This document shows, one piece after another, positions 1-47,364 of a DNA stretch of 47,364 bases. Made by a program: the position numbers and the translations under genes. The notes beneath the pieces were generated by a model that worked only from the letters and a program-made list of their open reading frames with translations, ran no database searches and was not told the origin of the DNA. The DNA is taken from sequence record DRR723986_4214; one strand, 5' to 3'. Each line of letters begins with the position of its first letter. The first letter of the stretch is position 1.

Positions 1-3
1 TGA

Positions 4-96
4 CCCTTCAAGTTTAGCTCCCAAGTCACCAGCCAAGTGGGAAACAAACAGCAGCAGTATCCCTTCAAGTTCAGCTCCCAAGTCACCAGTCCAGTG
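4..96. repeat. Two-copy direct repeat, ~29-36 bp unit, period 57 bp; may continue off the left edge
   Basis: cccttcaagtttagctcccaagtcaccag (4-32) and cccttcaagttcagctcccaagtcaccag (61-89) differ at 1 position; followed by ccaagtg / tccagtg. Confidence 0.85.
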
Positions 97-138
97 CAAC
101 ACAAGGAACCCACGCCGAGTTGGCCAGAAACCGCAGCC

Positions 139-489
139 TCAGGCCCGGCCTTCCGCCTTCGCATCCTCAAGATCAAACTCAACCCCAAACCCGATCGACC
201 CGCGAAATACTTTCACTTTGATCAAGGGCCCCACCGGGCGAAGTTGATCCCAAATCCAGCGGGCAATGTTTTCTGAAGTGGGCAGCTCAATCAACTCGTT
301 CAAATAAGAATGATCAAGCCGCTTGTGCACCGCCCCCACATGTTGGGTCAAAAGACTTTCAGGCACCACATAGCCATCCGTGGCAGGACCTTCAAACCAC
401 ACCTCGGCAGTGTAGCTGTGGCCGTGCAAACCCGGCCAATCGGGTAACTGGTGCGCTACATCGAAGGTGAATTGTTTGAAAACTTTCAT
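139..489 (-). CDS. queD: 6-carboxy-5,6,7,8-tetrahydropterin synthase (queuosine biosynthesis)
   Basis: KQFTFDVAH, LHGHSY, LDHSYLN and PTSENIA motifs; ATG at 489 overlaps the queE stop (ATGA). Confidence 0.92.
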   Translation of the reverse strand: MKVFKQFTFDVAHQLPDWPGLHGHSYTAEVWFEGPATDGYVVPESLLTQHVGAVHKRLDHSYLNELIELPTSENIARWIWDQLRPVGPLIKVKVFRGSIGFGVEFDLEDAKAEGRA

Positions 490-1136
490 GGCATTCCAAT
501 TACTTTGTGGGTTTGTACACTCAAACGCCACTGGGGTTTGTCCAAACAGGTTTGTATGGCCACCTGCATGTTTCTCGTCTTTTTCTGGGGATCGGAGTCG
601 TCCATGGCTTGCACAAAATAGTGATCAAACTGCAATCGACCTAAGGCATTCAAATCCTGCCCCAATTGCGGAACGACTACCTTTAATTCATGGCCGCTGG
701 TTTGCACCAGTTCGCTGCCAAACTTGGGACTGACGCAAATCCAGTCCACACCCAAAGGTACAGGCAAGGTACCATTGGTCTCGATGGCAATTTCAAACCC
801 ATTCGCGTGCACAGCGTCAATCAAAGCAGTGTCAAGTTGCAAGGTGGGCTCGCCACCGGTAAATACCACATAGGGCTTCGCTGTGCCTTGCCCACCCAGA
901 TAGGTCTCTGCGATGGCCCTGGCCAGCGTAACGGCGTCCTTGAATTTGCCACCGCCCACGCCATCGGTGCCCACAAAATCGGTGTCGCAGAATTTGCACA
1001 CGGCCGTGGCCCTGTCTTCCTCGCGTCCAGTCCACAAATTGCAACCGGAAAACCGACAGAACACAGCCGCCCGGCCTGCCTGGGCACCTTCGCCCTGCAG
1101 GGTATAAAACATCTCTTTGACGGTGTATGTGGCCAC
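486..1136 (-). CDS. queE: 7-carboxy-7-deazaguanine synthase, radical SAM, CX14CX2C type
   Basis: FYTLQGEG, CNLW-x-CKFCDTDF, VFTGGEP, IETNGT, VSPK and RLSVQTHK motifs; GTG start; adjacent to queD. Confidence 0.95.
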   Translation of the reverse strand: MATYTVKEMFYTLQGEGAQAGRAAVFCRFSGCNLWTGREEDRATAVCKFCDTDFVGTDGVGGGKFKDAVTLARAIAETYLGGQGTAKPYVVFTGGEPTLQLDTALIDAVHANGFEIAIETNGTLPVPLGVDWICVSPKFGSELVQTSGHELKVVVPQLGQDLNALGRLQFDHYFVQAMDDSDPQKKTRNMQVAIQTCLDKPQWRLSVQTHKVIGMP

Positions 1137-1204
1137 GGCAATTTCGCTTGTTTGCTACAGGCGCAATGCTACTTGAATTGGGAAAGTGTGCACAGAAAAA
1201 GGGC

Positions 1205-1235
1205 AAAAAAAATGCCCGATATGGTTAATCGGGCA
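1205..1235 (-). terminator. Rho-independent terminator of the candidate sRNA
   Basis: tgcccgat/atcgggca stem (1213-1235) followed by T8 on the minus strand. Confidence 0.8.
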
Positions 1236-1265
1236 AACCTCAGAAGCAAAGGAGGAGGGATGTGA
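1205..1265 (-). ncRNA. Candidate ~60-nt small RNA with a CU-rich anti-SD seed and intrinsic terminator
   Basis: Minus strand reads cacaucccuccuccuuugcuucugagguuugcccgauuaaccauaucgggcauuuuuuuu; sigma70-like promoter directly upstream; no ORF. Confidence 0.65.
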
Positions 1266-1271
1266 GCCCTT

Positions 1272-1300
1272 AGTTTGCAAGCAGTCCGTTTGACCTGCAA
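1272..1300 (-). promoter_or_regulatory. Candidate sigma70 promoter TTGCAG-N17-CAAACT
   Basis: -35 at 1295-1300 and -10 at 1272-1277 on the minus strand, exact 17-bp spacer, just upstream of the sRNA candidate. Confidence 0.5.
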
Positions 1301-1442
1301 GTCCATTTTTCGAGGCTTTCCTCGAAACTCCAGAGTTACATCCAAGGTTTTTGACTAGAAGGAAAATTCAAAAAACTGCGAAATATAATCGCCGCTTTGT
1401 TTTCCGGTGAACGCCTGTAAGCCAAAGAAACAATTAGAGCAA

Positions 1443-1486
1443 AACACCCAATTCAAGCAGGGTGTTGTTTTCTTTTTAACACCCTG
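1443..1486. terminator. Alternative-hairpin / terminator-like element downstream of the DUF1415 gene
   Basis: aacaccc (1443-1449) and aacaccctg (1478-1486) can each pair with cagggtgtt (1458-1466); T-rich run 1468-1477. Confidence 0.45.
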
Positions 1487-1490
1487 TTGT

Positions 1491-2057
1491 TTATCTCCCG
1501 CCCGCACCTTTCAAACATGCAGTCAACAATGCCTGCATCTTTTCAAGACCCTGCTCATTCATGCAATCAATATTGCGCTCGGGGATCAAATCCACGTCGG
1601 GATAATTGTCGATGGCCTCGCTTAAACTGTCTTCGCGCAGCAGGTGCAACATGGGGTAAGGCGAACGGTTGGTGTAGTTTTCAACATCGCCGGGATCTGT
1701 ACCACCAAACTGATAATCAGGGTGAAAACTGGCCACCTGGTAAACGCCTTCCAGGTTCATGTCGACCAGCAACTCATCAGCAGCCGTCAGAAAATCGTTG
1801 TACTGGTAAAAATCCTGCAGAACTTGCGGGTGAATCAGCAGTGTTGTTTCTATTGAACCGTCCACATTCAACAAAGCCAGCTCATGGGCCAGTTCGTCCA
1901 GCAGTGTGGCTTCATCCCTGGCCTTGCTCACCACAAAACGTACGCGATCTTTCACCAGTTCGCGTTTGGCGAAGGGACACAAATTAAAAGCCACCACCAC
2001 TTGCTCTACCCAGCGGCGGGTGGCTTCAATAACCTCAAGGTCTGTTTCGCGGGTCAT
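1491..2057 (-). CDS. DUF1415 family protein
   Basis: FNLCPFAK, ETTLLIHP, YQVASFHPDYQF and NYTNRSPYPMLHLLRE motifs typical of DUF1415. Confidence 0.85.
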   Translation of the reverse strand: MTRETDLEVIEATRRWVEQVVVAFNLCPFAKRELVKDRVRFVVSKARDEATLLDELAHELALLNVDGSIETTLLIHPQVLQDFYQYNDFLTAADELLVDMNLEGVYQVASFHPDYQFGGTDPGDVENYTNRSPYPMLHLLREDSLSEAIDNYPDVDLIPERNIDCMNEQGLEKMQALLTACLKGAGGR

Positions 2058-3449
2058 TTAAAACGGCAACTTCACATCGGGTGCTACCGCCAAAATGGCA
2101 GCCTTGAACTCGCCTTGAATACGGGCCAGCGCAGCATCACTGTCGGCTTCAAAACGCATCACCACGACCGGTGTAGTGTTGGACGGGCGCGCGAGCCCAA
2201 AACCGTCGGCATATTCGGCCCGCACACCATCAATGGTATTGACCGATTCCGAACTTGGAAACTTACCCTCGGCCTGCAAACGTTTCACAATGTCAAAGTT
2301 CACACCTTCAGCTGTTTGCAACTGCAATTCGGGTGTGCTCGATGAATTGGGCAATGCATTCAGTTCAGCGCTGGGGTCGCCGCTGCGCGACAAAATCTCC
2401 AGCAAACGCACGCCGGCGTACAAACCATCGTCAAAACCGAACCAGCGTTCCTTGAAAAACACATGGCCGCTCATCTCGCCGGCCAGTGGGGCACCGGTTT
2501 CCTTCAACTTGGCCTTGATCAATGAATGGCCGGTCTTCCACATCAGTGGCTCACCACCTGCAGCTTTTACAGCCTTGGCCACATGACGTGTGCACTTCAC
2601 GTCATAAATCACCATGGCGCCAGGGTTACGCGCAATCACATCACGCGCGAACAAAATCAACTGGCGGTCGGGATAAATAATTTCACCGTCTTTGGTCACA
2701 ACGCCCAGGCGGTCGCCATCGCCGTCAAAGGCCAAACCAATTTCAGCATCGCCGTTTTTCACGCAAGCAATCAGGTCTTGCAGGTTCTCTGGATGAGCAG
2801 GGTCAGGATGGTGATTGGGGAAATTGCCATCCACCTCACAAAACAGCTCTGTCACCTCACAGCCCAAAGCTTCATAGAGTGTTTTTGCAAATGCACCCGC
2901 TACACCGTTGCCACAATCGACGGCAATTTTCATGGGACGTGCCAGTTTGATGTGCCCCAGAATATTGCTCAAATAATCAGGCCACACATTCAGTTCACGG
3001 TAGCCACCGCGCTGTACGCCAGGTACTACGCCACGCACGGGCTTCTCGGTTTGAATCCATTTCAACAGTCCCTGAATGGTATCGCCGTACAAGGTTTCAC
3101 CAGCCACCATCATTTTCAGGCCGTTGTACTGCGGGGGGTTGTGGCTGCCGGTCACTTGCACACCGGTGCCATTGCCCAGCAAGAAGGTTGCAAAATAAAC
3201 CAGTGGGGTTGCCACCATGCCCACATCCACCACATTCACGCCCGCATCCCGAAAACCATCGGCCAGTGCGCCACACAGGCGTGGGCCACTCAAACGCCCA
3301 TCTCGCCCCACCACCGCCTCGTTTTTGCCGCGACTCAAGGCCAACTGCCCCAAAGCACGCCCCACGCAATAGGCAGCTTCTTCGGTCAAGGTGTCGTCCA
3401 CAATGCCGCGAATGTCATAGGCTTTGAAAATAGAGGAGGAGATGCTCAT
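2058..3449 (-). CDS. algC: Phosphomannomutase/phosphoglucomutase (AlgC-like)
   Basis: FKAYDIRG, VTGSHNP (catalytic Ser), FDGDGDR (metal loop), AGEMSGH and RPSNTTP motifs; start trimmed to ATG 3449. Confidence 0.93.
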   Translation of the reverse strand: MSISSSIFKAYDIRGIVDDTLTEEAAYCVGRALGQLALSRGKNEAVVGRDGRLSGPRLCGALADGFRDAGVNVVDVGMVATPLVYFATFLLGNGTGVQVTGSHNPPQYNGLKMMVAGETLYGDTIQGLLKWIQTEKPVRGVVPGVQRGGYRELNVWPDYLSNILGHIKLARPMKIAVDCGNGVAGAFAKTLYEALGCEVTELFCEVDGNFPNHHPDPAHPENLQDLIACVKNGDAEIGLAFDGDGDRLGVVTKDGEIIYPDRQLILFARDVIARNPGAMVIYDVKCTRHVAKAVKAAGGEPLMWKTGHSLIKAKLKETGAPLAGEMSGHVFFKERWFGFDDGLYAGVRLLEILSRSGDPSAELNALPNSSSTPELQLQTAEGVNFDIVKRLQAEGKFPSSESVNTIDGVRAEYADGFGLARPSNTTPVVVMRFEADSDAALARIQGEFKAAILAVAPDVKLPF

Positions 3450-3572
3450 GGTTGAATACCCGAAATAGTCAAAATAGAAAGTTGAGAACGCAAGGGCCTG
3501 ATCCAACTCCACGCGTTGAATACATAGACTCAAGGCATAATACTACTTTCGTTGTTTTGGTTTGTTTTCAAT

Positions 3573-4418
3573 ATGGCCAACTATGTGATTGGCGACGTTC
3601 AGGGTTGTCTGGATTCCTTATTGACGCTACTGGATAAAATCCGGTTCAACCCTCAAAACGACACGCTGTGGTTTGCCGGCGATCTGGTCAATCGAGGCCC
3701 AAGGTCTCTGGACACCCTGAGATTCATCAAAAACCTGGGAGAGAATGCCCACACCGTGCTGGGCAACCATGATTTGCATCTGCTGGCACTTTGGTGCAAC
3801 AGTGGCCGCAGCCATGAAAGCGACACCATTGCCGAAGTGGTTAACGCACCAGATGGCGAAGAACTGGTGGACTGGCTGCGTGGCCAACCCTTGGCCCTTC
3901 GCTTGCCTGTCGTCGACAACACTTTGAACGGCGCCCTACTGACCCACGCAGGCCTGTTGCCGCAATGGAGTTTCGACGATGCCTTGGCCTTGTCCGATGA
4001 GGTACGGCAGGTGTTGTCTGGTCCAGACTGGCAGGCTTTCATGGCTGAACTTTACGGCAACAAACCCAACCGTTGGGAACAGTCGCTGGAGGGATTTGAT
4101 CGCCTGCGGCTGATCGTGAACGTGTTTACCCGCATGCGCATGATGCGCGACGACGGCAAAATCGACTTCAAATACAAACTGGAACCTGCCGATGCACCTC
4201 CAGAACTGAAACCATGGTTTGAGCTCGAACGAGGGTTTTCAGGCGAGGGGCCCATTGTTTTCGGGCATTGGTCCACGTTGGGGCAACTGAAAAACAAAGC
4301 TGGTTATTGCCTGGACACAGGCTGCGTATGGGGTGGTCAGCTGACCGCACTTCGTCTGGAAGATCAAGCGATCATTCAAGTGGATGCGGTAGAACCGCCC
4401 TTGCCCACCATTCCCTGA
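3573..4418 (+). CDS. apaH: Symmetrical bis(5'-nucleosyl)-tetraphosphatase
   Basis: IGDVQGC, GDLVNRGP, LGNHDLHLL, HAG, FGHWS and LDTGCVWGG motifs; ATG 3573. Confidence 0.95.
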   Translation: MANYVIGDVQGCLDSLLTLLDKIRFNPQNDTLWFAGDLVNRGPRSLDTLRFIKNLGENAHTVLGNHDLHLLALWCNSGRSHESDTIAEVVNAPDGEELVDWLRGQPLALRLPVVDNTLNGALLTHAGLLPQWSFDDALALSDEVRQVLSGPDWQAFMAELYGNKPNRWEQSLEGFDRLRLIVNVFTRMRMMRDDGKIDFKYKLEPADAPPELKPWFELERGFSGEGPIVFGHWSTLGQLKNKAGYCLDTGCVWGGQLTALRLEDQAIIQVDAVEPPLPTIP

Positions 4419-4420
4419 AT

Positions 4421-5200
4421 TCAGGTCGCTCCGCTCGTTTGAGCACATAACACACGGATTTTCTCGTGTGCTTCGTCGCTGAGTTCATGCCGTGTGCGCC
4501 CGTGTGTATCGACCGGTGCGTGAATATAAAGCTGAACTACAAACCCGGTTTTGCTGCCCAACAACACCTGAATGTTCTCAAGCAAGGTTTGTTCGCCGAT
4601 AAAAGCAGGCTGCGCAGAAAACTTTCCATCAGGGGTGAAGTATTGCAAGCTGACTGGTACCAAGGGCACCTTGGCCTGTATCGCAGGTTGTACAAAGTTG
4701 CTGTGAAAATGCAGGGGCGCATTTCCAGGCCCGGTTGTGCCTTCCGGAAACACAGCCACGCAACGCCCAGTGCCCAACACCTTGACGGCGGCATGAATTA
4801 CGTCGCGAACAGCATGTCGCTTGCCGCGCTCAATAAAAAGCGTGCCACTGCGCTTGGCCAGCAAACCACCAATGGGCCATTTTGATATTTCAGATTTGGC
4901 AATGAACGTCACCGGGTGAATGCTGTTGAACGCGAAAATATCCAACCAGGACACGTGCGTGCTGTAAAGCAGGCAAGGCTTGTGAATGGCGTAATTCGAT
5001 TCAGGCGATTCATACACCACCTTTACCTTCACATTCAAAATACCCAGCAACTGGCGGGCCCAACGCTTTTCAATGGCCTCTTTCAAAGCTTTGCTGAACA
5101 AGGGCCAAAACACCAACGCCACGACAAAGCCATAGAGCAAGTGAGCAATCAGGCGAATCAACATCCAGGCTTTGCGCATGTTGTGAACCCTAAGCAGCAA
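4421..5200 (-). CDS. 1-acyl-sn-glycerol-3-phosphate acyltransferase family protein (PlsC-like)
   Basis: HVSWLD (HX4D), FIAKSE, FIER and FPEGTT motifs; start uncertain (GTG 5200 or ATG 5179). Confidence 0.88.
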   Translation of the reverse strand: MLLRVHNMRKAWMLIRLIAHLLYGFVVALVFWPLFSKALKEAIEKRWARQLLGILNVKVKVVYESPESNYAIHKPCLLYSTHVSWLDIFAFNSIHPVTFIAKSEISKWPIGGLLAKRSGTLFIERGKRHAVRDVIHAAVKVLGTGRCVAVFPEGTTGPGNAPLHFHSNFVQPAIQAKVPLVPVSLQYFTPDGKFSAQPAFIGEQTLLENIQVLLGSKTGFVVQLYIHAPVDTHGRTRHELSDEAHEKIRVLCAQTSGAT

Positions 5201-6527
5201 GCACTTTCATTTTGCTTTTTTCAAGGCTGCTGTAGCCCACGTTGCCGTTGACCATGGTCAATTGCACCTTGCCCTGCATGGGAAAGCCATTGAACGGCGT
5301 GTGCTTGCCCTGGCTGATCAAACTGGCCTCGCCCACCACCCAATCTACTTCCGGGTTGAACAGGCACAGATCGGCCGGCATACCAGTGCGCAAACTGCCC
5401 GCTTGAACCTTGATAATGTCGGCGGGGTTGCCACACAACAATTCGACAATTCGTGAGGGGGGCACGTTCTGCTCACGCATCCACTTCACGGTCAAAGTCA
5501 ACAACAACTCCAGCCCGGTCGCGCCCGCCTCGCTCTCCGCAAAAGGCAACAACTTGGCATCGTCGTCTACCGGGGTATGGTCCGAGCAAATCGCATCAAT
5601 GGTGCCATCCAGCAAACCGGCACGAATGGCGTCGCGGTCGCGCTGCTCGCGCAAGGGCGGGATCAGGTGGGCGTTGGGGTCGAAGAAACCAATGTCCAGG
5701 TCGGTTAAATGCACGTGGTGGATTGCCACATCGCAAGTCACAGGCAAACCTTCGGCTTTGGCTTGTCGAACCAGTTCAATGCCCTTGGCCGAACTGATGC
5801 GGCAGATATGCATGCGAGTACCTGTTGAACGAACCAACTCAAAGTAGGCCTGCAGTGCAATGGTTTCAGCCATCACCGGAATGCCGCTCAAACCCATGCG
5901 TGAAGCATAAGCACCGGCATGGGCCACGCCGCCCTTGCTGAAGTTGGGCTCAGTGGGCCGCAAAAACACGGTGAAACCAAAGTTACTGGCATACTTCATG
6001 GCTTGCAGCAACACACGCAAATCGCGAATGGGCGATTCAGCCTGGCTAAAGCCCACGCAACCTGCCTCGGTCAGTTCGGCCATTTCAGTCAGCGTTTCGC
6101 CATTCAAACCCGTGGTCAGGGCGCCCAGCGGGTACACCTTGGCCAGGTTCAACTGGCGTGCCTTGAACTTCAACATCTCGATCAAGCCAGGCTCGTCCAG
6201 CACGGGTTCTGTGTCGGGTGGGCACACCAGTGATGTAATACCGCCAGCCATGGCTGCTTCCATTTCACTTTCAAGGGTGGCGCGGTATTCATAGCCTGGT
6301 TCGCGCAGGCGCGCCGACAAATCCACAAGCCCGGGCAGCACCCAAAGGCCAGTGGCATCGATAGTTTTACTCGGCGCGAAGTCGGCAGGCATTTCGCCCT
6401 TGGGGGCCACTGCCACCACACGCCCGGCCGCAACAGCCACATCCATGATTGCATCGGCACCGATGCTGGGGTCTATCACATGTCCGCCAGAAATCAACAC
6501 TCGCATTGTTTTTCCTTTATGGGCCAA
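5190..6527 (-). CDS. Dihydroorotase-like protein (PyrC'/PyrX type, probably catalytically inactive)
   Basis: DHOase-family motifs (PGLVD-x-REPG, AGGIT, PPLR, IDAICSDHTP, ADLCLF), but the HxH metal motif reads DLSAR; follows pyrB; start may be ATG 6506. Confidence 0.9.
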   Translation of the reverse strand: MAHKGKTMRVLISGGHVIDPSIGADAIMDVAVAAGRVVAVAPKGEMPADFAPSKTIDATGLWVLPGLVDLSARLREPGYEYRATLESEMEAAMAGGITSLVCPPDTEPVLDEPGLIEMLKFKARQLNLAKVYPLGALTTGLNGETLTEMAELTEAGCVGFSQAESPIRDLRVLLQAMKYASNFGFTVFLRPTEPNFSKGGVAHAGAYASRMGLSGIPVMAETIALQAYFELVRSTGTRMHICRISSAKGIELVRQAKAEGLPVTCDVAIHHVHLTDLDIGFFDPNAHLIPPLREQRDRDAIRAGLLDGTIDAICSDHTPVDDDAKLLPFAESEAGATGLELLLTLTVKWMREQNVPPSRIVELLCGNPADIIKVQAGSLRTGMPADLCLFNPEVDWVVGEASLISQGKHTPFNGFPMQGKVQLTMVNGNVGYSSLEKSKMKVLAA

Positions 6528-6533
6528 TTCACG

Positions 6534-7505
6534 TCAAGCGCTTTTGCTAGACGACGCCAGAATACTCATCACCGCCATGCGCACGGCAATTCCAAATGTC
6601 ACCTGATTCAAAATCACGCTTTGCGGACCGTCGGCCACAGCCGAATCAATTTCTACGCCACGGTTCATGGGGCCGGGGTGCATCACGATGGCATCGGGTT
6701 TGGCGTGGCGCAGTTTTTCTTCAGTCAACCCAAAGTGCTTGAAATATTCTTGAGCCGACGGAATCAGGGCACCAGTCATGCGTTCCTTCTGCAAACGCAG
6801 CATGATGATCACATCGCAATCCTTGATGCCTTCTACGAGGTCGTGGTAAACGCGCACCCCCATGTTATCCAGATGGCTGGGCAACAAAGTGCTTGGGCCC
6901 ACTGCACGCACCTCGGGGCAACCCAAGGTGGTCAGCGCATGGATGTCGGAACGTGCCACACGGCTGTGCAAAATATCGCCCACAATGGCCACACGCAGCT
7001 TGGTGAAGTCTTGCTTGTAGTGGCGAATGGTATACATGTCGAGCAGCGCCTGTGTGGGGTGGGCATGCCGACCATCACCCGCGTTAATCACGTGTATGGT
7101 GCCACCACTGGTGCGGTTCAAATGCTGGGCCATGAAGGTGGGCGCACCACTTTCCGAATGGCGCATCACAAACATGTCGGCCGACATGGCCGCCAGATTG
7201 TCGATGGTGTCGATCAGGGATTCGCCTTTGCTTGTCGATGATGAACCGATGTTCAGGTTCACCACATCGGCCGACAAACGCTTGGCCGCAATCTCGAAGG
7301 TGGTTCGGGTGCGGGTGGAATTCTCAAAAAACACATTGAACACTGACTTGCCGCGCAACAGCGGGACTTGCTTCACTTCACGATCGGTGACCGACAAAAA
7401 CGATTCAGCAGTGTCCAGAATGCGGTGAATCATCGCCTTGGGCAGCCCTTCAATGCTCAACAGGTGAATCAGCTCACCTGCGGCGTTCAGTTGAGGGTTA
7501 TTCAA
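6534..7505 (-). CDS. pyrB: Aspartate carbamoyltransferase catalytic subunit
   Basis: [36 protein letters not shown] and MHPGPMNRG motifs; TTG start overlaps the pyrR stop. Confidence 0.97.
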
Positions 7506-8008
7506 TTTGGTTTTACCTCCAGCTCCAGGCGGAAAGCACCTTGATCATCTTGGGTCAATACAAACGCTTCGTTGGGTTTCAGCGGCAGGTGCTTGCCCAC
7601 ATACTGCGCATCAATCGGTAATTCACGGCCACCACGATCCAGCAATACCGCCAACTCAATTTTTGCAGGTCGGCCAAAGTCAAACAAATGATTCACAATC
7701 GCCCGTGTGGTTCGCCCTGTGTACAACACGTCATCCACCAGCAAAATCGTGCGGCCCTGAACCTCAAAGGGCACCTCGGCTGGTTTGGGGGCCTCTTTCA
7801 AGCCCCGTTCGGAAAAGTCGTCGCGATAAAAAGCACTGTCGAGAAAGCCGCAAGGCAAGCTGAAACCCAGGTCAGCATGCAGTCGCTCCGCAATCCAGGC
7901 GCCTCCGCTGTGCACGCCAATCAGTCCCAGCTCAGAACGGTCGGGAAAGGCTTTTTCAATTTGATCGCGCAGGCGGGCGTACAAGGCTTCAGGGTTTGGC
8001 AGGCTCAT
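7502..8008 (-). CDS. pyrR: Bifunctional pyr regulator / uracil phosphoribosyltransferase PyrR
   Basis: [20 protein letters not shown] and [10 protein letters not shown] motifs; upstream of pyrB. Confidence 0.93.
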
Positions 8009-8439
8009 CGTCCCTCCAGAAAGAATTGTTCCAGAATCAGGCAGGCACTGCCCATGTCGACTCGGCCTTTGTTCTCGCGGGCGGCCTTGCCTCCCATACA
8101 GCTTTCCATGATTGCACTGGTGTAGCGCTCATCGACCAAAGCACAGGGCAAGGCAAAACGCCCCTCCAACTGACGGGCAAAACGCTCACAACGTGCAGTC
8201 AATTCATTGTCGGCGCCATCGGCTTGCCGCGGCACACCCACCACCAAGCCCTCTGGCTGCCACTCTTTAATCAGCTTTTCAATTTTGTCGAAACGCTGCT
8301 CATCATTTTGCGCTTCAACCACGGACACACCACTGGCAGTTTTGGTCAGGGAATTACCAAATGCAACGCCAATTCGCTTCAAACCAAAATCAAACGCCAG
8401 GTACTGTGTCGGTTTGGGCGAATGCACGGGCTTGGTCAT
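8005..8439 (-). CDS. yqgF: Pre-16S rRNA nuclease / Holliday junction resolvase-like YqgF (RuvX)
   Basis: LAFDFGLKRIGVA, VVGVP, VDERYTS and VDMGSACLILE motifs. Confidence 0.93.
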   Translation of the reverse strand: MTKPVHSPKPTQYLAFDFGLKRIGVAFGNSLTKTASGVSVVEAQNDEQRFDKIEKLIKEWQPEGLVVGVPRQADGADNELTARCERFARQLEGRFALPCALVDERYTSAIMESCMGGKAARENKGRVDMGSACLILEQFFLEGR

Positions 8440-8442
8440 TGA

Positions 8443-9027
8443 TTAAGCATGCCCCGCAGCACCGCTCATCAGGGCGGGGTCGATACCCAACATGGCGTAG
8501 GCGCTTGCAAAGCGCTCTTCCAAAGGCGTGTCGAACAGTATTTCATGATTGGCGGGCACGGTGAGCCATGCGTTCTGAGCCAGCTCTTCTTCAAGCTGCC
8601 CCTCGCCCCATCCAGCGTATCCCAGGGTGACCAACCACTTGCCTGGTGCTTCACCACGGGCTACGGCTTCAAGAATGTCGCGAGAAGTGGTCAGGGAAAT
8701 TTCATCATTCACTTTCAATGATGAATTCCAGTTCAAAGGCTCGGTGTGCAGCACGAAGCCACGTTCTGAGGCCACTGGCCCCCCCATCATCACCGGGAAA
8801 TGGGCTGGCATATAGCCTTCCACTTCCACATTGATTTTTTCCAGCAAACTTTCGATGGCCAAGTCGGTGGGCCGGTTGATGACCAACCCCATGGCGCCCT
8901 TGCCGGAGTGCTCACATAAATACACCACGGACCCGGCAAAACTGGGGTCGAGCATATTCGGCATGGCGATCAACAACTGACCGGACAAGCTAAATTCAGT
9001 GGATGTGGAAATTTCGGTCTCGCTCAT
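8443..9027 (-). CDS. yqgE: YqgE/AlgH family protein (UPF0301)
   Basis: LLIAMP, F-x-SVVYLCEH, GAMGLVIN, GGPV and LGYAGWGEGQLEEE motifs, GAAGHA C-terminus; ATG 9027. Confidence 0.93.
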   Translation of the reverse strand: MSETEISTSTEFSLSGQLLIAMPNMLDPSFAGSVVYLCEHSGKGAMGLVINRPTDLAIESLLEKINVEVEGYMPAHFPVMMGGPVASERGFVLHTEPLNWNSSLKVNDEISLTTSRDILEAVARGEAPGKWLVTLGYAGWGEGQLEEELAQNAWLTVPANHEILFDTPLEERFASAYAMLGIDPALMSGAAGHA

Positions 9028-9123
9028 GCCAAAATTGTAATGCCTTTTAACTGTGCAAAAGCGGGTAGGCATTCCTCTATCCGCCTTAAAGCGCACAGAC
9101 CAACCCTAATTTAAGTTGTTCCC

Positions 9124-10626
9124 ATGTCTGCATCACTTCTGGAAAACCACCCACTGTCCACCCAACCCAAGCCGGGCCAGTACACCAAAGGCCTGATGTG
9201 GTTTCGGCGCGACCTTCGAACCCACGACAATGCCGCACTGTTCTACGCCTTGAAGCACTGCGAACAAGTGCATTGCGTGTTTGTTTTTGACAAAACCATT
9301 CTGGACGCGCTGGCCAACAAGGCAGACAGACGCGTGGAATTCATCTGGGAAAGCTGCATGGCGCTGAAAGCAAAGCTTCAAGGCTTTGGCGGGGACCTGC
9401 ATCTGGTCTATGACCACGCCGAAACAGCGATCCCGACACTGGCTGCAAAGCTGGGTGTGCAGGCTGTGTTCACCAACAAAGACTATGAACCTGCAGCGAT
9501 TCAACGGGACATCACCGTGGGCAAATCCCTGCAAAACAAGGGAGTTGAATTGTTCCGCTTCAAAGACCAGGCCATTTTTGAAGAGGACGAGGTGCTGACC
9601 CAAGCCGGCAACTTTTTCAGCGTCTTCACGCCATTTAAAAATGCCTGCCTGAAAAAACTGGACGAGTTCCATCTAACGCCCTACCCCAGCGAATCCAGAA
9701 TGACCTCTCTGGCCAACGATTCCGGACTGAAAGCGCCTGGTCTGGAAGACATGGGCTTTAAACGCACCAATTTGCTGGAGATGATCAAGCCCGGCGAGGA
9801 AGGCGCGCTGGATGCATTTGAGGACTTTCTCAACCGCATGGACAAGTACAAAGTGGCACGTGATTTCCCTGCCGTGAAGGGTGTGAGCTACCTGAGTGTG
9901 CACAATCGATTTGGGACCATCTCCATTCGCAGACTGGCCAAAGCTGCCTATGACCGGTTTAAGTTCGATGGCAGCGAAGGTGCGATGGGTTGGCTGAATG
10001 AATTGATTTGGCGCGACTTTTATTTCCAGATCATTTACCACCGCCCTGATGCGGCCGAAAAAGCGTTCAAGCCAGAATACGATCAAATTCAATGGGACGA
10101 CGATGAAAAAGCAAAAAAGCTTTTCAAGGCCTGGTGCGAAGGCAAAACCGGCTACCCCTTGGTGGACGCCGCCCAACGGCAATTGAACCAAACCGGGTTT
10201 CAACACAACCGCCTGCGCATGGTGACAGCCAGCTTTTTGACCAAAGACCTTGGCATTGACTGGCGCTGGGGCGAGAAATACTTTGCCGAACATCTGAACG
10301 ACTTTGACCTGTCAGCCAACAACGGTGGCTGGCAATGGGCCGCCAGCAGTGGGTGCGATGCTCAACCCTACTTCCGTATTTTCAACCCCTACAGCCAGTC
10401 CGAGAAATTCGATGCGGACGGCAAATTCATACGCAAGTATTGTCCCGAACTGGCCAAACTGCCGAACAAATACATTCACAACCCCGCCGAATGTCCGCCC
10501 TTCGAATTGCAAATGGCTGGGGTGGTTCTGGGTGAAACATACCCCAGGCCCGTGGTTGAGCACGATGTCGCGAGAAAGAAAACGCTGGACAGGTATGCGG
10601 TGGTCAAGAAAGCCAAAGAGGGCTGA
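9124..10626 (+). CDS. phrB: Deoxyribodipyrimidine photolyase / cryptochrome family
   Basis: WFRRDLRTHDN, VFTPF, ELIWRDF, GKTGYPLVDA, HNRLRM, NNGGWQW and PYFRIFNP motifs. Confidence 0.92.
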   Translation: MSASLLENHPLSTQPKPGQYTKGLMWFRRDLRTHDNAALFYALKHCEQVHCVFVFDKTILDALANKADRRVEFIWESCMALKAKLQGFGGDLHLVYDHAETAIPTLAAKLGVQAVFTNKDYEPAAIQRDITVGKSLQNKGVELFRFKDQAIFEEDEVLTQAGNFFSVFTPFKNACLKKLDEFHLTPYPSESRMTSLANDSGLKAPGLEDMGFKRTNLLEMIKPGEEGALDAFEDFLNRMDKYKVARDFPAVKGVSYLSVHNRFGTISIRRLAKAAYDRFKFDGSEGAMGWLNELIWRDFYFQIIYHRPDAAEKAFKPEYDQIQWDDDEKAKKLFKAWCEGKTGYPLVDAAQRQLNQTGFQHNRLRMVTASFLTKDLGIDWRWGEKYFAEHLNDFDLSANNGGWQWAASSGCDAQPYFRIFNPYSQSEKFDADGKFIRKYCPELAKLPNKYIHNPAECPPFELQMAGVVLGETYPRPVVEHDVARKKTLDRYAVVKKAKEG

Positions 10627-10721
10627 TTTTGTCCGAACTTATGATGGTCAGTGCAGGTGCCTTCACCCATAATCATCGGTGAATTTGCATCACACAACCC
10701 CATACAAGAAGGAGACAAACA

Positions 10722-11126
10722 GTGAACGCTTACACCACCGTATTACTTTATGCAGGCTGGGTCATGATTCTGGCCTTGATTTATGTATCACCACGCGTTC
10801 CACAGGCGCTTTTGGGCCAGAAACGGATTGATGCATGGGAGCGCGGCAAGGAGTCCACAGACCCCATGTTCCTTCAACGGGCCAAAGGCGCGCATTTGAA
10901 CTGCCTGGAGAACTTTCCAGTATTCGCGGGCATTGTGGCCATGGCAGGTTTGATGGGTGAGGTTGAAGCCATCAATGCTGTGGCAGCCTATGTATTGTAT
11001 GCGCGTATTGCGCAAAGCGTGGTGCACATCAGCGGCACGTCCTTTATCCAGGTGTTCTTGCGCGCCACGTTCTTCCTTGCGCAGTTGGGCCTTCAACTTT
11101 ACATGGTGTACTTGCTGATCTGTTAA
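10722..11126 (+). CDS. MAPEG family membrane protein
   Basis: RAKGAHLNCLENFPVF and YARIAQ motifs, hydrophobic helices; AAGGAG RBS before a GTG start. Confidence 0.85.
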   Translation: MNAYTTVLLYAGWVMILALIYVSPRVPQALLGQKRIDAWERGKESTDPMFLQRAKGAHLNCLENFPVFAGIVAMAGLMGEVEAINAVAAYVLYARIAQSVVHISGTSFIQVFLRATFFLAQLGLQLYMVYLLIC

Positions 11127-11144
11127 ACCGCTGTACCTGAATTG

Positions 11145-11182
11145 AAAAAACCGCCTTTGTTTATTACTCAGGCGGTTTTTTT
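11145..11182. terminator. Bidirectional rho-independent terminator between MAPEG and hemL
   Basis: aaaaaaccgcct ... aggcggttttttt inverted repeat with A/T tails between convergent genes. Confidence 0.85.
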
Positions 11183-11199
11183 GTTTTCAAAACAACGCT

Positions 11200-12495
11200 T
11201 TATTTAATTGCAGCAAACGCTTTGTCTATCGCCACCTTGGTGGCTTCGATCACGACATCATCGTGCGTCACTGACACAAACCCAGCCTCGTAAGCCGAAG
11301 GTGCGAGGTACACGCCTGCATCCAGCATGGCATGGAAAAACCTGTTGAAACGGTCACGGTTGGACGCGCTTACCTCGGCAAAACTGCTGGGTACTTTTTC
11401 GCTGAAATAAATACCGAACATACCGCCAATGCTGTCTGCGCAAAAGGTTTCACCGTGGGCATACGCCACTTGGTTAAACGCTTCCACCAACTTGCGGGTT
11501 TGGGTTTCCAGCTTCTCGTAAAAACCGTCTTGCTTCAACAAACACATCGTGGTCAAGCCTGCCGCCACAGCCACCGGGTTGCCGCTCAAGGTACCGGCCT
11601 GATAGACAGATCCCAAAGGTGCAATACAGGCCATGATGTCTTTACGGCCTCCAAACGCACCCATTGGCATGCCACCGCCGATAATTTTCCCCAGTGTAGT
11701 CAAATCAGGAGTAATGCCATACACACCTTGCACACCCTGTGGGCCTACACGGAATCCGGTCATGACCTCATCAAAAATCAATACCGCGCCATGCTGAGTG
11801 CACAACTCGCGCAATGTATTCAAAAACTCGCGGGTGGGCTTGATGAGGTTCATGTTGCCCGCCACTGGCTCCACGATCACGCATGCAATGCTGCTGCCAC
11901 TGGCTTTGAACAACTCATGCAGTTGCTCCACATTGTTGTAGTCCAGCACACGGGTGTGTTTGGCAAAATCTTCGGGCACACCCGCAGAGGTCGGGTTACC
12001 AAAAGTCAGCAAACCTGATCCCGCCTTGACCAGCAGGCTGTCGGCATGGCCATGATAGCAACCTTCGAATTTCACAATGGTGTCACGGCCAGTGAAACCC
12101 CGGGCAAGACGAATCGCGCTCATGGTCGCCTCAGTGCCGGAACTTACCAAGCGAACCTGCTCCAGGGAAGGCAACATTTCGCACAGTGTTTCTGCCATCA
12201 CGATTTCACCTTCCGTGGGCGCACCAAAGCTCAAACCACCCACTGCAGCGTCTTGAACAGCCTTGATTACTTCGGGATGGGCGTGACCCAGTACTGCAGG
12301 GCCCCAAGAACCAATGTAGTCGATGTAACGCTTGTCATCGGCGTCCCACACGTAAGGGCCATTGGCCCGCTTAAAAAAACGCGGCGTACCACCCACAGAA
12401 CGAAATGCACGCACCGGCGAATTCACACCTCCGGGAATTGTTTTCTGCGCGCGCTCAAACAGCACTTCGTTCTGACTCACTTCTTGACTACTCAT
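11200..12495 (-). CDS. hemL: Glutamate-1-semialdehyde 2,1-aminomutase
   Basis: [41 protein letters not shown] and [10 protein letters not shown] motifs. Confidence 0.97.
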
Positions 12496-12497
12496 TC

Positions 12498-13208
12498 TCA
12501 GGACTCCGCTAAATTAACTGAACTACATCCATTCACGACATCCACCCACTGTTGCGCCACACTGCAAACCAGCCCAGCATTGGGTTCCATGCCAAACAAA
12601 CCATTCACCACAGCCACTGCTTGTGCACCTGCTTTGATTAATTCAGGCACCCGCTCAATCGTAATGCCGCCAATCGCCACGCTGGGCACACCCAAGTTGC
12701 TGGCCCGGGCAAACAATTCAAGCTCGGCTCGCACCGCTTGCGGTTTGGTGCTGCTGGGATACATGGCTCCAAAGGCCACATAACTGGCGCCATCACGCAC
12801 GGCTTGTTCGGCCAACTCAAACTGATTGTAACAAGAAGCACCCACCACCCATTTGCTGCCCAGCCTGCTTCGGGCCTGAGCAATGGCCTCATCGGTTCTA
12901 CCCAAATGCACGCCAGCGACGGCGCCACCCTCAAATTCTGAAAACTCTGCCGAGGACACGTCATTCAAAATCAGCGTCGCATCGTACTTTTGGCACGAGG
13001 CGTCCAATTGGGCCACAAACTCGATTAGCTCCGCTTGGTCCCAATTCTTTTGCCTGCACTGAAACAGGCGTATACCGCCGTCCAACGCCGCGGCAACGCA
13101 ATCCACGATCGCATCTGGAGTCCACACGGGCGAACGCTCTGGCGTAATGGCGTAAACACCCCTGATCAATCCGCCATCCACGCTATTGCACCGAGTCGCC
13201 ATCGCCAT
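12498..13208 (-). CDS. thiE: Thiamine-phosphate synthase
   Basis: GVYAIT, LILND, GVHLG, GASCYN, YVAFG-x-YPSSTK and VAIGGIT motifs; overlaps the thiD end; start may be ATG 13202. Confidence 0.9.
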
Positions 13209-14004
13209 CCTCTTCCAAGTATTGCATCAGGTGCATTCGGTCCGGAACCAACTGGCCTTTGCCCACTGCAAAACCACAACTCAGGGCTTGCCAGGTGTAC
13301 TCCAGAGCCAATTCAACCGCCTCCTGAACGCTTAAACCCTGCCCAAGCCCCACTGCACAGGCACTGGCCAGAGTGCAACCCGAACCGTGATATTGCCCGG
13401 GGAGGCGTTCGCAAGGGAATTCAACCACTTTTTGTCCTGACACATACAAGCGATTCACCACATCGCCCGAATCAAGGTGTTCGCCTTTCAACAGCACGGC
13501 CTTGCAGCCCATTTGCAACAAGCGCTCACCCGCCTCATCCACACTTTGTGCGCCGGTAAATGCCTGAGCTTCAGGCCAGTTGGGAGTCAACAAATCAACC
13601 AACGGGAATAGCTGGTTTCTGTAACTGTCAAACAAGGTCTGCCCGCCAAATGCGTCGCCCCGCCCAGAGGCCCGCACAGGGTCGACCACCAGCGGCACCG
13701 AGGGCCAGAGGCCTTTCACTCTCATCACTGCCGCCACAGCACCTTCGCTACCCAATACGCCGGTTTTGATCGCGCTTGGTGCAATGCCGTCGTCCAACAA
13801 TGCGTTTAATTGATCATCAATCCAGTCACGAGTGCATGCGTCGAAGCGCACCACGCCCACCGTGTTCTGGGCAGTCAGCCCGGTGAGAATGGTCAAGGGA
13901 TGTGCACCCAGCGCAGAAACAGTCAGTGCATCGGCTTGTAAACCCGCGCCAGCGGTGGGATCTGATGCCGAAAAGGTCAGCACCAAAGGTACAGTCAGTG
14001 TCAT
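13183..14004 (-). CDS. thiD: Hydroxymethylpyrimidine/phosphomethylpyrimidine kinase
   Basis: DPTAGAGLQAD, TAQNT, VVDPV, LTPN, LLKGEH and HGSGCTLAS motifs. Confidence 0.92.
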   Translation of the reverse strand: MTLTVPLVLTFSASDPTAGAGLQADALTVSALGAHPLTILTGLTAQNTVGVVRFDACTRDWIDDQLNALLDDGIAPSAIKTGVLGSEGAVAAVMRVKGLWPSVPLVVDPVRASGRGDAFGGQTLFDSYRNQLFPLVDLLTPNWPEAQAFTGAQSVDEAGERLLQMGCKAVLLKGEHLDSGDVVNRLYVSGQKVVEFPCERLPGQYHGSGCTLASACAVGLGQGLSVQEAVELALEYTWQALSCGFAVGKGQLVPDRMHLMQYLEEDGDGDSVQ

Positions 14005-14097
14005 TCAAAACCCAAAAAAGACCGGCAACCTTTGTAGTCGGCTGCCAAACTCAGTATTATCCACCCGTTGCAATTTTTTTTCTGGAAGTAGCTCAGA

Positions 14098-14262
14098 ATG
14101 AATACTTGGATTTGTTTGATTTGCGGTTGGGTATACGATGAAGCAGCGGGTGTACCTGATGAAGGTATTGCTCCAGGCACGAAATGGGAAGATGTTCCTC
14201 CCAACTGGGTATGCCCCGAATGCGGCGCTCGCAAAGAAGATTTTGAGATGACTCAAATCTAA
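14098..14262 (+). CDS. rubA: Rubredoxin (54 aa; absent from the ORF track)
   Basis: Hand translation MNTWICLICGWVYDEAAGVPDEGIAPGTKWEDVPPNWVCPECGARKEDFEMTQI* shows two CxxC motifs in canonical rubredoxin spacing. Confidence 0.95.
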   Translation: MNTWICLICGWVYDEAAGVPDEGIAPGTKWEDVPPNWVCPECGARKEDFEMTQI

Positions 14263-14282
14263 AAACCAAAACCCATGGATCA

Positions 14283-15650
14283 ATGACCGACCCCAAAGCC
14301 GACCCCGCCAAAGCGTTTGAAGACCACGCCCCAACGCCGGTCAGGCCCAAGTTTGTTCGGCAGTTGGGGCAGTTTTCAGCAGGCCTGCTCATTGCAGCCC
14401 TGTTTGTGTTCGCGGCCGGCCTGTTCGCCAAAAGTCAGTCGGACAGCATTCGCAATACCCAACTGGCCCAAATTAATCTGGTTGAAGGTCGCATTCAACA
14501 AGAATTGCTGGCCCTCAACAGCCCCGGGATTGAAAACGTCCAGCCTCAAGGCTTGAAAGCGTTGCTGGGTCTGGGGCAGCAAGTCAGCCAGCAAAACAAT
14601 GGGGTACAGTGGTTTGGTCCCCTGCACAGTCAAAACCTGCAAGTGTTGCTGACTCAGAGCATTGAAGCACTCTCACGCCCGGTGGCGGGTGTCAATTCTG
14701 ATCTGGACACCCAGCGTCAACTTGAAACCCAACTTCGCTTGGACACACTGCCCAAGCTTGCCCTGCTGAAAGCACACATTGCCCAGGCTACCAACGGTTA
14801 TCTAGTGCTGCTGTTTGGACTGGCTGCCCTACTGGCTTCAATTGGTTTGGCCCTGGGCGTTCAATGGAACACCCATCGTAAAACACTTGCGCTGGGCCGC
14901 CGTGTGCAAATGTTAAGCCGCGCTTTGCATAGCCAACAGGAAAATGATCAAAAACGCGAGGGCGCCCATGCTGCACTTGAAGGTGTACTGAAAGCGCTAA
15001 ACAGCAACCAGCAACTGGAGCACCGCGGCACCTTGCTGCAAATTGGCCAACAACTCGAAGAGCTCAACCAAAGTGGACGGGCTGTGTTGCAATTTGCAAG
15101 ATCGTTCCACCAGCTGTCCACTCAAGGCACCCAGGTTGTTAAGTCAACGTTGAACAGCGAACATCGCAATGCCAAAGCAGAAAGCCATATGGAGATCATG
15201 CAAACCCAGCTTGAGGGTTTGCGTTCAGACATACGCAGCGCAGCACAAGGCTTGCGAAAGGCTGGAGAAGTGAGCCGACAGCTACTGGGCAGGCTGGATG
15301 CCTCGCAAATGGAGCTCACCCTGACAGAACCCGAGAACAGTCGGCAACTGCAGCAACTGGTCGAACAAAGCCAACAGGCCTTGAAAGAATCCATTGAAGG
15401 ATTGGTGTTGGCCAGCCAGAAAATCAATGCAGGTCAACATGAATCGAACAAACTGGCCGAATACATGGCGGTGAATCAAACTGCCTGGTCCAACTTGCTT
15501 AGCCAGGTTGAACAAGTGGCAGAGTCGGCCTCTCAGGAATCCGAGAGCGCTTTGCGGCTCGCAAAACGCCTCATGGAGAAAAGCCAGCACATGGCATTGG
15601 CCGCCCCTGACAATCAGGCAGCCAAAGCACCGCCACAACTGCTGCCCTGA
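14283..15650 (+). CDS. Hypothetical membrane protein with chemoreceptor-like topology (2 TM plus long Gln-rich coiled coil)
   Basis: TM1 FSAGLLIAALFVFAAGLFA, TM2 YLVLLFGLAALLASIGLALGV, ~120-aa extracytoplasmic segment, helical Q/E/L-rich C-terminus; no canonical MCP tip motif. Confidence 0.65.
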   Translation: MTDPKADPAKAFEDHAPTPVRPKFVRQLGQFSAGLLIAALFVFAAGLFAKSQSDSIRNTQLAQINLVEGRIQQELLALNSPGIENVQPQGLKALLGLGQQVSQQNNGVQWFGPLHSQNLQVLLTQSIEALSRPVAGVNSDLDTQRQLETQLRLDTLPKLALLKAHIAQATNGYLVLLFGLAALLASIGLALGVQWNTHRKTLALGRRVQMLSRALHSQQENDQKREGAHAALEGVLKALNSNQQLEHRGTLLQIGQQLEELNQSGRAVLQFARSFHQLSTQGTQVVKSTLNSEHRNAKAESHMEIMQTQLEGLRSDIRSAAQGLRKAGEVSRQLLGRLDASQMELTLTEPENSRQLQQLVEQSQQALKESIEGLVLASQKINAGQHESNKLAEYMAVNQTAWSNLLSQVEQVAESASQESESALRLAKRLMEKSQHMALAAPDNQAAKAPPQLLP

Positions 15651-16570
15651 CCCGCCGTGCAACCATAACAGTGGTCGCCAACCACTACATCAATTGAATC
15701 AAGCGCGGTTTGCGTCAAGTCGGCCAACGTCAATGCTCTGCCCTGAGAATCTCGCACGGGCCACCCCAATTGCTGATTGAAATCGCAATCGTACAGCTTG
15801 CCTTCATAATCAATGGAGACGAGACTTCGGCACATGACCGACTCAAGGTTACTTTCCCGGTAAGCGCCTTTCAAGGTATTCATGTAAGTCTCGAACGTGC
15901 CCTTACTGATCAGCGTGCTACCAAAACGGGCGATCGGCATGTTTGTAATTGTCACCAAGCCAGTGAAGCGAATGCCAAACTTGTCGAACAACACTGCTTT
16001 GTAATCCGCTTCCAGGGCTTGCTGGGGTGGCGGCAAGGAAGGACCTTGCGGGTTGAATACCAGGGTCAGGCGCAACTTCTCGCCATAGCCCAAGACATTC
16101 AGTTTTTGCAAACCCGCAATGCTTGCATCGAATACGCCTTTGCCCCTTTGTTTGTCCACATTGTCTTCCAGGTAACAAGGCAAGGATGCAAAAATTTCCA
16201 CCTCGTTTTCAGCGAGAAACTGGGCCAAATCCTCATATCCCGGCTCACTCAAAATGGTCAGGTTGCAGCGGTCAATCACATGCACTCCAGCATTGCGCGC
16301 AGCAAGTACCAAGCGCTTGAAGCGTGGGTTCATCTCGGGCGCACCGCCGGTCAAATCAAGCTTTTTCACCCAGCCTTGGTTCATCAAGGCAATGAGCTGG
16401 TCAATTTGCTCGTCTTGCATCAACTCGGTGCGATTGGGGCCGGCATTCACATGACAATGGGTACAGCTTTGATTGCACAGATAACCCAGGTTCACCTGAA
16501 TGGTTTCAAGATTCAAGCGCTTCACGCTGGGGAAGGTGGTACTTTTCAACAAATGAACTACTGAGTGCAT
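15614..16570 (-). CDS. Radical SAM protein, ArsS / DUF3641 (Cys-rich C-terminus) family
   Basis: QVNLGYLCNQSCTHCHVNAGP (CX3CX2C), DLTGGAPE, IDRCNLT, ASLPCY, MCR, YDCDFNQ and HCYGCTAGQGSSCGG motifs; ATG 16570. Confidence 0.88.
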   Translation of the reverse strand: MHSVVHLLKSTTFPSVKRLNLETIQVNLGYLCNQSCTHCHVNAGPNRTELMQDEQIDQLIALMNQGWVKKLDLTGGAPEMNPRFKRLVLAARNAGVHVIDRCNLTILSEPGYEDLAQFLAENEVEIFASLPCYLEDNVDKQRGKGVFDASIAGLQKLNVLGYGEKLRLTLVFNPQGPSLPPPQQALEADYKAVLFDKFGIRFTGLVTITNMPIARFGSTLISKGTFETYMNTLKGAYRESNLESVMCRSLVSIDYEGKLYDCDFNQQLGWPVRDSQGRALTLADLTQTALDSIDVVVGDHCYGCTAGQGSSCGGALAA

Positions 16571-16711
16571 GTAGGCTCCGGTTTCTGTGCGCCGCTCGGT
16601 TATTTCGTTTTCAGATAATGAGAGAATCAAGACTTGCAAGCAAGATCGATCCGGTTTGATTATCGCGTTAATCGATAGTAACAAACTTACACAAGCTCAT
16701 TCGCTCAAGCC

Positions 16712-16915
16712 ATGATTCAAGTTACAGTCAACGGTGAAAATCGTGAAATGCCCGAAAACAGCACTGTGGCGCACCTTGTGGAAAGCCTCCAACTGAACGG
16801 CAAGCGCATCGCTGTCGAGTTGAATGGCGAAATTGTGCCCAAAAGCCAGCATGCCAACACACCATTGAACCCTGGGGCCAGCCTGGAAATCGTGGTTGCT
16901 GTGGGCGGTGGTTAA
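16712..16915 (+). CDS. thiS: Sulfur carrier protein ThiS
   Basis: Ubiquitin-like 67-aa protein, IAVELNGEIVP, C-terminal VGGG; upstream of thiG. Confidence 0.95.
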   Translation: MIQVTVNGENREMPENSTVAHLVESLQLNGKRIAVELNGEIVPKSQHANTPLNPGASLEIVVAVGGG

Positions 16916-16936
16916 ACTATCAGGAGCAGTACCCCC

Positions 16937-17752
16937 ATGAATACACAAATCGAGAAAAACAACGACACCTGGAAAGTGGGCAACCGCGAATTCACCAGCC
17001 GTTTGCTGGTGGGCACCGGCAAATATGCCAGCCTGGATGAAACCCGTGACGCAATCACCGAGAGCGGCGCGGAAATCGTCACTGTCGCGATTCGCCGCAC
17101 CAACATTGGTCAAAACGCGGGCGAAGCGAGCCTGCTCGATTACATTCCTCCCAGCCAATTCACTTACCTCCCCAATTCAGCGGGTTGCTACACCGCCAAA
17201 GACGCCGTGCGCACCTTGCGCCTGGGCCGCGAACTGCTGGACGGTCACAACCTGTGCAAACTCGAAGTTCTGGGCGATCCCACCAACTTGTACCCCGACA
17301 TGGAAGAGACACTGATTGCGGCCAAAGAACTGGTCGCCGATGGTTTTGACGTGATGGTGTACTGCTCCGACGATCCCATTTACGCCCGCAAACTCGAGGA
17401 TGCTGGCTGTTTGGCCATCATGCCGTTGGCCTCGCTCATTGGTTCTGGCATGGGTATTTTGAACCCGTGGAACATCAACCTGATATTGGAAAAAGCACAG
17501 GTACCTGTGATTGTGGATGCCGGTGTAGGCACAGCCTCCGATGCTGCAATTGCCATGGAATTGGGTTGTGCTGGCGTATTGATGAACACCGCAATCGCCA
17601 AGGCACAGAACCCGGTGCAAATGGCACGTGCCATGCGTTTGGCCACAAAGGCCGGTCGCGAGGCCTTTCTTGCAGGTAGAATGCCGAAAAAGTTTTACAC
17701 AGCCAGTCCCTCTTCCCCTGTGGAGGGCGTTATTTCCTCCAGCTCAAAATGA
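16937..17752 (+). CDS. thiG: Thiazole synthase
   Basis: [28 protein letters not shown] and [11 protein letters not shown] motifs. Confidence 0.97.
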
Positions 17753-18453
17753 CCGACCAAACCCCCGACAATCCGTTTCGCGACCAGCACATCAAAAGTT
17801 TTGTGAAACGTCGGGGGCACATTTCACGCGCCCAGGAACGAGCAGTTGAAGAAGGCATGCCTAAATGGGGCATCACTTACAGCTCGCAATCGTCAATCGA
17901 CTTCGACAAGCAATGGGGCACGCAAGGCCAGCCCAACTGGCTTGAAATCGGCTTTGGCATGGGCGAAACCACCGCCAAAATTGCCAAAGCACACCCGGAG
18001 GTGAACTATCTGGGTGTGGAAATTTATACAGCGGGTGTAGGCTCGCTGATCAAGAAGATCGAAGAAGAAGGCATCGAAAATATCCGGATCATTTCACACG
18101 ATGTCGTGGACGTCCTTCGCGACATGATCCCCGATGCCAGCCTGGACAAAGTGCTTCTGTACTTTCCCGACCCTTGGCGTAAGGCCCGCCACCACAAACG
18201 GCGACTCATCCAACCCGAATTCGTGGCCAAACTGGCGAAAAAGATGAAACCTGGCGGGGTGCTGCACTGTGCCACCGACTGGGAAAATTATGCCCACCAC
18301 ATGCATGATGTTCTCAGCGTAGCGCCCGATTGGCAGAATGTGGCATCGACACCTTTTGTACCACGCCCCGATGATCGGCCGTTGACCAAGTTCGAAAATC
18401 GCGGATTGAAGCTTGGCCACGGCGTTTGGGACCTTCTCTACCGCGTGCGCTGA
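17749..18453 (+). CDS. trmB: tRNA (guanine-N7)-methyltransferase
   Basis: [13 protein letters not shown]-x-KARHHKRR, ATDWENYA and TKFE motifs. Confidence 0.96.
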
Positions 18454-18543
18454 TACGGCTCAAACAGACCTCCCCTCTTGCGGTATGCCGAGCCGTCTCT
18501 GAATTTGCTTTAATCAGGCTCAATCCCGCAAATTCAACACGGC

Positions 18544-20547
18544 ATGCTTTCATCGCAAAAAATCGGGCTGTTGCGTGCACTCATTGCCAACAGCGGCATC
18601 ATTTCGCTTCACTCACGCGCTTTACTGGTTTGCGTTACCGCTTTGCTGGCACTGTCCCTGTGCATCTATGCCATTTTGAATAATCAGATCAGTGAGCAAC
18701 TGGCTGAACGTATGGACCAACTGCTTACCGCAAAAGCACAGGCCATTGATCACACCGACCACTCGGGGCACGACCACACCCTGGCCATGACGCCGGTGTA
18801 TTACCACTCCGGCGATCTGGAAGATGCGCAAGGCACCTTGCACTGGCCTAAAGATTGCGAACCTTCCCACCCCCCCTCGGCATCGAGAATTCATCGATTC
18901 AAGTGTGAAAACGGTGTACGCCTGCATGCACTCCAGGCAAGGCTGCCTCGCGAGCAGGCCACACACCAAACGATTACCTTGTGGGCCACGCACTCGACAA
19001 GCAGCACACCACTCAGCATGCGGGCCGAAGAGGCACTTGGCCTTGCTGTGCTGGTATTGCTGATCAGTACCTTGTGCAGCCGCTGGATCAGCCAGTCCAT
19101 CACGCACCCCTTGGGGGAAATCACCACCAGCGCCCAACTTATGGCTGAAGGTAATTACGACTGGCGCCTTCCCGACAGCTCCATCCGCGAAATCAACCAA
19201 TTGGCGTCCACATTCAACCGGATGGCAAAAAGTCTGCAAGAACGTGACAAGGTGATTCGTCGCACTGCCTACAAAGATCAATTGACCGGACTGGACAACC
19301 GCGCCTATTTGACGCTTGCCTTGCGAGAGCGCACACAATGCGCACGTGAACCATTGAGTATTTTGATTTGGGGCATCGATAACCTCGACAGCATTAACGA
19401 GGTACTCGGGCACGATGTTGCGGACAAGGTCTTGGTCAAAGTGGCACGCAAGGCCAGTCGCATTTGCCGTGAAAACCTCGTCATTGCCAGACTCGAAGGC
19501 AATATCTTCTGCATGCTAATGCCACGAAAACTGCTGGAAAGCATGCTGAAAAAACACACATTAAAGCGTATTTTACAGGGCTCACTGCGCGTACAAAACT
19601 ATCAACTGGACATTCAAAGCCACGCTGGCCTTGCACATTATCCTGAACATGGCCAATGCCCTGAAACACTCATGCGCCGGGCAGAAATCGCACGCCAACT
19701 GGCCAAGAAAACACGCCAGACCAACATCGTTTTCGAGGCTCGGCTTGAACAGCGCTCAGCCAATCGCCTTGAACTGATTGCGCAACTGCGCAAAGCAATC
19801 ATTGACAACGAGTTTTGCCTGTTTTTTCAACCCAAATTAAACCTGCGCACCAACAACATTAACCAGGCAGAAGTGTTGTTGCGCTGGAACCACCCTGTTC
19901 ATGGCTTGATTGCACCAGGCGCCTTTATTGAACTTGCCGAGCAAACCGGCATGATCCGCGACATCACTCGCCTGGTGATCAAACAAACCTACGCCATCAT
20001 CAATCTTTGTGCCAATCAAAACATCAGGCTGTCGCTCAACCTTTCGGCCATGGACCTGGAAGACTCCGGACTGATTGATTTCATGCACCACATGCATGAA
20101 CAGCAACCGGAGGCCTCTCGCCACATCGTGCTGGAAATCACTGAAAGCGCCGCCATGCGGGATCCCGAACAGGCCTTGGACGCACTCAATCAACTGGCCG
20201 CCATGCATTTTCAGATCGCTGTGGACGACTTTGGCACTGGCTACTCCTCTCTGGCCTATCTGAAACGCTTCCCGGTCACCGAGTTGAAAATTGACCGCTC
20301 ACTGGTGCAGGGCGCAGACCTGGACATGGATGGACAGATCATTCTTGAATCCACCATCGAAATGGGCCACATCATGGGCTTGCTGGTCACCACTGAAGGC
20401 GTGGAAACCCAGTCTGAATACGAATTGGTCAAAAAACTGGGGGCCGATTATGTCCAAGGCTTCTGGTTGTCCAAACCCATGCCGTTTGAGGAATTCAAAC
20501 TGAAACACCTGGTGGGTAACCACGACCAGCTGGTTCAACACCTCTAA
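18544..20547 (+). CDS. Membrane HAMP-GGDEF(degenerate)-EAL protein, probable c-di-GMP phosphodiesterase
   Basis: 2 TM segments, HAMP (ITHPL...EINQLASTFNRM), DQLTGLDNR, ARLEGNIF in place of GGDEF, EVLLRW, LEITES, DDFGTGYSSL, LKIDRS, EGVET and QGF motifs. Confidence 0.9.
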   Translation: MLSSQKIGLLRALIANSGIISLHSRALLVCVTALLALSLCIYAILNNQISEQLAERMDQLLTAKAQAIDHTDHSGHDHTLAMTPVYYHSGDLEDAQGTLHWPKDCEPSHPPSASRIHRFKCENGVRLHALQARLPREQATHQTITLWATHSTSSTPLSMRAEEALGLAVLVLLISTLCSRWISQSITHPLGEITTSAQLMAEGNYDWRLPDSSIREINQLASTFNRMAKSLQERDKVIRRTAYKDQLTGLDNRAYLTLALRERTQCAREPLSILIWGIDNLDSINEVLGHDVADKVLVKVARKASRICRENLVIARLEGNIFCMLMPRKLLESMLKKHTLKRILQGSLRVQNYQLDIQSHAGLAHYPEHGQCPETLMRRAEIARQLAKKTRQTNIVFEARLEQRSANRLELIAQLRKAIIDNEFCLFFQPKLNLRTNNINQAEVLLRWNHPVHGLIAPGAFIELAEQTGMIRDITRLVIKQTYAIINLCANQNIRLSLNLSAMDLEDSGLIDFMHHMHEQQPEASRHIVLEITESAAMRDPEQALDALNQLAAMHFQIAVDDFGTGYSSLAYLKRFPVTELKIDRSLVQGADLDMDGQIILESTIEMGHIMGLLVTTEGVETQSEYELVKKLGADYVQGFWLSKPMPFEEFKLKHLVGNHDQLVQHL

Positions 20548-20646
20548 AGCGTTCAAATACCGCGTCAAATTTGGTTGTATTTGACCCGAGTCCCGTCTGC
20601 TTCGATATGATGTGGGCATGACAATTCACACATTCAAAGCATCACC

Positions 20647-22254
20647 GTGAAAATGAAACAGTTCGATGTCGCCATCATTGGCAGTGGTTTGGCTGGACTC
20701 ACCACCGCCTTGCAATTGGCCGACAAACTCAAAGTGGCCATTGTTTGCAAACGCTCGGTTTCCGACTCGGCAAGCCGTTGGGCCCAAGGCGGCATTGCCG
20801 CGGTGCGCGACCCGGCTGATAGCGTGGCCGAACATGTGCAAGACACCCTGGTCGCCGGTGGTGGCCTGTGTGAACGGGATGCAGTGCAGTTCATTCTGGA
20901 AAATGCATCGAAATCGATTGACTGGCTGGTTGAACAGGGGGTGCCCTTCTCGCGCGAAGACGAAGAAGGCCCCAGCAACACCGAACCCAACGGATTCCAC
21001 CTGACCCGGGAAGGCGGGCACAGCCGCAGGCGAATTCTGCATGTGGCCGATGCTACAGGCGACGCGGTACAAACCACGCTGGAAGCCAAAGCGCGCAACC
21101 ACCCCAACATTCAATTGTTTGAGCACCACATGGTGATCGACCTGATCACCGGTGACCGGCTGAGCGAGAAAAAAGCCGGTATCCTGGGCGCCTATATTCT
21201 CGACGAGCAATCGCAACGCGTACTCACCCTGACCTGCCCGTACATCGTGCTCGCCTGCGGCGGGGCGGGCAAAGTGTACAACTACACCACCAACCCCGAC
21301 ACAGCCACAGGTGACGGCATCGCGATGGCCTGGCGGGCAGGCTGTCGAATTGCCAATATGGAGTTCATCCAGTTTCACCCCACCTGCCTTTACCATCCTT
21401 ACGCCAAAAGCTTTTTGATTACCGAAGCAGTGCGAGGCGAAGGTGGTTTGCTGAAACTGCCCGATGGCACACGCTTCATGCCCGAGCACGACGAAAGGGC
21501 GGAACTTGCACCGCGCGATGTCGTGGCGCGCGCCATTGACTTTGAAATGAAAAAACGCGGTCTGGATTGCGTATACCTGGACATCAGTCACGAACCGGCA
21601 GAGAAACTGAAAAAACATTTCCCTACCATCTACAAACGCTGTCTCGAACTGGGTATCGACATCACCAAGCAAGGTATCCCTGTCGTGCCAGCAGCGCATT
21701 ACACTTGCGGTGGCGTGGTGACCGATCACAACGCCCGCACTGACATTCCCGGGCTGTATGCCGTGGGCGAAACCGCCTACACCGGCCTGCACGGTGCCAA
21801 TCGTCTGGCCAGCAACAGCTTGCTGGAGTGCGTAGTGCTGGGGCAAGCCGCCGCCAATCATATTTTGACCAAACCACACCGCGAAACCATGGGTTTGCCC
21901 GATTGGGATGAAAGCCGGGTTACCGATCCGGATGAGGAAGTGGTGATTTCCCACAACTGGGCTGAACTTCGCCAGACCATGTGGAACTACGTGGGCATTG
22001 TGAGAACCGACAAACGCTTGGAACGCGCCCAGCACCGTATCCAGTTGCTTCGTGAGGAGATTCTGGAGTTTTACAGCAACTTCCGTGTCAGCCGCGATTT
22101 GCTCGAATTACGCAACCTGGTGGATGTGGCCGATTTGATCGTAACAAGCGCACTAAGCCGCAAAGAAAGCCGTGGTCTGCATTTCAGCGCTGACTATCCG
22201 GGCACCCTGCCGAAGGCATTTCCCACTGTGCTACAACGACCGAAGAAGAAGTGA
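20647..22254 (+). CDS. nadB: L-aspartate oxidase
   Basis: [45 protein letters not shown] and [15 protein letters not shown] motifs; start GTG 20647 or ATG 20653. Confidence 0.96.
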
Positions 22255-22372
22255 AAGCAGTTTTTATTGGCAACCCGGCGGGTATTCATGGCCCACCCTG
22301 AGCATGTTTATCTCCCCATCGGCAAATGTGAATGGCATGCTCGGCAGTGGACTAAAAAACAGCAATTCGCGC

Positions 22373-23239
22373 TTAGTCCAGAACTCGAAGCGAGAAGTCC
22401 ACCGCCGTGATGTCTTTTGTTAACGACCCGATCGAAATTCGATCAACACCGGTCTCGGCAATGGCACGCACCGTGTGCTCATTTACTCCGCCCGAGGCCT
22501 CCAGAATGGCCCTGCCTTTGTTCACCTCAACGGCCACACGCATGGCTTCCAGTCCAAAGTTGTCCAGCAACACTGACTTGGCACCGGCCTGCAAGGCTTC
22601 TTCAAGCTGAACCAGACTTTCAACTTCGATTTGCACACTCACATGCGGCGCACCCAAAGCATCGGCATTGGCCAGAACCGGAGCAATTCCCCCTGCGGCA
22701 GCAATGTGGTTTTCCTTGATCAAAATACCGTCATACAACGCCAAACGCTGGTTCAAACCGCCCCCTACACGCACTGCATACTTCTGCGCCAAACGCATAC
22801 CCGGCAGGGTTTTTCGGGTATCCAGGATCGATGCCTTGGTACCCTCGATCAGGCGTACAAAATGGCGTGTTCGGGTGGCCACTGCGGAAAGCAGCTGCAA
22901 ATAATTCATCGCAGATCGCTCGGCGGTCAACAGTGGACGGGCCAGGGCATCAATCTCACACACCACCGTGCCAGCCTGAACTTCATACCCTTCCGGCACT
23001 TGCCAACGCACCAAGGCATCCGGGCACAGTGCGTTAAACACACCGTTGAACCAGTCCTGTCCACACACCACCGCTTTGTCACGGCACAGTAGCTGCGCCC
23101 TGCATCGCTTGCCCTCTGGCACCAACAAACCGGTCCAGTCAGTATTGCCCATGTCCTCGGCAATGGCATCATGCACATTTTTTAGCAAAGCCAGCTCAAG
23201 CGCCGGTCCAAACGATTGAAAGAGTTCTGAGCGGCTCAT
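22373..23239 (-). CDS. nadC: Nicotinate-nucleotide pyrophosphorylase (quinolinate PRTase)
   Basis: [34 protein letters not shown] and ISIGSLT motifs. Confidence 0.96.
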
Positions 23240-24387
23240 GCTGGACCCACTCCCTTGTGCGCCTGTTCCAGGCGACCCTGACCACGCGGCCCTGAAATAC
23301 CATGTGTTTTCGCGAAATCCAGCATTCGGTCGATGCAGCGGTAAGCCTGTTGGCCCAGCGCGGCGTCCACATGCACCTCGCCCAGGCCAGTATCAAACCC
23401 GGTCTTCAATACATCGCGCAGGTTTTTCAAACCATTCATGGCCATCCAGGGGCAATGGGCGCAGCTTTTGCAAGTGGCTGAATTACCTGCGGTAGGCGCT
23501 TCAATCAACGTTTTACCCGGTGCGAACTGACGCATTTTATGAAGAATGCCGTTGTCAGTGGCCACAATATAGGTATCCACACCCGGGGTTTGTGTCGCCT
23601 TGATCAACTGGGTGGTGGAACCCACCACATCGGCCAATGCAACCACATCGGCGGGTGATTCCGGGTGCACCAACACCATGGCCTGCGGGTGCTGGGCTTT
23701 TAGCATCTTGAGTTCTTCGGCCTTGAATTCGTCATGTACCAGACAGGAGCCCTGCCACAGCAACATATCGGCGCCAGTCTGTTTTTGAATGTATTGCCCC
23801 AAATGCCGATCAGGTGCCCAAATCAGCTTTTTCCCCTGTGCATGCAAATGGCCCACGATGTCCAAGGCAATACTGGAAGTCACCATCCAGTCTGCGCGTG
23901 CTTTCACAGCCGCACTGGTGTTGGCATACACCACCACCGTGCGATCGGGGTGTTGATCACAAAACGAATTGAATTCTTCGGAGGGGCATCCCAGGTCCAG
24001 TGAACAAGTGGCATCCAGGTCTGGCATGAACACACGCTTCTCGGGGTTCAAAATCTTGCTGGTCTCCCCCATGAATCGCACGCCCGCCACCACCAGGTTC
24101 TGCTGCTTGCTCTCGCGCCCAAAACGCGCCATTTCCAGGGAATCAGAGACACAACCGCCAGTTTCTTCAGCCAGATCCTGCAACTCGGAATCCACATAAT
24201 AATGCGCCACCAACACCGCATCACGGGCTTTTAGCAAAGCCTTGATCTCCGCCTTCAAGGCGGCCCTTTCATCGGGTCCGGGCTGCTGCGGAACACGAGC
24301 CCAAGCCTGGGACGGTTTACAACTGGTGGAGGGGCTGGCCTGTGAGGGCAAATCGAACTCTACGGGCTTGATGTCTACTTGATTCAC
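23236..24387 (-). CDS. nadA: Quinolinate synthase A
   Basis: [42 protein letters not shown] and CAHCPWM motifs; likely GTG start at 24387 (uncertain). Confidence 0.95.
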
Positions 24388-24596
24388 GGAACACTCGGTA
24401 AGTGACAAGGAAAGCCAGCATTTTACTCCCTTGGCCCCAGAAAATCCCGGGAATCCAGAACGAAGGGCGATCTGAACTTTCGAGCGACCCCAGTCACTCA
24501 AGGGAAGCATTTTCATTAATGCGACAGCGCTCGTTGCCCAAATGCCCGAAGCACGTTGTCTTTTTAGCCCTCATCAATACTCTTGGAGCACTCCAC

Positions 24597-25184
24597 ATGT
24601 TGAAGCAATCCCTTAAATCCTTGTCCATTCTGGCTGCATTGTTGTCCATGCACTCAGTTGCACAGGCCACCTGTCAAGGCAATGACTGTCAAGTTGAAAT
24701 CGATGCCAATGTTGAATTTGACAGCAGCTATTACCTCAGCCCAAACCACAACGGCATTTTCATTCAAAGCAACACCGGCACCAATGCGGCAATCGTTGAT
24801 CTGCAAAACGTGGTCATGCGCGACAACGGCGATATCACCGGTTCAGCCCAGGCTGTGGGCAACAACATTGCCATTTCTCTCAGTTCATCATCCAAAGTAC
24901 CTGTTCGCCATGTGTCCCAAAGCAACTATGGCGATCAACTGGCGTCAGTCAACCTGTCCCAGCGCAGCACATCAAAAACCGGCGAAGTCCTTGTAGAAGC
25001 AGTTTCAATTGGCAACAACTTCAGCCTGAACCTCGACAACACCAGCCTGGCCGAATTGTCAGTGGCCCAATGCAACGTCAGCGACAACGTGGCTGTGGCT
25101 GAATACCGTTGGGATCCAACCCGCCTCACAGCGTCAGCTACCGCAGTTGGCAACAACATTTCAATTGGCGGCGCGCGTCCTTAA
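24597..25184 (+). CDS. Secreted Asn/Gln/Ser-rich repeat protein, HfaD-like / curlin-like
   Basis: GGAG RBS and ATG 24597; Sec signal ending AQA; three repeats QxN...AxAxGNN[IF]x[IL]; first gene of the operon with the HfaA- and HfaB-like genes. Confidence 0.65.
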   Translation: MLKQSLKSLSILAALLSMHSVAQATCQGNDCQVEIDANVEFDSSYYLSPNHNGIFIQSNTGTNAAIVDLQNVVMRDNGDITGSAQAVGNNIAISLSSSSKVPVRHVSQSNYGDQLASVNLSQRSTSKTGEVLVEAVSIGNNFSLNLDNTSLAELSVAQCNVSDNVAVAEYRWDPTRLTASATAVGNNISIGGARP

Positions 25185-25282
25185 TTGAACTTTTTTGCCT
25201 CAAGTGACAACCCACAGCCAAAGGTCGCTTGGGGCACCTTACCCCCGCAAAACTCATCCAGAAACACCCAGGAAACCGTCAA

Positions 25283-25603
25283 ATGAAATTACTCAAGCTT
25301 TGCTTTGTCACTCTAGCCCTGGGCCTTGGTAACGCACACGCACAAACATTTGAAGGCAATGTCAGCTCGTTCGAAACACCTTTCGGTATGCGCAGCATCA
25401 CCGACATTGACTCACCCGCAGGCACTCGCCGCGACGCGAACTTTAACCGCACCCAAGTTGAATCACCAGGCTGGGGATTTACCTCCACGGCGATTGGAAA
25501 CTTGATCAATGTGCAAACCGAAGGCAACAACAACACCATCGTCATTAACGCCACCCAGATCAACAACGGCTCTCAAAACGCGTCGATCGACGGCGGCTTC
25601 TGA
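25283..25603 (+). CDS. Holdfast anchoring protein HfaA-like (small secreted amyloid-like protein)
   Basis: Signal peptide ending AHA; C-terminal STAIGNLINVQTEGNNNTIVINATQINNG resembles the HfaA AIGNxLNVxxxGxxNTVIVNxxQxNxG segment. Confidence 0.72.
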   Translation: MKLLKLCFVTLALGLGNAHAQTFEGNVSSFETPFGMRSITDIDSPAGTRRDANFNRTQVESPGWGFTSTAIGNLINVQTEGNNNTIVINATQINNGSQNASIDGGF

Positions 25604-25643
25604 TCCAAAGTCACTTACTGCTCTTGAATACAAAAGGCCCACT

Positions 25644-26792
25644 ATGCTTCGCTATCCGCTTCGAAAATCTGCATTTATCTCGGTGCTTGCCGCATCGGCC
25701 AGTGCATGCACAACGCTGCCTTCCTTCAGCGAAGCGCAGTACGTGAGTCCCTTCGACGGAGCAAGCGTAGTGGAAAACACAACCCGCTACAGCCCGGCAC
25801 TGGAATGCCTAAAGCCGCTGATAGGCGGGCGAGGTCCCAATGCAAAACGCTTTGCTGTTGGACGGGTCAGTGATTTCACGGGCAAAGAGGACCTGGTCAA
25901 CGGAAAACGAATCACACAAGGCGCAGCGTTGATGGTGATTTCTGCGTTGGCAAAAACAGGAGTTCCTATGGTTGAGCGTTTCGACACCTCAATTGCCGAC
26001 ATGGAATTGAAATACGCTGACAACAAACTGATCACTGACAACCCGGACAGCAAAGCACATCGACAAATTTTTTCGGGTTCGCTGCCAGGCTCTGACTATC
26101 ACATCGTGGGGGGCATCACCGAAGTAAACTACAACATTCGCAGTGGCAGTCTGGAGTCATCCATTCGCTTCATCGGCGCCGCAGCTCGCTACTTTGTCAT
26201 GAATGTGGCCGTTGATTTGCGTGTAGTGAATACCAAAACACTTGAAGTGGTGAACATACAAAGCCTTCAAAAACAGATTATTGGTACTGAGTTGAATGGG
26301 GGTTACTTCCGCCTGTTCAGCGATGGTCTGGTCGATGTCAACGCCGCTGAACGGACGCAAGAACCAATTCAAAAAGGTGTTCGAATGGTGATTGAACACG
26401 CCGTGTTCAACATGTTGACCGAGATGAACAAGGTGCCAGCGCAAGACTGCGCAAGATTGAGCACTGCAAAATCCGGTGAGCAGCATGGCCATCAATCGAA
26501 CACGGTAGCCAAACAGCGCAGCAACAATTCAATTGTGCTGACACCACCCCCTGCATCAAACCCGGCTCAGCAAGCGCCGAGCATTCTGATTGACCCCTAC
26601 ACGGGTGAAATCATTCGCGAAGCAAGCAGTGAGAACCCAGTCGTTTCGTCCTCGCAAAGCGAGGTAACTGAATTGAAAGGTTTGTTTGGTCAAAACAGCA
26701 ATGCTCAAACCACATCTCAAGAGTCAAGCGGCAACACCACCCGTGAAATGCAGGAGAAACTGCTGTGGGGTAGCCGCCCCCAAATTCGCTGA
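25644..26792 (+). CDS. HfaB / CsgG-family outer-membrane lipoprotein
   Basis: Lipobox ASAC; AVGRVSDFTGK, ITQGAALMVISALAK, VERFDTSIADMELKYADNKLI, GGITEVNYNIRS, DLRVVNTKTLEVV, SLQKQIIG and EPIQ motifs of the CsgG/HfaB family. Confidence 0.85.
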   Translation: MLRYPLRKSAFISVLAASASACTTLPSFSEAQYVSPFDGASVVENTTRYSPALECLKPLIGGRGPNAKRFAVGRVSDFTGKEDLVNGKRITQGAALMVISALAKTGVPMVERFDTSIADMELKYADNKLITDNPDSKAHRQIFSGSLPGSDYHIVGGITEVNYNIRSGSLESSIRFIGAAARYFVMNVAVDLRVVNTKTLEVVNIQSLQKQIIGTELNGGYFRLFSDGLVDVNAAERTQEPIQKGVRMVIEHAVFNMLTEMNKVPAQDCARLSTAKSGEQHGHQSNTVAKQRSNNSIVLTPPPASNPAQQAPSILIDPYTGEIIREASSENPVVSSSQSEVTELKGLFGQNSNAQTTSQESSGNTTREMQEKLLWGSRPQIR

Positions 26793-26833
26793 TGTCGACA
26801 AACTTCCAGATCACCGCGCCGCCTGCAGTCAGC

Positions 26834-26868
26834 AAAAAAAAGCCTCAAGTTTCCTTGAGGCTTTTTTT
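26834..26868. terminator. Bidirectional rho-independent terminator
   Basis: aaaaaaagcctcaag-tttc-cttgaggcttttttt between the hfaB-like gene and the convergent hemolysin-family gene. Confidence 0.9.
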
Positions 26869-26907
26869 GCGGGTTTATTACCCGGGTTTGTTCACTGGCG
26901 CGTCAGG

Positions 26908-28218
26908 TTATGCAGCCCCATCAGCCTGTGAATTGTCGTCTGTGATGGGTGTCGCCAAGATTTTATCGATTCGCTTTTGGTCCATATCCACCACTTCAAA
27001 TCGCCAACCTTCCCAATCCACGGTGTCTCCGGTGGCAGGCAAGCGCCCGGTCAGTAACATCACCATGCCGCTCAGGGTGTGGTAACGGCCTTTTTCTTCT
27101 TCCGGCACACTCTTGATGTTCAAGGTGTCTTTCAGTTCCAAAATGGCAATGGCACCGTCCAGCAACCAGGAACCGTCTTCGCGCTGCACTGCCCAGGAGT
27201 CCTCCTTGTTGTGCGGAGTAAATTCACCGGTAAGCGCTTCCATCAAATCATGCAAGGTGACAATGCCCTCGAGTTCGCCATACTCGTCGATCACAAAGGC
27301 AATGTCCATGTTGTTGCTGCGGAACTGGGTTAACAGCTCCATGCCCGTCAGGGTTTCAGGCACAAATACACACTGCTGCAAGTTGGTTGAAAAGTCGGGC
27401 ATCTTGCCCTGTGCAGCATAAGCCAAAGCTTGTTTGGCGTGAATTACACCGATCAAGTTGTCCAGGTTGCCGTCGACCACCGGGAAACGAGAGTATTCCG
27501 ATTCAATCACACGCTTCAGATTTTCTTCCTGGGGCAGTCGAATGTCGAGATACAACACATCGGAACGCGGAATCATGAGTGAACCCAGCTGGCGATCGTC
27601 CAAGCGGAACACATTTCGAAGCATGGTGTGCTCACTGCTTTCAATCACGCCCGAAACGGAGCCCTCGTCCAACATGGCATGAATCTCTTCCTCAGTGACA
27701 CCGTTGTCCGTGTTTTCCTTCACACCCATGATGCGCAACAAACCACGTGTGGAAAAAGACAGGAACATCACGAACGGGCGCGTGGCAATTGCAAGAATTT
27801 GCATGGGTCGAGCCACCAAACGGGCAATCACCTCCGGACTGATTTGTCCCAAGCGCTTGGGCACCAGTTCACCCACCACAATCGACACGTATGTAACACC
27901 TACAACAACAATTGCTGTGGATACCACATCGGTCAAGCCGACCTCCAGACCGAAGGTTTGCAACCAAAGTGCCAATGGCTTGGCCAACACAGCCTCACCC
28001 ACGATACCGCTGAGCACACCAATCGATGTAATACCAATTTGTACTGTCGACAAAAACTTGGTGGGATCTTCGGACAACTTCAGCGCAACCGCAGCGGATT
28101 TGTCGCCTTCTGCAGCCAACTTCACCAACCGGGCCTTTCTGGCGGTAACCAGGGCAATCTCGGACATGGCAAACAAGCCATTGGTCACGATAAGACCAAT
28201 CAGAATCAGCACTTCCAT
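26908..28218 (-). CDS. HlyC/CorC (CNNM) family transporter: DUF21 + CBS pair + CorC_HlyC
   Basis: NGLFAMSEIAL, FLSTVQIGIT, GELVPK, YSRFPV, VIDEYG, DGSWLLDG and YHTLSG motifs. Confidence 0.92.
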   Translation of the reverse strand: MEVLILIGLIVTNGLFAMSEIALVTARKARLVKLAAEGDKSAAVALKLSEDPTKFLSTVQIGITSIGVLSGIVGEAVLAKPLALWLQTFGLEVGLTDVVSTAIVVVGVTYVSIVVGELVPKRLGQISPEVIARLVARPMQILAIATRPFVMFLSFSTRGLLRIMGVKENTDNGVTEEEIHAMLDEGSVSGVIESSEHTMLRNVFRLDDRQLGSLMIPRSDVLYLDIRLPQEENLKRVIESEYSRFPVVDGNLDNLIGVIHAKQALAYAAQGKMPDFSTNLQQCVFVPETLTGMELLTQFRSNNMDIAFVIDEYGELEGIVTLHDLMEALTGEFTPHNKEDSWAVQREDGSWLLDGAIAILELKDTLNIKSVPEEEKGRYHTLSGMVMLLTGRLPATGDTVDWEGWRFEVVDMDQKRIDKILATPITDDNSQADGAA

Positions 28219-28422
28219 GTCGACACTCCTTGATTCAAGGGCGAAACGAAGGCGTCAAGCACAAGGCTTGTTTGAGCATTGGCGGGCAGGAAGAACTTAG
28301 AAAAACGACGCGCAATAAGCGCTTTGAAGGGGGTTGCCGGTGAGGGCAGGGGGAAGTTTGAGCAACTTCGACAACTGGAACTATCCATATACGGTCGGGA
28401 AAGGCCCGAGCACTCCTATCAG

Positions 28423-28464
28423 AAAAAAACACCGCCTAATCGTACAAAGACGAGGGGGCGGTGT
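28423..28464 (-). terminator. Rho-independent terminator of thiC
   Basis: acaccgcc/ggcggtgt outer stem with tcgt/acga inner stem, followed by a T-run on the minus strand, ~20 bp after the thiC stop. Confidence 0.75.
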
Positions 28465-28482
28465 CAATTTTTCTTTTAAAAA

Positions 28483-30399
<1,917 letters not shown>

Positions 30400-30480
30400 T
30401 CATACTCCTGTTGGGCGTAAATCGTATTGTGCCGGGTGCATGAACATTCCACCCAGCCAAGCCCTTGGAGCCAAGCCAGT

Positions 30481-30563
30481 GAAACGCTTCCTGCAAACAG
30501 CATTATCTGCACAGGTGTGAGGGTTTTTCTCACCCGGCAGCAATTTGCCAGGACCCCTGCGTT
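30481..30563 (-). promoter_or_regulatory. TPP riboswitch (with non-consensus positions) upstream of thiC
   Basis: Minus strand: aacgc-aggggucc-uggc...gccg-ggUGAGAaaaaccc-uca-caccug-ug-cag-AUAAUG-cug-uuug-caggaag-cguu; P1-P5 pairings present; located in the thiC leader. Confidence 0.88.
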
Positions 30564-30666
30564 AAACTTGAACAAGCTCAAAGTATAGGCCCGCCTGCGT
30601 CGTACCTCAATACGCGGTTTGCACAAGGCGCTCTTTTTGTTCAACTTTCTCGGATCACGCAATTCA

Positions 30667-31227
30667 ATGGGCAACAGACTCAGTTCAATCACCACCCGCA
30701 CTGGCGACGATGGCACTACTGGCCTGGCCGATGGCAGCCGTTTGGCAAAAAACGATCTTCGTGTTCATGCCATGGGCGATGTCGATGAGTTGAACAGCCA
30801 CATCGGCCTGATACTGACCGAGGCCTTGCCTGAGCGCTTGGCCACCGAACTTACTCGCATTCAGCATGACCTGTTTGATCTGGGCGCAGCCCTGTGCATG
30901 CCGGGTTTTGATGTGTTTCCACCCCAAGCGGTGGAGCGGCTGGAAGACTTGATCAAGGAATTCAACGAACCCCTGCCCCGTCTGGAAGAATTTATTTTGC
31001 CTGGCGGCAGCAAGGCCTCTGCCTACACCCACATCGCGCGTACTGTTTGCCGCAGAGCGGAGCGGGTGCTGGTGGATTTGAACCAGCAGCAAAAACTGCC
31101 AGAAGATTTGCTTTTGTACATGAACCGTCTTTCCGACTTTCTGTTTGTGGCCTCCCGCTGGATTCACCACAAAAAAGGCGTTCGCGACGTGCAGTGGAAA
31201 AAAGGGTTCAACCGCCCGCAAGAGTGA
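30667..31227 (+). CDS. ATP:cob(I)alamin adenosyltransferase, PduO type
   Basis: ITTRTGDDGTT, GDVDELNS, QHDLFDLG, FILPGG, RTVCRRAER and YMNRLSDFLF motifs; ATG 30667. Confidence 0.93.
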   Translation: MGNRLSSITTRTGDDGTTGLADGSRLAKNDLRVHAMGDVDELNSHIGLILTEALPERLATELTRIQHDLFDLGAALCMPGFDVFPPQAVERLEDLIKEFNEPLPRLEEFILPGGSKASAYTHIARTVCRRAERVLVDLNQQQKLPEDLLLYMNRLSDFLFVASRWIHHKKGVRDVQWKKGFNRPQE

Positions 31228-31243
31228 GGAAGCTTGAAGTAGC

Positions 31244-33304
31244 CTACTTGGACTCGGTTTTGACTGAGCCAGTGACATTGTTTTCGGCCACGCAATTTTC
31301 TTTTGGTGGATAGAAAAACTCGCCAGGACTCTTGAAAAATCGTTTGAAAATACGTCCGGCCAGCGAGAGGCTCTCCAGCTTGCGAACCCCGCGCGCCCGT
31401 AAGGCCGTGAAAAATGCCAAGCTAAAGCTCACGGCCAAATTCACCATACCGATCAGGAAAACGCCCACAGCGGCAATCGCCACCTCCAGTCCGCTCAACA
31501 TGAATTCATGGGCCTGAATTCCGTAAGCCATGTTTGCCGCGGCAAAGGTGATGTGCCGAATATCGATGGGCAAACCAAGAATGAGTCCAATAAAACCAGC
31601 CGAACCCAACATGCAACCGAAAAAGAAGTTGCCTGCCAAGGCCCCCGTGTTCTTGCTCAAATAATCAGCCAATTTGTTGGAGCGAACCACACCCAAGCGC
31701 TTGCGCAGCCAGGGCACCTTGCGAATCCGATCCGGAATACGGTGGTAAATCGACAGGTTGTCGTAGTAACCCGCAATCACACCTGCCAAAAACAGGAACA
31801 CCCCGGCAATTGCAGCATGGGGCAAAGCTGCAGACAACAAGGGATTAAGCTCCAGCAACATTTTCTCGCCTTTCTCGATTGCCACAGGCGGTTCTCCGAG
31901 CAAGAAAGTGAGCCCCACGGCAACCACGGTGGCCGTGGCAAATGCGGGCAGCACATTGCCCCAAATCGAGATGAATTGGGTGCGGGCAACCTGGGTAATC
32001 AAATCTGCCACCCGGTCGGCCGAGCTTAAGCGGCCATTGGCAGCGTCAATGGCTGCAGCGATTCGCGCCGCAGTCATGGCAGGCTGTTTGGTCGCGATGG
32101 TGAAGCCCAACAAATGAATGATCACAAAGCCAATGCCATAATTCAGGCTGAAAAATACGGCCTCCCAAAATGGGGGCAAATGCCAACTTGAAATGCCAGC
32201 TTTGAACAGGGAAAGAAGCGCAATAATGACGCCTGCACCCATGGCAGCCCGGGCCATTTTCCAGTATTCCGACCGGGTTTCAGTGGCGTATTTCTCGCCA
32301 GATTGGCTCGCATGCTCGGTAATGCGCAGAGCCAGCTTGTCAGTCAAACCTCGCCACAAATCGGTGATCGAATGTTTGCGGTTTTCTTCCTTGGTCAACG
32401 TGCAGAAAAACTGCACGCACGTGCCCACCCGATTGTCGGTGGGCAAGGCACCCAAGAGCTGCAAAAGCCGACGCATGCGGTTGATCGATTGCTCCAGCCG
32501 GATCAATTGCATACTGAGCGTGACAGAAATGCCTTGAACACGCGCCTGTGCGTAGGCTTTCTTGATTTGGCCCTGACACTGGTCCAGCAGCACATCGAGA
32601 TGAACACCCAAATCATGCAAAGGCTCCATATGGCTGAGCTTTTCATGGGCCTGCGCGATCATGCTGCGCAGCTCGAGGTGTTGTTCGACAAACGGAGATG
32701 TATGACGCTCAGAAATACCGAGGCAACGTACCACTTCGGAATCAATGCCAAGGGCGGCTATTCGCACCGCCAGCATTTCCATGGCCTCGAGCATTTCATG
32801 TTGAATGCGCTTCCAAAGGGGCATGGCCGGGTTCAACCATTCCAGTACGTGAAACAACCTTGTCCAGTTGGCCACGCTGATCGACTCAAGCCACTCATGG
32901 TCGTCCGGTTTGGTGAACATCAGGCTAAGCGACTCGCGCACTGTTTTGTCTTCAACCGTGGCCGGCAACAGGCGCTGGAAAATCCGGTTTTTCATGGCCT
33001 GACCGAATGTTTCATTACCCAGAATGCCGAGCTCGGCGAAGGTATATCGATAACGTGATTCTTTCAGGAATTGTTCAAGATAGCCTTTGACCTGCACGCG
33101 CAGGTCGTTGGACTGTTCAAGCGCCTCCACCAGCATGGAGAATCGCCGCTCGATTTCGAAATCAGAGCCAGGAGCCCCTTCTCGAAACCATTCCATGAGG
33201 TGGCACAAGTGGGCAATGTCCGCCTCGTGCTCATTGTCTGGACCCATCCCGTTCAGGATGGTCAGCAGCGCACCTCGAATATTGTAGTTTGGGTTCGTTG
33301 CCAT
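31244..33304 (-). CDS. Multi-TM membrane protein of the 'site-specific recombinase Gcr' (SpecificRecomb) family
   Basis: ITEHASQSGEKY, SLNYG, FTIATKQPAMTA, R-x-QF-x-GNV, GYYDN, GNFFFG and GLPIDIRHITF motifs; hydrophobic C-terminal half. Confidence 0.8.
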   Translation of the reverse strand: MATNPNYNIRGALLTILNGMGPDNEHEADIAHLCHLMEWFREGAPGSDFEIERRFSMLVEALEQSNDLRVQVKGYLEQFLKESRYRYTFAELGILGNETFGQAMKNRIFQRLLPATVEDKTVRESLSLMFTKPDDHEWLESISVANWTRLFHVLEWLNPAMPLWKRIQHEMLEAMEMLAVRIAALGIDSEVVRCLGISERHTSPFVEQHLELRSMIAQAHEKLSHMEPLHDLGVHLDVLLDQCQGQIKKAYAQARVQGISVTLSMQLIRLEQSINRMRRLLQLLGALPTDNRVGTCVQFFCTLTKEENRKHSITDLWRGLTDKLALRITEHASQSGEKYATETRSEYWKMARAAMGAGVIIALLSLFKAGISSWHLPPFWEAVFFSLNYGIGFVIIHLLGFTIATKQPAMTAARIAAAIDAANGRLSSADRVADLITQVARTQFISIWGNVLPAFATATVVAVGLTFLLGEPPVAIEKGEKMLLELNPLLSAALPHAAIAGVFLFLAGVIAGYYDNLSIYHRIPDRIRKVPWLRKRLGVVRSNKLADYLSKNTGALAGNFFFGCMLGSAGFIGLILGLPIDIRHITFAAANMAYGIQAHEFMLSGLEVAIAAVGVFLIGMVNLAVSFSLAFFTALRARGVRKLESLSLAGRIFKRFFKSPGEFFYPPKENCVAENNVTGSVKTESK

Positions 33305-33348
33305 ATTCTGTATACCTAGTCCGAGGGCTAGTGTACCCGATGAATTGG

Positions 33349-35166
33349 CTATTTACTCCAACTGTCCTTCAGGGTGGTGGCGCGATTAAACACCGGGTTT
33401 TCCAGGGTATTGTCTTTCAGGTCATGAACGAAATAACCATGACGCTCGAATTGGTAAACTGTTCCAGTGAAAGCGTCTTTCAATCCTGCTTCCAGATAGG
33501 CTTTCACCTCGGTCAATGAATTCGGGTTCAAACTGTCCATGAAGTTTTTACCGCCAGAATCAGGATGCTCCTCGGTAAAGAGGCGATCGTAAAGGCGTAC
33601 GGTGGCGGGCAGGCAGTCCTCTGCATCTACCCAGTGAATATTGCCTTTTACCTTGTAGGCATCTGCACCCGGCGTGCCGGATTTGCTGTCCAGAAACACC
33701 TGGGCATGCACCGCGATAACCTTGCCATTTTCATCTTTGTCACAGCCCGTGCATTCAATCACATAGCCATATCGCAGGCGCACTTTGTTGCCCGGGAACA
33801 GTCGGAAGAACTTTTTCTCCGGGTTTTCCTGAAAATCTTCCGCTTCAATCCACAAGCGTTTGCCGATCGTGAACTGGCGCATGCCCCAATGCGGGTGATG
33901 AGGGTGAACGGGAGCTGTACACAGATCGGCCCAATCATCATCGACGTTGTCCAGAATCAGCGGTATCGGGTCCAATACGGCGACAGCCCGGTGGGCCACT
34001 GGGTCCAAGGTGTCGCGCAGTGCGCCTTCCAGAACGGAATAGTCAATCCAGGAATCGGATTTTGAAACACCAATGCGTGCGCAAAACAACTGAATCGCCT
34101 CAGGTGTATAACCACGGCGGCGTAAACCGACAATGGTCGGCATACGGGGATCATCCCAGCCACTGAGTTTGTTTTCAGTCACCAATTGCTGCAATTTACG
34201 CTTGCTGGTGACCACATAACTCAGGTTCAGGCGTGCGAACTCAATCTGCTTGGGCAAGGGGTGGCTCAACAAAGGTTTGAGCGAGGTGCCATCGAAGGCT
34301 TTGTGTTCGCTGGCCAGGTTGTTCAGCAACCAATCATAAAAAGGCCGCTGATCCTCGAATTCCAGAGTACAGAATGAATGCGTAATGCGCTCCAGCGCAT
34401 CCTCAATGGGATGCGCGAAGGTGTACATGGGATAAATGCACCAGTCGTCGCCTGTTCGGTGGTGAAAGGCGCGGCGGATTCGGTAAATCGCCGGGTCGCG
34501 CATGTTCATGTTGGGGCTGGCCATGTCGATTTTGGCACGCAGCACTGCAGCACCATCAGGCAGTTCGCCCGCGCGCATGGCCCGAAAACGCGCCAGGCTC
34601 TCAGCGGCTGGACGATTGCGGAATGGGGAATCTACACCTGCTTGAGTCAATGTACCCCGATTGGCGCGCATGTCGTCTGCATTCTGCTCATCGACATACG
34701 CCAGGCCGGCCTGAATGAGAAACTCCGCAGCCTGGTACATGAACTCAAAATAATCACTGGCGTAGTACAGGTTCTCGTCGCCGAAATCTTCCCAGCGAAA
34801 GCCCAGCCAATGCACGGCATCCAGAATGGAATCCGCGAATTCCTCGCTTTCTTTCTCGGGGTTGGTATCGTCAAAGCGCATGTGGCAAGCGCCACCGTAT
34901 TCTTTGGCCAAACCGAAATTCACACAAATGGCTTTGGCGTGGCCCACATGCAAATAGCCATTGGGCTCGGGCGGGAAACGCAAGCGAATGGTTGCAGGGT
35001 CGGCAGGGGCACCTTCATGCACATCGGCACCGCCCGGTTTACCAGCCCAGGGGCGCACCTGATACTCGGGCTTTTTCAAGTCCGCATCAATGATGTTGCG
35101 AAGGAAGTTCGAGGCGGGGGCGTTGTCAGCCCCGGCATGGGTATTTTTGTTTGCAGAATCAGACAT
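33349..35166 (-). CDS. glnS: Glutamine--tRNA ligase
   Basis: RFPPEPNGYLHVGHAK (HIGH-type), RFDDTNP, YPMY, CTLEF, TSKRKL, WDDPRMPT and QFERHGYF motifs. Confidence 0.97.
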   Translation of the reverse strand: MSDSANKNTHAGADNAPASNFLRNIIDADLKKPEYQVRPWAGKPGGADVHEGAPADPATIRLRFPPEPNGYLHVGHAKAICVNFGLAKEYGGACHMRFDDTNPEKESEEFADSILDAVHWLGFRWEDFGDENLYYASDYFEFMYQAAEFLIQAGLAYVDEQNADDMRANRGTLTQAGVDSPFRNRPAAESLARFRAMRAGELPDGAAVLRAKIDMASPNMNMRDPAIYRIRRAFHHRTGDDWCIYPMYTFAHPIEDALERITHSFCTLEFEDQRPFYDWLLNNLASEHKAFDGTSLKPLLSHPLPKQIEFARLNLSYVVTSKRKLQQLVTENKLSGWDDPRMPTIVGLRRRGYTPEAIQLFCARIGVSKSDSWIDYSVLEGALRDTLDPVAHRAVAVLDPIPLILDNVDDDWADLCTAPVHPHHPHWGMRQFTIGKRLWIEAEDFQENPEKKFFRLFPGNKVRLRYGYVIECTGCDKDENGKVIAVHAQVFLDSKSGTPGADAYKVKGNIHWVDAEDCLPATVRLYDRLFTEEHPDSGGKNFMDSLNPNSLTEVKAYLEAGLKDAFTGTVYQFERHGYFVHDLKDNTLENPVFNRATTLKDSWSK

Positions 35167-35212
35167 CAGCACATCCTGTTGGCGAATGCGCTGATGTTAG
35201 CAAAAACAAGCC

Positions 35213-36502
35213 TTAGGCAACGGCCAAGGCCTCGCCCTTCTTGGAAGAAATTCCAGTAAATGCGAAATCCAGTTCAGGCTGCTTGCCATTCATGATCGAT
35301 GCAATCGAGCGACCTGAGCCACAAGAGTGGGTCCAACCCAATGTGCCGTGGCCGGTGTTCAAGTACAGGTTTGAAATTTTCGACACACCAATGTAAGGCA
35401 CGTTTGAGGGAGTCGCGGGGCGCAAACCAGTCCAGTAAACGGCCTGTTCGGGATCGGCCATGCCTGGGAACAGTTCCATGACGCGGCGAGTGATCGCCTG
35501 GCAACGCACGTGGTTCAGGCTGGTGCTGTAACCGTTCAGTTCAGCGGTGCCTGCAATACGCAGCTTGTCACCCAAGCGGCTAAACACCAGCTTGTACTCG
35601 TCATCCGTCAGGCTGACTTGTGGGGCCTTGCTGGCATCATCAATCTGCAAAGTTGCCGAGTAACCCTTGGCTGGGTAAATCAGCAAATCCACGCCCAAAT
35701 CTTTGACCAGCATTGGGCTATAGCTGCCCATGCACAGCAGGTACTTGTCGGCTTTCAGCACTTGTACCTGGCCATCCGCGCCACGCACACGCACACCACT
35801 GATTTGGCCACCCTCGGTATCCAGGCCCAAAATGGCGGTGTCGTACTTGAATTCAACACCTTTTTGAGCACATAGCTTCGACAGGTTTTGCGTGAATACA
35901 TGCGCATCGCCGCTTTCATCTGCTTCGGTGTAGGTGGCGCCAGCAATTTTGTCTTTCACGCTCGCCAAAGCGGGCTCAAGACGCACCGCCTCGTTTGCAT
36001 CAATCACTTTGCGATCGCATCCAAACTCTCGCATGATTTCAGCGGGTTCGAGTGCATCATCGAATTCTTGCTGGTTGGTGTAGAAGTGCAAAATGCCTTT
36101 GGTGAGGCAGTTGTATTCAATGCCGGTTTCGGCACGCAATTCTTGCAAAGTACTGCGGCTGAATGTGCCCAGGTTCACCATTTGAATGATGTTGTGGCGT
36201 GTGCGCTCGGGGGTACATTCACGCAAAAACTGCATGCCCCAGCGCCACTGGCGGGCATCGGCGCGCAAGCGGAACAGCAAAGGCGCATCTTCCTTCATCA
36301 ACCACTTCAACACCTTTTTGGGGGCGCCGGGATTGGCCCAAGGTTCAGCATGAGACACGGAAATTTGGCCACCATTGGCAAATGATGTTTCCATGCCGGC
36401 AGCAGGCTGACGATCCACCACAGTGACGTCAAAACCTTCTTTTTTCAAAAACCACGCGGAAGTAATGCCGGTAACACCAGCACCGAGAACAATAGCTTTC
36501 AT
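35213..36502 (-). CDS. dadA: D-amino acid dehydrogenase
   Basis: VLGAGVTG, ETSFANGGQIS, YPAKGYS, AGTAE, WTGLRP and NTGHGTLGWT motifs; ATG 36502. Confidence 0.93.
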   Translation of the reverse strand: MKAIVLGAGVTGITSAWFLKKEGFDVTVVDRQPAAGMETSFANGGQISVSHAEPWANPGAPKKVLKWLMKEDAPLLFRLRADARQWRWGMQFLRECTPERTRHNIIQMVNLGTFSRSTLQELRAETGIEYNCLTKGILHFYTNQQEFDDALEPAEIMREFGCDRKVIDANEAVRLEPALASVKDKIAGATYTEADESGDAHVFTQNLSKLCAQKGVEFKYDTAILGLDTEGGQISGVRVRGADGQVQVLKADKYLLCMGSYSPMLVKDLGVDLLIYPAKGYSATLQIDDASKAPQVSLTDDEYKLVFSRLGDKLRIAGTAELNGYSTSLNHVRCQAITRRVMELFPGMADPEQAVYWTGLRPATPSNVPYIGVSKISNLYLNTGHGTLGWTHSCGSGRSIASIMNGKQPELDFAFTGISSKKGEALAVA

Positions 36503-36558
36503 GAGGAACAGACTCCACAAACAGTAAAAAGGGCTTTCGGCAAACCATTTGCCTTGTA

Positions 36559-36759
36559 GCCCCTCTCTGTCCGTTTGCCTGAAAGATTCACAACGGGTTG
36601 CGTTGCTTGCCTCTTCGGCGGCTGTACTTACGCGGCGATTGGCCGCGCACAGCGCTCTCCAGATTTGAATTCCTGAACCTGTACTGAAGCCTGAGCGTTC
36701 ATGGGGATTGCGCCTTCGGCGGACCAGCACAGATACGCACTAGCCACTCTCCAGATTCA
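36559..36759 (-). promoter_or_regulatory. Tandem glycine riboswitch upstream of dadA
   Basis: Two aptamers on the minus strand, each with cuGGAGAg...cgcCGAAG...(c/u)UCAGGc...ACag (gaaucuggagag...cgccgaaggcgcaa...acgcucaggc and aaucuggagagc...cgccgaagaggcaa...aaucuuucaggcaaacggacaga). Confidence 0.92.
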
Positions 36760-36802
36760 GCCATTGATTGTACTACTGGGAATCTGGAGAAGCCAGTCTA
36801 AA

Positions 36803-37243
36803 TTACTTCTTCAAAGAATCACGAATTTCACGCAGCAACAGAATATCTTCAGGAGTGGGTGCTGGCGCGGCTGGTGCAGCTTCTTCCTCCTTGATCAGGG
36901 CTTTGGTCAGTTTGCTAACCTGACGGACCATCATGAAGATGATGAATGCCAGAATAATGAAGTTGATCAGCACCGAGATAAAACTACCATAGGCCAGAAC
37001 TGGCACACCCGCAGCCTTGACAGCGGCCAGCGTGGGCGCCACTCCCGCCGGAATTTCGGCCAGAGGCAAATAAAGATTGGAGAAATCGAGACTACCAAAA
37101 ATACGGCCAACCACCGGCATGATGACATCATCCACCAAGCTTTTGACAATTCCGCTGAACGCGCCACCAATGATCACCGCCACAGCAAGGTCGATCACAT
37201 TGCCCTTTACTGCGAATGCCTTGAAGTCTTTGAGTAAACTCAC
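36803..37243 (-). CDS. mscL: Large-conductance mechanosensitive channel
   Basis: [29 protein letters not shown] and [10 protein letters not shown] motifs; AGGAGG RBS before GTG 37243. Confidence 0.96.
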
Positions 37244-37394
37244 GCTACCTCCTGTTTGGTCCTGTTGAATGTATACAAATGTAAAAGTCCAATACCCGCG
37301 CAGATTATCGCTGTGGAATCCTTTCAAGGCAATACGGCGAGTGCCCGGTGGTGATAAAATCGCACCTCTTTGATTCAACAACAGAAAGTGAGCC

Positions 37395-38120
37395 ATGGCA
37401 GGACACAGTAAATGGGCCAACATCCAGCACCGTAAAAATCGACAGGATGAAAAACGCGGCAAGGTGTGGACGAAAATCATTCGTGAAGTCAGCGTGGCGG
37501 CCCGAGTGGGCGGTGGCGATGTGGCCACGAACCCACGCTTGCGCTTGGCCATGGAAAAGGCCGCTGCGGCCAACATGCCCAAAGACAACGTGCAACGCGC
37601 CATTGCCAAGGCCACCGGTGAAGCCGAGGGTGTGAATTACGAAGAAATTCGATACGAAGGCTATGGCGTGGGCGGCGCAGCCGTAATCATCGACTGCATG
37701 ACGGACAACAAAGTGCGCACTGTGGCTGAAGTTCGCCATGCGCTGACCAAGCACGGTGGCAATTTGGGCACCGACGGTTCTGTTTCTTTCATGTTCAAGC
37801 ATTGTGGTCAGTTTATTTTTGCACCAGGCCACAGCGAAGATGCAATCATGGAAGTGGCGCTGGAGAATGGGGCTGATGATGTTGTGACTTCTGACGATGG
37901 CGTGATCGAGGTAACTTGCCCTGTACCTGAATTTCATACCCTGAAAACAGCTTTTGAAGCTGCGAACATGAAATTCGAAAACGCGGAACTGACCATGAAA
38001 CCTGCCAGCGAGACCGAACTGGAAGGAGACGACGCCATTCGAATGCAAAAAATCATTGACATGCTGGAAGACCTGGACGATGTGCAGCAGGTTTACACCA
38101 ACGTGATCATCAACGAATAA
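37395..38120 (+). CDS. yebC: YebC/PmpR family protein
   Basis: [31 protein letters not shown] and [13 protein letters not shown] motifs. Confidence 0.96.
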
Positions 38121-38141
38121 AAAGCACGGAGCACTGCAAAC

Positions 38142-39413
38142 ATGAAAATTTTGGTGATTGGATCAGGCGGTCGAGAACACGCCATGGCTTGGCGCATTTG
38201 CCAAACGCCAGGTGTCACAAAGGTGTTTGTCGCGCCCGGCAATGGCGGCACCGCCCTGGAAACCAAAATGCAGAATGTGCCCATCAGCGACCTAGGCGAG
38301 TTGGCTGATTTTGCGGCCAAAGAACAAGTGCACCTGACCGTGGTTGGGCCAGAAGCCCCATTGGCTGCAGGGGTGGTTGACCTGTTCCGCCAGCGCGGCC
38401 TGCGTATTTTTGGCCCTGCCAAACTGGCTGCCCAACTGGAAAGCTCGAAGGACTACGCCAAGGCCTTCATGAAGCGGCACAAAATCCCCACCGCCGAATA
38501 CGAAACCTTCACCGATGCGGCCAAAGCACACGATTATGTGAACGCCAAAGGCGCCCCCATCGTGATCAAGGCCGACGGCCTGGCCGCAGGCAAAGGTGTG
38601 GTTGTCGCCATGAGCCTGGAAGAAGCTCACAAGGCCATTGACGACATGTTGCTGGGCAACAGCATGGGCAGTGCCGGTTCTCGGGTTGTGGTTGAAGAAT
38701 TCCTGGAAGGCGAAGAGGCCAGCTTTATCGTGATGGTCGATGGTGTGAACGCTTTGGCCATGGCCAGCAGCCAAGACCACAAACGCCTGCTGGATGGCGA
38801 CCAAGGCCCCAACACCGGTGGCATGGGTGCATACAGCCCCGCCCCCGTGGTTACGCCCACCATGCACGCCCGCGTAATGCGCGAAGTGATTTACCCCACC
38901 ATTGCCGGCATGAAAAAGGACGGACTGGTCTATACCGGCTTCCTGTATGCGGGATTGATGATCGACGACAAGGGCGACATCAAAGTGCTGGAGTTCAACT
39001 GCCGCATGGGCGACCCGGAAACCCAACCCATCATGATGCGCCTGAAAAGCGACTTCGTGAATTTGCTGGACCATGCCATTGATGGCACGCTGGACAAGGT
39101 TGAAGCAGAATGGGACCGCCGCACCGCTTTAGGCGTAGTGATTGCCGCGCACAACTACCCACAAACCCCGCGCACGGGCGATGAAATTACCCTGCGCGCC
39201 GAGGCCAGCGACGAAGCGGTTGTATTTCATGCCGGAACTGTTGAGAAAAATGGCAAGGCAGTGACCGCGGGCGGCCGGGTTCTATGCGCCACCGCCTTGG
39301 GCGACACCGTGCGCCAGGCTCAGGCCAAAGCCTATGAATTGATCGACACCATCAGCTTTGATGGCATGCAATTCAGAAGCGACATTGGCTATCGCGCAAT
39401 CAATAGAAAGTAA
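38142..39413 (+). CDS. purD: Phosphoribosylamine--glycine ligase
   Basis: [41 protein letters not shown] and [10 protein letters not shown] motifs. Confidence 0.98.
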
Positions 39414-39427
39414 AAGGCCTATTCAAC

Positions 39428-40333
39428 ATGACACCTTCTGAACTGAATCAGGTGAAGCAATACCTTCAGGGGCTTCAAAGCAGCATCATTGAAGGCATTG
39501 GCCAGTTCGAAAGCAAACCTTTTTTGAACGATTCCTGGGAGCGTGCAGAAGGAGGCGGCGGTTGCAGTCGCGTGCTGGAAGAAGGCAGCTTGCTGGAGCG
39601 TGGCGGTGTCAATTTCAGCCATGTAATGGGCGACAAGTTGCCCGGCTCAGCCACTGCCAGCCGCCAAGGTCTGGCGGGTGCCAGCTTCGAAGCCATGGGT
39701 GTATCACTGGTGTTTCACCCCCGCAACCCTTATGTACCCACAGTGCACATGAATGTGCGTCTGTTTGCAGCCACCACTGTGGAAGGCGAATCGGTGTGGT
39801 GGTTTGGCGGCGGCATGGATTTGACCCCCTACTACGGCTTTGAAGAAGATGCGAAACACTTTCACCAAAGTTGCAAAAATGCGTTGGATCCCTTCGGTGC
39901 GCACTACCATGCCAAGTTCAAAAAATGGTGTGACGAGTATTTTTACCTGAAGCACCGCAAAGAACCCCGTGGCGTCGGTGGCGTGTTCTTCGATGACTTT
40001 TCAGAGCTGGGTTTCGAGCAAAGCTTCGCAATGACGCGCAGTGTGGGCGATGCCTTTTTGAAAGGCTACCTGCCTATTGTTGAGCGTCGCATGAACATGG
40101 CCTACGGCGAACGTGAGCGCGACTTTCAGGCCTATCGACGCGGCCGCTACGTTGAATTCAATTTGGTATTCGACCGTGGCACCCTGTTTGGCCTGCAAAG
40201 CGGTGGCCGCACGGAATCCATCCTGATGAGCATGCCCCCCCAAGTGAAGTGGCGCTACGACTGGCAACCTGAAGCGGGCAGTGCGGAAGCCAGGCTGTAC
40301 ACCGACTTTCTGGTGGATAAAGACTGGGCCTAG
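39428..40333 (+). CDS. hemF: Oxygen-dependent coproporphyrinogen III oxidase
   Basis: [44 protein letters not shown] and [11 protein letters not shown] motifs. Confidence 0.98.
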
Positions 40334-40560
40334 TCTCATGAATAAGTGCACTAACACCCCACTCAGAAACTCGGCTTTTAATATTTCAGCAATGATTTTT
40401 TAACTATTAAAAATTAGCGCCTGTCCGACATAAAGTGCTTTAACTGCCTCAATTAGCGATACCAGCCAGAAAACAAAAAAACAAAATAAAACAAGAGCCC
40501 ATATATGAATGCTAATGGTAAATTAATGTTTGAAACACCACAAAAAGCCAAAGGCGCTTA

Positions 40561-41721
40561 GTGACCATGACTACAGAAAACCAACCAGCTAAACACCAGG
40601 TCGAACAAATACCTTTGATCAACCTAGACTTTGATATTTATAACCCTAGATTTGGAGCAGAAGTTGGTGCGAGGCAATCTCAACAACAAGTGCTAAATCA
40701 CTTGGTTCAAACATTTGGAGTTGAAGACGTCCTAAGCTCTATAGCGGTGAATGGCTACTTTGTCGCGGAACCTGTTATATGCAAACGTGAGGGCAAGCGG
40801 TTCGTTGTGATCGAGGGCAATAGAAGACTTGCCGCATGCCTCATTCTCTCGGGAGACCCTAGGGCCAAAGATCAAAAAAAATTAACCGCACAATTTCAAG
40901 GCTTACAAAAGCTATCGAACAAGCCCCCCTTCAATAGCATTGCATGTATTGTTTTCGAACCAGAAGAAAGTAAGCACGACTTACTCGCTTATCTTGGGGT
41001 TAGACACATTGCATCATCTCAAGGCTGGGATTCTTATGCAAAAGCAGCTTGGATTGCACGAGCTGTAGAAGAAAATGACATGTCATTAGTAGACATTGCT
41101 GCCATGACCGGAGATCAGAATAAGACCGTCAGTCATCTGCTGGAGGGATTCTACTTCGTAAAGCAGCTTACGGAGACGGGATTTTTTGACCCTAATTCCA
41201 GCTTGAGAAAAGGCAGGGGAAGCAATCAAAAATTCCCATTCTCGTGGGTTTACACTTTACTTTTTTCGCCAATAGCCAGGCGATTTGTAGGTATCGAAGG
41301 CGAACCTCGACCCAATGCAATTCCACAAGATCGACTGCCAAGAGCTGGGATGCTGCTTGAACGTATGTTTGGCTCGATTGGCAAGTCACCCTCAATCGAC
41401 GACTCTAGAGATATAACCCGGTTAGCGCGTTGCCTTGATGACGACCAAAAAATTGCGTTACTAGAAGCTGGGCGACATATTGATCAAATTGAATTTGAAG
41501 TTCAGCCCCTTGCCGACAAGTTGCGCAAAGGGATCCAAGAATGTCGAGATAAGTTAGGGATTCTAAACGCTGCAGTGTCCGAAACCCCGCCTGATCGATC
41601 AGAGGCTGAACAAGCCAAGACGGCATCCCTCGCCCTCGCACATCTTGCAGCCGAGCTCTACAAAAAGCTTGAGGCAGCGTCGAAACCAGAGCAGTTAACA
41701 GATCTACCCCCAGCCCAATAA
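40561..41721 (+). CDS. ParB/Srx-like N-terminal domain protein with a downstream HTH-like segment
   Basis: LDFDIYNPRF, SIAVNGY, EPVI and VVIEGNRRLAA (GxRR nucleotide-binding motif); helix pair MSLVDIAAMTGDQNKTVSHLL; start GTG 40561 or ATG 40567. Confidence 0.75.
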   Translation: MTMTTENQPAKHQVEQIPLINLDFDIYNPRFGAEVGARQSQQQVLNHLVQTFGVEDVLSSIAVNGYFVAEPVICKREGKRFVVIEGNRRLAACLILSGDPRAKDQKKLTAQFQGLQKLSNKPPFNSIACIVFEPEESKHDLLAYLGVRHIASSQGWDSYAKAAWIARAVEENDMSLVDIAAMTGDQNKTVSHLLEGFYFVKQLTETGFFDPNSSLRKGRGSNQKFPFSWVYTLLFSPIARRFVGIEGEPRPNAIPQDRLPRAGMLLERMFGSIGKSPSIDDSRDITRLARCLDDDQKIALLEAGRHIDQIEFEVQPLADKLRKGIQECRDKLGILNAAVSETPPDRSEAEQAKTASLALAHLAAELYKKLEAASKPEQLTDLPPAQ

Positions 41722-42698
41722 TGACAAACCGAAAAGAAGCGTCAGGTAATCGCACTCGCTACGAAAAGCGAGGTGTATATGAGTCACAGTACAAAAACGC
41801 CGATCAAACAGAATGGGCTGCATTCATTGCTGGTTCAGCTCACATTTCGGCGGGCACCAGAGACGACATGATGTCGGACTCAGCGATGGAAAACGGAGAA
41901 CCCAGCTTGCCTGGAGACAGCTATATGACCAGAGAGGCCGTTGAGGAGGGTCTTCAAGCGTCCGTATTGGAAATAGTAGAAGAGAGGAGCAAGTTGCTCG
42001 GTACAGACGGATATCCCTTTAGGCTCATTAACAACAGTCTTACATTTTCAGGTGAGCTGGACAATCCTTATCTCGCACTTCTCGCCCTGTGCCAACTACC
42101 TACATTGAGCAGCACCGCATATAAAGACGCTCCCATGGCATTTGAATACATGAGTTTAATCGCAGCAAGGGCATATCTTGGGCAAAGATCAAGAGGATGG
42201 CGATTCGGATGGCCGAGGACCAACAACTCTCACATGAAAGTTTCAGATGCAGCAAAAGAACTAAAACGAAGAGCGGGAAATGATGAAGATGCATGGCATT
42301 GGTGCCCAGTGCCGTCCAAACCCGAGATACCTAGTACCCGAGACCTTAAAGATGCAGGAATGGATTTCGTGGCGTGGATACCCTGGATAGACGAGGGCCC
42401 AGGGCAGCTTCACTTGGTAGGACAATGCGCGTGCGGAGAAGACTGGAAGTGGAAGAAACACGATTTAGATTTAAATAAGCTCGGTGAGTGGATGCGCCTC
42501 CCCCACCCCCAACCCATCCGAGGTATTTTTACACCTCGTCATCTAGCTTTGCCAACAATCAGAGATACAACGACGGAGGCTGGTTTGGTATTTGACCGAA
42601 TTCGCATCGCACAAGAGATTCAAAAGTGCGTCGCATCGAGGAAAGTGGCGGGAAAATTTGCTCGAAAGATAGTTTGTATAAGTTTATCTAAAGATTAA
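41721..42698 (+). CDS. Hypothetical protein, candidate PD-(D/E)xK-like restriction endonuclease
   Basis: AFE helix, DAGMDFVAW and GQCACGEDWKWK arrangement resembles an Mrr-like/REase core (E...D...QxK/A); TAATG coupling with the upstream gene; next to an MTase. Confidence 0.5.
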   Translation: MTNRKEASGNRTRYEKRGVYESQYKNADQTEWAAFIAGSAHISAGTRDDMMSDSAMENGEPSLPGDSYMTREAVEEGLQASVLEIVEERSKLLGTDGYPFRLINNSLTFSGELDNPYLALLALCQLPTLSSTAYKDAPMAFEYMSLIAARAYLGQRSRGWRFGWPRTNNSHMKVSDAAKELKRRAGNDEDAWHWCPVPSKPEIPSTRDLKDAGMDFVAWIPWIDEGPGQLHLVGQCACGEDWKWKKHDLDLNKLGEWMRLPHPQPIRGIFTPRHLALPTIRDTTTEAGLVFDRIRIAQEIQKCVASRKVAGKFARKIVCISLSKD

Positions 42699-42736
42699 AT
42701 TCTTCGACTACACCAAAACAATTCGAGCAAACCGGG

Positions 42737-43681
42737 CTAATCCCACATGTTCGGGAGAGCCCGAGCCACCGCCTCAAACAATGGGGGCGGGACGGCATTG
42801 CCGACTACCTTGTATCGCATATCTAGGCTGCCTGCAGAAGTGTCCGGAAACAAGAAATCCCCTGAAAATCCTTGGATTCTCGCTGCCTCTCGATAGCTAA
42901 ATCGCCTTGCCCTCCCCTCGGTTTCAAACCTCCAAACGTTGTGCTCCAATTTTTTAAGAGGTGGACTAATAGGATGCAAAGGCATATGGCGGGGGTTAGC
43001 AACAATAGTTTTGGATACCTGATCCCATCCTTGTCTTCGATTACGACTCAAATAGTACCAATGAAAGTCACGATCATAAAATTCACCCTCTGGCCAATCA
43101 GGGAGATCGCTAATCACATCACGAATTGTCAAGCAGGCCCTCGTACCATCAACTCCATGAGATGGGCCAGGAAAGTCATACTCACACCCCAAATCATCTC
43201 GAAGCCCAACAATGAAAATACGTTTCCTAGCTTGAGCCACTCCATAATCCATTGCGTTCAAAACCTTTGCCTTGAGCGTGTACCCGACGTCTGAGAAAAC
43301 CTTGAATTGATCATGAAGTAAATGTAGGAAGTTCGAACGAACCATACCAGACACATTCTCAACAATGAATGCTTTAGGCCGAATTTGATCCAGCGCCCTA
43401 GCAAACTCAAGATATAAGGTATTAATTTTTTTTGATGGGTCTCTTAACCCCCCCTGACTAAATCCCTGGCATGGGTAACAACCAACAAGCAGTTCTGCTC
43501 TAGGAAAGGTTTTCACCGCAGCAACATTCCCGAGCACGTAATCAGTGGATGGGTGATTTGCGAGATAAACGTCTCGAGCGTATGGTAGTAGATCGTTTGC
43601 CATGACAACGTCAAAGCCAGCAGAGATTACTCCCGCGTCTGATCCACCACACCCCGAAAACAACGATACGGCTTGTGGCAT
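42737..43681 (-). CDS. DNA (cytosine-5)-methyltransferase
   Basis: Motif I LFSGCGG, IV YPCQGFS, VI ENVSG, VIII YGVAQARKRIFIVG, IX REAARIQGF, X GNAVPP. Confidence 0.96.
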   Translation of the reverse strand: MPQAVSLFSGCGGSDAGVISAGFDVVMANDLLPYARDVYLANHPSTDYVLGNVAAVKTFPRAELLVGCYPCQGFSQGGLRDPSKKINTLYLEFARALDQIRPKAFIVENVSGMVRSNFLHLLHDQFKVFSDVGYTLKAKVLNAMDYGVAQARKRIFIVGLRDDLGCEYDFPGPSHGVDGTRACLTIRDVISDLPDWPEGEFYDRDFHWYYLSRNRRQGWDQVSKTIVANPRHMPLHPISPPLKKLEHNVWRFETEGRARRFSYREAARIQGFSGDFLFPDTSAGSLDMRYKVVGNAVPPPLFEAVARALPNMWD

Positions 43682-43908
43682 AAATATTCCTGCATGGAGT
43701 TATGAATTAATTATCAACGATATTTTAATCATTTGCGAATCGAGATTTGATCAGTAAAAAAAAAATGCTGTATTTTGCGGTTAAAGCGACTAACTTATCT
43801 CGTATCCGCCTAGTTGAACGCTCGAGTGACCTCACCCTAGATTATCGATCAAATTGTTTAATTACTCGGGTAAACTCAAAAAGACATTTACTATTCCAAC
43901 CTCACTCC

Positions 43909-44559
43909 ATGCCCACACGGCAAATCTGCATCATTGGCGGCACCTTCAACCCCATCCACATGGGGCATCTGCAAATGGCCCGCTCGGCCCAAGCCCAGTG
44001 CATGGCCGATGAAGTATGGTTCATGCCAGCTGGTCAACCTTGGCAAAAACCCAACGCAGACCTCGCACCTGCCGATGTTCGCAAAAAACTGGTTGAACTC
44101 GCCATTGACGGCGTGCACTCCTGGCGCGTAGAGCCCTTTGAAATTGAACATGTTGGGCCCACCTACACTGTGGATACGCTTGAGAAGCTAAGCGAACAGC
44201 ACCCTGCCCACAAATTTTCTTTTGTCATCGGCGCAGACCAACTGGCCAACCTGACCAGCTGGAAACATTGGCAAAGCCTGTTTGATTACGCCCGTATTGG
44301 CGTAGTGGACCGCACCCAGTGGGGCGATTTTCAGGTGCCCGAGGCTTTAAAACGACACTTGCTTCAAGACCGTTTATTTCGTATTCCCATGCCCAGTGTG
44401 AACATCAGTTCCACGCAAATTCGCAGGCAGTTTGAGCTGCTGGGCTCGGCCAATAGCGAGGTGGCGGAAACCGCCCGTTTCAAACTTGAAGCCAGCTTAC
44501 CCACCGCTGTGTTCAAGTACCTGACCCAGCACCCAGTTTATGGTCGCGCCCAGCCCTGA
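43909..44559 (+). CDS. nadD: Nicotinate-nucleotide adenylyltransferase
   Basis: GGTFNPIHMGH, TYTVDTL, IGADQL-x-WKHW and ISSTQIR motifs; ATG 43909. Confidence 0.95.
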   Translation: MPTRQICIIGGTFNPIHMGHLQMARSAQAQCMADEVWFMPAGQPWQKPNADLAPADVRKKLVELAIDGVHSWRVEPFEIEHVGPTYTVDTLEKLSEQHPAHKFSFVIGADQLANLTSWKHWQSLFDYARIGVVDRTQWGDFQVPEALKRHLLQDRLFRIPMPSVNISSTQIRRQFELLGSANSEVAETARFKLEASLPTAVFKYLTQHPVYGRAQP

Positions 44560-44601
44560 AAGTTGTTAGAATTCAGGCAATTAACAAACCTTTGGAATTG
44601 C

Positions 44602-45024
44602 ATGGAATTGCGTAAACTGCAGCGCGTCGTGATTGACGCCCTCGAAGACATCAAGGCACAAGACATCGCCGTTTTCGACACGACCCACCTTACCGGTGTT
44701 TTTGACCGAGTCATCATTGCCTCAGCCTCTTCAAACCGCCAAACCCGCGCCTTGGCCAACAACGTTCGCGAGAAAACCAAGGAAAACGGTGGCGAAGTAT
44801 TCAGCACCGAAGGTGAAGACACTGGAGAATGGGTGTTGGTCGACCTCGGCGATGTGGTGGTGCATTTGATGCAACCCGCCATTCGCGAGTATTACAACCT
44901 GGAAGAAATCTGGGGAGGCAAGCCCGTGCGCGTGAAGCTGAACCCGCACAGCCTGAGCAAGCCCATGCCAGGGGTGGACTATTTCCCCCAGCAGGCTGAA
45001 GCCTACTCAAGCCAGTACAACTAA
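44602..45024 (+). CDS. rsfS: Ribosome silencing factor
   Basis: LEDIKAQDI, SNRQT, WVLVDLGDVVVH and REYYNLEEIW motifs; ATG 44602. Confidence 0.95.
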   Translation: MELRKLQRVVIDALEDIKAQDIAVFDTTHLTGVFDRVIIASASSNRQTRALANNVREKTKENGGEVFSTEGEDTGEWVLVDLGDVVVHLMQPAIREYYNLEEIWGGKPVRVKLNPHSLSKPMPGVDYFPQQAEAYSSQYN

Positions 45025-45039
45025 GATTTTCGCTTCACT

Positions 45040-45510
45040 TTGAAAATCCATGTGATTGCCCTGTCTCACAAGATCGAGCCATGGGCCCAACAGGCCATTG
45101 ATCAGTTTCAGAAGCGCTTTCCTGGCGATTGGAAGCTGACCATCAAAGAACTGAAACCTGAAGACCGGTCTACAGGCAAACCTGTGGAGCAAATTCTCGC
45201 CAAAGAAGCCGAGCGCATTCGTGCGGCCATTCCAAGCGGCGCACGGGTGGTTGCGCTGGACGAACGGGGCGAGCGACACACGAGCAAAGCCCTAGCTGAG
45301 CAACTTCAAAAATGGCACAACAGCAGCGAAACACTGTGCCTGCTCATCGGCAGTGCCGATGGGCTTGATGAAACCCTGAAGCAGCAATGCCAAGGCATGT
45401 GGCGGCTTTCCGACCTCACCCTGCCCCATGCACTGGCGCGCGTGCTGTTGGTGGAAGCGCTGTACCGCGCATTTTCCATTACCATTGGGCATCCGTACCA
45501 CCGCGAATAA
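45040..45510 (+). CDS. rlmH: 23S rRNA m3Psi1915 methyltransferase
   Basis: VALDERG, LIGSADGL, LSDLTLPH, EALYRA and HPYHRE motifs; TTG start. Confidence 0.95.
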   Translation: MKIHVIALSHKIEPWAQQAIDQFQKRFPGDWKLTIKELKPEDRSTGKPVEQILAKEAERIRAAIPSGARVVALDERGERHTSKALAEQLQKWHNSSETLCLLIGSADGLDETLKQQCQGMWRLSDLTLPHALARVLLVEALYRAFSITIGHPYHRE

Positions 45511-45518
45511 TCCCCAAC

Positions 45519-46178
45519 ATGAACACACCCGTTCGCCCCGAGCACAGTGGCCTGCCGGCCCAGGTTTGGCTTGCTTCGCGCAGCCCGCGCAGGCTTGAAT
45601 TACTTCAAACACTCGGATTCACAGTGCAGGTGTTTCTGGCACAGAGCAGACCCGAGGCAGAAGCGCTTGAAGCGCCTTTTGAACAAGAGGACCCCTTGTT
45701 GTACGTGCAACGCGTAACCCAACTGAAACTGAATGCAGCGCTGGAGGCCATGCGTGCGCAGCGCCTAAGCGGGCTGGTATTGGCCGCGGACACCACGGTT
45801 GCACTGAACGGCCATATTCTGGGCAAACCGCAAAATGCCATCGAAGCATTGGCGATGCTGAATGGCCTCTCCAACACCACGCACGAAGTCCACACCGCTG
45901 TGGCTGGTGCCTGGCTTGACAACAAGGGCGGCACCACTGCCCAAAACGCCGTGCAAACGTCGCACGTGGAATTCTCCAAGATTCCCGAAACCTTCATGCA
46001 TGCCTACATTGCCAGTGGTGAGCCTTTCGACAAAGCGGGTGCCTACGGCATTCAGGGGATCGCAGGGCAATACGTTCGTCACATTTCCGGCAGTCATTCT
46101 GGCATTATGGGTTTACCACTGTTTGAAACCAGCGAATTGATACGCCAACTCCAAACAGCGGCCCAAAACAGAAACTGA
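45519..46178 (+). CDS. maf: Maf family nucleoside triphosphate pyrophosphatase (YhdE type)
   Basis: LASRSPRRLELL, AADTTV, LGKP, DKAGAYGIQG and IMGLPL motifs; ATG 45519. Confidence 0.93.
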   Translation: MNTPVRPEHSGLPAQVWLASRSPRRLELLQTLGFTVQVFLAQSRPEAEALEAPFEQEDPLLYVQRVTQLKLNAALEAMRAQRLSGLVLAADTTVALNGHILGKPQNAIEALAMLNGLSNTTHEVHTAVAGAWLDNKGGTTAQNAVQTSHVEFSKIPETFMHAYIASGEPFDKAGAYGIQGIAGQYVRHISGSHSGIMGLPLFETSELIRQLQTAAQNRN

Positions 46179-46216
46179 GCTGCAACAAGAATCGATTAAT
46201 ACCCAAGAAGCAAAAG

Positions 46217-47364
46217 ATGATCAACGAACAAATACTGGTGAACGTGACACCGCAGGAAACGCGCGTGGCCATTGTTCAGCACGGTGCTGTGCAAGAACTT
46301 CACATTGAACGCACGTCCACACGCGGCATTGTGGGCAATGTGTACTTGGGCAAAGTAGTGCGCGTGTTGCCCGGCATGCAATCTGCATTTGTCGACATTG
46401 GACTGGAGCGCGCAGCATTTCTGCATGTGGCCGACCTGTGGGAACACCGCACCTACAACCACCACCAATCAAAGCAAAACGGCAATCCGCCGCCTGCCAT
46501 TGAAAAAATGGTGTTCGAAGGGCAAACCATCATTGTGCAAGTGAGCAAAGACCCGCTGGGCACCAAAGGCGCCCGCTTAACCACCCAAATCAGCCTGGCT
46601 GGCCGCATGCTGGTGCACCTGCCGCAAGACCCACACATCGGTGTTTCACAGCGCATCGAGAATGAAGGCGAGCGAGAAGAGCTGCGCGCGAAACTAACCC
46701 GCCTGCTGCCCGAGAACACGGGTGGCTTCATTATCCGCACGCACGCCGAAGAAGCCACCGATGAAGAATTGACCGCCGATGTGAATTACCTGCGAACCCG
46801 CTGGCGCGAGATGCTGGAATTGACCCGCACGAAGCCCGCACCCAGCCTGATTTACGAAGACCTGACCATGGCGCAGCGTGTGGTGCGCGACCTGGTGAGT
46901 GCAGACACCCAAGCCATTCTGATTGATTCAAAAGAAACCCTGAAAAACCTGCTGACCTTTGCTGAAACCTATGCACAGGAAACCAAAGACCGCCTTCAAC
47001 TGCATCAGGGTGAAAGACCACTGTTCGAGCTGTACAACATTGAAGACGAATTGCAAAAGGCGCTGGGCCGCCGGGTTGAACTGAAATCGGGCGGATACGT
47101 GATCATCGATCAAACCGAAGCCCTCACGACAATTGACGTGAATACGGGCGGTTTCATTGGGGCCCGCAATTTTGAAGAAACGGTGTTTAAGACCAATCTG
47201 GAAGCGGCACACGCCATTGCACGCCAATTACGCTTGCGCAACCTGGGTGGCATCATCGTGATCGACTTCATCGACATGAGCACCGAGGAACACAAAAAAG
47301 CAGTACTGACGGAATTGCAAAAGGCGTTGGACCGCGACCGCGCACGCACCAGCGTGACCGACTT
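46217..47364 (+). CDS. rng: Ribonuclease G (partial, runs off the right edge; absent from the ORF track)
   Basis: Hand translation gives MINEQILVNVTPQETRVA...VGNVYLGKVVRVLPGMQSAFVDIG...KDPLGTKGARLT...TIDVNTG...RLRNLGGIIVIDFIDM; follows maf. Confidence 0.95.
   Translation, partial: MINEQILVNVTPQETRVAIVQHGAVQELHIERTSTRGIVGNVYLGKVVRVLPGMQSAFVDIGLERAAFLHVADLWEHRTYNHHQSKQNGNPPPAIEKMVFEGQTIIVQVSKDPLGTKGARLTTQISLAGRMLVHLPQDPHIGVSQRIENEGEREELRAKLTRLLPENTGGFIIRTHAEEATDEELTADVNYLRTRWREMLELTRTKPAPSLIYEDLTMAQRVVRDLVSADTQAILIDSKETLKNLLTFAETYAQETKDRLQLHQGERPLFELYNIEDELQKALGRRVELKSGGYVIIDQTEALTTIDVNTGGFIGARNFEETVFKTNLEAAHAIARQLRLRNLGGIIVIDFIDMSTEEHKKAVLTELQKALDRDRARTSVTD

Follow-up and report, generated by a model that had tools for sequence, protein, structure and literature searches.

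The window, meaning the whole stretch of DNA analysed here, comprises 47,364 nucleotides of sequence record DRR723986_4214 and was assigned to Limnobacter (Burkholderiales) from the source names of near-identical proteins. On its plus strand, positions 24597-26868 carry three genes coding for proteins of 195, 106 and 382 amino acids, all read in the same direction, with a hairpin terminator at the end. The features are listed below, the gene coordinates using internal starts that yield signal peptides.

24517-24596, plus strand: upstream non-coding leader, with a ribosome-binding site GGAG at 24585-24588 read from the sequence
24597-25184, plus strand: gene 1, short, divergent HfaD-family exported protein of 195 aa (repeats, hhalign, Pfam)
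25283-25603, plus strand: gene 2, exported HfaA homologue of 106 aa (NF037934, hhalign, reciprocal HMMs)
25644-26792, plus strand: gene 3, HfaB-type CsgG-family lipoprotein of 382 aa (NF037935, PF03783, tree)
26832-26870, no strand assigned: intrinsic terminator hairpin with A-run and U-run flanks (folding energy against shuffles)

A preliminary description of this DNA had noticed three co-oriented genes for exported proteins. The open reading frames were found where it had placed them, and the motifs that it had quoted were found in the 106-aa (TAIGNLINVQTEGNNNTIVINATQINNG) and 382-aa (VERFDTSIADMELKYADNKLI) proteins. Hydrophobic N-terminal signal peptides ending in AQA and AHA were read from the sequences of genes 1 and 2, respectively, and the lipoprotein-type signal of gene 3 ends in SASA-C22, with Cys22 nearly invariant in the family alignment. 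Sequences resembling ribosome-binding sites (GGAG, AGGAA and AAGG) lie 6-10 nt ahead of the starts of genes 1, 2 and 3, respectively. Upstream of gene 1, a sigma-70 scan gave no plus-strand site, and several conserved blocks were seen among six Limnobacter-type loci that are too alike for a motif to be defined. The terminator, which had been called strong, has an 8-bp GC-rich stem with a folding energy of -22.3 kcal/mol (z = -5.9) that 0 of 200 shuffles equalled; a consensus terminator scanner did not have the 26832-26870 hairpin among its predictions. Because an A-run and a U-run flank the hairpin, it may work in both directions, and it closes the operon immediately beyond the point where the convergent CNNM/CorC gene ends. 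The module is preceded by nadB, nadC and nadA and followed by the CNNM/CorC transporter gene and thiC; as reported earlier for hfs, csgE and csgF, the window holds no polysaccharide-synthesis, csgE or csgF gene.

We compared gene 3 with HfaB and CsgG models. The protein scored 284.5 bits on the NCBIfam HfaB model NF037935 (E 6e-85, model positions 3-262 of 264), which is below the 300-bit equivalog cut-off, whereas its score on the E. coli CsgG equivalog NF011731 was 35 bits for a cut-off of 505; PF03783 matched at 62.8 bits. The Limnobacter orthologues scored 276-297.5 bits on NF037935, all under 300, and formed the top group beneath the cut-off among 401 genomes drawn from the phylum, the Caulobacterales-type HfaB proteins reaching 383-425 bits. 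With a bona fide Caulobacterales-type HfaB, for which the model gives 421 bits, gene 3 shares 41 % identity over 277 aa in an alignment that runs throughout the lipobox-channel region, and C55 and C269, both invariant in the family, are conserved. Residues 17-267, approximately, form an HfaB-type CsgG-family channel domain, which is followed by a Ser/Gln/Pro-rich tail (about residues 268-382), and in the family alignment this tail of about 115 aa is specific to Limnobacter, unlike Caulobacterales HfaB. The HfaB-family profile matched the solved CsgG structure 4uv2_A with an E-value of 1.2e-14 over residues 36-229, both transmembrane-hairpin segments included. The pore-constriction loop of the gene 3 family is 4 residues shorter than that of E. 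coli CsgG and lacks the residues that CsgG has there, and the path of the cargo may therefore differ. These scores place gene 3 among the HfaB-type members of the CsgG family, nearer to HfaB than to curli CsgG, as had been proposed.

The protein of gene 2 scored 43.7 bits (E 3e-11) on the HfaA model NF037934, below the cut-off of 50 bits, and the best stretch covered only the C-terminal 34 model positions. In a profile-profile comparison with hhalign, the match to HfaA was at 99.2 % (E 7.7e-20) over 99 columns, nearly the whole protein, and took in the N-terminal F-E-x-P-x-G and R-D-x-N-x-N-R blocks together with the C-terminal AIGN...GxNNTxxI..TQxNxG block. Reciprocal searches agreed: an HMM of Caulobacterales-type HfaA, built from an alignment that contained one wrong-frame row, matched gene 2 at 58.3 bits, and the Limnobacter gene 2 HMM matched the HfaA open reading frames of 11 Caulobacterales-type loci (E 2e-13 to 5e-8). 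The Pfam 38.1 HfaA family (PF27294) is precomputed on 49 of 52 gene 2 homologues; in a Pfam copy that lacks this family, gene 2 itself gave no Pfam family at E <= 1. The profile comparisons identify gene 2 as a true HfaA homologue, in keeping with the earlier HfaA-like reading, although it lacks the Gly-rich linker of Caulobacterales-type HfaA. Modelled alone, the protein is predicted to be disordered (pLDDT 53.7, a low confidence), as might be expected if the subunit acquires its fold only during assembly.

Gene 1 codes for a triplicated unit of 41-52 aa (Q-x-N...A-x-G-N-N), each copy a Q-x-N / G-N-N double repeat, with pairwise z values of 5.5-8.7, a score reached by 0 of 1000 shuffles, so that the GNN repeat noticed at first sight is a real triplication. 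Compared with Caulobacterales-type HfaD by hhalign, it matched the C-terminal third of HfaD at 91.6 % (E 8e-7, 127 columns), and the two have in common an architecture of alternating Q-x-N/G and A-x-G-N repeats, a sign of remote homology. Part of this signal stems from the type of repeat, since gene 1 also matched the HfaA repeat (87.7 % over 36 columns, profile-profile). The NCBIfam HfaD model NF037936, with a cut-off of 100 bits, gave no match at E <= 1 to the gene 1 protein and none in the nearest genome (G001), and a custom HfaD HMM gave none to gene 1 at E <= 0.01; the orthologues in two other genomes (G007 and G024) scored 33 and 26.5 bits on NF037936. Among 61 remote relatives scanned, out of 104 matches, 47 matched this model at E <= 1e-3, one of them above the cut-off. 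The Pfam 38.1 HfaD family (PF27277) is precomputed on 51 of 64 gene 1 homologues, including one that is 99 % identical (P0176); in the Pfam copy that lacks this family too, gene 1 itself gave no Pfam family at E <= 1. In one alphaproteobacterial locus (L059), a short D open reading frame matched both the gene 1 HMM (36 bits) and the HfaD HMM (45 bits) and therefore links gene 1 to HfaD. The protein has half the length of HfaD (about 374 model positions) and lacks the invariant C-terminal C-x-x-C of HfaD (C362/C365), its cysteines being at positions 26, 31 and 159. Taken together, gene 1 is a half-length, divergent HfaD-family protein built of triplicated repeats; this assignment is weaker than those of HfaA and HfaB, and several lines agree on it, which bears out the short D-like protein of the preliminary description with less force than its other two assignments.

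The AF2 model of gene 1 was all-beta, with three stacked strand pairs (pLDDT 75, pTM 0.70), as expected of the beta-solenoid subunits for which a structure prediction had been suggested. Its profile matched PDB sequences at chance level only (E 0.37), and Foldseek found nothing in the PDB at E <= 1e-3. The neighbours of the model by VIA-align, all weak, were Pseudomonas FapC (PDB 9u4u; Z 5.0, rmsd 4.9 A, 113 residues, Foldseek E 2.7e-3), a flat beta-solenoid antifreeze protein (Z 4.8) and CsgA (Z 3.4). FapC is, like the predicted gene 1 protein, a stacked two-sheet beta-solenoid with imperfect repeats, but the two have no sequence similarity and the match lies beneath the level that proves kinship; moreover, Fap is secreted via the FapF barrel and not via a CsgG-type channel. 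These weak matches are no proof that the fold is new.

All three genes were present in each of the 19 high-quality Limnobacter genomes. In a sample of 401 genomes drawn from the order, the module was found in three, all Limnobacter, and was not found in the other 398. The order D-A-B and the short D, both correctly described before, are features of the betaproteobacterial form: nine of ten betaproteobacterial-type loci have D-A-B, the tenth lying on a contig that ends before the full locus, and 55 of 70 alpha-type loci have A-B-D, none being clearly D-first. The location between nadA and thiC is common to Limnobacter and Burkholderiaceae MAGs with a GC content from 0.41 to 0.56. Reading frames are intact, the base composition of the module agrees with that of the surrounding genome, and dN/dS values of 0.05-0.07 against L. 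alexandrii indicate purifying selection. The HfaB phylogeny, inferred with a quick method and with a three-way split at its base, placed the betaproteobacterial proteins in a separate clade (SH-aLRT 97) beside the alphaproteobacterial HfaB clade and apart from the more CsgG-like outgroup rows, which supports the HfaB-like reading of gene 3. Recent transfer from Caulobacterales was rejected, since the betaproteobacterial rows fall outside the holdfast-bearing Caulobacterales clade and are not nested within it. The three genes are thus homologues of hfaD (short form), hfaA and hfaB and form one co-oriented unit that is conserved in Limnobacter.

The closest characterised likeness is the holdfast anchor of Caulobacter crescentus and Hirschia baltica, HfaA-HfaB-HfaD together with HfaE, by which Caulobacter fastens its adhesive to the cell and in which the same three exported families form one co-oriented unit. 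In Caulobacterales, however, the order is A-B-D, HfaD has about 410-450 aa with a C-terminal C-x-x-C (195 aa and three repeats in Limnobacter), and the bearers differ from Limnobacter, a non-stalked freshwater betaproteobacterium with an HfaB clade of its own. Short-D versions were also found to be common in non-Caulobacterales Alphaproteobacteria (Rhizomicrobium, Phaeomarinobacter, Parvibaculaceae and MAGs): in 13 loci a D-type open reading frame of 218-340 aa accompanies HfaA and HfaB, as in Limnobacter, but the order is A-B-D and HfaB falls inside the alphaproteobacterial clade. We found no description of these operons in the literature searched. With the E. coli curli system (CsgA/B/E/F/G) the module shares a CsgG-fold lipoprotein channel, Gln/Asn/Gly ladder-repeat subunits and a compact operon; it differs in having no curlin-repeat match, CsgE or CsgF, in the low CsgG score of gene 3, and in a repeat unit longer than that of curli, which is about 22 aa.

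We consider it likely that the three genes constitute an Hfa-type, CsgG-family-dependent surface-polymer module of Limnobacter, whose probable product, by analogy, is a cell-surface polymer for adhesion or anchoring. The mechanism beyond the gene identities, set out here, we infer from Caulobacter and curli work, and the labels 'amyloid' and 'fibre' for the products are meant in the same way. Sec would carry all three proteins across the inner membrane, and the gene 3 lipoprotein would be lipidated, sorted to the outer membrane and oligomerise there as a CsgG-like channel, through which the HfaA-like protein and the HfaD-like beta-solenoid with its three rungs would pass unfolded. On the surface these two would co-polymerise into an amyloid-like polymer that withstands heat and SDS, which could either adhere the cell to surfaces itself or tether exopolysaccharide to the envelope. 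Expression might be tied to c-di-GMP signalling, a hint given by neighbouring genes only. According to two reports (PMC6707917; bioRxiv 10.1101/2022.07.20.500906), HfaA and HfaD form SDS-resistant multimers, depend on each other and require HfaB to reach the surface. Against the proposed module count the scores beneath the curated cut-offs, the miss of gene 1 by the custom HfaD HMM, the halved D-like protein with no C-terminal C-x-x-C, the negative searches for HfaE and the deacetylase given below, the lack of linked polysaccharide genes, the weak structural matches, the shorter constriction loop and the low RNA depth.

In Caulobacter a PF01522 deacetylase of the HfsH type is required for anchoring, and the Caulobacterales holdfast anchor includes HfaE; neither was found in the Limnobacter genomes searched. 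HfaE was detected in none of five Limnobacter genomes, with a control that found it in three of four Caulobacterales-type genomes, and the PF01522 deacetylase (HfsH/PgaB-type) was detected in none of three. An autonomous functional-amyloid fibre, minimal and curli-like, with the D-like protein as major and the A-like protein as minor or nucleator subunit and with no polysaccharide partner, is a tentative alternative that these searches favour, as do the lack of hfs-like genes nearby, the curlin-like Q/N/G ladder repeats of gene 1 with FapC and CsgA as its best, though weak, fold neighbours, and the position of the betaproteobacterial HfaB clade outside the holdfast-bearing Caulobacterales. Against it, the sole characterised relatives anchor polysaccharide and do not act as fibres (PMC6707917), no curlin-repeat Pfam match was obtained, and neither of the accessory factors, CsgE and CsgF, turned up in any of five Limnobacter genomes, the E. 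coli control being positive. A search for wza-type loci, advised in the preliminary description, was run and bears on the same point: Limnobacter genomes hold a Wza/Wzb/Wzc exopolysaccharide export cluster, unlinked to the module, which could provide the partner and is a candidate source of a tethered polysaccharide. The module had been called stand-alone; at the loci examined no polysaccharide genes are linked to it, but the term is not established because of this unlinked cluster.

A different role for the channel is improbable. Gene 3 would then chiefly aid exopolysaccharide secretion or assembly, and the small proteins would be accessory and not polymer subunits. A three-gene cluster with a CsgG/HfaB-family protein in Acinetobacter baumannii, likewise outside curli and Caulobacter and linked to matrix and biofilm, gives this reading some ground, since deletion of the CsgG/HfaB-family gene abolished PNAG production and Cup pili (bioRxiv 10.1101/2021.05.19.444899); so does the Caulobacter hfaB mutant, which a second report describes as worse than the hfaA hfaD double mutant (bioRxiv 10.1101/2022.07.20.500906). 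The A. baumannii partners, however, are two lipoproteins of unknown function, whereas in Limnobacter the channel is paired with repeat proteins of the HfaA and HfaD families that carry ordinary signal peptides; the PgaB/HfsH-type deacetylase was not detected in the three genomes, and the polysaccharide cluster encodes a Wza channel of its own. That the genes are a functionless remnant, a recently transferred or decaying alphaproteobacterial hfa operon, is very hard to credit: the rarity in the order and the scores that all lie just beneath curated cut-offs would suit it, but the presence in all 19 Limnobacter genomes, the nadA-thiC location shared across that range of GC, the low dN/dS with intact frames, the matching composition and the HfaB clade outside the alphaproteobacterial one argue against it.

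Returning to the surface-polymer module, a broader view may be ventured, though we hold it to be rather doubtful: Hfa modules would not be peculiar to Caulobacterales but an old autonomous CsgG-dependent functional amyloid, making up a third lineage in addition to curli and Fap. The Limnobacter D-A-B form, having no HfaE, HfsH-type deacetylase or linkage to polysaccharide genes, would on this view build an adhesive fibre or patch that stands free, and stalked bacteria would later have co-opted such a fibre as their holdfast anchor.

The preliminary description knew of no such system in Burkholderiales. We found no paper on Limnobacter Hfa proteins in the literature searched, but database labels exist: JGI lists these Limnobacter proteins under the names HfaA and HfaB, one of them is called HfaB at NCBI, and the Pfam 38.1 HfaA and HfaD models match close homologues of the Limnobacter genes. 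The literature searched, as far as its text was accessible, treats the holdfast anchor as Caulobacterales-specific, and one preprint states that HfaA is absent from other sequenced genomes (bioRxiv 10.1101/2022.07.20.500906). Limnobacter, a betaproteobacterial genus, has a complete and rearranged hfa-type module, under selection, among its core features; its genomes, as searched, show none of the partners that Caulobacter needs (HfaE and the HfsH-type deacetylase). With its natural set of three genes, Limnobacter thiooxidans lends itself to the question of whether Hfa proteins by themselves form fibres, anchor polysaccharide, or both, and is usable also for the study of CsgG-type channels that handle non-curlin cargo. 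The module may help to account for the frequent attachment of Limnobacter to algae, cyanobacteria and zooplankton, a pattern taken from the titles of papers.

Contigs from RNA libraries of three studies span all three genes at low depth and are uninformative on strand, ends and level. The depth over the module was 20-400x below that over the neighbouring CorC gene and could come from residual DNA. The contigs of X13, X2 and X11 stop at 26841, 26826 and 26810, respectively, near the terminator, which is a weak hint of its use.

The preliminary description had proposed an hfaD-hfaA-hfaB-like amyloid secretion operon, and overall the finding proved real and its interpretation right: the module is a variant of the holdfast-anchor module, both shortened and rearranged, that has become fixed in one genus of Betaproteobacteria, and in the searched genomes no partner known from Caulobacter turned up. 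The three + strand ORFs in 24597-26868 and the hairpin at their end are present as described, as are both sequence motifs that had been quoted.

24597-25184, + strand: gene 1 (D-like), 195 aa, hydrophobic signal peptide ending in AQA
25283-25603, + strand: gene 2 (HfaA homologue), 106 aa, hydrophobic signal peptide ending in AHA
25644-26792, + strand: gene 3 (HfaB-type, CsgG family), 382 aa, lipoprotein-type signal up to Cys22
26832-26870: hairpin terminator between an A-run and a U-run, dG -22.3 kcal/mol, z -5.9

The start codons of the three ORFs are those yielding signal peptides, and a purine-rich ribosome-binding site lies ahead of each. In the alignment, Cys22 of protein 3 is nearly invariant across the family. 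The terminator hairpin was not picked up by a consensus scanner; none of 200 shuffles folded equally well. The module has a GC content similar to that of the flanking DNA, and the nearest genome has 74 % of sampled words in common with the window. Since near-identical proteins and loci are named Limnobacter in their sources, we assigned the host to this genus (Burkholderiales).

Protein 3 is HfaB-like rather than E. coli CsgG-like, as had been claimed, with 284.5 bits for the NCBIfam HfaB model (positions 3-262 of 264, slightly below the curated 300-bit cut-off) versus 35 bits for the E. coli CsgG equivalog. The Pfam CsgG model gave 62.8 bits, and the protein shares 41 % identity, across 277 residues, with one scoring 421 bits on the HfaB model. 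The HfaB-family profile aligned with the solved CsgG (4uv2_A) at E 1.2e-14 over residues 36-229; in the same alignment, the pore-constriction loop of CsgG is four residues longer. The C-terminus of protein 3 carries a Ser/Gln/Pro-rich tail of about 115 aa (residues about 268-382), in which the blocks IDPxTGEI, KGLFG and a terminal MQEKLLWGxRPxIR occur in the Limnobacter clade only and are missing from the other betaproteobacterial (beta-type) and the alphaproteobacterial HfaB proteins.

The HfaA-like nature attributed to the 106-aa protein was borne out by profile-profile comparison with HfaA (99.2 %, E 8e-20, from the signal peptide through the C-terminus), with a comparison set of proteins from Caulobacterales-type loci whose alignment held one wrong-frame row, and by reciprocal HMM matches between Limnobacter and Caulobacterales-type proteins. 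With the NCBIfam HfaA model, protein 2 reached 43.7 bits for a cut-off of 50. PF27294, named HfaA in Pfam 38.1 (Atlas listing), is precomputed on 49 of 52 homologues. Caulobacterales-type HfaA has a Gly-rich linker, whereas the Limnobacter protein has none. One HfaA-like gene, G008:C2:22862-23158 in a Limnobacter genome, carries an in-frame TAA within the match, which could reflect either a pseudogene or an error of assembly.

Protein 1 gave no match to the NCBIfam HfaD model at E <= 1 and was missed by the HfaD HMM built in this analysis. Its orthologues from two other Limnobacter species scored 33 and 26.5 bits with the NCBIfam model and also matched our HMM. Among 1.84 billion representatives, 104 relatives were recovered by profile search; 61 of these were scanned against NCBIfam HfaD, which 47 matched at E <= 1e-3 and one above the cut-off. 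The protein 1 family aligned with HfaD by hhalign (91.6 %, E 8e-7, 127 columns), and PF27277, named HfaD in Pfam 38.1 (Atlas listing), is precomputed on 51 of 64 homologues. The short D of one locus, L059, matches both the gene 1 HMM and the HfaD HMM and thereby ties gene 1 to HfaD. The D-like protein is short, as noted before: at 195 aa it has half the length of HfaD, and it lacks the invariant C-terminal C-x-x-C of the latter. Its "GNN repeats" are real and make up three copies of a unit 41-52 residues long (pairwise z 5.5-8.7; 0 of 1000 shuffles reached the score). Because protein 1 also matches the HfaA repeat (87.7 % over 36 columns), we consider one repeat type to be common to all three subunit families.

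The AF2 model of protein 1 (pLDDT 75, pTM 0.70) is all-beta, with paired long strands in three sets corresponding to the three repeats; protein 2 on its own is predicted to be disordered. Foldseek returned no neighbour of the protein 1 model at E <= 1e-3, the best being the amyloid FapC (E 2.7e-3), and VIA-align gave Z values of 5.0 for FapC, 4.8 for a flat beta-solenoid antifreeze protein and 3.4 for the CsgA fibril. These neighbours are suggestive of an amyloid-like solenoid, short of proof. A 240-aa protein from a eukaryote set ("eukprot"), P0206, is 91 % identical to the gene 1 product and has PF27277 as well as PF03783; Limnobacter contamination and a chimeric gene call most likely account for it.

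Within Limnobacter, HfaB-like genes were detected in 23 of 25 genomes, HfaA-like in 24 of 26 and D-like in 23 of 26, and each was present in all 19 genomes of 90 % completeness or more; the genomes with no match are 70-85 % complete or have a contig end at the locus. In an order-wide draw (401 genomes of 61 families), the three Limnobacter genomes alone gave matches at E <= 1e-30. A phylum-wide draw of 401 genomes gave 19 with matches, 13 of them above the cut-off (the unpublished G781 is among these and supports no claim made here); Limnobacter ranked directly below this group with 285 bits, and five genomes from other families scored 139-214 bits.

A scan of named genomes returned at least 592 loci, the best 80 of which were searched with local HMMs. 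Among these 80, ten loci are beta-type (Limnobacter, two Burkholderiaceae MAGs and one "Pseudomonadota" MAG), and the D-A-B order proposed earlier is correct for nine of them; the contig of the tenth ends 164 nt before A. The order is A-B-D in 55 of the 70 alpha-type (alphaproteobacterial) loci in the same best 80, 14 lack one or two HMM matches, often at contig ends, and L067 is ambiguous. In 13 of these alpha-type loci the D ORF is short, at 218-340 aa (seven Rhizomicrobium, Phaeomarinobacter, Parvibaculaceae and four further MAGs). Seven of the 14 incomplete loci, from Parvibaculum, Rhodobiaceae and Parvibaculaceae, have B alone (L070, L086, L087, L092, L100, L113 and L123; HMM scores of the HfaB-type gene 379-393 bits), with no adjoining ORF matching the HfaA or HfaD HMMs at E <= 1e-4; their cargo may belong to a different family.

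The phylogeny of the HfaB domain was inferred with a quick IQ-TREE run on 99 rows and rooted on two rows that are more CsgG-like. The 99 comprise the window and, for every locus from L029 to L128, its best HMM envelope (L062 and L063 gave no envelope; no row was dropped). Protein 3 falls in a single clade of the 14 beta-type rows (SH-aLRT 97), which stands beside, and outside, the one uniting all 80 alphaproteobacterial-type rows (SH-aLRT 93); the base of the tree is a three-way split. A recent transfer of the module from Caulobacterales is thus unsupported. Two loci titled "Gammaproteobacteria bacterium" (MAGs L052 and L053) encode HfaB-like proteins 90 % and 77 % identical to that of the window and lie within the Limnobacter clade; these titles are coarse labels and no evidence for the module in another class. 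A Pfam scan of the 40 other ORFs of the window placed nadB, nadC and nadA on one side of the module and a CNNM/CorC transporter gene and thiC on the other. This site, nadC-nadA before and (corC) thiC after, is kept in a divergent Limnobacter and also in Burkholderiaceae MAGs whose GC ranges between 0.41 and 0.56. The dN/dS values relative to L. alexandrii are 0.048 for D, 0.067 for A and 0.058 for B.

The same Pfam scan found no polysaccharide, csgE or csgF genes in the window, as the preliminary description had stated. An HfaE model, built from ORFs with the published motifs, had no match in five Limnobacter genomes and was positive in three of four Caulobacterales-type genomes outside its training set. 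CsgE and CsgF were each found in none of five Limnobacter genomes (E. coli control positive), and the HfaB-like gene is the sole CsgG-family gene in four of five genomes. The polysaccharide deacetylase PF01522 was found in none of three genomes. The suggested genome search for a Wza-type polysaccharide locus revealed a Wza gene in all three genomes, unlinked to the module in G012, where about 0.9 Mb separate them. The G012 cluster also has Wzb, Wzc, glycosyltransferases, a flippase, Glf, Ugd and YjbH, the last a 980-aa protein (L133:5244-8186, - strand) adjoined by two small ORFs that lack a Pfam family. Contigs from four RNA libraries (three studies) span all three module genes at a depth of 2.5-36, and the neighbouring CorC gene has 250-1300; this hints weakly at low expression of the module, and DNA carry-over could also give such depth.

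According to two sources (PMC6707917; bioRxiv 10.1101/2022.07.20.500906), HfaA and HfaD form SDS-resistant, mutually dependent multimers, HfaB is needed for their export and HfaE is a fourth component; the latter source describes HfaA and HfaE as confined to Caulobacterales. By analogy, the CsgG-like channel would most likely export the two subunits, which would co-polymerise on the cell exterior and act there either as an adhesin or as an anchor for polysaccharide. The literature searched yielded no paper describing a betaproteobacterial hfa module; HfaB and holdfast studies there concern Caulobacter or Hirschia, besides metagenomic mentions and an Acinetobacter CsgG/HfaB-family cluster that differs in its partners, two lipoproteins. 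JGI and NCBI annotations already give Limnobacter proteins the names HfaA and HfaB; as the families are recognised by databases, the novelty lies in the variant form, the host and the absent partners.

A HAMP-GGDEF-EAL protein is encoded two genes upstream of the module (18544-20544, + strand), and one Burkholderiaceae MAG has the gene of a GGDEF diguanylate cyclase (L057:2940-3938, + strand) immediately upstream of the D-like gene; such neighbours may tie the module to c-di-GMP control of adhesion. Elsewhere in the window, a 685-aa protein amid housekeeping genes (31244-33301, - strand) matches Pfam SpecificRecomb (PF10136) from end to end with 676 bits. The stretch 40561-43678 has a GC of 0.44-0.49, compared with about 0.53 elsewhere, and holds a C-5 cytosine DNA methylase gene (42737-43678, - strand) and two adjoining ORFs to which Pfam assigns no family (40561-41718 and 41721-42695); the stretch is possibly a restriction-modification islet.
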